From NCBI GenBank assembly GCA_964016885.1, contig OZ024747.1:16182001-16246000 (forward strand): 64,000 bases of DNA. The letters run 5' to 3'. This document shows positions 1 through 64,000 of this stretch, in pieces. The DNA comes from Eledone cirrhosa (lineage: Eukaryota). Position 1 is the first letter of the stretch, and the number at the start of each line of letters is the position of its first letter. The notes beneath the pieces are model-generated. The model made no database searches and was not told the origin of the DNA. It saw only the letters and a program-made list of their open reading frames with translations. The position numbers and the translations under genes were made by a program.

Positions 1-884
1 AACAACTTAAAACAAAAGCAAACTGCTGTTAACCTTGATTACAAAAAAAATAAATTTCCAATAAAAACATTCTTCCAGGTGTTATTGATATGGTATTGTG
101 CAAAAAAAATATAGTAAATATTTTAAAATAAATCTATTATGGCAAGCGTACTATATCTTACAAGAATAGCGTCGTTGTTTTACATCTCTAGAATATTATT
201 TTTTATTATAATGATATTGTTAAAGAATTGTATGAGAGATCTTCGGATTGCAACATTATAAGTTTGTTTTTGAGTGCTTTTGTCCCTGCCGTTGTTGTTA
301 CTTTATCGGTTTTTCGTTTACTGTTGTAGATGCTGTCGAAACCATCGTAGCTGTTATTCTAATTGTTGTTTTGTAATAGTTGATATTTGTTTGCTGCTGC
401 TGTTTATGTTATTACATAAAGTTTTACCGTTTCTGTTGTTGTAGATGTTGTTGCATTTATTACTGATATATTTATTCTTGGTAGTATTTCTGCTGTTTTT
501 GTGACTAATGATGTTTCTGATTTTCACGTTGATGTTGTTATTCTCGTTTTCCACTATCAGCAATGCCCCGCCCCCCACACAACCACCACCACATCTCCAT
601 TCACAATATCGAAATACCTAAAATTAGGTAATCTTGAGTTTGTTTTTCATTCATTGAATGATTGATTGTATGGGTGATTGATTATTTGTTTACTTCTTAG
701 GTTGTTTGGCTGTCTCCATATTGTGTTTTCTTTTTCAATTCGATTTCGTTTTCATTTTCCAGTAACTACTGAAACTCTAGAGATTGAAATTTTATAACAA
801 ATGACTCACTCCAAGATTAACCATCACAATAGGCATACACATATATATACACACACACATATAAACACACACCGAAACACACAT

Positions 885-944
<60 letters not shown>

Positions 945-1002
945 CAAATAGAGAACAAGTTTTGAAATAAATTTTAAAAAATTCGCTGTAATTACAATAT
1001 GT

Positions 1003-1110
1003 GCCTTTACCACGGTTTCATGCTCCAGAATACACGGAAAATCCAAGGGGATTTCCATTGAAAAGGGAGCAATCTTCAGAAGCAATCTTCAGAAGCAATC
1101 TTCAGAAGGC
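1003..1110 (-). ncRNA. Type I hammerhead ribozyme motif with triplicated CUGAAGA box
   Basis: Minus strand reads GCCUU CUGAAGA [UUGCUUCUGAAGA x2] U UGCUCC..GGAGCA U GAAA CC GU GG UA AAGGC. Helix I is GCCUU/AAGGC, helix II is UGCUCC/GGAGCA, cleavage triplet GUA. It sits in a unique segment flanked by (TA)n. Confidence 0.75.
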
Positions 1111-1462
1111 TTTTCTCCCTCGGAGAATATAACATTTCCGAGTTCAAATCACAAACTGATGCCATACAAAACCATTCCCAGATTAGAGCGGATGATGAAA
1201 GAAATAATTCTGTCTGGTGCCGTGTGCAAAGACAAAAGGCAGGGTGGACAGGTCCTGCCACTAGAAATAGCAGCAGTCCAAACGGCCAAAATGTTATCTC
1301 TACCTTAAGGTGAATATATATATGTATATATATAAATATATATATACGTATATATATATTATATATACATAAATAAATAAGTATATATATATATATATAT
1401 GTTAGAAAATGAGTTTATTTTACAAAATGAAAAATAACCGAGGTGTCCTACACGAGTGAATG

Positions 1463-1894
<432 letters not shown>

Positions 1895-2280
1895 AAAACA
1901 AACAGAAATAACATGCACACCACACAGTACAAGGAAAACATATATTATTAGTTTTACGCTTGATAGAGTAGAAAGAGAGTCTTAACGTTTTAGATGCTAG
2001 CCCTTTATCAGAAAATAGAACGAGAAATTAAAGAGAAAATAGACAGATTGAGGAGACGGGCAGTAGTGGGAACGAAAAATTATCTTTAGAAAAAAAACTG
2101 GTCTATTCATGTCGCCATCTCTAGAAAAACTGTCGACGCTGGCGTTTTGTGTAATATATAAATATGTATCAACTGTTTGTATAATCGACATAATCACTGG
2201 ACTAGTTCCATTTCTTTTTATTATTAAAGAACAAAATGAAATGCAGAGTTTATGCTTAGAGGATTAAAATGAATACTACA

Positions 2281-2458
2281 AATAATTGTTTCTACTTTAG
2301 GCACAAGGCCAGCAATTACCCAGTGCATTACTGGTACTTTATTTTATCGACCCCGTAAGGATGAAAGGCAAAGTCAACCTCGGCGGGATTTGAACTCAGA
2401 TCGTAAAGGGACGTAACTATGCTGGAAAACATTCTATCGGCACTCTAAATTGGCCACC
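2281..2458 (-). mobile_element. tRNA-derived SINE
   Basis: Reverse complement matches 51711-51903: B box GAGTTCAAATCC, core GCCTTTCATCCTTACGGGGTCGATAAAATAAAGTACCAG, tail AGAAACAATTATT. Confidence 0.85.
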
Positions 2459-2523
2459 TGACATTGACAGAAAAATATTTCTTAGTTATATGACCAACAA
2501 ACAAATGTTACCCATACATATAA

Positions 2524-2712
2524 AATAATTGTTTCTACTTTTGGCACAAGGGCAGCAATTATCCCAGTGAATGTCTAATACTTTATTTTACCGACCCCGT
2601 AAGGATGAAAGGCAAAGTTAACCTCGAAGGGATTTGAACTCAGATAATAAAGGGCCATACCTCGTTGCTGCAAAGCATGGCGTCCGACCCTCTACCGATA
2701 CTGCCAATCCAC
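2524..2712 (-). mobile_element. tRNA-derived SINE (second tandem copy)
   Basis: Same family, with A box TGGCAGTATCGG and B box GAGTTCAAATCC on the minus strand. Confidence 0.85.
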
Positions 2713-3292
2713 AAAACATAATATTCAGCACTCACAAAAATACACGGACATGTGCACCAGAACACACACGCACACATACACATATACACTTATGCATATA
2801 TACACATATGTTCAAGCACACGTCACCGATCTTCATTGTAGTAAAACATTTTCTAATATATATACATAGTATGTCTTTGAAGTCACCCAAATTACAAACC
2901 TGCCACTTGAAAGATCTTTATGCACAGAACACGGTATACTTTATATGTTCAAGTGGAGACTACCTCATGGTTTGTATTAGAGTGTGCAGCCTCTACGAAT
3001 TGTTCTATATAAATATTTTTCTCCTTGTTCTTCATCAGTATATATTTCGTTAAGTGTGCTTCGGTGTTAAGCATTGACCTTGCTCCTTTCGTTTTTACCT
3101 CATAGCTAATTGTCTTTTTTCAGTGAATATATATATTTTTCTTATATATTCTGTAGATATCATCGGTGCTTTCATCTTTCTAATTAGTAGTCAAGTTCTG
3201 AGGTTACCGTAAAAAAATTCCTCAACCTAAAGGCTGAGAATTTTGTTGTAAAGAAAACAGATATAATCCTGAATGTTATAATGCATTAGCAG

Positions 3293-3398
<106 letters not shown>

Positions 3399-3539
3399 TT
3401 AAAAGTTAAACAAAGGTTCAATGAATAAATCAAAGATGAGTTTTACAATAGATTGGAAGCACTCAACACAAAATGTTTTTCCAGAGTTACTAATATTAAT
3501 TCAAAATATTAACAAAATAGATATTGTTGTGATCAAGTA

Positions 3540-3606
3540 TATTTTATTATACAAATTTCAGAGGTACTGAGTTAACTTCAACAGTACGTCCTCATCAGAT
3601 AAAATA
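3540..3606 (-). ncRNA. Type I hammerhead ribozyme motif
   Basis: UAUUUUAU CUGAUGA GGA-C-GUACUG..CAGUAC-C-UCU GAAA UUUGUA UA AUAAAAUA. Helix I has 8 bp and helix II is long with one C-C mismatch. Confidence 0.7.
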
Positions 3607-3663
3607 AGATGATGCATGACATACCGTGACATAGTAGATGGTTAAGACTCAGTCATGGTAGTA

Positions 3664-3695
<32 letters not shown>

Positions 3696-3831
3696 CAATC
3701 TCATCTATATTAAAACTTTTATACTCTGCTATGTATTGAGTACCTTACTTACTGTGGTTACCTCCGATTCAACCCGGAATAACGTACATTTTAGCACTCT
3801 CTGTGCCCCTTATAACCATCATCAAGAAACC

Positions 3832-5973
3832 ATGCTGACCAAACTCGACCTTGATATTTCCTTGAAGAACATCCCTATCCCTCCAAGGAAACTATACTTA
3901 AAAACACTCATCAGACGTACCGACGGGTTCATCAAGCGAATTAGATGGAGCGCCTTCTTCCTCGACAACCCTGATGTAGCATCTACCAATGATGAGAAGT
4001 TCGGCTTCAAAACGAATAAGACACCACCCACCAACAGCCTACTCCAACCATTTGAAGAAGACCTCTTCAAGATGATCAAGGATATTACATTCCGTAGAGC
4101 CACCACACCATTCCAGGCCTACTTAAATGCCGAATTACGGAATATAAAAAAATCCCCTAATCTTTATGTCTCCTCCGATAAAACCAAAAACGTTTATGAG
4201 GTAGACCCACAGACCTACAATAAGCTGGCAAAAAATACCATCACGACCACCTACAAAAAGGTAATAGAGAGGGCACTGACTGAGACAAACGCGGCCGGAA
4301 AAGAAATCGCCAAGTCCCATAAATTACACGACCGAACCGAACCTTTAAGGGTAAAGACCCCGCACTTTACCCTGAAGGACCATAAGGGAAATTTCCTCAA
4401 CAAACCATCAGTCAGACTTATCAACCCCACTCGTTCTGACATCGGCTCTATCAGTAAAACGATCCTGGATAGAGTTCTACCATCATTACGGGCAGCCTCA
4501 CCACTTCCACACTGGAGTAGAACATCTGAGGCAATATCATGGTTCCAAGAATTACCCGATAAACACCACACTCGCTTCCTGCAACTCGACATAGAAAACT
4601 ACTATGCCTCTATCTCGGAGCCCCTCCTGAAGGACGCAATTAACTTTGCCAGGAATTTTACCACCATTACCGATGCTGAGCAAGTTGTTATCCTCCACGC
4701 TCGTAAGACCTTTCTATACCACGATGGATCTTACTGGATCAACAAGAAATCTCAGACCCCATTTGACGTTAGCATGGGGGCGAGTGACTCGGCTGAAATT
4801 AGCGACCTTGTGGGCCTGTACATCCTACATAACCTGAAGAACCTCTTTATCGGCCTAATGGGAGGTTTATACCGAGACGACGGCCTCTTCGCCCTGCATA
4901 AGGTTAACCCCAGAACCACCGATGGGTTTCGGAAAAACTTAAGCTCTTTCTTCTCTAATCTAGGATTTAGTATAACTATAGATTCTAATTTGACTAGGGC
5001 CAACTTCTTAGATGTCACTCTCGACCTAGATACTTCCCTCTATTACCCGCACCACAAACCTAACGAGTCCCTTAAATATATTAATGTTAATTCAAACCAC
5101 CCCCAAAACATCACTGATAACCTAGTAAAAAGCGTCTCTATTAGAATATCTGGCCTCTCCGCCAACAAAGATATTTTTAATGCATCTGCCTCCTACTACA
5201 ATGACGCCCTCGCCCGTAGCGGATTTAAAGATAAGATAACTTACCTAGAAACCACCGCAAGATTGCAGAGGAGGAATAGACATAGGCAGATTAGCTGGTA
5301 CAACCCTCCCTTCAATAGAGAGGTATCTACTCCGATAGCTAGGATTTTCTTCACTTTACTGAAATTACACTTCCCCATACAACAGAGGTACTACACCATC
5401 TTTAATAAGAACACTATAAGACTGTCTTACTCCACCACACCTAACCTAGCTAGGAATATAGCCAACCACAATTCTAAATTAAATAAGCCAACCACCTCCG
5501 AAACCAATCCCCGGACTGGGGCTCTATGTAATTGCCTAAATAAGGAAGCATGCCCACTTGAAAACAAATGCCTCACAAATGACATCGTATACAAATGCGA
5601 TGTCATCTCAGGCACCGAGGATTGCAAAAAAACTTACATCGGCATGACCTCCAACAACTTTAAGACCCGTTGGTATGCACATACCCACTCCTTCAGGAGA
5701 CCGGATAAATCAAATCAGACAACACTCGCCTCCTACGTTTGGGACCTCAAAAGGAACTCCACCCCCTTCACGCTTAAATGGAAAATACTCCAGAAAGCGC
5801 GCTCTTACAACGGAGGACACAAGGGCTGCGACCTTTGTATTTCAGAGAGCTACGAAATTTTATTCGCCAAGGGCCCGCTACTGAACAAACTCACTGAACA
5901 CTGCCCGAACGGCATGCACAAGAACTTTGCAACTTTCAAACACTTTAAGCCAGTGTTAAAGCCCGATGGCTAA
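3832..5973 (+). CDS. PLE reverse transcriptase plus GIY-YIG endonuclease (713 aa from the ATG at 3832)
   Basis: Motifs SLKNIPIP, SDKT, RLINP, LDIENYY, MGASDSAE, YRDDGL, FLDVTL, CNC..CPL..KC, IVYKC..YIGMT, CDLC..E. The 3655 start in the ORF track merely reads through (TA)n and the pLTR. The Naiad assignment rests on recalled motifs. Confidence 0.9.
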   Translation: MLTKLDLDISLKNIPIPPRKLYLKTLIRRTDGFIKRIRWSAFFLDNPDVASTNDEKFGFKTNKTPPTNSLLQPFEEDLFKMIKDITFRRATTPFQAYLNAELRNIKKSPNLYVSSDKTKNVYEVDPQTYNKLAKNTITTTYKKVIERALTETNAAGKEIAKSHKLHDRTEPLRVKTPHFTLKDHKGNFLNKPSVRLINPTRSDIGSISKTILDRVLPSLRAASPLPHWSRTSEAISWFQELPDKHHTRFLQLDIENYYASISEPLLKDAINFARNFTTITDAEQVVILHARKTFLYHDGSYWINKKSQTPFDVSMGASDSAEISDLVGLYILHNLKNLFIGLMGGLYRDDGLFALHKVNPRTTDGFRKNLSSFFSNLGFSITIDSNLTRANFLDVTLDLDTSLYYPHHKPNESLKYINVNSNHPQNITDNLVKSVSIRISGLSANKDIFNASASYYNDALARSGFKDKITYLETTARLQRRNRHRQISWYNPPFNREVSTPIARIFFTLLKLHFPIQQRYYTIFNKNTIRLSYSTTPNLARNIANHNSKLNKPTTSETNPRTGALCNCLNKEACPLENKCLTNDIVYKCDVISGTEDCKKTYIGMTSNNFKTRWYAHTHSFRRPDKSNQTTLASYVWDLKRNSTPFTLKWKILQKARSYNGGHKGCDLCISESYEILFAKGPLLNKLTEHCPNGMHKNFATFKHFKPVLKPDG

Positions 5974-6099
5974 AAACGACCTCCCCCTATTGGCCCCTAT
6001 ACCTCCTCCCCACCCTACCCCCACCCCTCCTCAACCTGAAATACGGCCACTATGGTTATGTGAGTACCTCTTTCGTATCTACATTTTTTTGCCTGTAGA

Positions 6100-6408
6100 G
6101 GTGTCTTTATGTGCCTGCGTATATGCGTATATTTATTGAGTACCTATTTATTTGTATGTGTATATATTTGTTTGTATGTGTGTATATGTATGTGTATGTG
6201 TATATATTTATATATGTGTTTGTGTGTATATGTGTTTTATGTGTGTATATTTATGTATGTATGTGTATGTATATATGTGTATATATATGTGTATATATAT
6301 ATGTATATATATATATATATGTATATATGTGTATGTGTATGTATGTATGTATGTATGTATGTGTATGTGTATGTATATATGTATGTTTATGTATATATGT
6401 ATATGTAT

Positions 6409-6466
<58 letters not shown>

Positions 6467-6489
6467 GTGTGTGTGTGTGTATGTGTGTA

Positions 6490-6529
<40 letters not shown>

Positions 6530-6752
6530 GTTGTGTGGGCAGGTGCGTATATATATATATATATGTGTGTATATGTATGTATATGTATATATATATATAT
6601 ATATATCTATATATATATATTATGTATATATATGTATATATATATATATAAATATATGTATGTATGTGTATATATATATATATATATATGTGCGTGAGAG
6701 AGAGTGTGTATATATATTTGTGTGTGTGTGTGTGTATGTGTGTATACGTGTG

Positions 6753-6785
<33 letters not shown>

Positions 6786-6868
6786 ATATATGCGTTATAT
6801 GTCTGTATATATATATGTGTATACTTATGTATAGGTCTGTGTATGTGTGTGTATATTTGTATATGTAT

Positions 6869-6921
<53 letters not shown>

Positions 6922-7005
6922 CATATGCATGTGTATGTGTGTGTGTGTGTGTATATATATATATGTGTATATGTGTGTGCGTGTATATATATGTGTGTGT
7001 ATTTG

Positions 7006-7052
<47 letters not shown>

Positions 7053-7091
7053 GTGTGTGTATGTGTATATGTGTGTGCGTGTATGTGTGTG

Positions 7092-7133
<42 letters not shown>

Positions 7134-7201
7134 TATATATATACATACGTATATATATATATATTTATATATATGTGTATATGTATGTTTGTATGTATGT
7201 T

Positions 7202-7269
<68 letters not shown>

Positions 7270-7295
7270 GTGCTTTTTCCTTATATATGTGTATA

Positions 7296-7346
<51 letters not shown>

Positions 7347-7381
7347 GTGTGTGTTTGTATGTGTATATATTTGTTTGTGTG

Positions 7382-7443
<62 letters not shown>

Positions 7444-7579
7444 TATATATATATATATGTATATGTGTATATATATGTGTGTGTGTTTGTGTGTATGTGT
7501 GTGTATATGTATATATATGTGTGTGTATGTGTTTTTTTATATATATATATATATGTGTGTGTATGTATATATATATGTG

Positions 7580-7618
<39 letters not shown>

Positions 7619-7631
7619 ATATGTATGTATG

Positions 7632-7684
<53 letters not shown>

Positions 7685-8012
7685 ATATGTGTATATATAT
7701 ATGTATATATCTGTGTATATATATGTATATATATCTATATGTATTTGTGTGTATTTGTATACACATGTATATTTGTGTTTGTATGTATGTGTGTGAGTGT
7801 ATTTATATGTGTATATATGTGTGTGTGAGTGTATATATATGTATGTGTGTGTGTATGTATATATATGTGTGTGTGTATATATACATATATATATGTATGT
7901 ATGTGTGTATGTATATGTATGTATATGAATATATTTATATATATGTGTGTGTGTTTTTATGTGTGTATATGTGTTTGTGTGTGTGTCTATGGTTGCGCGT
8001 GAGTGTGTGAGT
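6100..8012. repeat. Compound (TA)n/(TG)n/(TATG)n simple-repeat field inside the PLE 3' region
   Basis: About 1.9 kb of alternating purine-pyrimidine repeats. Confidence 0.95.
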
Positions 8013-8467
8013 GAGTATGTTTTTTTGTGAATGTGTCTGTTGATTTTTGGCATATAGTTGATTTGTTTAAGAGAAGTTCGAAGATAATTGTAAGATATGC
8101 ACTCAGTATTTTGAATCTGTCTACAGAATTCTCTAGACCTTTGTCACTTAGTAGAACCTTAATGATTTTAGCTTTTAAAGAATCTCCCTTTTCTTTAATT
8201 CTATCGACCATGACTGACCCCCCACTGATCTTATAGACATCTGTTTGCTTAAGAGAAACTTAATGACAAGGAATGGTATGCCATCCGGAACCTGTTTATA
8301 GAATTCTGTCTGCCCTTGTAAATAAATAAAAATAAACTATAGCTTTGTAGAATTAGCTTTTAATGAATTCCCTTTTCTATCAACCAATGACCTACACCCA
8401 TCCCACTCCCCACCCTCTCCTACCACTTGTAGAGACCTATAAATACCATTTTTATTTTTTGATACCC

Positions 8468-8518
8468 AGATTCCTGATGATTTCTAATGAATGAAACAGT
8501 TCTAGTCCTGTAGAATCT
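8468..8518 (+). ncRNA. Type I hammerhead ribozyme in the 3' pLTR
   Basis: AGAUUC CUGAUGA U UUC UAAU GAA U GAAA CAG UUCUAGUC CUG UA GAAUCU. Predicted cleavage after GUA (8512/8513). Confidence 0.85.
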
Positions 8519-8610
8519 CATCTATATTAAAACTTTTATACTCTGCTATGTATTGAGTACCTTACTTACTGTGGTTACCTCCGATTCAACCCGGAATAAC
8601 GTAAATATAT

Positions 8611-8833
<223 letters not shown>

Positions 8834-8905
8834 CACATGCATACATATATAAATATACATATATATATATATATATATATACATTCATATATATATATAT
8901 ATATA

Positions 8906-9075
8906 TACGTTATTCCGGGTTGAATCGGAGGTAACCACAGTAAGTAAGGTACTCAATACATAGCAGAGTATAACAGTTTTAATATAGAAGAGATTCTACA
9001 GGACTAGAACTGAGATTCCTGATGATTTCTAATGAATGAAACAGTTCTAGTCCTGTAGAATCTCTTCTATATTAA

Positions 9076-9079
<4 letters not shown>
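8906..9079. mobile_element. Inverted plus direct pLTR fragments of the same PLE family
   Basis: 8906-9012 is the reverse complement of about 8497-8603. It is followed by a direct copy of about 8468-8533 that includes the HHR. Confidence 0.9.
9012..9064 (+). ncRNA. Type I hammerhead ribozyme (second copy)
   Basis: Core identical to 8468-8518, with helix I GAGAUUC/GAAUCUC. Confidence 0.85.
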
Positions 9080-9130
<51 letters not shown>

Positions 9131-9140
9131 ATCGTATATA

Positions 9141-9986
9141 TCTGTATATATATAAAATTAAGTATGTGTGTGTCTGTGTGTCTGTGTGTCTCTGTATTGC
9201 CAATAGGGGCCTACATCTTACGACCGATTTTCATGAATCTTTAAAGGCTCATAGATTAGTCATCGGGGAGTATTTTCTATATATCAGCTTATCGTCTTTT
9301 TATTCTGGGGTCATTCTGCAGAGAAAATTCGATAGGGGGTCACCTTTTTTTAGATATTGAATAATATAATTCTTGGCCCTAGCTCCTACATTTTCCCACC
9401 GATTTCGCTCAGATTGTAAAGCATAATAGAATTTATCATTGCGCATCCTGTAATAACTTTATATTTTGGATTTGTTTTTCAGGGACGGCGCAGCAGCCGC
9501 TTAAATATTGAAAAATACCACTTGTAGACTAAAATTTCCACTTTTTCGGCTCTAGCTCCTATATTAATCATCCTACTTTGTTGAAATTTTACACTACGCT
9601 AGATCTGATTATTTCACGTCTGAAATTCGCTTTACATTTTGGATTTTTTTCTGTTCAGGAACGGCATGGCAGCCGCTTATATATTCGAAAATACCACCTT
9701 TTCGCTCAAATTTCCGATTTTCGGCTCTAGCTCCCACATTTTTCAACCGATTTCGTTCAAATTCGAATCTTCGGCTCCACCTAACACATAAATCAATTTA
9801 TTTGGTTCAACCTTTATACTATTCTTTTCCACCTCCCACATATTCCATACGATTTCATTCAACACTTCGCCATTTGTTACACCTTAAGACCGATTTTCAA
9901 GAAACTCGCAGTCGCTAAGATCAACACATTTTCATCAAAGCGGATATTATTTTACCTACCCAGGCAATTCTGGGTACTGCTGGTAG
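9141..9986 (+). mobile_element. Non-autonomous Helitron-like element with internal ~175-bp tandem repeats
   Basis: Starts A|TC..TATATAAAA. Subterminal hairpin TACCCAG-GCAATT-CTGGGTA at 9957-9976, ends GTAG|T (CTRR-like). Units GGCTCTAGCTCC..CCGATTTCG recur at about 9375, 9548 and 9723. Confidence 0.6.
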
Positions 9987-10018
<32 letters not shown>

Positions 10019-10053
10019 TATATATGTATATATATATATATATTTATATATAT

Positions 10054-10083
<30 letters not shown>

Positions 10084-10087
<4 letters not shown>

Positions 10088-10378
10088 TTATTAAAATAAC
10101 AGATTAAAGTTTAATGCAAAGAATCGCTGTTTTCACCCTTAACGGGATCTTCCTCCGGTTGCAACGTTTTTTTTTTTGAAATATTCACTTCTGCGTTTAC
10201 AGATTGACTTTGTTAGTTTCAGAAGATCCCGTTAAGGGTGAAAGCAGCGATTCTTTGCTTAAACTTTAATCTGTTATTTTAATAAATATTTGCTCTACGG
10301 TTCTTATATATTTTATATATATTTATCCTTATTGAGCCCTCTATGGATTTTAGTCTTCAAATTTATTATTATTACTAT
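10084..10378. repeat. Fold-back pLTR-like element
   Basis: Arms 10084-10152 and 10222-10289 are reverse complements. The family recurs at 51266-51435 and 51637-51705. Confidence 0.85.
10215..10265 (+). ncRNA. Hammerhead motif with one core substitution (CAGAAGA)
   Basis: AGUUU CAGAAGA U CCC GUUAA GGG U GAAA GCA GCGAUUCUU UGC UU AAACU. Confidence 0.6.
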
Positions 10379-10380
10379 AT

Positions 10381-10455
<75 letters not shown>

Positions 10456-11199
10456 CTAGATTGTGGCAGTAGCAGTTTTGTTTATGTTCTGTGTAGGCGT
10501 TGAATTATGTATCGATTTTACCAGTACATTTTTACATCAAGTTCTTAACAGATATTCTACACTGTCAGAGTCCAATCCTAAGCATGTGTAATTATCAACG
10601 CGAGCCAGAGTCAATGACATCGTTAACACCACCATCACCCCCTCTGTTATAACCGACGTTACACATACCACCAAGAACAACAGCAATGGAAACAATAACA
10701 GCAATAAAAGAGAGGAGGAATAAGGGAATCAAAAGAGATAGTGCAAAATAAGGGTCGTATGTTAAGCCTCAAAGCTCCGTCTGACATGATGGAAAACACT
10801 TTCCGTTATCCATACCGCATAAGTGGAACTACATCCCACTTGGTATAGCACGCTATTGAGTACCACATCAAAAACACCGTGCGGTGGAGACGTAAAGCCA
10901 ATATCAACCGAAGCAAAGGTGTTGTGAAAGTGGGCGTCATGTTTGCTACCCAGCATCAGGCCAAACCCCATTTCCTATCACCCCTTCGAAACGTTGTGGC
11001 CAAAGAATGATGATGGTCAGAGCCAACCTGTAGCTGCTCACAATCACAATTCCATGGAATGTCGCAGCTTTCTTCACAGACCTCGAGAAAAGAGCCCACC
11101 ATGCTAGATATCTTCAGAATTAAAAAAAAGACACTAGTTCGGAATAGACGGCACGCACTTTCAACACCAACAAAAACACTGGTAGATGTAAAATTTGAA

Positions 11200-11538
11200 A
11201 AGGAAATTTGCTAAAAATTGGATAACTGAGCGAGGAAAGCCCGAGTGAATTGGCCTACTCTGAGCATGCGTCTCTACGCTGGAGAGTTCAGAGAGGTGAG
11301 TGGCATATCCGAATTGTGCTCTTTGTGGTTAGGGTGGTTTCGGATCTGTGGGGTTCCTAAATTATACCCATGCGGTACTCCTACTTATCGGGAAATTCTG
11401 TTGCTTTCACTTTATTGTTATTGCGTTACCTGTTTTCTTTCTGTACACCCTTTATATAATATGCAAATCACCACTGCTCTTGGCTATTTGTATTTGCCTT
11501 TGTGTTTCGGCAAATACAAATGGTGGCCAATAAGGAAT
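11200..11538 (+). mobile_element. 3' fragment of an L1/Tx1-like LINE ending in (TTC)n
   Basis: Translates KFAKNWI/ARKARVNWPTLSMRL, like the C-termini ARMARVNGPSLYIRL at 39973 and 40975. Ends GGTGGCCAATAAGGAAT, like GTGGCTAATAAAGAAAT. Confidence 0.7.
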
Positions 11539-11603
11539 TCTTCTTCTTCTTCTTCTTCTTCTTCTTCTTCTTCTTCTTCTTCTTCTTCTTCTTCTTCTTC
11601 TTT

Positions 11604-11640
<37 letters not shown>

Positions 11641-11641
11641 A
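11538..11641. repeat. (TTC)n followed by (TAG)n
   Basis: Read directly from the sequence. Confidence 0.95.
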
Positions 11642-13168
11642 TTGATTAATAATATCATCGAATGTCTCCTTGTGAAGCGCTAAATATAGAGGCAACTAAA
11701 TTTGATAGACACTCAAGATTAAAAAAATGACGCAGAATGCCATGAAGATTGAGCAAGTGATAATAAATATAAAAACTGATGCAAGATAGAAAGCCAGTGA
11801 GGCTTGAAAAGAATTGTTAACATATATAATTATCGGAGAGTTACAGCAATAACTAAACATTGTCTAATATATAATAATCTTCATATTTTCCAATCATAAA
11901 CTAAAGAAAAAAATATATATATAAAAGCCCCTACTATGAAAGAAGTGAACTCAAGTAAAATAAAAAAAAAAGAACACGAAAATGTCACATATTAGGTTCA
12001 TGGAAAATGTTATTGACCTGGTTAAACAAAATTATTAGTTGTTTTCGAAATAGCAATCGTGATTTTGTGAGCCATCGTTCTCCTTGCTGTAGTTAGTTAT
12101 GCATGTTGACCGGTGAGATTACCACTTCAATGATTTATAGACTTTACAATACCACCTGTTTTTTTTTGTTTTTCTTTTCAGATATGTCTTTAATTTGTTT
12201 CAACTGACAGATTATTATATGAATAACCTGAGATTATAGATAGATTTGGCAAATATAGTTATCAGATTTAGCCAACAAATAAACATATCTGCTGCCTTCA
12301 CATTATCATAACAAATATATATTATGGCGATACATATAATTGTATGATGCTTGAAGTAACATATGAAATTGTAAATTCATTTCAACACATTTTTTTGTGA
12401 AGACAACTTATTCAAAATTGGCAGCATTAATTATACTTTGACTATAGATTTATCACTTCAAATAGATAAGGTTATACAATGAATAAATAACAAAAACTGG
12501 GTCATGTTTGAAATATTTTACATTGGCATTAAGTTGAACCTTAACTATGGAATTGACTTGCAGCTGTGCATTTTCCCTGGTAATATCAGTCTAAATTGAA
12601 ATGTCTGTTTATTACACTTTTGTTGAAGTGGTGTTTGTTTTATATCAATTCAATCTACTGTTTAAACACAATCTAGCCTACTTCTAGAATTATGCCTACT
12701 CGTGCACTGATATTACAGTAACTTCAGAGGTTACAATCTTTGTAAAATTCCCTCGGCTCGGAAACGAAAATATATTACAATGTAGGTGTATTAATATGGA
12801 TCTTATGACAGAATTAAATAACGAAAATCATGAATACTATCCACTTCTTTTTGTATACATTTGTCTTTGTATTTTCAATAGAAATTGCAACCATATTTAT
12901 ATGCATTTTTATATATTTTTCTTCCATCCTTTGTTCTTGATTTATCTACAAACCCTGAAAGTAAACTTGAACTATTGACAGAATATAATCTCACCAGAAT
13001 ACATATACACAGACCACAAATCAATAGAATTTACCAGTAAATCAATAGAATCCTGACCAGCTGAATCCGACTTCCACCCTCACTACTCCACCTTCATAAA
13101 TGATATATATTAGAAAAATATTGTGATAGTAAATTCACTACTCACAGAATATGAGAATACATATTTTT

Positions 13169-13210
13169 AATATTTGATAAGATTAATATTTAATCGAAAC
13201 CGGTAATATT
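13169..13210 (+). ncRNA. Minimal type I hammerhead, U3-A8 variant
   Basis: AAUAU UUGAUAA GAUUA AUAUU UAAUC GAAA CCGG UA AUAUU. Helices I and II pair perfectly. Confidence 0.75.
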
Positions 13211-13412
13211 TAATAAAACTTAAATTTCTTAACGAGGCCATTTTTGTTCTTATAATGGGGCTCTCATATGTTGTTTTATACACTACCCGTCATACACGTC
13301 ATACAGTTTCAGGAGGGCAGGGAGCAGGTGGAGACCAGCTAGAGGTGTGACAAGGGAAACAAATTACCATTAGTCATTGGCACCTTATACTTACATAGAC
13401 ACACACATATAC

Positions 13413-13447
<35 letters not shown>

Positions 13448-14896
13448 TAATGACCGTTTTCAAATCGTAATTGTTATTGTTGTTTTATATAGGATTTTTT
13501 ATTTTATATAATTTTGTATATCTAGTTTCACACTATATAAATACTTTAAAATACCACATAAAGTAGGAAAATCATGCAAAATCATAAATGATGAAATCAT
13601 AAAAGAAATAAAAGAAATTAATGCGAAAATTATCCACTTTATGAACGCTAGATAAACCCAACTCCTCTGTTATAACTTGAGAAATTACAAGTATAACCGA
13701 TCGATGTGGAATTATATCGGCCACAAGAACTATGACAAAAGAAATGTCCCCGAAAAAGTACGCAAGAAAATCAACCTAATGAACCTAAAAGCAAGTACAA
13801 ATTAAGAAGAATACAAAGACATTTATAATCAAGTGGAATTTGAAATCTCCGAAACAATCGATAGACAATTCTTAGCTCAAGTTTATAAACTTGGGAAACA
13901 AGATCGTGAGAAAAAAGAAATGATCTAATTACGAAATTTGTTTCTTTAACTATAAAAAAATTAAATGAATACAGCTCAGAGTTCATTTTTTGAGAAAACA
14001 AAAATCAACAAGAATATCTACGCCCAATAAGTAACGCATCAAAGAAAATCAAACGTAGACAGGTATATTTGCCTACATGGTCTAACTCACTCGACGGTTT
14101 CATGATTTGGGATAAGACACACGTTTGTAGATGAGAAAGTTTTGCATTAAAAAAACAGTTCCCACACTTGTGTGTTTAAACGCAGAAAAGTCACGGTTTA
14201 AGTAGAGAGCAATGTAGGTGAAATCCATAGATGTTTGGAGTAGATAGGATATCATATGTCTATTAGGCGTAAATATTTGAAATGAATGACGACTAAAGAA
14301 CGTATCAGAATAAAATGTTTATTTAGAGAATTTAGAAAACTACGCGAATTGTTTGACAAATCGGATAATGTTTATCAAATGGTACAACTGATGCTAGTTT
14401 CTACTTTAATGCTGATATTCCTACAACATATCTATTTCATGAAATAAATATACATACTTTATGTTGGGGTTCTTTGGTGTTTCTTTCTGGAATATTGTTA
14501 AACTTAAAATACTAAATGAAAATATTATATTACTATGCTATTTAAATATGTGCTTGTTTATAAACATTATGAAGATCTGTATCTTTTTAAATATTTCCAG
14601 TCGATTCATTCTCCTTTGTGAATGCAAACATTTAAACTACTACTTTCAGTAGGAGATTATGATCGTGAAACACATCTATTAATATTTGTATTCAACTTTA
14701 CATCTCTCAGCTTTTAAAGTTATTCCTGCTTTTGTATATAAACTATTCCCCACACAATTTCTTCAGGTAATTAGATATAACTACAGGATCATTTAGCCCT
14801 GACTTCGTGTGACCTCAACTTTGGAGCGAGTGAGCTGATAATGATTGATAATGAGGATGATTATGTCCGGCGTATTGGCTATGTTGTTGCTGTTTA

Positions 14897-15000
14897 TGAT
14901 GATGATGATGATGATGATGATAATGATAATGATGATGATGAGGATGGTGATGATGATAATGATGATGATGATGCTGATGAAGATGATGATGGCGATGAAG
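14897..15000. repeat. (GAT)n microsatellite
   Basis: Read directly from the sequence. Confidence 0.9.
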
Positions 15001-15232
15001 ATTATGTTCATTGCATCACTTCTTGTATATAATTTGTAATTTCATGGTAGTGATATAATATTTCATTTGAAGATATGTGAAACTACAAATAGCAGTATTT
15101 ATGTAAAGACACAGGGAGGAATAAATAAGATAGAGTTGCTACTTTGATTGAAGCCAATATATAAATAGGTCGAATGAAAATTAGAGAATCCAAAGACACA
15201 AAACCGAAACAATAATGAAGAGAAAGGGGACA

Positions 15233-15445
15233 ATGGATTGGCAGTATCGGTAGAGGGTCGGACGCCATGCTTTGCAGCATAGAGTTACGGCCCTTTATGA
15301 TATGATTTCAAATTCCGTCGAGGTTAACGTTGCCTTTCAACCTCGGGGGTCGATAAAATATAGTACCAGTAATGTACTATGTCGATTCAATCGACTTTCC
15401 CCTCCCCCAAAATGCTAGCCTTGTGCCTATATAAGAAACCATTAT
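15233..15445 (+). mobile_element. tRNA-derived SINE
   Basis: TGGATTGGCAGTATCGGTAGAGGGTCGG ... GGGGTCGATAAAATA..GTACCAG ... AGAAACCATTAT. Confidence 0.8.
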
Positions 15446-18179
15446 AATGAAGAGAAACAAAAAGGAAAGAGAAAATGAAAATATAGAATGTCAGATTCAT
15501 GCTGAAAAAACTACTGTAAGGCAAACTATATTTTTTGCATGGGTATGACATCAATGTTACTATTATGATTTAAAGTCTATTTTACCCTTGATAGAGTCAG
15601 GAATATATCTCTGATTTTTGTATTACCAAAATAAATATATACAGAGAATGACTTCTAGCAAAATTTGCCTGTGCTTTGTATATTACGTTGTCTTAGTCAC
15701 CAACATTTCCGTTGTCTTAGTCACCAACATTACTCATAATGTCATATAACATTAAAGGAAATATTAATACATAATTGGCAAAACAGGTGTTGTAACGTCA
15801 GATATAATTTGTAAAAAGAAAAATATATACTTCAATGAGAAAAAGTCTCAGGTTTATTTACAATTACTCTCACTCTATCGGAGGGTCTCCTATGGTTCTT
15901 TTAAAATTTAATCTAACATATCCATTTTCGTTTGCACAAGATTTCCCTCTATTTTCTGTTATTCTAAGACTAAAAAACAATATTATTGATATAATAATCT
16001 CTTCGTCAGTAAAAGAAAACTGAAAAAAACGGCAATTTTTACCAATCCGGGCAATAAAAAAGATATTAAGAACGCATTACAGAGAAAATGTAATTTCTAT
16101 GCTGAATGGAATAATCAAGGAATTCATGCCACTATGTAATGTTTGATCTTATCTGACATCATCGCCGTTGGTTGATCGAAATTTGCGCGATTGGTGAACA
16201 TTGATTACAATTAGAAACAATGTGTAGGTGTCACTTGAGCCAGTAAACTATTTGATTAATTAAAAGAAAAACTAATCGTATAAAAATATGTGGAACAATG
16301 CAACAAATTTAGATATATCTGACTGATGCTCATGTACTGCATGCGTTATCTCAAGGATATTTGACGTTTTTGATAAGCAGCTGGTCAATTGTCTCTATGT
16401 ATTGCGTTACAATTTCTGAAACTATTCCTATTGGTCAGTATTTTGGAAATATATTTATACATTACCAATAATAGAGTAATAATTAAACATGTCATATACT
16501 GTATAATTTCGTGGTCGTGCAGGGTGCTAAATCGAAACAAAAATATAGTCGTTGCTACAAAAACTTCTCACTCTGCATCCATCAGGTTCTTTTTATTTGA
16601 CTTGTGTAGAGTGTGATTTGAACGAGTTTTGTCTAATATTTATGAAAACGCGTGACCATTGTTCGTCCGTGGATGTGGCTGTCTTAGTTTTCTCTTTTTA
16701 TCAATGTTGATATTATGTCATCAAGTTTTATGTCATGATTATATAGGTGGTCTTCAACGAGAAGACCAGCGATTACACTTATGTAAGTATTGCGAATAGA
16801 TCATATTCTCAAGTTCGGACATGAGATCTTTTTTACACTTATATCTTATTAATATGTAGTGTTGTTAATAATTTCCATGGTTATCGTTTATTCCTGGCTC
16901 AGTCTTTCTTCCTAAGTTCTATGTAGGCATGATGAAGTCTTGTTATTTTAGGCTGTTTTTGTTTTTCTGTTTAATTTCCTGGTGTGTTCATCTGGTAATA
17001 GCTGCTTCGTCGTGATTTATATTTGTTGGTAATATATTTTTCACACTTCATCTTCTTAGTGTTCATATCATTTCTAGCATTTGTATTTTCATTTGCGCAT
17101 TATTCTTTTATAGGTATATTCCTACGTGTTATATATTTTGGGTTTTAAATATGCATATTCCTAACTAAGCTTAACTGTTCGAGTCCAAATTTAGATTTAG
17201 GTTATGGTTCTTTTTACTTCAGGTATTAAATATTTACAGATAGTGCAGATAATTATTGATAATTATGTGTAGAAAATGGAGGTTTATTCCTCTCAAGTCC
17301 ATTACTTTATATTTTCCTATGCTATGTAGAAATACAGAGCATTATTTTACTTGGCGCCTTGTTTTTCTTTTTGTTTTCATCCTTATATTTTAGCATATAA
17401 TACCAAAATATTTTATATATATATAATTATTATTTCATGCAAAATTTGTAAGTTGTTAATTTGAGATTCCCTGTGTTAGTGAGCTTAATTTTAGTGCAAA
17501 TGTGAATGTTAGCAGTATTTAAATTACACTAGACAAGAATGAAACAAAATACAGAACGTAGATAACGGGTATATATCAGCATATCTATCGTTGCTTTTCC
17601 TATATCATATGATGGATGTTTATGAATATATCTCGATGACGTGAAATAGATATGATTAACATTATTCAAAACGTTTAAAGTTTGAATACTCTCAACTTAG
17701 TCATTCTTATTAATCTTATGGTTGATATGCTTATTAATTTTATTTGTGTTGTAGAAGAAATACCACCACAGAGGATTAAATGACGTGCTATATTTGACTA
17801 TGTCTCTTTAATTTCTAAATCGAATATTCCTTTAAAATAAAGGCTAAAATTGAATTACATCGTTTCCAGTTATATATGAAATGTGCCAGCAAATTCTAGG
17901 TTGCTTCAATTGATATTTATCCCGGCTTCAACAAAACTATTTGCAACGATGCTCGAATATACATTATTACGTTGAGACTTTAAAGCCTTTCTCACTAAGT
18001 ATTTATTTTTATTCATTTAAAAAAAGAAACGTTACCATTGTAAGTGCGTAAGTAAATAAGTGAATAAGCAGGCAAACGTGGAAACAAGTAAGTAAATAAG
18101 TAAGATATAACTAAGAAGTAAGCAAGCAAGAGGAGGAGGACTATATTGTCATTGATAACATTGAATATCGCAGGCTTAT

Positions 18180-18740
18180 TGTTCAAGAGGACAATCTCTC
18201 TGTGATGCTATTTCAACTGTCAGTAAACCGAGTGCTGCATGGCTGGAATGAAAATCAGTCCTGTGAAGACTGAGACACTCATCCTCATAAGGAAACCTGC
18301 ACAGTCCGCTCTATATGTGGATTAAGATCCACTGAAGAAGGCGGTGAAATTCATGTATCACGGGGCTGTGTTCAGGAGTGATGGGAGACAGGAGGTTGAA
18401 TTATGTTTAAGAATTGCACGAGGTGGTGTAGTAACGCGCCAACTTCAGCATTTGGTAGACAGATGTATGAAGGTAGATGCAAAAGGAAAACTCGCTATCT
18501 ACATTTCGATAGGGTCATGAATCTTGAGTAACGACCGAGGTATATGATCGCGGATAGAAGCGAAGAAATGGAGTCCAACCGAAGGGTCTTTGGGGTAATG
18601 TTATTTGATATAGTGCGTAGCTCAGAGATCAGCGAATCACTCCAGGTAGAGCTGCTACTTCTCCGACTGAGAGCGCACAGCTCATATATTACAGGAATCG
18701 AGTTATAATGTCTCAGGAAAGAATGGCTGGACAGAATCTA
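18180..18740 (+). pseudogene. Degenerate RTE-like LINE RT C-terminal fragment
   Basis: Broken frames read GMKISPVKTETLIL, KFMYHGAVFRSDGRQEVE and RIARGG, resembling the post-YADD region of RTE elements. Confidence 0.55.
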
Positions 18741-18819
18741 CGGGTAAAACAATCGGCAGAAGACCAATGGAATGATACTGATGAAGGCCATTGGATAACA
18801 TACAATAGATAGAGTGGCC

Positions 18820-19174
18820 CCTGAGAAATTGCACAGCAATAACAACACTAATCCATGGGTCGAAAGCTGCATGCTTATCAGCAATTCACCTTGCATATCT
18901 ATATTGCCAGAAAGACACAAAATAGAGCAATCCAAGAATAGGAAATATGAAAAAATACCTAGCTCACACAATCGATAGTGATGCACGCAAAACACCTAGA
19001 TCTGATAACAGATTAAGATGCTCTGGAATAGAAATCAAAGATGACACCCACATCGTAAGCAGCTGTCCAACGATACCACCACCATATGATCTACCTATGC
19101 GGTATGATGAAATGGAACCAGCAGAAAGGATCCTTCCACGAATATACAACCGCTATTTTAAATTCCTTATTTGA
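18820..19174 (+). pseudogene. Degenerate R4/Dong-like LINE zinc-knuckle region
   Basis: DNRLRCSGIEIKDDTHIVSSCPTIPPPYDLPMRYD resembles CRLC..E...HIVSGC......Y..RHD. Confidence 0.5.
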
Positions 19175-20803
19175 ATCATATTAATAAACCATATAACTTG
19201 TTGAGTAAAATAATAACGCCGTTTTATTTTATGTTCCATCTAATGTTAACCACTAGCGTTATTTCATAAGAATAAATTTGGGAACAGTAGAAATTAAGCA
19301 AGTGCTTAAGTAGGCGTTCGATGAAATAAACAGTGAGAAATTGCGTCTTAAACTATCAGAGTTCTATGACAGTATGTGTTACGAAATCCACATTTACTGC
19401 TTGTAACTTGCAACTCTTTGTTGAACAGATTGGAACAAGTTATATATTCACCACAGAATGAGAATGTTATTTACTGTTGAATGGAACATTTCCGTTGACT
19501 GAGATTACTACGTTAGCGATCTTTGAATATTTATTGATTCTCATCTCAATCAGTTGCTGGGTATAACATTAGTGGCTATAATTTGCAGAGCGTTTCAATG
19601 TTAAAGACAATTTCTATTGGATCTTGTGACAGCTCGCTATTAAATGTATTACAACAAGCAAGCTTCTGATCAACATTAACAAAAATAGAATCGCTTACTG
19701 CATTACAGCTAGTTATAACCTATTCCTTCAACCACTCGTTCAACACAATGAAATATGTACCGCTTTGAAACGTTATACCTTTCAATAATACCATTATGAG
19801 ATTAAATACAGAGAAATATATATCATCATATTATAATGTTATCGTGTATAATGTTATGGTTTACACCTTTCCCAAAATAAATGATGAGGAAAGCGACTGG
19901 GAATGTTTTCTTATATATATGAAAATTATATATAATTTCATGAAGCTTCCTATATGAAATAACATTCTGATTTTAAACCATAAATTATGAATACTAATGC
20001 GCATTACTGATACTGAATGCATGTGTTTAAATCTTGCTTCCTGTAGTAAAGTAAATGAGAGAGAGGCATCATTGCCTATGTAGCACATCAGTCTATCTAA
20101 TATGAGATTCTGTGTGTAAATTTGAAATCGATATTTAGTAATGAGAGGATGATAGCAACATTGTGGAAGCGTAAGAAAAATTCCATTGCGGATGTCAATA
20201 TTGCCTTTCGCCATTGCTGGATCTGCAATATAAAGTACCTGTTAAGAATTGGAGTTGATTTAATTAACTTTGACTGTACCCAAAATTTGCTGGCAATATT
20301 CCCCAATCAGAAATGAATATTTATTAATGTAATTAGATTAAGCAAAATTATTAGAAAGTTGGACAAACGCAGACTAAGTGTTTCATTAGGACTACTTATA
20401 TTCTGATTTAAAAAAGCCCTGATTTTGTTATGTATATGCCGGACGTATTTGAATTAAAATACATTTCAAGTATTGAGGTCACTATATTCGATTATATCCC
20501 ACGTTAAAAATATTGTGATTCTAGGTCTTCTCTCTCTAACGACGAATCTATTAGAAACAGCAGGTAATTCACAATATATTTCCTTAAAGACACTGGATAA
20601 GCTGCCTCTAGATATACTCTATAATGACAGCGTGCTGATAGCTGGAGTGTCACTTGTCAGAATCACTGCACAAATTAGAATACACGAGCCGCTACAGTTC
20701 CCATTGGCATTTTACTCTACATATTTATAAATATGAATAAATAATACATTGATATAAATGCAAAACACTTTAAGATATTGTATTAGCACCAGTATATATC
20801 TAT

Positions 20804-21055
20804 CTAGGGCGGGTAAAATTCCCGAGATCCATGGACGAGTTCTCTCCAGCTGTCTCTGTCCCTCATTATCGCTGCCATGTCCTGCGTCTCTAACAGACCA
20901 GTGGCTGTCCTTAGGGCATCAACATACGTTAACCTTGGTCTTCCTCTTCCAGTGTGTCCATGTAGAGGCTCCCACAGGAGCACTGAGTGCAATGTCAACT
21001 ATGGATAACGGTGAGCATGTCCAGTTAACCTCAGTCACCTCTGTGTCACTTTTGA
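20804..21055 (-). mobile_element. 3' end of an RTE-type LINE
   Basis: RLTGHAHR..LHSVLLWEPLHGHTGRGRPRLTYVD..RDRDSWRE. Closely similar to 46590-46830. Confidence 0.8.
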
Positions 21056-21059
21056 GCTG

Positions 21060-21210
21060 ACATTAAACTACATCCAGTGGCAAGGCTCCAGTTCGGGAGT
21101 TCAGGAGCTGTGGAGAATGGGGAGTTACTGTTTAGTTGTCATAACTCCCAGGTCTGCTCTGGCCCGGAGTAGTACCTATTAGGGCCTCATTTATGGGTTA
21201 AAATACTACC
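21060..21210 (+). repeat. Probable SINE-like interspersed repeat fragment
   Basis: GC-richer block TAAACTACATCC..GGCTCCAGTTC..CTCTGGCCCGGAGTAGTACCTATTAGGG resembles a recalled octopod repeat. Only one copy occurs in this window. Confidence 0.35.
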
Positions 21211-21372
21211 TTATTCGAGTGGCGCCGGTAAGATATCGTCAGCCCTTGAAAAGAAATATGGAGAGTCTATCTAACAGCACTAGGGTTAGAGCCCCTAATT
21301 ACACTGTCAATGAGCAGTCTGGTCGTTATGACTCTGCTGGCTTAGAGCCAGTATACACAAACACACACACAG

Positions 21373-21452
<80 letters not shown>

Positions 21453-23420
21453 TGGCTCACTCAATAACTGACGTTCTTTTACATTACGTAGTTTGAAGGA
21501 TAATCAACTTTTGTTTCATAATAATTCTATGAAGTTTCGATTTGAAGAATTGAAAATATCTTAAATAATATCAAATACGTTTACATCCGACATCAAATGT
21601 CAACAGGAATTAAAGTATTCTATTCGTATTTTTTTTTCCTTTTTTCTCTTTGCAATTTAAAGATTTAACTTTTGTAAGTCTCTGAAATGTTTTCGAGATT
21701 CTATCTAGTAATTTCTATCAGAAAGAGTTTTAGCTCACAATTCCAAAGACAGTACGAATTTATAAATGTGATTTAACTGAAGTAAGCACATAACATATAG
21801 TTTGACAGGCAAAAACATGATGAGTGCCGGAAATACCAGCCGGAGGTCAATTAGCTTTTAAGAATAAATAGCAACCTATTTCCTATGTTTCTTCCGCTCA
21901 TTTATCTTCTTGTGTCTTCGCTTATATTTTTATATTTCTTCAAGTTATCACTCAACTAAGATATTTAATTTGCCAACGAGAGGAAATTTACTTTGAAAAT
22001 ACAACTTGATGGTTATTGATTAAACGTCTTGGCTCTGACCAACACAGCCCATGTTGTTAGTTATTGGCCAATGTCCATAAATTACGAACTGATGTTTGTA
22101 ACTAGATGGAATGAACGAACAATTGATGAAAAAGCATTTGTTGAGAAATAATTTTAAAATTTAAGATTTATCACTCGTTACGTTCTAAATTGTTAGAAGT
22201 GGATACAATATTTTACAATATAAAAGTACTCATCTTATTCTCAGATCGGGCTCAATATATTGCTACAGTCAACATTGAACCTCATCCATATGATTTCCAT
22301 ATGTACCAGAAATGGATAGAAATAATTTTCATCTTACCATCAGCTACGCATAATTGTCGTAATATAATGAAAAATGGTTTCAACAATATTTTAGAGTCTT
22401 TCCTCTTCCACCTTTCTAACATTCTTGGGGAAAAATATAACCATCAAATGTTCTATATATTCTCTCATAAATGTTACGTCAACATATGTGAAATGTATCC
22501 TGTGTCAATGGCTATTATACGTTCTTTTATATTTTGGATTAACAGAGAAAACTAAAACCACCAGACAAGAAATAATGGCCTTTGAAAGAAGATGTGGTAT
22601 TTGTAGAAAGATGTAAAGCAGCTTTTGACTGATAAAAAAAGAAACAAAAAGCAAGCACCATCTAGTCATCGTTACATTCATTGGTTCTTCTTAAATTATT
22701 GATACATGATAACAGATCACTATTGAAAATGTCAACCTAACCGAGTAGATTTCACTCTATTACAAAGCATTTTAGCTCATTTTATTTATATACATTTATT
22801 CGTGAGACTAATGCAGTGTTAGCAATTATTTACGATTTAAAAGAATGGAATATAATGTTAGCCTTATATATTGTTTTATCTTTTCATAATTGCAAATCAT
22901 TTGGGTAGACACTTTTGAGAACTTCAAACTCAACGGTCCAATATACCCAATAATTTTTGATTGCCTTCTTTGACACAAAATCATCATTAGCAGAATATAT
23001 TTTAAAAAGTGAAAGAAAGAAAAAAAGAGAGAGAAATAGCGAACACTCGTAACATTTGTACTAACCAGATAAACATGTTTAAAGTTGATTTCTCTGATAT
23101 TTCTACGAAATTACAATTTGAATGCTTTGACATTATAGTTTTCTATTTGGAAGAAGCAAAAAGAGATATCATGAAAGTTTTTGAGAAACACAAAGAGGAA
23201 CAATTTATTTCAATTATCGAACACCCGTATTTAGTAATTTATTTACTTATTTATATATACATTTATTTAACAAAATTTGTTTCGCTGCAGTATTAATTGA
23301 CAAAGTGAATCAGGTGCTGAGCTATTTGAAGTGAAAATATAATCAAATAAGATTATTTTGTAGCGACATAATTTCAACTCTTATCTGATTTTTCCTCCAT
23401 CGTGACTTACTAATTTTTTT

Positions 23421-23479
<59 letters not shown>

Positions 23480-23534
23480 ATGTATATATATGTGTGTGTG
23501 TATGTATATATAACACGACAGTTAGTTCACCATA

Positions 23535-23575
23535 CCGAGATCAATTGTTTCACCTTATGCGGATATTCAGCTCGG
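23535..23575 (-). ncRNA. Decayed hammerhead motif
   Basis: CCGAG CUGAAUA U CC GCAUAA GG U GAAA CAAUUG AU CUCGG. The helices are intact but two core positions deviate. Confidence 0.45.
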
Positions 23576-23779
23576 ACTGGTTATACGGAACAGGAAAAAT
23601 AACCGTATGAACAAGCATGCGCAGAAACGGACACTTCCCACAAGCGATACAAAAGCACGGGCTAATGACCGGAAAAAATCGTTCGAGTTGATTAGAATAT
23701 TAGAATGTTGCTGTTATTCAATCCGGAGCTTTGTAGTTATGCAATAAGTGTTTCCAGACGTGTGGGCAGCATGAGAAGT

Positions 23780-23880
<101 letters not shown>

Positions 23881-24110
23881 CAGGAAGATGACGGACCCAG
23901 CATAGGTATCAATGCTAGGACCGGTTGCATCGCAGCGTACTCAATAGGTAATGTTAAATGCACTCCCAGAGTATACACATAGTTATTCGCTTCAATACAA
24001 CACACGTACACGGGTACCTATAGTAGTTCCCTAACTCGAGTTTCTACCACACTTAATGCAGCACCAGAGTGCACATCACCCTCTGTCCTCATAGATTATG
24101 CGACAGTGCA

Positions 24111-24173
<63 letters not shown>

Positions 24174-24561
24174 ATACTTGGGGAGGGTCATATTTGTGTA
24201 ATATTGCCAGAATTAATAACAGAACACACTCACTGTTTGGTTGGTTTTCGCTTTTCGCTTCTGTGTCTTTTATAACGGCAATCTAATTTATTCGGTCCTC
24301 AATGTTGCCATTGACTGACCAACGGTCAAAAATAATACAGATACAATATAGACACACACACATATATATAGTTTATCAAAGTTCTTTCGTTGCACATCTG
24401 CAACATCGTCAACATCTGCAACGATAGATCTTTGATAAACTATAATCATATGATTCCAGTTCCTCAGTGAAATAACAACCCAACCAGGAACTGGGCATAT
24501 CAGAGTATTGACAAAGTTAAACTCCTCAACATGTGTACTCGTCTCTACCACACTAACTCGG

Positions 24562-24616
24562 ACTGCCTGAAGAGGTCACAGCCAAAGATGGCTGTCACCG
24601 AAATATATATAGGATT
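24562..24616 (+). ncRNA. Hammerhead motif with perfect core and helix II but weak helix I
   Basis: CUGAAGA GGU-C-ACAGCCA AAGA UGGCUGU-C-ACC GAAA UAUAUA UA. Lies about 60 bp before (TA)n. Confidence 0.6.
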
Positions 24617-24696
24617 AATAAACGAAGCCAAATTTTAAACATTTGACTTATTTATTTTATTTTATTTTATATATATATATATGTGTGTGTGTGTGA

Positions 24697-24764
<68 letters not shown>

Positions 24765-25377
24765 ATGTGTGTGTGTCTGTTTGTGTATGTAAGTGGGCAT
24801 CTCGTAAATTTCTCATTGCATTGATAGAGGTAGGCTTGAGAATATTCTCTCTACTACAGTACCCCAAATGGCATGTAACTTCACATATAGCTCCTTTCCA
24901 GCGATCACGAATATGCTTGGAAGTAACAAGTCTAAGGTTTAACCGCCTTTAAACCTAATTGCTCCATGTAGGCATATCTCATCTGCCTTAGGTTGCAGTT
25001 TGTGAATAAGAATGGTTACACTGAATTCAAACATAGATCTATCAGACACTTTACTCATAGTTATGACCAGCCATCTATCACTAGAAGAGAAATCAGTGTG
25101 CATAGAAAGTATAATATAAATGAAGAAACGTAAGCTACCTTTACGGAATTCTTCTTGGGGAGTGAAATTCTGAAGTGAAACCTGCGGTTTATGGGCTTAC
25201 GGTTCATCTCAATTGAAGACTGTCACCAGATAATAATCTGTGCGACATAGTGATTGATACGTGTGTTGTACAAGAGTTTGCACCTTTTACACCAATAATT
25301 TCCCTGCATGTGTTTTTATCTGTGTATCTGTGTATTGGAAACACGTTTAAGACATGGTGATCTTCGACAAGAAATGA

Positions 25378-25472
<95 letters not shown>
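25378..25472. repeat. (ATCT)n microsatellite
   Basis: Read directly from the sequence. Confidence 0.95.
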
Positions 25473-26151
25473 ATGTATCTATCTGTCTATATATGTATAT
25501 ATATATATGTGTGTGTGCGTGTGTGTTCGTGTGTGTGTGCGTGCGTAAGCATGCACATTTGTACGTGTACCTTCCTTTCCTATATATATCTGTGTCGTTT
25601 AACATTATTTGTCTTTAAACACAGTAATCTCTCACTATGGAGTTCTGGAACTCTCCGACTCTCTTTTCTCCTCCACTATCTCTCCCTCCCTCTACCTTTA
25701 TAAACATTTTGTTTATATTTCTCTCATTCTTTCTCTATATCCCCTATTGCGTATTTTCATTAATACAACTCCTCCATTCCACTCTCATTTTGCTTTCTCT
25801 CACTCTATAACGTACACAATTTGTCTTGATCTCTTTCTCTCCTCACACACTTTCTACACACAGCATACATACGAAGATACATGCGCATATAATTACACAG
25901 ACATAAAGAAAGACTTTGTTCTCTACTGATTGGTATTGACAAATGGTAGACTGTAAGTGATTTTCACAATGGGCTCTAATGAACTTACATCATTATCACG
26001 TGACAATTCCTAGAAAATAGGTATATATCACTAAACAATATTATGTCGTGTTAAATGAACACGGAGAAAGTATCGCTGAGAGCCAGTTGCCTTTTGTCTG
26101 CACACGATTCATTATCGTTATTGTTGGCTTTATTTGTGTTCTTGTTGTCAA

Positions 26152-26159
26152 TGTTGTTG

Positions 26160-26245
<86 letters not shown>
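26152..26245. repeat. (GTT)n(ATT)n microsatellite
   Basis: Read directly from the sequence. Confidence 0.95.
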
Positions 26246-29200
26246 GAAATTCATTTTAATTTTAATTTTTACTTTTGTCTTTTCCTCACTCTTTTCTAAT
26301 TCTCTAATTGCAGACAAATTACATACGCACGTCCGCAAACATACATACGTATTCATGTATCGAGGTCCACCTACATTCACATATATGTCTGTATGGTTTT
26401 GAAATTTATATGCGTTGTTTCGTTCTACAAGCATACATGTATACATATATACATACAGATAGGCAGACAAAGATACATGCATACAAAATAAAGACGTACA
26501 TATGTGCACACATCCACACAAACTCAAACACACGCACATAGTTTGCTTACTTTTAGCTACCCTTCGTTTACAAGCATGACCTCGTCATTTTCCAGAGGTT
26601 ACCCTACATTGATGTGTGCATAGGAATTCGCGCGTGTTAACAATGGATGCCTTCGGGCCTTCGGTAGGATGGGGATGGGGGTGTTCGATAACTATACAGC
26701 ACTCTCTATTTCATGCTGCAAAGGCTGGCGATGGGCCTGCAGCCTGTCTTGGGAGGCGGGGAATGGACGCACAAATGTTGCGTATCTTGAGACCCCAAAG
26801 TGGAGGAAGAAGATATATATGTTAAAGGAAGAACACTTTGCATATTGACATTTTACATAACAATAATAAAAGGGAAGGATATGGTCATGACTGAAAGGAC
26901 CTTTATTCTTTTCAGAATAATCGTTGATGATTTGGATAAAATTAAACCTCACTGAACATTTGCATCTTTTGGCTCGTTGAAGCGATGTGCTTGGGAGCTC
27001 ACGAATCCCCTTTTTTTTTGGCGAATTGAAGTGAAACGAAAAGGTTAAACAGGGAATCGTCAATTGATTTAAGGAACGTTAAAAAAGTTCCCGTCTCTTA
27101 CAGGCAACATATTATTTATTTTAATATATTATAAATAAATGTAGAATTTGAAGATTATGTAAAAATAAAAAAAAAGAAACAAGGTAAGAAAAGGCATATG
27201 CAGATATGGAAAATATATTTTCAAAAATCGTGAAGGATGTGGCCTTAAATTATCAGAAGGTTATTTTCATACACACTGCAATATATTGAATGTAATTCTG
27301 AAATAAGTAATTTTCTGTGCTGGCATATCTTCTTACAATATATGTACATCATGAGTGGTAACACATATTGGTTTGACAAAGAGTGAATTTTCATTTGAGT
27401 AGAATGAAGGTGCAAGTGACAAACAGAAGGGAGTTCAATGGTTGTATTCTATCAGCGCTATTGCAGACTGTACTTGTTTGTTACAAATAGATCATATGTA
27501 CCACATGTTGATATAAAACATTTAAATTTATAAGCAGCAGCAAAACTGATATTGGCGTGTCTTAATTGATGGCATCAATGCTGACGTTGTTGTTTACGGC
27601 AGGAGACAACATCCTTAACGTCTCAAACAATTAAATATAAACGTAACCTTAACTGAAATATAATAGGATGTAGGATTGTATTCTCCGGAACCTTTGTATT
27701 TATAGTTTGATGTACTTGCCGCAACGATAAATCTAAACCTGAAATGCCAATCGCTATCTTAACAGTCATAGAAAAACCCTAAAAGGTGCACGTATGTTAA
27801 GAACAATAGTATTTTTGGCTAAGTAATAAAAATATATGACAATAAACGATTTATGAGAAAAACTAAAGAAAACGTAAAAATTACTCCTCATTATAGAAAT
27901 AATTGTTTGAGGTGGGTAGATAAATAAATTGATGAGTTGGAAGATAAATAAATTGGTTGGAACTGACATAAAGATTGTAAGGCAGATAAAGGTTTATGGG
28001 AATGAGAGAGATCTAAGTCTCTAGAAAAAGTTTTGCTGTTAGAACTGAAGAGAAAACAACTCAAGGGAAGCTTAGCAAGTTAATGACGCGATTTTATTAT
28101 TATAGTACTGGTGATATGAGATAATTGAAATATCAGTTGGGAATCACTAACAAAGAATGAGAGAATTCAAAAGAAGTTAAGGAGAAATTATAATGAAGTA
28201 TAACTGGGCATAGAACGAGATTCTGAACAATATAATAATCCTCACCGGTTCTTATATATTATATAACATTCATATTTGATCAACTGACTCAACAACAAAC
28301 GTCAAATAAGAGTAAAATATATCTATTCTGCGTCACATATGACAATGTGAAAAACAACAATATTGTTGAAATATTTTTGTTTAATTTTCTTTATTTAATT
28401 GTTATGTTATCAAAATGTCTGAAACTCGTATTTGCAAAATATTCTGAGATTAAAATATTTTCCAACAAACATAATTTTGCTAATGGGTGGAAATTATTTT
28501 GCAATTTATTGAAAAGGGAATAATCTTTTGAAATAGTGTATTAAATATGCATCGCGGTAATTAGTAATTACGGGATTATAAAACATGTTGAAGTATCTTA
28601 TTGCTGTGATACTTCTTGGATATGACTCCAGTTTATAGAAAGGGTCCGAATATATGCGCGACAACGATAAATATTCATGAGAGTAATGTGGTATGAACGC
28701 AAAGAATTGGATATACTCGCCAAATGTGAAATGAAAGATCTGAGTAAATTTGAACTCAATAGTTTTGTTAAGAAACTGAGCTATATTTTAGAAACGAAAT
28801 TCAACTTTGTATTACCAGTTGAAGTAAATTGTGATTTGATGCAACGTGTTGTTTATAGGCTTTTCATTTATCTATTTATGCGAAACGTACACCAGTGCCT
28901 CTTGGAATCTACAAGTGATATACTAAAGTTGTATCCATGAGAAGTGTTATTTTGTAAACAATATCTAATAAGCCCGTTAAGAACATTTTGCAGAATAAAA
29001 TGATTTCATTCCTATATGTATCTTCGACTTTCTTGTAAGAAATGATCTTATTATATATTGAAAGACGAAAACTATCTAAATTAGGAGAAGGAAATTAATC
29101 ACTGGGACGTTAAGCACATAAGTTTAACCCCTGTGATATATTCAATAGTACTGAAATTACGAAGTTAATTAACTACTAAATAATGTATTATATACGTGTA

Positions 29201-30619
29201 AGTGGCCAGCAAATTTAACGCAATATCCTTGGATAACTTCGTTCCTATTTATTTATTATTAATCTAAATCTTTGTTAATACAAGCCAACAAAATTATTAA
29301 TGAAAATACAACCCATGGCATTACGGTGTATACATTGGATATGAAGTCAACCGTTCTTTCAATCAACTTCTAATCGACTAACTTTCCACTTCGTCGCTCA
29401 TTTAAGAATAACATTATTCAAATCCCGAAACGAATTATCTGCGTATCATTCATTCAACTGTGAGTCTAATATCTATTATTCCGTAATCGTAGAGAATAGG
29501 TTCGGTTGTATCTAATATCATCATCCTCTCTATTAAATTAATTTTCCCTCTAAAAGTATTTGTGTATAGTAGATTATTTATGAACACATGAAACAGAAAT
29601 AATAGATCAAACACACAAACGCATACCACACGCACACAGACACAGAGACACAGACATACAGACACAGGCACACAGACACACACGCATATATATATATATA
29701 TACATATATGGTGTATAATGGTGTCTGCAGGGTGAGAGTCGGAACCAAGTTTGTATACACATTTACAAACCTATCGAATATGCTGCCTTTTTCATTATTA
29801 TATATCAACTATTTTATATTATCTGCCCCTTTACAATGCAACCCTTCCATTGCTGCAACTAAACATTACACAGAAAAATATCCAAAGCATTAGTTTTCAA
29901 CTTGTTCTGTGAAAAACATTTCGAATCTTTGGATGCGATGAAACATCTTATTTCTTAAACAATATATACTTCTCAACATTCAAGAGAGGAAACCACACTA
30001 AGGATATATTCCCCTATACACACGATTAGGTTTTATTCTTTTAGCGAGCTCACCGACTATTGTGTTCATGTAATTACTTATAGTAAGTACGCAGCATTCA
30101 TGTTCTTCAAATTTAATTCGGTAAAGTCCGCATAGAAAATCATATAATAATCTTCGTGTGCTTTCTGCTACATATTCCCACTTTCATGTTTGCTATATTG
30201 GCCTCTAGACTGCGTTCACAGATTTACAATTTTCCTTGTTGTTAAGCAACATATTATGCAGTGAAAACAAATTCCGATCGATATCATTAAACAGCAATTT
30301 CTAAATATTCAGTGAGACAGTCATAAAGTCAAAGCAATGATTGTAAATGTTTCATTATTTCGTATTGCCTACACACGTTTTTTTGTCTAGCAGCAAATAA
30401 GTGACTTCTCCAAACTGTTCCTGTATATAGTCAGTGGCAGAACATAAGTATAAAGTATAGAGTGTGATTAGAGATCGACTTAACTTCTATTTTTAATAAA
30501 ACATCAACGATGTTCTCTCACCCTCGCTGGTTGTAATGCTCGTTGCTTAGTTATTTTCGCACGTCCTAAATATACATACTCACATATACGCATATATATA
30601 TATATATATAATATAATAC

Positions 30620-30652
<33 letters not shown>

Positions 30653-31117
30653 CCATTCTATTCCATTTTCGTTTTCGGTGCGCACGGCCGACTAAACTCA
30701 CTCGATATGCAAATTAGGCTGCTCAGCCGTTAATATGCATAAGGAAAGTATATACTTTCAGACGTTCAACGATCTGGCCGGAAGGTAACCGATGCTGACG
30801 ATAGCTAATAAACTTGAAACTAGTACATCGTTCCTGTGCCAATGTTGAACAAAAAGGTGACGTGGTTGCCTAAACACTGTACGGCGTAATTCGGGCTGTT
30901 TGTTTGTTTACCCGAGCATTATAATAAATGCTCGGTAAACCGATACGTGCATATAAACATGTGTGCATGTATGTATATATACATACTACTGTACGTCTGT
31001 ATACATATATGTATGTACGTCTACATACATACATACTTACATTTAAGTAACTGCCGTACTAAGAGTGAGAAATGAAATTTCGTTTCATTCTATTCCATTT
31101 ATATATATATATATATG

Positions 31118-31183
31118 TAGAGAGAGAGAGGGAGAGAGAGGGAGAGAGAGAGAGAGGGAGAGAGCGAGAGAGAGAGAGAGAGT

Positions 31184-31217
<34 letters not shown>
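31118..31217. repeat. (AG)n microsatellite
   Basis: Read directly from the sequence. Confidence 0.95.
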
Positions 31218-34176
31218 CGAATAGAGAATAGAAAGAAATGTTAGACATATTATGATCATAATTATAATGATGATATGAGATTCTTCATATTCTACAAGTT
31301 TATTTTGAGATATAGTATTCAATATCACGTATTTCGTTTCAGACAAATGAAACAGCAACCAATTGTGCCCTAAGTTGGAGGAGAGAAAAAAATGTCACAC
31401 AGAGAGCAAAGGGGTTGATGGAGTGGGGAGGAATAGTCAGAGGATATATTAGACTGTTTATTGATGACAATGTTGATGAGTATGACGATAACGTTCCTGA
31501 TGACAGCGCCGGCAGCGGTGATAAAGATGATGAAAATAATGAGGATGATTATATCAGCCATACTAAACTTTTTCATGTTTTACCGAGAGCAGGTACATGA
31601 ATGTGAAGGAACAACTTTTCAGATTTTAATTCAGAATTAATGAAAATTTAGTTGACGTTGCAATGAATTATGTACAACGTGCCGACAATTCTGTTAATCT
31701 ATCCATTTTAAATAACCCGTCGTCTATCATACATATAAATATATCATATTTAATAAGTTAAATTGAAAGGAAGCTGACGTTTCACACTTAATATATGACA
31801 GAGTAGTGTACTTGCGATATGAAACAATATTTATATCAATAACTATCCAAACAATACATATATATAACTTATATAACTGTACATGAATAAATAAATGAAT
31901 AAATATATAAATACACAAAACAAGAAATAAGCATTTTAAGTTAAATACCATTTTTATATTTGAAGTGTAAAATAATATATGTAATGTATGTATGAAAAGA
32001 TTTTATAGAAAAGACTAAACTTAACGGTTGTTATAGATATGTGAATATAGATTACGAAAATGAAGTTCATTAAAAAATATTGTGTATTTAAAGATGTGTG
32101 TGAGTCATTTGTTAATAGCTTCAGAGACAAACAAATACATAAAATACATTTTATACATACACAGGATACTTATATAATACATAAGCTAAAATATATATCT
32201 TCATATAAGAAACTATTAAATACTTCTCCAGACCTTCAGATTGATATTTACAAACAACAACATGCCCATACAGTCACACAGTATGCCTTCTCATATAATA
32301 TATACAATAAGAAAAGATTTGTTCCAAAGACAGATCCCCCAGTGTTTAAGCATTATTCTGAATCAAATGTGTCTCTTTTATATGATGATTTATTTGATGA
32401 ACATCAACGTTCTTTGAGGATACATTGTTATTACCCCCTATGTTTACTTATAACTGTACATTCTCAGGTATTATCTTTAGAAATCATTTCTATATTTGGT
32501 GCTTTTATCTTCTTTCTCGCTTCTAATTAAACAAAACAAGAAAGTAAGAAATCTGTATATATCGTGTGAGCTACATCATCATTCATGTTACTTGATGAGA
32601 ACATTGTGAATTAGATCGTGTTGCTATATTCAAAATATGCTACTCAATATAATTTCATTTGCAATGCTATTTCAATCCTCCAATTGTGAATTTTGAAGAC
32701 ACGAAGGAATTTATTAACAAAAATAGTACTGCTCCCAATGGTACGCTAAATAAATATATATATACGAATTTATTTAATTATTTAAATACTTTGAATATGC
32801 ATCTCACTCAATTAATTGGTTACCCGAATACTCTGCGTTATAAAAGTACATAACCACGTCATGAATATGGAGGATCTATTGCACAGGTTTTACTGGACGA
32901 ACATAATATATGTACCTCTGATTCTAACAGCTAATTTAAAATTGTCACGGTAGTCCATGGGGAAGTGTACACTTAAATACTTCATAGAGAGTGTAACTAT
33001 TCTAGCATACTAATTTCCCAGTAGAATACATTCAATTTTACTCTTAAGCCTTGGGTGAAAGCGAACTTATGCTGAAACACACTTGCCAACTCAACTAAAC
33101 GTAACCCAGACCACACATTTTCCAATTGAACTTCTTCAATTCCGCCAGACAATGCGTATATGACAAAAATACTAAACTATTATTAAATGTGTCCAAATTG
33201 CTCCTGTTTCTTTCATTAATCAGTAGTAATATTTCAAATCTTGTCACGAAATATTCTTTACATAAGAACACACAAAATCACAAGGTCTTAATAAAAGGAA
33301 CAAGAAATTCTAACATACCCCCGAATAAATATCATTCATTGTGAAAACAAACAAACAAATAAAAACAAAAAGAAACAAGATAATGAAACTTGTTATACTG
33401 AACAGGTTAATGAACAAATATATTACTCTGTAGAAATATTTTTCTTTGTGTAAAACTTTCGCCGCTTGTTACAACAGACACGTTAATGTACAAATATTTT
33501 CCTGTACAAACATTTCCTTTGTGTAAGACTTCCGTTGTTAGCTACAAAGAACATGATAATGTAACGTTTAAAACGAAGAATTATTTTTTCTTTGTAAAAT
33601 CCTTTCCTCGTCGCTTATCACAAAGAAAGCATTAACGTGACATTTCTTTGAATAAATTATTTCTGTGCAAAGAATTTAAAAGGGGGTAAAATCTAAACAG
33701 CTCAGTGCGTCTGTCTTAAATGTCTACAGTGAGGTGAACTCATATGTACAGCCATCACTGTAATTTGAAGGTTTTTATAATGAAAAAGTTAAAGTTTTGT
33801 GAAATGTATTTTGCAGTTTGTATCAATGGTATATCAATATTATATCTGATATTCTTAAGATATCTGTGTGGATGTGGGAATCTAACTGTCTATCTATTTG
33901 TCTGTGTTCCTATCTGCGTATCTCCCACCTTTCTCTCTCTCTATATATATATATATATCCCTCCCTCTCTCTATCTATCTCTGTCTCTATACATATATTT
34001 GTGTGTGTATTATTGACGGACATGTAATCAATACCGAAATGGATTTAAACAAGCATTTATTATGGCTAAAGTGTGAACCTTGTTACACTGAAGTTTCATC
34101 TACGCATTCGCAGGATAATCAGACACGTTTTGTCTGCGTGTCATGTCTGAAGATCCAGCCAGTGCACAAGTGAAAA

Positions 34177-35640
34177 TCTATATTATATATATATATATAT
34201 AAAAGCGAGGATGTGTGTTTATATGTGTACAACTTTGCATGCTTAGGGCTTTCACAATTACCAACTGAATTTGACCAGGTTTTCTGTGCACGTTGCACAG
34301 GTCGCTAAGATTGTCACATCCCAAACATTTTTCAAATCGACCCACGTTGAGCAATAAAAAATCGATATCAAAATTATCGGTACAAAAATTGATGTAAGGG
34401 AGATAACAAACTTTATTGACAATCCTTATAAAAAAGGGAGATAACCAACTTTTCAGAGATATAAACATCACATTCATTTGAAGCTAACACACTAATATTA
34501 TCGTTTGTTTCTTGTTTATTCTTTGTTGCACTTTCAAAGTTAAAAAAAACACTTGTTGTTTTAACTTGTTTCACTATATTAAGTGTTAATTTTCGCATCA
34601 CAGTTAGCTGTATTAACGATCAGCTTCTTCAGCTTCTTCCTGGATGTCCACGGATATATAAATCTATTGATACTGTATGTGATCCACAGGATGCGGTCAA
34701 TTATTCAGTTGAATTTCTAAATTATTTAAATCCTCCTGGTTTACTTCCTAATACATTGGTTCTGAAAGAGGGAACACTTGTTATTTTGCTGAGAAATATC
34801 ACTCCTCCAAAACTATGCAATGGTACACGCCTTGTAGTTAAAAAAACTGTCTCCACTTCGTATTGACGCTACCATTCTATCCGGATGTGGAAAAGGCGAG
34901 GATGTCATAATAACAAAAATAAGCCTGACTATATCAGGCGTGGATACTCCCTTCTCCTGTCGCCTAACCCAATGTTCCCCTTCGTGTTGCATTTGCGATG
35001 TCCATAAACAAGTCGCAAGGTCAACTCTGTCCGTCGCTGGAATTCACTTGGATGAACCTTGCTTTTCGCACGGACAATTCTACGTTGCCTGCTCACGAGT
35101 TGGCAGTCGAGATAATCTCTTTGCGTTTGTTCCGAAAAGAAAAACAAAGAATATCGTCTATCGTGAAGTGCTTTAGTGTTAACAAAAAAAACTTATTACA
35201 GCTCTGCCTTGACTTCACCTTACTCATTACAAAATGTACCAATGAATATGTCATGCAGGATATTTTGGATTATAAGTTAAACATTTAACCATACACAGCA
35301 AAGGATGCTCTCAAAGAATAGATTTTCTCTTATTCTACTTTCATTATTTTTTTGTTTGTATACAACTCTGCTTTCATTACAAACTTTAGCACTTTAGCAA
35401 AACTGCCTGTTTTTTTACAGATTTGCAACGTGTATTGTCTTTAATCATCCTGTTCAGTGTTTTCCTTCATTATCAGCATGGTTTTATGTGTACAAAGATT
35501 GCACTAAATATTCGTTTGCATTAATCATTGAAGACTTCTGCTTATTTTGACAGGTTGGGGACAAATAATGTTCTTCTTTTACTTCCTAGCTCTATATCCT
35601 TAGCATAATTTCAAAACCGGAGCAACGCTGGTAAATCTGC

Positions 35641-35643
<3 letters not shown>
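34177..35643 (+). mobile_element. Internally deleted Helitron
   Basis: 5' end A|TC TATA..TATAAAA, 3' hairpin ACCGG-AGCAACG-CTGGT at 35616-35632, then CTAC|T. Contains a PIF1-like helicase remnant. Confidence 0.8.
34650..35176 (+). pseudogene. Helitron PIF1-family helicase C-terminal remnant (frameshifted)
   Basis: VEFLNYLNPPG, LLRNITPPKLCNGTRL, AMSINKSQGQ, FSHGQFYVACSRV, TKNIVYREVL. Confidence 0.9.
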
Positions 35644-35712
<69 letters not shown>

Positions 35713-36695
35713 TGAGAGATAACATGTAGCGAAGTGTGCGATCACATGCTTCATGTACGATTGCATAATGATTGATCAATAAAAAATATTTTCGTATTCT
35801 GAAGTTATAAATGGTGTTAATTAAAATACGTGTCATAAGAGTAGGGAGAAAGAAAGCTAAAATTAAAAACAATAGCCATTAGTATGTATATATAAAATTA
35901 ATAACCTCACTGAAACCTATTTACAGTATAAAAATCTCATGTGTGGCTTAGAAACAATAAAAAAACAGGAATATATATATTTTTCATTCATATTTCTTTT
36001 CTGTTTTTATAGATATAAGTGAAATGCTTTGAAATGCCATGTTTTTTTTTATGAATTTTGTCCCGTATATTTCCTGTATTCTCAGGGGATATTACGAAAA
36101 TCTTGCCATAATTTAGAAGAGATATATATATTTTTATAAAAGAACATAATCCTTGTTCATATTCACTCCTTAAGTAATTAAAAATAATATTTTATTATGT
36201 CTGCATGAAGGTCCTACAATTAATTGCCGTCTAAACTTAATATAGTGGTCGAACATAAACTTTATCGATGAATTGAAATTTTACGCATGGTGAGAATTTA
36301 AAATTATTCTAGCATTAATGGTATTGTTTATGAAAGTGGAGCTGGCTATGAAATTTAAATGGGTGAAAAGTTAAATCGAATTATTCAGTGAGTAGACAAT
36401 ATTATCTATCCATTTATTATTTGGCTAAATCTCAGACGTTCGATCTTTCCCCTGATAGACGATAATTGTCATCAATCTCAATCCCCAGGAGACATTTTAT
36501 CAAATTCTATTTTGATTTCACCACTAATGTGAACCTAGGTTGAATATCACTGTATCAAAAAGACGAGCACAAAGACGTGAAAATATTTTACATGAGTACA
36601 AATAACACGTACATACACACACACTCGAAGGTGCATACACATGCATACATATATATATACATACACACACACGTACACACACACCCACACACACC

Positions 36696-36770
<75 letters not shown>

Positions 36771-36775
<5 letters not shown>

Positions 36776-36887
36776 AAAAGAATTAGGACCCCGACGGCTG
36801 AGCTCTGGGCGTTTCGACAGCTATTTCAGAAATAGCTGTCAAAACACCCGGAGCTCAAAAATGTCCGGGTCTTGACACTTTTCCTAT
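36771..36887. repeat. Imperfect GC-rich palindrome abutting (TA)n
   Basis: ATAGGAAAAG..GAGCTCTGGGCGTTTCGACAGCTATTTC A GAAATAGCTGTCAAAACACCCGGAGCTC..CTTTTCCTAT. Confidence 0.8.
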
Positions 36888-38208
36888 TACCCACTCTATT
36901 ACCCATAGTATCGCCTATTCTAATCCGTTATGATCCACATGGTTCCTTACTATACTCTCTTGGTTATATATATATATATATTATGTGTGTAATGACAGTT
37001 ACAGGCGGTGGCTCGTTCGAAGCACTTATTGCTGTTACGAGTTCCTATTCATTTGTTTTGTATTCCAGTGTTAAGGCTGTAGTGTGTAGAGGGTAAATAG
37101 AATACAGTGTCGAAGTCAGCGTTGCTGCATATGTACAAACTTTATTTGCATATTTCATTTGTTTTGATATTGATCAGCTCAGTGTATAAGGAAAGTCACG
37201 ACATACTACTCTTTTTCGACATCTCGTCCGATATGCGAGCTTATATGTGCAAATTGCTGATGTGTTTGTAGATATTTTTCATATTTTAGCAACCGCAAGC
37301 TTATTTGAATATGTGTAATTAAACTATTCACGCTCTGCTCCCTTTTTTTGTTTCCTGTTCCTCTGTCTCTCTCATTTACTTCTCCAGAATATAATTTGTT
37401 TTCTGTATTTGTTTTCTTTAAATATTTTGTGTACAACATGTTAACCAGGAGGAAACTTGTTGTACACCATAACTTGTTCCATCCCTTTTCGTTTACAGTT
37501 TGAAGCACCTTGGATTTTACTTACACTGTATTTCCTTTACTTTTGCATTTAATCAAAAACATTCACCCTGTCTCATTTTATGTATTTTGTCGTCCCCAAC
37601 AGTTGTGTCACATTCCCATGTAACCTGGAGTGGATGATATAAACTTCAAATGGCGTTCATTAGATGGAAAAGAGCGGAAGCAAATTGTAATTGTAAATGA
37701 AACATTGTGGTGTTAATATAAGTCTAGACACCATAGAAATACATATTTATCGCCTGCCAAAATCCAAACCCTCATTAATTTACAGGATAATTCCAAACCC
37801 CTATTTACAATAATTCCTCTCGTAAACACAGCAAGGATTTACTCTCTTTAAACATAAAGAACAGCCAGGAATGTTGTTTCTAATGTTATTATACGGAACT
37901 CGATATTGAATATAAAACTTTTGACATTTCAAAGAGTATGGGAAAGTAGCATATTTTCCATTTCCATATTTTAATCTATTGCCGTTTCCTGACATTTCAC
38001 CAAAAGTTCATCCCAATGGAAAAGGAAAAATAGTTTATAAACAGTTTCAATGTAATTAATTATATTTGATGTTGTCTGAATCTAGATTCTCACTAAAGAA
38101 ATCTTTGAATTTAAATATTTCCTTAGATATATTAATTCTATCTCTTTATTCATTCAAGCGTCCACCAATACATTCAATTAACAGATTCCCCTACATACCC
38201 TTAAATAG

Positions 38209-38262
<54 letters not shown>

Positions 38263-38331
38263 TCTATCTATCTATCTATCTATATATCTATCATTCTATC
38301 TATCTATCTATCTACCTATCTATCTATCTAT

Positions 38332-40207
38332 CTTGGAAGCGGTTCTCAAGGCGGCCGGTTTCGGTCCCGTGTTCAGAGGATGGATCGAGGCGATGCACAT
38401 CAGCATCTGCTCGAGGGTCAAGGTGAACGGCTACCTATCGGAGCCGTTCGCAATCACGCGTTCCATTCGACAGGGATGCCCTCTCTCCTCCATTCTGTAT
38501 GTATTGACTCTAGAGCCACTACTGCGGAAATTGGAGCTGTTGCAGGGCATCCCCCTAGAACCGGGACTGCGCAAAGCGGCGTCGGCTTATGCCGACGACG
38601 TGACAGTAATGGTGTCGAGCACCTCGGAAATCGGGGTGATCGGCAACATACTGAAAGAATACGAAACGCTGACGGGAGCAAAACTAAACCCAGACAAATC
38701 TGTCGGTTTGCAACTCGGTACGTGGAGAGGCAAACCGATGACATCCGACAGCGTCGTTGGACGCTGGACGGACGGACCGGTGAAATTGCTCGGGGTCTGG
38801 TTCGGTCCAGACCTCCAGGTGGAGAAAAACTGGAACGAGGTCACGGCCAAGGTGTTTGCACTCACTCAGAAGTGGACAGAGTGCAAACTGTCCTTGAAAG
38901 GTCGAGCGGAGGTGGCGAACACTTTCATAGCGTCCGTCATCTACTACCGCTTGACTGTCGTGCCTTGTCCCCGTGAACACCTCGCCAAGATGGAACGCAT
39001 GCTCTTCCAGTTTCTGTGGAAGAAGCAGGCTCCGCTGGTGAGGAGATCCGTCTGCTGTCAGCACCCTTCCAACGGAGGGCTGGGAATGCCGTGGCTGATG
39101 ATGCGCAAACATGCGCTGAGGCTGCGGCATCTCCAGGTATTCCTCACCGACCCCCAACCGGTGTGGGCACCGTTTGTGAGACAGGCTTTCCCACAGCTCG
39201 TCTCGCTAACGGAGCTGCAGTCCTGGGTGAAGAAAAGACCGAAAACGATGGGCGCCTGGCACATTGAATGCGCTCAGGCGCTCACAGTCCTCTGGCAAGC
39301 GGGCACAGCAATCAGTGGAGACTCCACTTCGACATTCTATAGAGGGATTGTACGTTACAAGGGCGACGACGTGCTCGGAGAGACTCTGGGCGTCGAAGAC
39401 GATGAGCTCACCAGTATGTTTGGTAGGACTTTCCGCCCGGGACCTATGGACAACTTCCAGAGGTCCCTGGCCTGGCAGTGCTACCGAGGAGCTCTACCGG
39501 TTCGTGACAAGATCTACAGGCACGGACGCCCTGGCAGGGATCCTTCCAAGAGGACGTGTCCAAGATGTGCGCAGGACATTGAAACAGTTCTGCACGCAAT
39601 TGTACACGGCCCGGGCGTAAGCGACCTGTGGAACTATGCAGAACAACTGCTGTCGCGTATGGGACAAATACAGTTGACTGCCGAGTCCATAGTAAGGATC
39701 AAACCGCCAGACTCTTTCAAAAACGAAAGAGAGGCGGTTTTCCTCTGTACGGTGGCTATGGTGAAAGAAGTTATATGGTGGACGAGGTTGAGAGGACTGA
39801 GGACAGATGCCTTTCTCTCCGGACAACAATTGATTCCATTCTTTAAGTATCACTTTAGAAGGAGAATCAGGGTGGAGAGAGAGGCACTGCACCCCAGTAA
39901 ATTTACTGAAAGGTGGGTGAATGAAGCGAAAATGGCCCGAGTGATTGGGCCTTCTCTGTTTATAAGCCTGTAGGTTGAGGAAGAGAGCATTAGGAAGAAA
40001 GGAGCACTTGCACAACACGCTCCTTGAGTTGAGGGTTGTTCTATCGACGGGGTATTAAACAACCCATTTGTGGCGCCTCCCCCCTATTGGGGATTTCGAT
40101 TGTTGAAATTGTTTGTTTTTATATTTTTTACACGACTGTATGTAAAATCCCCGGCATGTCTTTGTATTGTCCCCTTTCTTGTTGCGCCCTTGTGGCTAAT
40201 AAAGAAA
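38332..40207 (+). mobile_element. L1/Tx1-like LINE copy 1, 5'-truncated, inserted in (ATCT)n
   Basis: Open RT and C-terminal frame, 3' UTR ending AATAAAGAAAT, with (ATCT)n on both sides. Confidence 0.92.
38333..39973 (+). pseudogene. 5'-truncated LINE ORF2 (RT domains IRQGCPLS and YADD, zinc knuckle)
   Basis: RSIRQGCPLS, SAYADDV, KLLGVWF, GGLGMP, CPRC..ETVLH. The N-terminus of the ORF-track entry is microsatellite read-through. Confidence 0.9.
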
Positions 40208-40256
40208 TCTATCTATCTATCTATCTATCTATCTATATATCTATCTATCTATCTAT

Positions 40257-41240
40257 CCTGGCACACCGAGTGTGCCCAGGCGCTCACGGCTCTCTGGCAG
40301 GCGGACCCGGCTGTCAGTGGAGAATCCACCTCGTCATTCTATAGAGGGCTGGTGGTTAGCAGGTGCGACGACGCCCTCGGAGAAGCCCTATGCATGGAGG
40401 AAGACGAACTGGCCAACCTGTTCGGTAGGACATTCAGCCCGGGACCCATGGATAACTTCCAGAGGTCCCTGGCCTGGCAATGCTACAGAAGGGCTCTGCC
40501 CGTTCGAGAAAGGCTCTACAGACACGGGCGCCCGGGTAGGGACCCATCGAAAAAGATCTGTCCCAGATGCGTGTGCGACGAGGAAACCGTTGCACACGCA
40601 TTGGTACACTGCTCGGGCATTGCCGATCTGTGGGGCTATGTCGAACAACTGCTGTCAAGGGTGGGACCGATCCGGTTGACCACCGAGTCTATTGTAACGA
40701 TCAAGCCGCCTCCCCTCTTCAAAAACGAAGGAGAGGCGGTGTTTCAGTGCGTAATAGCCATGGCGAAACAGGTTGTATGGTGGACGCGTCTGAAAGGACT
40801 GAGGTCAGACACCTTTCTCTCTGGCCAACAACTGGTCTGTTTCTTCCGATATCATTTCGGAAGAAGGATCAGGATGGAGAGAGAGGTGCTGCACCCTAGC
40901 TGTTTCTATGAAAGATGGGTGAAAGTGGCGAGAATGGCCCGTGTGAATGGGCCTTCACTCTACATCAGACTATAGGTGAGGAAGATGAAAGACCAAGGGA
41001 GCACCCCTTCTCTGTGCTCCTGAGGGGAAAGGGTTGCACACTTTTTTCGGGGGGGGGGGGGCGACCCCCCAAGGCGCCTCCTCTCTATTGAGGACTTTGT
41101 TATAAATTTTATTTTTGTTATATTTTATTTTATTTTTATATATTGTTATTGCCTCCTCCTTATTGATGACGCCTTGTTTTGTAAACTCCCCCCATTGTAC
41201 TTGTCCCACTTTTGATGCCCTGGTGGCAAATAAAAGAAAC
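40257..41240 (+). mobile_element. L1/Tx1-like LINE copy 2 (diverged subfamily, short 3' fragment) in (ATCT)n
   Basis: WHTEC..CPRCVCDEETVAHALVHC..GPSLYIRL with stop at 40975. Its 3' UTR differs from copy 1 and ends AATAAAAGAAAC, then ATCT repeats. Confidence 0.9.
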
Positions 41241-42123
41241 ATATCTATCTATCTATCCATCGCATTTAAAGGCCTCCTGTCCCCTCTTACGAACCCCCCC
41301 CCTCAAACAAAAGTACTTTTACCAACACCAAACTCTAAAACCACAACAACAACACAAAAAAACAAGCAAACACACAAAAACAAACAACTGTTCAACCACA
41401 AACAACAGAAAAACACAAACAATTCCCCTGAATAACACAGTCCAAACCCATGCCACTCCATCCAACACTACTACAATCACACTCACAAACACACCATCAC
41501 CACACAACATATCCCTCCTACACGCCCCTGATGACGAATTATCACCAGACGCGGCTACTTCTCCATCCCCAAATGAAGATGAAGGAGAGCCTCGGAAATC
41601 AAAAAAACAAAAAAAGAGACACCACAAAGCCACAAAAACAAAAATCACCAACACGAACACACAACCACCAACACAAACAACAACAGAAACACCACCACAC
41701 TCACCCCCTCCCTCTACCAGCAACACAAACACCAACACCACCCCAAATACAAAGCCCACCATAAAAGCAAAACTACAAAATGAACAACAAACAAAAAAAC
41801 AAACAAAAAAACAAACAAAATACACATTGTAGACCCCGAGGTAGAAACTGAGGGGAAAACATTTGTAAAAGCAGACTCTCAACCACACCTAAAACTAATA
41901 CGGGTTTCGATAGAAACATATAATAAATTAAAAGAACAGTTTTCACAAGACCTTGGCAACCCCTGCCAAATCGAATAAACCGTGTCCTGTTGAAATGTTT
42001 CCCCACCCCACTCAACACCCTCACCAGAACTGAAATGGAGATTTAACAAACCGATCTCCAGGAAACGAAAAGGTAAGTGCATCCTTTTCACCAACTGTTC
42101 TCCAACAACTGTTCTCCACCAAC

Positions 42124-45100
42124 ATGGCTGACTTACGAGTTGGAAGCGTGAATGTGCGTGGCCTAGGGATGCCTTGGAAACAGGGCCAACTTTAAAGCGA
42201 CCTCAGGTCACACGGTATAGATGTAATAGCCATCACCAAGACAAGGATCCACAAGAGGCAGCAACTAACCCCCATCTTCAATGACTGAGATCTACGCATC
42301 TCTCTGTCAATCGGGAGGTGGAGAGGGAGTGATTGTCATGTTTCGGAAAAACCTGGATCTCGAAGTACAGCAAGTACACTTGGACCCGGAGGGTAGACTG
42401 GGAGTCCTAGACGTGAACAGTATTTGAGGTGGAGCCTTCAGACTGGCGGCCGTTTATGCCCCGACCGGGAAATCACAATCACGGCCAGACTTCTTTAAGC
42501 GTCTATGGTCTTTTCTGGGAACGTCTCGCTCCTTGCTTTTAGTGGGGGACTAGAATGGTATCCTAGATGCACGATGGGACTATGTGGGAGCATGTCCCAG
42601 TAGAGCGGGGAGCAACAGCCTCAAAAATCTAATCGGCCAATTCCAACTGGCCGGTGGATATCGACTAGATTTCCCGACTGCACCACAGTGGAGGTGAGGA
42701 AACCGCAGCGGGACATCTAGATCGTATGTAGATAGGGTTTTCATTAGAAAGAAGGACAAGAAGATGTTAAGCTGTCCACAAATGCACATGGTTGCATATT
42801 CAGATCACAAACTAGTCGTCTGCATAGTCAACCGTGATAGAATACATAGACAGGACCCGGATACTGGAAGCTGAACGTGTGGTTGCCAGGATGAAAAGCC
42901 TACAGTGAACGGATAAGTAGACTAGTCAAGCAACAGTTAACGGGAGCCATCGTCAACAATAAATGGTGGTACTCTCTCAAGAAAGCAATTAGAATAGAAT
43001 CGATAGGGTTTAGCAGAGAGTTAGCCTTACATAAAAACAAAATAGAAAGAGAAATAGTAGCCAACGTAGAGGAGGCACTTAGAAGTGGCAACGCGGCTAA
43101 TGCGTTAGCGTCGAGAACGGCACTGGACCAGTTCTTCGATGAGAAACACGAAGGCTGCGTGGTCAGAAGCAAAACACGTGCTCTAGGCAAGGAAGGAGCG
43201 AAAGCTGCCACCTGAGCCCGAGTGGCGGAGGCGAAAAGTGGCAACAAGTCCACGATTCGGTCTTTGAAAGACCAAAACGGACGCGTGCTAATTGACCCTA
43301 AGCAAATGTGCGCGGCGTTTCAGCAGCACTTTGCGCGACTGTTTGAACAGAACGACGGTGAGCCCAACGCGTCTCTCGAACACGGACACCGAGTTCTGCG
43401 AAAGACCGATCACAGACACTGAGATACGGGACGCTCAGGCCCCCGGCGAGAAACGAAAGTCACCCGGTCTAGATGGTCTACCCTATAAGATTTACATAGG
43501 CAAACCGGACTTATTCCCTGGCATCCTCGAAGCGGTCTACTGCAATTGGCAGCAGAACGGGACAATTCCCAGTTCTGCAGGCAAGGGCGTAGTAACGCTG
43601 ATCAGGAAAGACGAGAACAAGGGAGACGAAATAAACAATTTCAGCCCCATGACTTTGCTCAACACAGTATTAAAGATTTTGGCCAAGGTGCTAGCAACAA
43701 GGCTGGCACTTGTCGTCGAAAACATGGTAGGGAAAGTGCAAACGTGTGCAATCCCGACCAGGTCCATACACGACAACCTCCACCTCATGCGATACATCAT
43801 AGAGAAGGTCGGGTGTAAACCCGGCTTCGGTGGGGCTCTAATCAATTTAGATCAGTCTAAGGCATTCGATAGGGTCGACCATCGATACTTGGAAGCCGTT
43901 CTCAAGGTGGCCCGTTTCGGTCCCGTTTTCAGAGGGTGGATCAAGGCGATGCACACCAGCATCTGCTCGAAGGTCAAGGTGAACGGCTACCCATTGGAGC
44001 CGTTCGCAATCACGCCTTCCATTCGACAGGGATGCCCCCTCTCCTTCATTCTGTACGTATTGACTCTAGAGCCACTACTGCGGAAGTTGGAGCTTTTGAA
44101 GGGCATCCCTTTAGAAAAGGGACTGCGAAAAGCGGTATCGGCTTATGCTGACGATGTGACGGTAATGGTGTCGGAAACCTCGGAAATCAAGGTAATTGGC
44201 AACCTACTACAGGAATACGAAAGGTTCACAGGAGCAAAACTGAACCCGGACAAGTCTGTCGGTTTGCAACTCGGAACGTGGAGAGGCAAACCGATGTCAT
44301 CGGACGCTGGACGGAAGGACCGGTAAAATTGCTCAGGGTCTGGTTCGGTCCAGACCTCCAGTAGGGAAAAACTGGAACGAGGTCATGGCCAAGGTATTTG
44401 CGCTCGACCAGAAATGGGCAGAGTGCAAACTGTCTTTGAAAGGTCGAGCGGAGGTGGCGAACACTTTCATAACTTCCGTCATCTACTACCGCTTGACTGT
44501 TGTGCCTTGACCCCGTGAGTAGCTCACCAAAATGGAAGGCATGCTCTTCCAGTTCCTGTGGAAGAAGCAGGTTCCACTGGTGAGGAGATCCGTCTGCTGT
44601 CAACACCCTTCCAACGGAGGGCTGAGCATGCCGTGGCTAATGATACGCAAACATGCGCTGAGGCTACGGCATCTCCAGGTATTCCTTACCGACCAACTGT
44701 TGTGGGCACCGTTTATGAGACAGGCCTTCCCACAACTTGTCTCGCTGACGGAGCTGCAGTCCTGGGTGAAGCGAAGACCGAAGAAGATGGGCGCCTGGCA
44801 CATTGAATGCGCCGAAGCACTCACAGTCCTCTGTCAAGCGAGCACAGCAATCAGTGGAGACTCCACCTCGACGTTCTATAGAGGGTTAGTACTTTACAAG
44901 TGCGACGACGTGCTCGGGGAGAACTTAGGCGTCGAAGACGACGAGCTCACCAGTCTGTTCGGTAGGACTTTCCCCCCGGGACCTATGGACAACTTCCAAA
45001 GGTCCCTGGCCTAGCAGTGCTACCGAGGAGCTCTACCCGTTCGAGATAAAATTTACAGGCACGGACGCCCCGGCAGGGATCCATCCAAGGGGACGTGTCC

Positions 45101-45392
45101 AAAATGCGAGCAGGACATTTAAACCGTCTTGCACGCAATCGTACACTGTCCGGTCGTAAGCGACCAGAGGAACTACGCAGAAGAACTGCTGTCGCGTATG
45201 GGACAAATCCAGTTGACTGCTGAGTGCATAGTAAGGATTAAACCGCCAGCCTCTTTCAAAAACGAAAGAGAGGCGGTTTTCCTCTGTACAGTGGCTATGC
45301 TGAAAGAGGTTATATGGTGGACGAGATTGAGAGGACTGGGGACAGATGCCTTTCTCTTCGGAAAACAATTGATTCCCTTCTTTAAGTATCAC
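42124..45392 (+). pseudogene. L1/Tx1-like LINE copy 3: near-complete decayed ORF2 (APE endonuclease plus RT), 3' end missing
   Basis: MADLRVGSVNVRGL, YVDRVF, SDHK, PGYWKLN, KSPGLDG, LDQSKAFDRVDH, YADD, with many stops and frameshifts. Similarity to copy 1 ends at TTTAAGTATCAC. Confidence 0.9.
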
Positions 45393-45399
45393 GAATGTA

Positions 45400-45835
45400 A
45401 CCTCTACAATTACCAATTTCTCAAGTAATCACCATCTCCCTATCAAGTAACACCAAACTCTCCCGCTCTCTATATCTACTACTCGGTACACTCTTCCACC
45501 CCCTCTCTATATCAATTTACACCAAACCCTCGCCTCTCTATATCTGTTACACAAAACTCTCTTCTGATACCTCTCTCTATATCAATTAGCACCAAACTAT
45601 CCCCCTCCCTATATATACCATATGACACTCTTTCTCACTCTATCCATCACTACCCTCTATATATCTACTACACGGAACTCTCTTCAAGTCACCCTCTCTA
45701 TATCAATTTACAGCAATCTCTCCCCCTTCTCTATATTTAATATACAACACACTCTCCCAACCTTCCTCTCTATATTAAATAACACGAACTCCCCCCTCTC
45801 TATATTTGTATATATCTCTACCATCTGTCTATAAA
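45400..45835. repeat. Degenerate C/T/A-rich minisatellite
   Basis: Recurrent CTCTCTATATCAATT-ACACCAAAC units. Confidence 0.7.
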
Positions 45836-45919
45836 TAACATAACACGTATATAAATTGTAGATGTGTGTTTTGGTATTTTTGGAAGAAAAATATAATTAT
45901 TGGAGTACCCATGGGACCC

Positions 45920-46230
45920 CTTGCCTCAAGTTCCACCGTCCCTGCATACAAACTTACATACATACACCTTTACCTTCATACCCAACATTATTGGAGCTAC
46001 GGGTTATATACCAACCCGCTTGGACCAATGTATAACTGAACTTGAATTTGTGGACAAAGAGCGCAGCTCCCTAATTCATAGTCTACAAATGGCTGCGATA
46101 GCTTGCACCTTCAAAATTTGCAAAACATTCTTGCAATTCAAGGGATGACAATTTCTTTTCTTTTACAACCTTGTCACCAGGAAGGTGGCCGGTCAAAAAT
46201 ATACTCGAAATTAAGAGAAAGAGATAAACA
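45920..46230 (+). mobile_element. 3' end of an R4/Dong-like (REL endonuclease) LINE followed by (TACA)n
   Basis: YTFTFIPNIIGATGYIP..L..LQMAAIACTFKICKTFL, stop at 46148, short UTR, then (TACA)n. Confidence 0.7.
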
Positions 46231-46589
46231 TACATACATGCATTCATACATACATACATACATACATACATACATACATACATACATACATACATACGTA
46301 CATACATACATATATCATATATATAAATATGCATACATACGTATATGCATAAAGAAAGCCACTTAAATACAAGTGTATTTGTATGTGGATGTGAGCGTGT
46401 GTGAAAGTGTCTTCGTTCCGAGTTCAACTTCCAGCTTGAATAACGATTATACTAGAAAGGCATCCAGCTGTTAGCACACTCAGACATTCAAACGACTGAA
46501 TCAAATTGTCAGTGTTTTCAGAACCGTAACGGCAAAATAGTATCTGGAAGAGAATGCACCATCAGACTAATATCAAAATACATATATGG

Positions 46590-46828
46590 ACAGAGGAGAC
46601 CGAGGTTAGCTGGACATGCTCACCGACATCCAGAGTTGATATTGCACTCAGTACTCCTTTGGGAGCCCCTACATGGACACACTAGAAGAGGAAGACCAAG
46701 GTTAACGTATGTTGATACCCTCAAGACAGACACTGGTCTGTTGGAGATGCAGCACATGGCAGCGATAATGAGGGACAGAGACCGCTGCAGAGAACTCGTC
46801 CATGGATCTCGGGAATTTTACCCGCCTT

Positions 46829-46830
<2 letters not shown>
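46590..46830 (+). mobile_element. 3' end of an RTE-type LINE
   Basis: RLAGHAHRHPELILHSVLLWEPLHGHTRRGRPRLTYVD. Paralogue of 20804-21055. Confidence 0.8.
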
Positions 46831-46890
<60 letters not shown>

Positions 46891-47026
46891 AGTGTAATTT
46901 TCTACACAAAACGAAGGTTATAGAGAAAATTGAGGTTGGTAATGGCACATGGAATATATAAGAGACAGAATACTTTTTTGTGAAAAAACATAATTTTATA
47001 AGGTAAGGAAATAATAAAGGGTATAA

Positions 47027-47074
47027 AAAATGACCGGTTTCGATGGGTCTGCAAAAGCCATCTTTTCAAATGTT
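47027..47074 (-). ncRNA. Minimal type I hammerhead, U3-A8 variant, in the 3' pLTR
   Basis: AACAU UUGAAAA GAUGG CUUUUGCAGAC CCAUC GAAA CCGG UC AUUUU. Confidence 0.75.
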
Positions 47075-47346
47075 GATTAATATTAAGAAAAATTAATAAT
47101 ACGAAGAGTTAAAATTTGAGACTTGAAAATTCAAGTATAAAATTCATTGTGGGATTTCATAGCAGTTTTCATCTAGGTAGCAACAACAGGTTGACTGCTG
47201 TGTCCCTTTCTGGTAGTGAATGAGAAGTTATTTGGGGTGTGGGTTATTTTATAAAGGTCAGATTTAGCAATAGCCAGCTGCTGGTCAGTGAGGGGGTGGA
47301 AGCAATATACACACACATACCTTCATCCACACATACATACACATAC

Positions 47347-47387
<41 letters not shown>

Positions 47388-47456
47388 CACACATACATAC
47401 ACACACACATACATATACATACACACATACACACACACACACATATATATACACAT

Positions 47457-47513
<57 letters not shown>

Positions 47514-47544
47514 TATATATACATACACATACATCCAGATACAC

Positions 47545-47636
<92 letters not shown>

Positions 47637-47733
47637 CCCCACACATACATACACACACACATATATATATATACATACACACATACAAACATACACACAC
47701 ACACACACACACATATATATACACACATACACA

Positions 47734-47765
<32 letters not shown>

Positions 47766-48186
47766 TGCATATATATATATATATACACATACGCATACAT
47801 CCAGATACCCACATACATACACACACACACACACACACGCACACACAATACATACATCCACATGCACACACATACTCACACACACACACACACACATACA
47901 TACACCCACACACAGAGAAATGGCCTTCAAATATATATATATATATATACATACAGACACATATATTTTTTCCATAATATAAGAAGTTGGGGCAGTGAAA
48001 TTAAAATAATTCTGTGTGCGCATATATATATAGACATACGTGTGTGCACGTGCAGGGTTTAACATGGATGTGTTGGTCACACAAAGGCATGGTCTGTCAA
48101 TGAATAAACCTGATTCTACAGAATTGGTCTCTGGTCTTTAATAGTAGTGATTCCGTGCGTATGTGTGTTTATATTTTATGACAATT

Positions 48187-50463
48187 CTATTGGGGTGATA
48201 ACCCGTTTAGTTTTGGTTTAAATTTGTTAAGGAATAGATTTTCTTTGTTTATTCTTTGTTGTTGTGTGAACGAATCTGAGCACTTGTAGAAGGGGAAGAT
48301 TTTAAAGTTGGGTAGTGTCATTCCTGCGCAGTTCGCAATATGGCTGCTCAAGGGGATTTTTCTTGTGTTAGCGTCCCGGATTTGTTGGCGGTGGATGGTC
48401 ATTCTTTTGCGTAATGAGGTGCCCGTCTGTCCTATGTAGTTGTGTTTGCACCCACCGCAAGTTATTGCGTAAATCAAGTTCTCCGAGTTGCAGGTGAAAT
48501 TGTTTTTTACTGTAAATGTTTGGCCATCTTTGAATGTAAATGTTTGTCCTTCAGTGAGGTAGAGGCACGTTCCACAGTTTGTTCTACCACATTTGGTAAC
48601 TGTAGGGTTGAGGATTGGTTTGGGTATATTTGGTCCAGGGAGAATGCGTTTAAGTGATTTGGGTTGTCTTTTACTTTTAAGGATCTTGTGTGTTTCAAGA
48701 ATAGACTTCATTTTTACATCTTTAAGTAGGATGGGGAGGTTTTTGTGTAGGTGATCAAACATTTCGGTATTTCTGGGGTTGAAAGTGGATACATATGGCA
48801 GGGTGTTGAGTGTGGTTTTCTGTTTTGGATTGTTAAGTTGATGGGGATTTAGGTGTTTTGCCCTGTCTATTCCATTGTTGATTATTTCAAGTGGAAAGGC
48901 TCTTAAGATAAGGGTGTCTTTTAGTTCCTTTAGTCTTTGCTCCCGTTTAGGTGGATCTGATACTATGGTACATATACGTTTGGCCAAATTGTAAGGAATG
49001 TTAAGTTTTGTATGTTTTGGGTGACTTGATGTGAAAAAGAGGTATTGCTTGGAATCTGTGGGTTTATAGAATATATCTGTATCTAATTTCCCGTCTATTA
49101 CAGAGATGAGAATATCCAAGAAGGCTAATTCCTTAGGATTGGATTCCATTGTGAATTGTATGTTATTATCTATGTTGTTTATCATGTTTTTAAACGTAGT
49201 AAGTGAGTTCATGTCTTCTTGCCATAGGATAAAGCAGTCGTCTAGATATCTTTTCCAATTGGCTTTGAGGTGTGTGTGGAAAGAGTCTCCAAATAAGAGA
49301 AGGGACTGACTGTATATTTGTTGTTCATGGAATCCCATGACTAGGTTGGCATATGTGGGTGCTACTTTCGTGCCCATTGCCGTACCTGATACTTGTCTGT
49401 ATGTTGAACCATTGAATGTGAAGTAGTTATTTTGTAGGATAAAGCGGAGTCCGTCAGTGATAAAATCTGTGTTGATGCGTGTCGGTATTTCTGATGGGTG
49501 TGTGTTAAGCCAGTATTGGACTGCTGTTATTCCATAGTTGTGAGGTATGTTTGTGTAGAGGTTTATTACGTCAAAGGAGACAAGAATTGTATTTGCACTT
49601 ACTGTTTTAGGGAGGTGTTTCAGCATGTCAAGGTCATCTCGTATGTAGCTCTGTATATGTTGTAGAAAGGGTTTCAGTAGGATGTCCAGAAAGTTGCTAA
49701 GTCTGTGGGTTTCACATGTAGGGCCTGCTATAATTGGCCTGAGTTTTAGGTCTTCTGGTGGTGTTAGTTCAATGTAATTGTTGGTTGAGGTGTCACATGC
49801 ATCGTTTATGGGTTTACATTTGTGAAGTTTCGGTAAGCCGTAAAAAGAGCTTGTATTGCATTTGAAGTGGCTTATATAGTTAAACTCTTTTGTGGTTAAG
49901 CTGTTGCGGTATTTATTCAGTAAGGTCAAAAGGTTCCCCATTGTTTTGGTGTGTTTGTAGTTTTCTGTTTTTTCATAGTATGTGTTGTTTTCTAAAATGT
50001 TAAGTGCGAGGGTCCTATAGTAGTCCGTATTCATAATCACAACAGTACTGCCTTTATCGGCTTCTTTGATAGTTATCTCAGGGTTGTTTCTAAGTGTGAA
50101 TAATTCTTCCCATTCGTGTGTAGATAGGTTTGATTTCGTGTGTTTATTTGTAATTGTTTCATAGGGAAAGTTGGTGATGTGTTCGCAGTACGTGTCCAGT
50201 GCTTTATTTCTTCCCTTTTGTGGGCAGAAATTGCTTTTATTTCTAACCAGTGATTCGTCTTCAGTGTTGGTGTCGTTGTGGAAGAATTCCGTTAGTCGCA
50301 GCTTTCGGCAGTATTCCATGATGTCATCCTTCATTTCGGGGAAGTTTGGTTTACGTGGTGTAGGTGTAAATTTCAGGCCCTTACTTAAAATGTTGATTTG
50401 TGTGTTGGTTAGAGGTGTCTTTGAGAGGTTGATTATTTTTGGTTTCTCCTGAGGGGGGGCCAT
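48187..50463 (-). CDS. PLE reverse transcriptase plus GIY-YIG endonuclease (758 aa)
   Basis: LSKGLKFTPTP, ADKG, FYGLPKLHK, RPII, FDVINLYTNIP, GTAMG, RYLDD, FLDI, linker KCGRTNCGTC, LIYAITC..YIGQT. Confidence 0.93.
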   Translation of the reverse strand: MAPPQEKPKIINLSKTPLTNTQINILSKGLKFTPTPRKPNFPEMKDDIMEYCRKLRLTEFFHNDTNTEDESLVRNKSNFCPQKGRNKALDTYCEHITNFPYETITNKHTKSNLSTHEWEELFTLRNNPEITIKEADKGSTVVIMNTDYYRTLALNILENNTYYEKTENYKHTKTMGNLLTLLNKYRNSLTTKEFNYISHFKCNTSSFYGLPKLHKCKPINDACDTSTNNYIELTPPEDLKLRPIIAGPTCETHRLSNFLDILLKPFLQHIQSYIRDDLDMLKHLPKTVSANTILVSFDVINLYTNIPHNYGITAVQYWLNTHPSEIPTRINTDFITDGLRFILQNNYFTFNGSTYRQVSGTAMGTKVAPTYANLVMGFHEQQIYSQSLLLFGDSFHTHLKANWKRYLDDCFILWQEDMNSLTTFKNMINNIDNNIQFTMESNPKELAFLDILISVIDGKLDTDIFYKPTDSKQYLFFTSSHPKHTKLNIPYNLAKRICTIVSDPPKREQRLKELKDTLILRAFPLEIINNGIDRAKHLNPHQLNNPKQKTTLNTLPYVSTFNPRNTEMFDHLHKNLPILLKDVKMKSILETHKILKSKRQPKSLKRILPGPNIPKPILNPTVTKCGRTNCGTCLYLTEGQTFTFKDGQTFTVKNNFTCNSENLIYAITCGGCKHNYIGQTGTSLRKRMTIHRQQIRDANTRKIPLSSHIANCAGMTLPNFKIFPFYKCSDSFTQQQRINKENLFLNKFKPKLNGLSPQ

Positions 50464-50667
50464 CGAGTATCCTGGTATTTCAGGCTTTTCCCTAAAAAAG
50501 GAATGTAGTTTTGTGTGTGATTATATTTTGTTGGTCTGTTGCGTGTGGGTCTGTAGCTTGTTGTTTCATGAGGGTGAATGTGATGGTGGGGGTGGTATGT
50601 GTTGTGGTTGTTGATGAGCAAGGGTTCTGTTGTTGGTTCATGTGGTCTGGGTGCGTTATTTCTGTGG
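50433..50667 (-). CDS. Putative upstream ORF (C-terminal part, H/P/N/T/R-rich) overlapping the RT ORF
   Basis: The frame is open from the inversion junction (about 50667) to the stop at 50433: YHRNNAPRPHEPTTEPLLINNHNTYHPHHH..YIPFLGKSLKYQDTRWPPLRRNQK. Confidence 0.5.
50471..50499 (-). promoter_or_regulatory. Candidate -1 programmed ribosomal frameshift signal
   Basis: U_UUU_UUA at 50499-50493 in the upstream-ORF frame, an 8-nt spacer GGGAAAAG, then hairpin CCUG-AAAUAC-CAGG. The -1 frame is the RT ORF. Confidence 0.55.
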
Positions 50668-50779
50668 TATCTGGATGTATGTGTATGTATATATATGTGT
50701 GTGTGTGTGTATGTGTATATATATGTGTGTGTGTGTGTATGTGTGTATGTATATGTATGTGTGTGTGTATGTATGTGTG

Positions 50780-50824
<45 letters not shown>

Positions 50825-51096
50825 GTATGTGTATGTATGTGTGGATGAAGGTATGTGTGTGTATATTGCTTCCACCCCCTCACTGACCAGCAGCTGGCTA
50901 TTGCTAAATCTGACCTTTATAAAATAACCCACACCCCAAATAACTTCTCATTCACTACCAGAAAGGGACACAGCAGTCAACCTGTTGTTGCTACCTAGAT
51001 GAAAACTGCTATGAAATCCCACAATGAATTTTATACTTGAATTTTCAAGTCTCAAATTTTAACTCTTCGTATTATTAATTTTTCTTAATATTAATC

Positions 51097-51144
51097 AACA
51101 TTTGAAAAGATGGCTTTTGCAGACCCATCGAAACCGGTCATTTT
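51097..51144 (+). ncRNA. Minimal hammerhead (U3-A8), inverted pLTR copy
   Basis: Reverse complement of 47027-47074. Confidence 0.75.
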
Positions 51145-51265
51145 TTATACCCTTTATTATTTCCTTACCTTATAAAATTATGTTTTTTCACAAAAAAGTA
51201 TTCTGTCTCTTATATATTCCATGTGCCATTACCAACCTCAATTTTCTCTATATATATATATATAT

Positions 51266-51435
51266 ATATTTATTAAAATAACAGATTAAAGTTTAAGCAA
51301 AGAATCGCTGCTTTCACTTAAACTTTAATCTGTTATTTTAATAAATATTTGCTCTACGGTCCTTATATATTTGATATATATTCATCCTTATCGAGCCTTC
51401 TTTGGATTTTAGTCTTCAAATTTATTATTATTACT
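51266..51435. repeat. Fold-back pLTR-like fragment, same family as 10084-10378
   Basis: TATTTATTAAAATAACAGATTAAAGTTTAAG..CTTAAACTTTAATCTGTTATTTTAATAAATA plus the shared tail. Confidence 0.85.
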
Positions 51436-51445
51436 ATATATATAT

Positions 51446-51530
<85 letters not shown>

Positions 51531-51531
<1 letters not shown>

Positions 51532-51615
51532 ACGTTATTCCGGGTTGAACGGAGGTAACCACATGATGATTTCTAAAGAATGAAACAGTTCTAGTCCTGT
51601 AGAATCTCATCTATA
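51531..51615. mobile_element. Inverted plus direct pLTR fragment of the 3697-8603 PLE family
   Basis: TACGTTATTCCGGGTTGAACGGAGGTAACCACA is joined to TGATGATTTCTAAAGAATGAAACAGTTCTAGTCCTGTAGAATCTCATC. The HHR is cut at C3. Confidence 0.85.
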
Positions 51616-51710
51616 TATATACATGTATTTATTTACATATTTGATATATATTTATCCTTATCGAGCACTCTTTGGATTTTAGTCTTCAAATGTATTATTA
51701 TTAGTATATA

Positions 51711-51903
51711 TGGGCGGTGGATTGGCAGTATCGGTAGAGGGTCGGAGGCCATGCTTTCCAGCATAGTTACGTCCCTTTACGATCTGAGTTCAAATCCCGC
51801 CGAAGTTGATTTTGCCTTTCATCCTTACGGGGTCGATAAAATAAAGTACCAGTAATGCAGTGGGTAATTGCTGGCCTTGTGCCGAAAGTAGAAACAATTA
51901 TTA
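51711..51903 (+). mobile_element. Full-length tRNA-derived SINE (central domain resembles the MetaSINE core)
   Basis: A box TGGCAGTATCGG at 51723-51734, B box GAGTTCAAATCC at 51786-51797, ATT tail. Multiple copies occur in this window. Confidence 0.85.
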
Positions 51904-52066
51904 GTATATATTCATAGACACGCGTATCCATAACATAGTTCTCAGGGAGATTCAGCGTGACACAGTCTTTGATAAGTCTAGTCGTTTGAAATACAGATCC
52001 AGCTCATTGAGTGTTTTACGTTGGGAATCTAAGAATTTAAAACAGAATATTCCATATTCCAGGATT

Positions 52067-52157
<91 letters not shown>

Positions 52158-52489
52158 ATATTCATGTTCAGAATACTCTTAGAAAAGAACAAGATTCACG
52201 CCGTCAAATCTTTGTGTAAAGTAATTGATTTCACTCTATATGGTATGTATTACTGAATCATATTATAATAAATATTACTGTGTGATGTATAACAAAAATA
52301 TATAATGACAAAACATCCACATGCAATAGACTCACTCTGATTGAACATATAATTATTAATAGATAATCGATGGTACATTCTGCTTTAGCACACGATCTCA
52401 CTTCTAAAGTCTTGCAAAACATATTGCAAAAAAGATATTATATATATAGGTATGTAATAAACAACATAATACCATTATTTCATTTACCA

Positions 52490-52602
52490 GTTCAAATCCC
52501 GCCGAGGTTGACTTTGCCTTTCATCCTTACGGGGTCGATAAAATAATGTACCAGTAATGCACTGGTTAATTGCTGGCCTTGTGCCTAAGTAGAAACAATT
52601 AT
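52490..52602 (+). mobile_element. 5'-truncated SINE
   Basis: Starts at the B box GTTCAAATCCCGCCGAGG. Confidence 0.85.
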
Positions 52603-52737
52603 TTCATTTACCAGTGGTTTCTTGAAAACAGATATTTATGTCTGTCTTCATTCATTAGAAAAATAATATTATTTTTCTGATGAATGAAGACAGACATAAA
52701 TATCTAAAATCAAGAAACCACTGGTAAATGAAATAAT
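52598..52737. repeat. Palindrome of two opposed hammerhead motifs
   Basis: 52598-52667 (-, CUAAUGA decayed) and 52668-52737 (+, CUGAUGA, helix II partly decayed). Confidence 0.8.
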
Positions 52738-52812
52738 CATCTTAAGTTGTTTATTACATAATTATATATATATATATATGTATAATATCTTTTATATAAT
52801 ATTATTTTTTCT

Positions 52813-52903
52813 GACGGGGTCGATAAAATAAAGTACCAGTAAAATAAAGTACCAGTAATGTACTGATTAATTGCTGGCCTTGTGCCAATAGTAGAAACAA
52901 TTA
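52813..52903 (+). mobile_element. SINE 3' fragment with a short internal duplication
   Basis: ACGGGGTCGAT(AAAATAAAGTACCAGT)x2..AGAAACAATTA. Confidence 0.8.
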
Positions 52904-52970
52904 TTTTTCTGATGAATGAAGATAGACATAAATACCTGTCTTCAAGAAACCACTGGTAAATGAAATAATT
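52899..52970 (+). ncRNA. Type I hammerhead ribozyme motif
   Basis: AAUUAUUUUU CUGAUGA A UGAAGAUAG ACAUAAAUAC CUGUCUUCA A GAAA CCA C UGG UA AAUGAAAUAAUU. Confidence 0.75.
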
Positions 52971-53057
52971 ATCTTATGTTGTTTATTACATAACTAAAAA
53001 GCTTGGTAGCCTACATAGAGCACTCTCTTTTCTTTACCTTTGCTACGGAAATACTTC

Positions 53058-53145
<88 letters not shown>

Positions 53146-53488
53146 TCAGATATTAATGTGTTTGTTTCTACGTGCATGTAGGTGTTCGTGTGTACATACA
53201 AATCTCATCTATTATTTTTCGCACACACAGACGTATGTGACTAAATAGGTGACAGTAACAATATATCATTGTGTCTAGTACGGGCCATTTGTGTGCTAAT
53301 TCATTAGAATTTAGTAGACGTATATCTTGTTTGTTTGAAGGTTTTATATTTTTAGTTTCTAGTGACTGATTTCTGACAATTTATACTGTATTAGCAATTC
53401 CCCAAATCATTAAACGCTTTCGAAAGTCCATGCCGATACATTACAATGTTATTGTAAGTTATTTAGAGTGTGCTTGTTTGAAAGAGTG

Positions 53489-53531
<43 letters not shown>

Positions 53532-53552
53532 ATACAACATACATATACATAT

Positions 53553-53786
<234 letters not shown>

Positions 53787-54224
53787 TTATATACGCAAAT
53801 ATATTTATATATAAATATGCGTGTCTACATGTATGCAGATAGCTTTGTGAGTATACATCTGTGAATTGCTTCAATGATATTGATGTTTCCTGTATGTCAT
53901 CAATAGCAATTAACTCGTAAGTTTCTATTATATGTGTTGGCTTTGAAATGTTTGTGTTGATGGAATAGACTACCAAGTAGATTTGTACATAGCTAATGAA
54001 AAACGGACAAGAATAACGGCAAACAGAACATTGAAGAAAAACGGTATTATTTGTTAAGTATATATATATATATATATATCACCCTCTGCATGTCCGTGAT
54101 GTCCAGCAGACAACTGATGAAGGGAAACGCCCCGCGTTCGTGCCTCCCTCTTATTTATCTAGCAACTACACAGCCCCTGTTCCTTCAATATATATACACA
54201 TACACACACATACACACACACACA

Positions 54225-54293
<69 letters not shown>

Positions 54294-54297
<4 letters not shown>

Positions 54298-54923
54298 CTA
54301 AACTATTCTTTAAAGCTCTTGACAAACGCTTCCCTAGAACACATAACTATTACTCAATTTTTAATAGACACACTATAAAATTAACTTACTCGTCCACCAA
54401 AAATTTAGCACAAAATATTAATAGAATTAATAATAGGAATTTAAAACCTAACCAAAATACCAATAATAACCCAAACAATCTTCAATTAAATAACTGTAAC
54501 TGTAGAAATAAATCTAACTGACCGTTAAATAACAACTGCTTAGCTAAAAATGTAGTGTACAATTGTAATGTTAAAACTAATTTAAATTCATTTAACTATG
54601 TTGGTTCCACCTCTACCGAATTTAAATTTCGCTTCAATAATCATAAGAATTCTTTCACAGATCCAAACAAAAAATCTTCAACTTCGCTATCTAGCCTACT
54701 ATGGGACCTAAAACGAGATAATATTAAATATTCGATGAATTGGAATATTATTTCATAAGCTACTCCTTTTAATTCCTCTTCAGAAAATTGTGATCTTTGT
54801 ATTGAAGAAATATTCTTTATATTAAAGTCCAAAAATTCCCTTAATCTAAGGAACAATTTATTCAGTTGCTGCAGCCATAGATTGAACTCAACGTTTAAAT
54901 ATAAATATAAATTTAAAATGTAG
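54294..54923 (+). pseudogene. GIY-YIG endonuclease remnant with in-frame TGA and TAA
   Basis: IAKLFFKALDKRFP..IFNRHTIKLTYS..CNCRNKSN*PLNNNC..VVYNC..YVGST..WNIIS*A..CDLCIEE..CCSH. Confidence 0.88.
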
Positions 54924-56491
54924 TATAATTAATTAAGTAATTTAGTTAATATATGAAACCTGTCGATAAATCATTAGATTCCTTCACCTTTTTCTTTTTA
55001 AACTTTCTTCCTAAATATAAACATGGATATAATAAACTACTCTAAAATGTCCATACTTCCAATGTATTAAATAAAATATACGTAAGATAAATTTCTATTC
55101 TAAATATAAGGTTATCTGTAGAATCATTGGGTTTTTTAAATCTTTTAAATTATTTTTATTTATTTGTTTTGATTCTGATAGCTTCTCATAACTTTCATAA
55201 GTCTACCCTTTCAATATCTTGATTGAGATATACGTAGGATAAATTTATATACTAAATATATAAAACATATTATTTTAACTTAAGATACTCTATAGTGTTT
55301 TAAAGATATTTAATGCTTTGATATTTCTAGATTTCTTTTGACTATACTGATATAGTTGCATTTCCAAAATATATTCCTTTGGTATTTTAAATTTATATTG
55401 TTATGCTTATATTTACAAGTTATAATCCTTTAGTAATATATTGATATTTGATTATCTCTATACAAATGCATATGTGTGTATTAACATGCATATAAAGTGT
55501 TATAGGTTTTTTTTGTGTTTGTATATATGTCTGTATATATACATGAGGGAGGCGGGAGGACGCACGCAATATTTATTTATACATATGTATGTGTATATAT
55601 GTATGTATATATATATCTATGTAGGTGAGAGGTATCTTGCAGATATGCATAATATTAAATACATGAATGGTAATCGTATATATGAGGACATTAATATTAA
55701 TCGTATATATTTATGTATATATACTGTGAACTTTTTATAACACAAGGAATGTATAGCAGTAATTAAGAGACATCATTTGCGTTTTGTATGGCTATATTGT
55801 TGGCTTGAGTAAACATAATTTCTATTTTCAGGACGTGCGTATGTGTGTATATATATATATATACATATATATTTGTATGTCTTTGCATAAGATACTGATC
55901 TCTATAGCAAGGGTACATTTTGAACGATTTAACTCAGATTTTGGTATATTGATCTCAAGTTTTTAAATTAAACATATAGTCATTATTGAACAATGTTTAA
56001 TTTCTCATATTATATATCTATGTCCCATTCATGAATATTGATATTTATATTTTTATTATTCATTTCATATAAATTGTTAACTCAACTTAATATGACATGA
56101 CGTAAAGTTTTCATTGTCTCCCCCTCTCTCTATATAGTATTTCTCTCTCTTGAGTTTTTCTATCTGTATGTTGACTTGATATCTCTCTGTTGCTTTCCTT
56201 TGTTTTTCTTATTTCTTCCTTTTTCCTTTCTCTTTTATTTCTTCCTATCTTTATTTATCTCTTTCTTTTCTCCATACATTTCTCTCTCTCTCCAATATTT
56301 CTCCAGGTTTTCTTTCTTTCTCTCCGACTTTTTTTCTTTTTTTTTTCTTTCTCTCCGTCTTTTTCTAATTGTGCTTAACACTATGACTTATTAAAATAAT
56401 ATAAACAAATCACTATCCAGACAGCCTCCAAAAGTAATGGTTGCATTTTAAAAGGGTACGTCAAAGCTATTTGTAAAACTGTTATATATTG

Positions 56492-56556
56492 TATTTTGTC
56501 TGATGAAGGCATACCATAATTTAATGTGGTATCCCTGAAATATGTATAATGAAATA
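56492..56556 (+). ncRNA. Type I hammerhead ribozyme in the 3' pLTR
   Basis: UAUUUUGU CUGAUGA AGG-C-AUACCAUA..UGUGGUAU-C-CCU GAAA UAUGUA UA AUGAAAUA. Confidence 0.8.
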
Positions 56557-56595
56557 AATATGGTTTTATAAATATAGTTTCGATTTATTAATATC

Positions 56596-56631
<36 letters not shown>

Positions 56632-57739
56632 ACAGTGCGTGTATCTATGTACATGAGCTCTTCTACGTTAGTCATCGTGTGTCGATCGATCTACATAAAA
56701 AATATTCGTTTTCAATTATTTGTATCATTTGTCCATGTATGTTGTGATAAAGCCGTTAAGTCTTCATATTATATCTGAGACAACGTTGCGCTTCACACTT
56801 CCATAAATAAAGCATGAATCCGCGTGATATCTTGCGATCATCTGAAGACATCTAGCAGCAAAGGAATTGTCTATAGCTTTTCCAAATTACCCCCACCCCC
56901 ACCAACGACAATATACAAACAAATTAAAATATATGTATTATTCTAGACATGGTATAATTCAATAACGCTTACACTTTGTAGATGGTTAAATATGGCTTAA
57001 CATCAATGTACATACAGAATAATATAGTTGAATATAGCTCACTCAATTTCAATTATGAGTGTTCCAGTCGTTCACTTTAAAAAGTTATCTACAAAATCTA
57101 AGTGGTTGAATCGGTTAACCATAAACAATTACGAGACGGGGTCCACTTGAGAATATATGTCAAAGCTAGGACTATGAATTACCGTTACAGTTCAGCCGAT
57201 TGTTTTCCAAACCGTTGTTGTCTATACAGTTTCACTCACAGTGTTTGGATCAACCCATCGCTACATTAAAATGTCCGTCTCTAATGTTTCAGGCAGCTGG
57301 ACCGTTCACAGGCCCTTATGATTGTAAAGCGAACCGTTTCTCATCCAACTATGCTGCGTCCAAATATATACATGTTTGATACGTATTTCTTTAAATCTAC
57401 ACATCAGGAATCTTTTCTTAGTTTCCCAACATCTGCAGGATTTTAAACTCAGAATACAGCATCTGAGAAATAAATTCTGAGAAACTTTTTTCCAACATAT
57501 GCATTGTTTCTGGCAGCTTGGATAATACTCAAATTGATATTCACACATTTATATATTACATATGCAAGTAGCTATATAAAAGTGTTAATATGAATCCATC
57601 AGCCACATTGCTTAACAGAAAACGTAAACTATAATTACTTATGGTGCTTCACTCTTATGAAACTAATTTTGGAAACTGTTACTCATGAGAATTGTACGAA
57701 GTGTTAACAGTCTCCATAGCTTTATTTAGCTAGTCACCG

Positions 57740-57929
<190 letters not shown>

Positions 57930-60222
57930 CATGTATACATATATGTATGGCTAGCCCTCAAATGATTGATGACTAGCTTGAAATGTATCTAATAACTAAG
58001 CAAGTATGAAAGCTAGGCTAATAAATATGTTGTTGTATTATTATGTTGAATGCGACGCAAAACATTTCAGAACGAATTGATTAACTATTAAATGAAAATA
58101 CTGAATAAGGATTTAAGTAGAATATATTCAGGAGGATATATTAGAAAGATCAGAAATGATGTTTGGTAACACTACCATCACACAAATCAACATCATTTCA
58201 TCCCAGAACCAGCAACACTAGAACAGAACTACAGGCACTACGAACGCCATTAACATTATCACCATTAACATCATCATCATTGACATCGTCATCATCATCA
58301 TCATCACCATAACCGTCATCATCAATAACAGATAACCCGCTGTACAACACAATGCGCCAGGTCATAATCATGCTAGTGCCAGCTGAGAACGCAGGCAGAA
58401 ATGTTGTAAGTGAATGGACCATGTTAGTATAGTTTGCGTGTGAAACCACAGCAAACCAGTGGGAAAAAATGATGGTCCATTAAGACATTAAGAGGTTGTA
58501 TACAGAAAATGCATGAAAAATGGTAAGCGGATGGATTATTCTAAACTGTTGGACAGAATATTTGTGACTAGGCCAGTGCAATACGAAAGAAAAACAAGTG
58601 GTTCTCTGATTTTTAACTAGAAGCTATTATGAAAAGAAGAATGGAGAGTAAGGATGTGTATAATGAAACGAGTTTGGCATGAGTGACTATGATGCCCAAG
58701 ATATAGTATTAGACAGCAGTATTTCAAACAATGATAATCCGACTGAAAGGATACCCCTCCGATAACAGGACCCGAAAGAAGATGTGGGGTTTGCAAAAGA
58801 GGAAATACGTTTCACTGATCGATTGATAGAACTGGGGGACCTACAGAACTGTGAATTTGTGTGTGATGTTACGAATGTGGATCAATGGAAATTGAAGCAA
58901 GACAAATTGCACATTGATAAGGTAATTTTACGTTTACAATCAACATTTCAGAAAGCAACCAATTGTTTAAAGAGTAATTAAACTTTTAGCAGAAAACTTA
59001 GGATAGAAAATAAACCCAAATGCAAATACGAGAAAGAAAATGCGTACAAAGACATGTGGTAGAATAGTTGAATATGATGGAAAGGAAACCATTGTAAAGA
59101 AATTCAAAAATTTAAACTGCAAGTGTTGTATAGATAACTGCATCTGAATTACTCTATAATACAGGCATTCAAGTAGGACACGCCCACATTGTACCCCAGA
59201 GAGTAACAGATAAATTCGACATTAAATTTGAAATTAGAACGTAAAGAGGCACAACTAAGAACTGGAAAGTGCTTTGTACTTAACGCTACCTATTCTGAAC
59301 GTTTACTGTTTTAAACAACAATTTATTTTAAAAGGGTTAAGTAAATCATGTTTTGTAATGAAAATATAAACAATAAATAATTCATATTCGCTAAATTTGC
59401 AATTTAACGTAGTACAATTTCCAATAAACAGCGTCACTAAAAAGACATTGTATATATATTGAATCAATACGTGTGTTTCAGTTGAATGTTCATGTTGTTT
59501 TCGATTTCTTACAACATTTATTTTGCTTTTTGTCGCTACTGTTTGTATTTTTAATGAGGTATTTTGCCGCAGGTTTAAAGAAATTCTATTCTGTTTAGAC
59601 AATTGACATATTCACTTTCAATGTATTCATATTCCGACAGACTAATAAGAATAAAGAAGGCAATATTAAAAATGCAAATATTAAATACTATTGAAGGTAG
59701 TGCTAGAGGGAATTTATACATTTTCTTGACAGCAATATGCATTAGTGTATTGGTGAAATCCGAAATAATTATGATTCCTGATAGAGCTATATGGTTACCG
59801 TTTTTTTTTTCGTGTGTGGTAGAATATGTGACAAAAAATTCGAATACATAGGAATTCGCGACTAAAATTATATTTCTTGCCCAGAGAAATAAAACCAAAA
59901 CTAGATTATCAACTATCGTGATATAACAATGTCATACAATTTGGGAGATGGGTTCGACGATTTAATCAACACTATTAGTTAACAGGAACTTGCTTTTCGA
60001 TACTGACAGATGAAATGTAATTTTGAAGGAACCAGGATTTGGCTTAATAGCAGACACCGAGGACCATATAATCTTTGTTTTGCATTTTGGCCAAAAACCA
60101 AGAAAATATTTTCCGCAAAAAACATTCTATAACCAGTTGAAAACCCAACAGATTTACAGAGCAGAACACGGAAGCAAACAAAGACACTACTACTACTACT
60201 ACTATGCTACTATTAATACTAC

Positions 60223-60411
60223 AAATAATTGTTTCTACTGTTGGCGCAAGGCCAGCAATTAACCAGTGCATTAATGTTACTTATTTTATCGTTCCCGTAA
60301 TGATCAAAGGCAAAGTTAACCTCGGCGGGATTTGAACTCAGAATGGCGAGGGCAGTAACTCCATGCGTCAACGGATGGTGTCCGACTCTCTACCGATACT
60401 GCCAATTCACC
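60223..60411 (-). mobile_element. tRNA-derived SINE
   Basis: Reverse complement of the 51711-51903 family. Confidence 0.85.
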
Positions 60412-60469
60412 CTACAAATAATGATAATAAAAGCATAAAATTAATAATAAAAATGATGATGATGAATAT

Positions 60470-60660
60470 TATAATTCGTTTGTCATAGAAACAAATCCAG
60501 CGAATTAGGGGAATGAGGAAGTCAATTATATTGACCACACTACTTGACTGCACATTAATTTATCAACTTCAGAAAGATGACAGGCACATTTGACGTCGGT
60601 AGAATTTGTACTCAGAACAAAGAGAACCAGAATCTATGCTACAAATCATTTCGATTCTCT
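60470..60660 (-). mobile_element. Old, diverged SINE copy
   Basis: TTTATCAAC..AAAGATGACAGGCAC..GACGTCGGTAGAATTTGTACTCAGAAC matches the family loosely. Confidence 0.55.
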
Positions 60661-63419
60661 AAAGATTCTACATAGCCCCGGACAATGGGATGGTATGCAT
60701 TATCATTTTCTATAGCATTTCACAAATATCGAAAATGCGTTACAGTCAGTTTTTCGCTCCAAATTTACTGGTCACCATGTTTTATTCAAAATAGATGTAG
60801 TGGGAAAATGCAGCTAAATTTGAAGAGACAGGTTGACCGATATTCAATGAAAATTGTTAAACAAGATCTATGAAGAGAATATAAAAAATCTATTCACATG
60901 TAGCGACAACGAGGTTCCCTCTAAAGTTAAAAATAGAGATAAGAAATAAAGAAATTAGCGACATGGATGAAGATTACGATGACCTTACTTTGTGGTAATT
61001 ACGTTGAGGTTAAATGGATCACGACAGCTCTCTTTGTTCGATATACACTCAGTAAATTGGATTGTACAAGAAAGTATTATCCTTATGAACGTACATATCA
61101 GCTTGCTGATTAACTTCTATGAAATCATAGGATATTAATTTAAACGTATGGAATGTGCGAAGGGTTAAATCTGGCAATTATAGAAGTGGAAAATAGATCC
61201 ACACAAATATTATTTGAAGAAATGTGTGTACTAACTGGTGTACATTGAAGGATTGCATCAAGGTGAAATGCTAACCTGATTCATCTGATTAAACGACTAC
61301 ATGTGCATTTCATAAACAAGAATACAGATCAATAGTTTTAACATACATAATTAATGTAAATCTTTCTATTTTGAAGCCACATAGGAATATATATGTAGGA
61401 CGGGGTATTCCGCAACAAAATACCAGTTCAGAAATGGGAGTTAACTGAGAAATCGTTTGTATAACGTTGAAAATTAACTGACAATCTTTTCTCAATGATA
61501 GTCGCTTTTAAATAAATTGCCTTTAAATAAATTAGAAGATCGAAATATGAGGACCTTGGTCATTTCTGTATTCAAATACGACTGATATGATAACTAATAT
61601 TTTCAGGAGACCTCGCATCAGTAATCAAAATCTCACGTTTTTCTCATTATATGAATGTGACTGCAATATGATCTGTCAATTTAGAAAATTTCATATCCTG
61701 TTTAATACAAAAATCCTTAACATTATCCTTGAAATTCTCATAATCGATACATTACTAGAGTCTTCATTGTTTTGTGGTATAGAAAGGAAACTAAATCAAA
61801 GAATGTCGAAACGAATTCAGATAGATCATTGCCTAATAAAATAAATCTCAATTAAAATTATTTCTACAAAATGTGTAGAGGATAGCACATTTATTGGCGA
61901 AATAGAGGTAGAGCATGGCATAGAAAAACATGGTAAAAAAACACGAAATCATTCCTTTCATCTGTTCACGTTTTGATTTTCGACACGAATTACATTCATT
62001 TTTCTTTAAGTAGTAACATGTGTGCTGAAGACGTAGAATCATTTCTATCGACAAAAGTCTCATATAAATAATTTCTCTTATGAAAATGATGGCTTAGACT
62101 CTAAACCCGAAAAGAGGGTAGTATTTCAGAAATCTATATACACCCGACTGCCATTAAAGTAACACAAGTTTTGATAAACTGTAGATATAACTCTCGCCTT
62201 TTATTGTGTAGAGTAAATAGAATTTGTGTTTGAAAAATAATTTGTGAACATCTATTTCTACAGTCCTGCAGGGTCGAATATAACTCTTATGAACCTGAAG
62301 AGAACAACCGAAAGAATAATCAATTTAATTCTCCTTTAAAGAATGTTGAAAGCATCTTATGCAGTGTTTGATTAAACTTGATCATTCTGTGTAGAGGATT
62401 TTTTAATATTCAGAAAAAAATAGTCATAAGGCAACAAATCAATTATGTTTAACAATAATGAATGTGCAAATAAATATTACACAATGTACGAGTTAATCAG
62501 ATTGCTGATTAAATATCTCCGAGGGAAAACAACTTAGATTATATAAATTCCGATGTTGCCGAAAGCATTTTTGGAAAATCTTAAATCGTATAAGATAGAT
62601 ACAGAGAAATGTATGTTACTTGATTGTTGACGGTTTAGTGCTAAAGTGAGTCGATCCTCATCTATTTGAAATGACATTTTCCCCGATTCAATCAAGAACT
62701 ACGATATTTTTATGAATATTTAAATGTTTATTCATATTAGTATTTCAATTGGCAACCTTATCGCTTCGCATAAAGAACGCCATTTTAAATAATGTAATTC
62801 TGTCTTATTTTATAATTGACGTAATACATAAATATATATTCGTTCTTGTAAATGTTTCAATTATTCACATTTTTATTACCATCCTCACGTAACCAGTTCC
62901 ATCATCACCACCAGCACCACCGTCATCATCCTAATTCGTGTTCGATTGAGCAATGATTAGCTTTTGAATAAATAATATTGTTCAAAACTTCGTATTTTCA
63001 AGGCCGGTGTGTAAAAAGGTTTTTACAAACATTAATATTCTGAATATATAATATCAGGTTCTGTAGAGAATGAAAAAAAAAAATAATATATGATAATGAA
63101 AGGCATTAGAATTTTCTCACTTATATTAGAGGTCGTGTTTTCATGTAGATCAGAATGTTATCCTGTTATCAATAAGGGATGTTCAAAACCTTAATGGCAT
63201 AAGATGAAGGTATCTCGCATTCCTAATTATATATTCAATATCAATTTCTCGATACATGGGAGGAAGACATAATTTGAATGGAGGATATGTAATGTGATGC
63301 TAAATATGTTAATGCATTTTCAGGCGCTTTGCCATTTACGAAGATTAATATTCATATTCAAATAATCCAGAAGCATACTTGCTGCTATAATTAAATTCCA
63401 CAGATTGATGTTGAAGTCT

Positions 63420-63960
63420 ATTTGTCTTCCTTTAATCTATATACGGATACTAAGGGGAGTCACGTTCAGGCAGTCCCTGTTCACCACTACTATCCACATT
63501 TCACTACACTCTTTAGAATGCAGCACTTCTTTCCTCTTAATTCTAATTATCGGGTGAAACTCGGAAAACATAATCAGGAAGAGAAACGTGCTTGTCTTGA
63601 AACGTTTCAAGCATTTTACCCACATGGCCTGATTCGTCTACCACCCTTTAGTTGAAAACATCCTGAACGTTCTGGTTACAGGAATGTGATACATCCTCCT
63701 TCCACGTGTTCGATATATATCCATAAATCAGCAATGATCGGACACTGGATGAGTGTGGCCAAGTGGGTTTCATGACACTTCCTGTATTTCGGACAGGCTT
63801 GGCTGATGGTGCCGCCATGAGTGTAGAGTTATCTCCAACTGCCAATGATCTATTCTACCACTTCATGGCACTGTAGCAATATCTGTCACTCTAAATGCAT
63901 TCAGTGCAACCAGGATTCTGTTGGCATCGGCGCCAAAGATCAACCAACGTTCACCGTAAA
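63420..63960 (-). pseudogene. Possible degenerate RTE-like LINE remnant
   Basis: SSVRSLLIYG..TW resembles the RTE motif Y.S.V.S.LLYG.ETW. The region is GC-richer than its flanks. Confidence 0.35.
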
Positions 63961-64000
63961 ATAATGTCTGCATAATTATAAATGCTGCCAATTACTTTAC

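Follow-up and report, generated by a model that had tools for sequence, protein, structure and literature searches.

The endonuclease-bearing (EN+) Penelope-like elements (PLEs) are sister to the telomerase reverse transcriptase (RT), and the case made by Arkhipova in 2017 for an ORF1 frameshift in PLEs is said to rest on the EN-deficient Athena/Terminon elements. In HIV-1 the gag-pol slip takes place at the heptamer U UUU UUA, which is followed by a G.

Canonical EN+ PLEs are called single-ORF elements in passages of PMC8557442 and PMC11167929. The legend to Fig. 1 of Craig et al. 2021 (PMC8557442) describes a PLE ORF1 separable by a frameshift with a pseudoknot, so that ORF1 frameshifting in PLEs as such is already in print, and there is some risk that the EN+ case is included in this statement. 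An ORF1 encoding an esterase has been described in PLEs (PMC3905857), among them Neptune-like ones from fish and molluscs (PMC5408684). In killifish, a Neptune element has a short ORF1 that does not overlap the RT (10.1101/2025.05.22.655539). The relevant passages of these sources mention no frameshift. Relevant passages of PMC6431247, PMC3846280, PMC6515669, PMC5718144, PMC11167929, PMC4209133 and 10.64898/2026.07.22.740005 likewise contain nothing on a frameshift at a PLE ORF1.

The window analysed here comprises 64,000 nucleotides of Eledone cirrhosa (contig OZ024747.1, positions 16,182,001 to 16,246,000 of the forward strand), and all coordinates given below refer to it. On its minus strand a frame of 777 codons from stop to stop (ORF2, 50520-48187) is predicted to encode an RT and, beyond a CX4CX2C linker, a GIY-YIG domain containing the CCHH residues, the protein comprising 758 aa from the in-frame ATG at 50463. 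The RT of the 758-aa protein matched Pfam RVT_1 and contains the N-terminal GxKF and DKG motifs of PLE-type RTs; a PDB sequence search with the RT profile gave no match. The linker at residues 625-633 fits the CX2-5CxxC linker between RT and EN of Neptune and Nematis. Compared by eye with supplementary Fig. S2 of PMC8557442, its spacing to the GIY motif matches the Neptune rows, the Nematis rows being shorter, and the GIY-YIG domain with CCHH was read by motif against the same Neptune rows. Pfam GIY-YIG was matched in the relative P0003 and not in the window protein itself.

The insertion also has the layout of a PLE. ORF2 is followed by a 3' UTR/pseudo-LTR (pLTR; 46880..48186, minus strand) with microsatellites, a tail of about 40 nt and a terminal (TA)n run, and an inverted, 5'-truncated pLTR copy (50670..51252, plus strand) is located at the 5' junction and leads into the (TA)n run of the other flank. 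The inverted arms (46919-47496 and 50675-51252) are 96% identical over the copy of 578 nt. By pattern, a hammerhead-like motif was recognised at 47032..47069 (minus strand) in comparison with the minimal motif described in a passage of PMC4209133; its core is a variant one, its short helix III is palindromic, and a second copy is found at 51102-51139 (plus strand). An Rfam search matched neither a hammerhead nor a frameshift element. Judged by its motifs and layout (the RT tree contains no named reference elements), the window copy is 5'-truncated and belongs to a young family of Neptune-like EN+ PLEs. The element shares with the Neptune clade the RT, the CX2-5CxxC linker, the GIY-YIG domain with CCHH and the pLTR with inverted 5'-truncated copy, tail and (TA)n flanks, but adds an ORF1 of 421 aa which is absent from Pfam. 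With this separate ORF1 it is a two-gene PLE and departs from the single-ORF organisation of canonical EN+ PLEs.

Full-length copies of the family encode the 421-aa ORF1 overlapping the RT/GIY-YIG frame in -1 phase at the heptamer U UUU UUA. In the window copy the minus strand reads CCU UUU UUA GGG AAA AGC CUG AAA UAC CAG G, and the heptamer (50499-50493) is translated as Phe-Leu in the ORF1 frame and as Phe-Phe-Arg in the -1 frame. A preliminary description of the locus had placed the heptamer at these positions in the frame of an upstream ORF, from which a -1 slip would enter the 758-aa RT/GIY-YIG frame, and had put the TAA closing the latter about 20 nt further upstream. Sequence, coordinates and phase were all confirmed, and the TAA (50523-50521) was measured 21 nt upstream of the heptamer. 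The extent which it gave to the upstream ORF, open from the inversion junction to 50433, holds at the 3' end, where the frame is closed by a TAA at 50435-50433 (minus strand), but the open frame beyond about position 50668 turned out to be microsatellite of the inverted pLTR. What is left of ORF1 in the window (50433..50669, minus strand) comprises its last 78 codons and the stop without the start, so that the window copy itself would not use the frameshift signal. Intact ORF1 of 421 aa was present in 12 of 30 loci taken from the genome search, and 24 intact frames of 427 codons were counted in 150 rows of the genome search with ORF1 as query. Within the 1,263-nt ORF1 of a full-length copy the heptamer is the sole occurrence of six U followed by A or G (U6A, U6G; together U6R), and the RT ORF contains none from its AUG onwards.

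This arrangement shares with programmed -1 frameshift cassettes a heptamer of the form X XXY YYZ in the upstream frame, its location within a -1 overlap, and the conservation of both site and phase. From the sequence we consider it probable (about 85%) that the RT-EN protein is made by programmed -1 frameshifting at U UUU UUA, shortly before ORF1 ends. Most ribosomes would remain in frame and release the ORF1 protein (ORF1p), for which a long bundle of helices and a basic, disordered tail are predicted, and a minority would slip from Phe-Leu to Phe-Phe-Arg, yielding an ORF1-RT-EN fusion of about 1,170 aa. The slip frequency would fix a high ratio of ORF1p to RT in a gag-pol-like manner. If this is true, the real RT is the fusion of about 1,170 aa made at a set ratio and not a stand-alone protein of about 750 aa, and biochemistry on the RT alone misses a domain and a partner.

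The site recurs in the relatives of the family. Three other families of the same genome, which were found with ORF1 as query and have RTs about 78%, 57% and 58% identical to that of the window family, show U6AG at the end of a homologous ORF1 and in -1 phase; a protein search of the same genome with the RT of the family returned the same family alone. Further relatives were drawn from 76 metagenome and 52 genome loci, and scoring was confined to loci that include the RT N-terminus and DNA upstream of it, L119 and L146 being left aside with too little upstream DNA. In the RT tree (FastTree, 67 rows; the ORF1 tree was likewise calculated with FastTree) the window RT falls into a clade of 26 rows with a support of 100, and an in-phase U6A or U6G was detected in nine of the ten rows with DNA of this clade. 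In the tenth row (L088), where the upstream DNA is limited to 118 nt, an in-phase A AAA AAC is found, and L087, a broken locus outside the tree, has U6A too. As the RT frames of L082, L085 and L157 open 0-3 nt before the heptamer, the frame change is pinned to the heptamer in these loci. Since the families are related, the conservation counts do not represent independent events.

According to a profile search there are 1,097 ORF1 homologues at 50% clustering (a word-indexed search gave a single match), the best 150 of which all have at most 541 aa. In 105 of these 150 the domain is followed by 80 or more residues (the other 45, being fragments, were dropped), and Phe-Leu occurs within the last 45 residues in 85 of the 105, compared with 7 occurrences in 9,896 control residues. 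The database homologues are proteins without DNA, and their UUU UUR codons are therefore deduced from the Phe-Leu. The best 120 of 626 matches to the RT all have at most 803 aa, although up to 1,327 aa was allowed, and no long fused ORF1 protein was found in 7,999 candidates, which counts as weak evidence. The named RT relatives come from molluscs.

The preliminary description had itself pointed out that the same stretch, UUUUUUAG, may be a 3' splice acceptor. An intron would be kept in the transposing RNA, and its removal would join an upstream AUG or a part of ORF1 to the RT. The context in the window family, a pyrimidine run and then AG, is plausible for an acceptor, PLEs retain introns (a passage of PMC8557442 mentions 5' introns in Penelope and Chlamys-3), and the residue after Phe-Leu is compatible with a G at +1 in 61 of the 85 homologues. 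However, in the remaining 24 of 85 this residue cannot begin with G, hence there is no AG, the DNA of L157 and L095 reads U6G and lacks the AG as well, and so does the heptamer of a distant clade described below. An acceptor, moreover, need not fix the ORF1 frame across the U run, yet Phe-Leu is nearly constant, and each of the 12 listed sites has a run of six pure U without exchange for C. Among the possible donors in ORF1 the best-looking one has phase 1, and splicing from it would lead back into the ORF1 frame instead of the RT; five phase-2 GT sites are poor matches to the donor consensus. The genome was screened for copies in which the third base before the start of the putative exon is not T; a single one, a point mutant, was found and no intron-less copy was encountered, but the screen is weak, since introns are retained by PLEs. 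No joint at the AG is seen in contigs from four other runs, which, being contigs of unrecorded kind, have no bearing on splicing. Taking into account the conserved in-phase heptamer, the lack of an AUG in most relatives and the 24 of 85 homologues without AG, frameshifting is likely, and splicing appears highly improbable.

Another possibility is that the RT is translated from its own AUG at 50463 by reinitiation, by leaky scanning or from a shorter RNA, the heptamer being a relic here. In the window family and its sister, family A, an in-frame AUG is located 12 codons past the site, so that the RT could start separately there. Furthermore, the database RT proteins are called as stand-alone ORFs of about 750 aa, and in another lineage (L100, L102, L104, L107, L116) the ORF1 stop overlaps the RT start as AUGA, a stop-start coupling. 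A separate start is nevertheless very doubtful for the window family: in 9 of 11 close families no AUG follows the site ahead of the first conserved RT motif, family C having GUG at the corresponding place, the AUG at 50463 and the ORF1 stop do not overlap, the stop following 28 nt further downstream, and the heptamer is identical in the window family and family A.

The copies within the genome of 3.0 Gb support the preferred reading, i.e. frameshifting at the heptamer. A search with positions 50300-50667 yielded 616 candidates, 40 of which were scored, 31 of these at the top score with 100% identity. Among the 100 matches listed (188 in all) the heptamer is exact in 94, the deviants being five substitutions and one deletion, and 99 have the same length. 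The frame arrangement is thus not a private indel of the window copy, a concern of the preliminary description which can be dismissed; the heptamer, the overlap and the -1 phase, the conservation of which it had proposed to test, recur in nine of the ten rows with DNA of the RT clade. It had also named one continuous ORF in other copies as an observation against frameshifting. Such copies exist as a minority, but they arose through changes in the length of a C run downstream of the heptamer. This C7 run (50453..50459, minus strand) lies inside the ORF1/ORF2 overlap and is a hot spot of length mutation, as a result of which the ORFs of some copies are fused or have changed phase. Of the copies reading G-G-Cn (100 listed of 103), 86 keep the -1 phase, whereas 8 are fused and 6 have the +1 phase, and a further 64 copies with a long C run are split over the three phases as 20, 23 and 21, with 23 fused. 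A fused reading of 1,151-1,175 aa was obtained for 4 of 40 copies fetched for odd C runs, and L233, L234 and L255 are fused intact copies of 1,170-1,175 aa.

The eight fused copies with a single C insertion bear markers of different -1 sublineages, and the largest sets of mutually identical, i.e. youngest, copies are all in -1 phase. The long-C copies are older, with a median divergence per kb of 8.2 (n=24) vs 2.2 for C7 copies (n=37; a set chosen by likeness to the window, one broken copy dropped). In the contigs of the four other runs the heptamer is spanned unchanged as the major form, a seventh U being present in one contig of low depth, and the break occurs at the C run. We read the fusions as independent slips of the C run in scattered sublineages, downstream of the heptamer, and a fused master is possible within the older long-C sublineage. 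That the active element consists of one fused ORF, with homopolymer slippage having produced the split copies dead on arrival, as the intact fused copies and the occupation of all three phases by long-C copies may suggest, is scarcely credible in view of the -1 phase of the youngest copies, the markers which the single-C-insertion copies share with different -1 sublineages, the short-read contigs without an indel at the heptamer in their major form, and the unfused relatives.

The usual 3' stimulator of a -1 slip is a stem-loop or pseudoknot 5-9 nt downstream, and the preliminary description had noted a CCUG/CAGG hairpin of 4 bp starting 8 nt past the heptamer. The hairpin is present (50471..50484, minus strand) but weak, and does not behave as a conserved stimulator: the region downstream of the heptamer folds no better than shuffled sequences and worse than most of them (z +0.7 to +1.4), 7 of 30 young copies, several of which have two intact ORFs, carry a CCUA variant breaking one pair, and the sister family reads ACUG at this position. 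At the 12 U6R sites a fold clearly better than shuffles was obtained in L085 alone (z -3.3), and inspection by eye found no pseudoknots in this clade. While these analyses showed no RNA structure that is conserved in this clade, the distance to the stop codon is strikingly conserved.

In the window copy the ORF1 stop follows 19 codons past the Phe-Leu, and in many relatives 10 codons past it. The spacing in the 85 homologues is 10 codons in 24 and 1 codon in 8, whereas spacings of 2-6, 8 and 9 codons occur in none. In the ORF1-tree clade holding the ORF1 of the window family 22 of 36 rows have a spacing of 10; the 10-codon rows have long branches and unrelated residues between Phe-Leu and the stop. 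As a single ancestral origin fits the ORF1 tree, the 10-codon spacing represents conservation and not repeated gain. At the DNA level the spacing is 10 in L209/L211/L212, L087 and L095, 12 in L081/L089, 17 in L082, and 19-20 in the window family, family A, family C and L157.

The footprint of a eukaryotic ribosome measures about 10 codons. Queued ribosomes are about one footprint apart, which in bacteria amounts to about 27 nt according to a passage of PMC7544508, and the position of the stop influences frameshifting in SARS-CoV-2 (PMC8168617, in part). In ORF1a/1b of this virus the stop is 5 codons away inside the pseudoknot and has been proposed as a refolding aid (PMC8168617), whereas in the PLE clade it is typically 10 codons away and a conserved structure is absent. 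Footprint spacing and the stop effect in SARS-CoV-2 together suggest a tentative and rather unlikely model, a testable idea and not a result, in which a ribosome terminating 10 codons downstream, exactly one ribosome length, or 19-20 codons and hence about two lengths in the window family, could act as a roadblock that makes the trailing ribosome slip at a site free of an RNA stimulator. An undetected RNA structure or a constraint on peptide length would also explain the stop spacing. If the roadblock operates, the RT output would be set by ribosome load and termination speed. By means of the 10-codon spacing, the ability of a terminating ribosome to stimulate -1 frameshifting can be tested cheaply. 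In the open literature searched, no description of the 10-codon spacing, the Phe-Leu signature or the ORF1 family was found.

The ORF1 family is previously unannotated and outside Pfam, the search of which gave no consistent family across 123 members. Residues 1-245 are predicted to form five long helices (pLDDT 91, alignment of 123 sequences), and the sequence beyond them is a low-complexity basic tail. ORF1 is under purifying selection: between families dN is 0.34-0.38 and dS is 1.8-2.6 or saturated, the RT behaving alike. Fold searches returned generic helical-bundle matches alone (best Z 9.1, rmsd 6.4, 124 aligned) with no specific match to a capsid or Gag fold, an ESM Atlas search gave no usable match, and a zinc knuckle (CCHC) was sought in the ORF1 sequence and not detected. 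From its position and composition ORF1p is likely to be an RNA-packaging protein. If this holds, a widespread lineage (more than 1,000 ORF1 clusters at 50% identity) possesses an unannotated structural protein.

Like HIV-1 gag-pol, the element combines the heptamer followed by G with a structural and an RT ORF in -1 overlap, likely for the same purpose. Of the HIV-like context put forward in the preliminary description the heptamer is conserved and position +1 is commonly a G (61 of 85), but GGGAA is not conserved, and its suggestion of gag-pol-like control gains support from the conserved in-phase overlap, but not from ORF1, which lacks a match to a Gag fold. Unlike in HIV-1, there is no strong stem-loop, ORF1 has neither a zinc knuckle nor a capsid-fold match, and the RT is a PLE RT. 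The likeness is convergent use of one slippery sequence, not homology. Also comparable are the two-ORF PLEs of Craig et al. 2021, in which a coiled-coil ORF1 upstream of a PLE RT is likewise joined to it by a frameshift (PMC8557442, in part); the present element is EN+ and belongs to a clade in which no pseudoknot or conserved stem was found.

Some relatives couple the two ORFs in other ways, so that the U6R frameshift appears to be clade-wide and not universal. In a distant clade another canonical heptamer, G GGU UUY, is located at the ORF1 end in -1 phase without AG and is followed after 9 nt by a stem, the inner pairs of which covary (AC/GU, AU/AU, AG/CU, UA/UA, GG/CC) in 9 rows, most of which share a source and some of which are nearly identical. 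The heptamers of L134 and L155 are non-canonical and their stems partly broken, and in L168 no heptamer was found. The U6R slip, the GGGUUUY slip with its stem and the AUGA stop-start coupling form a natural comparison set for recoding. RT frames with an upstream AUG of their own occur in L092-L094, L127, L131 and L143.

The ORF1 and RT frames seem to be coupled in different ways in other PLE lineages. In a related lineage represented by the loci L100, L102, L104, L107 and L116 (also L108 and L120) a long ORF1 ends with a stop codon which either overlaps the AUG of the RT frame (AUGA) or follows it shortly after. This arrangement suggests that the two frames are coupled by termination-reinitiation in place of frameshifting. 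More distant PLEs (L135-L153, L156, L163, L145) carry the motif G GGU UUY at the end of ORF1. In the L135-L153 group the ORF1 stop codon is located 0-2 codons past this motif, and a covarying stem was detected 9 nt downstream of it. Furthermore, the RT frames of L127 and L143 possess long N-terminal extensions that look like a candidate ORF1-type helical domain fused in frame.

The C7 run in the dual-coding overlap of the main element (50459-50453, minus strand) is a mutational weak spot. In many family copies it has grown beyond 25 C, mainly in those that no longer have the G in front of the run, and in the sister family (family A) it is interrupted.

The contig depth of the pLTR end (L003:2950-3277) was found to be approximately 100-fold above that of the element body, suggesting either a very abundant non-autonomous derivative or numerous short truncated copies. 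Related ends are present at 46870-47070 and 51330-51700 of the window.

The window also harbours a second PLE type with an intact ORF of 775 codons (3646-5973, plus strand). The ORF contains a DKT motif, and its RT4 segment resembles the Hydra-clade rows in Fig. S1 of Craig et al. A Pfam search of this ORF returned no match. A 3' fragment of another PLE (54270-54800, plus strand) with a weak GIY-YIG match is similar to it.

Eukaryotic PLE sequences were also encountered under the names of bacterial genome bins or symbionts (loci L157-L208 and the RT homologues P0024, P0027, P0067, P0069 and P0070), which likely represent host contamination.

Finally, two decayed, GC-richer LINE-like RT regions (38060-40975 and 43292-45100, plus strand; RVT_1, zf-RVT) have a 300-nt repeat in common (76%).
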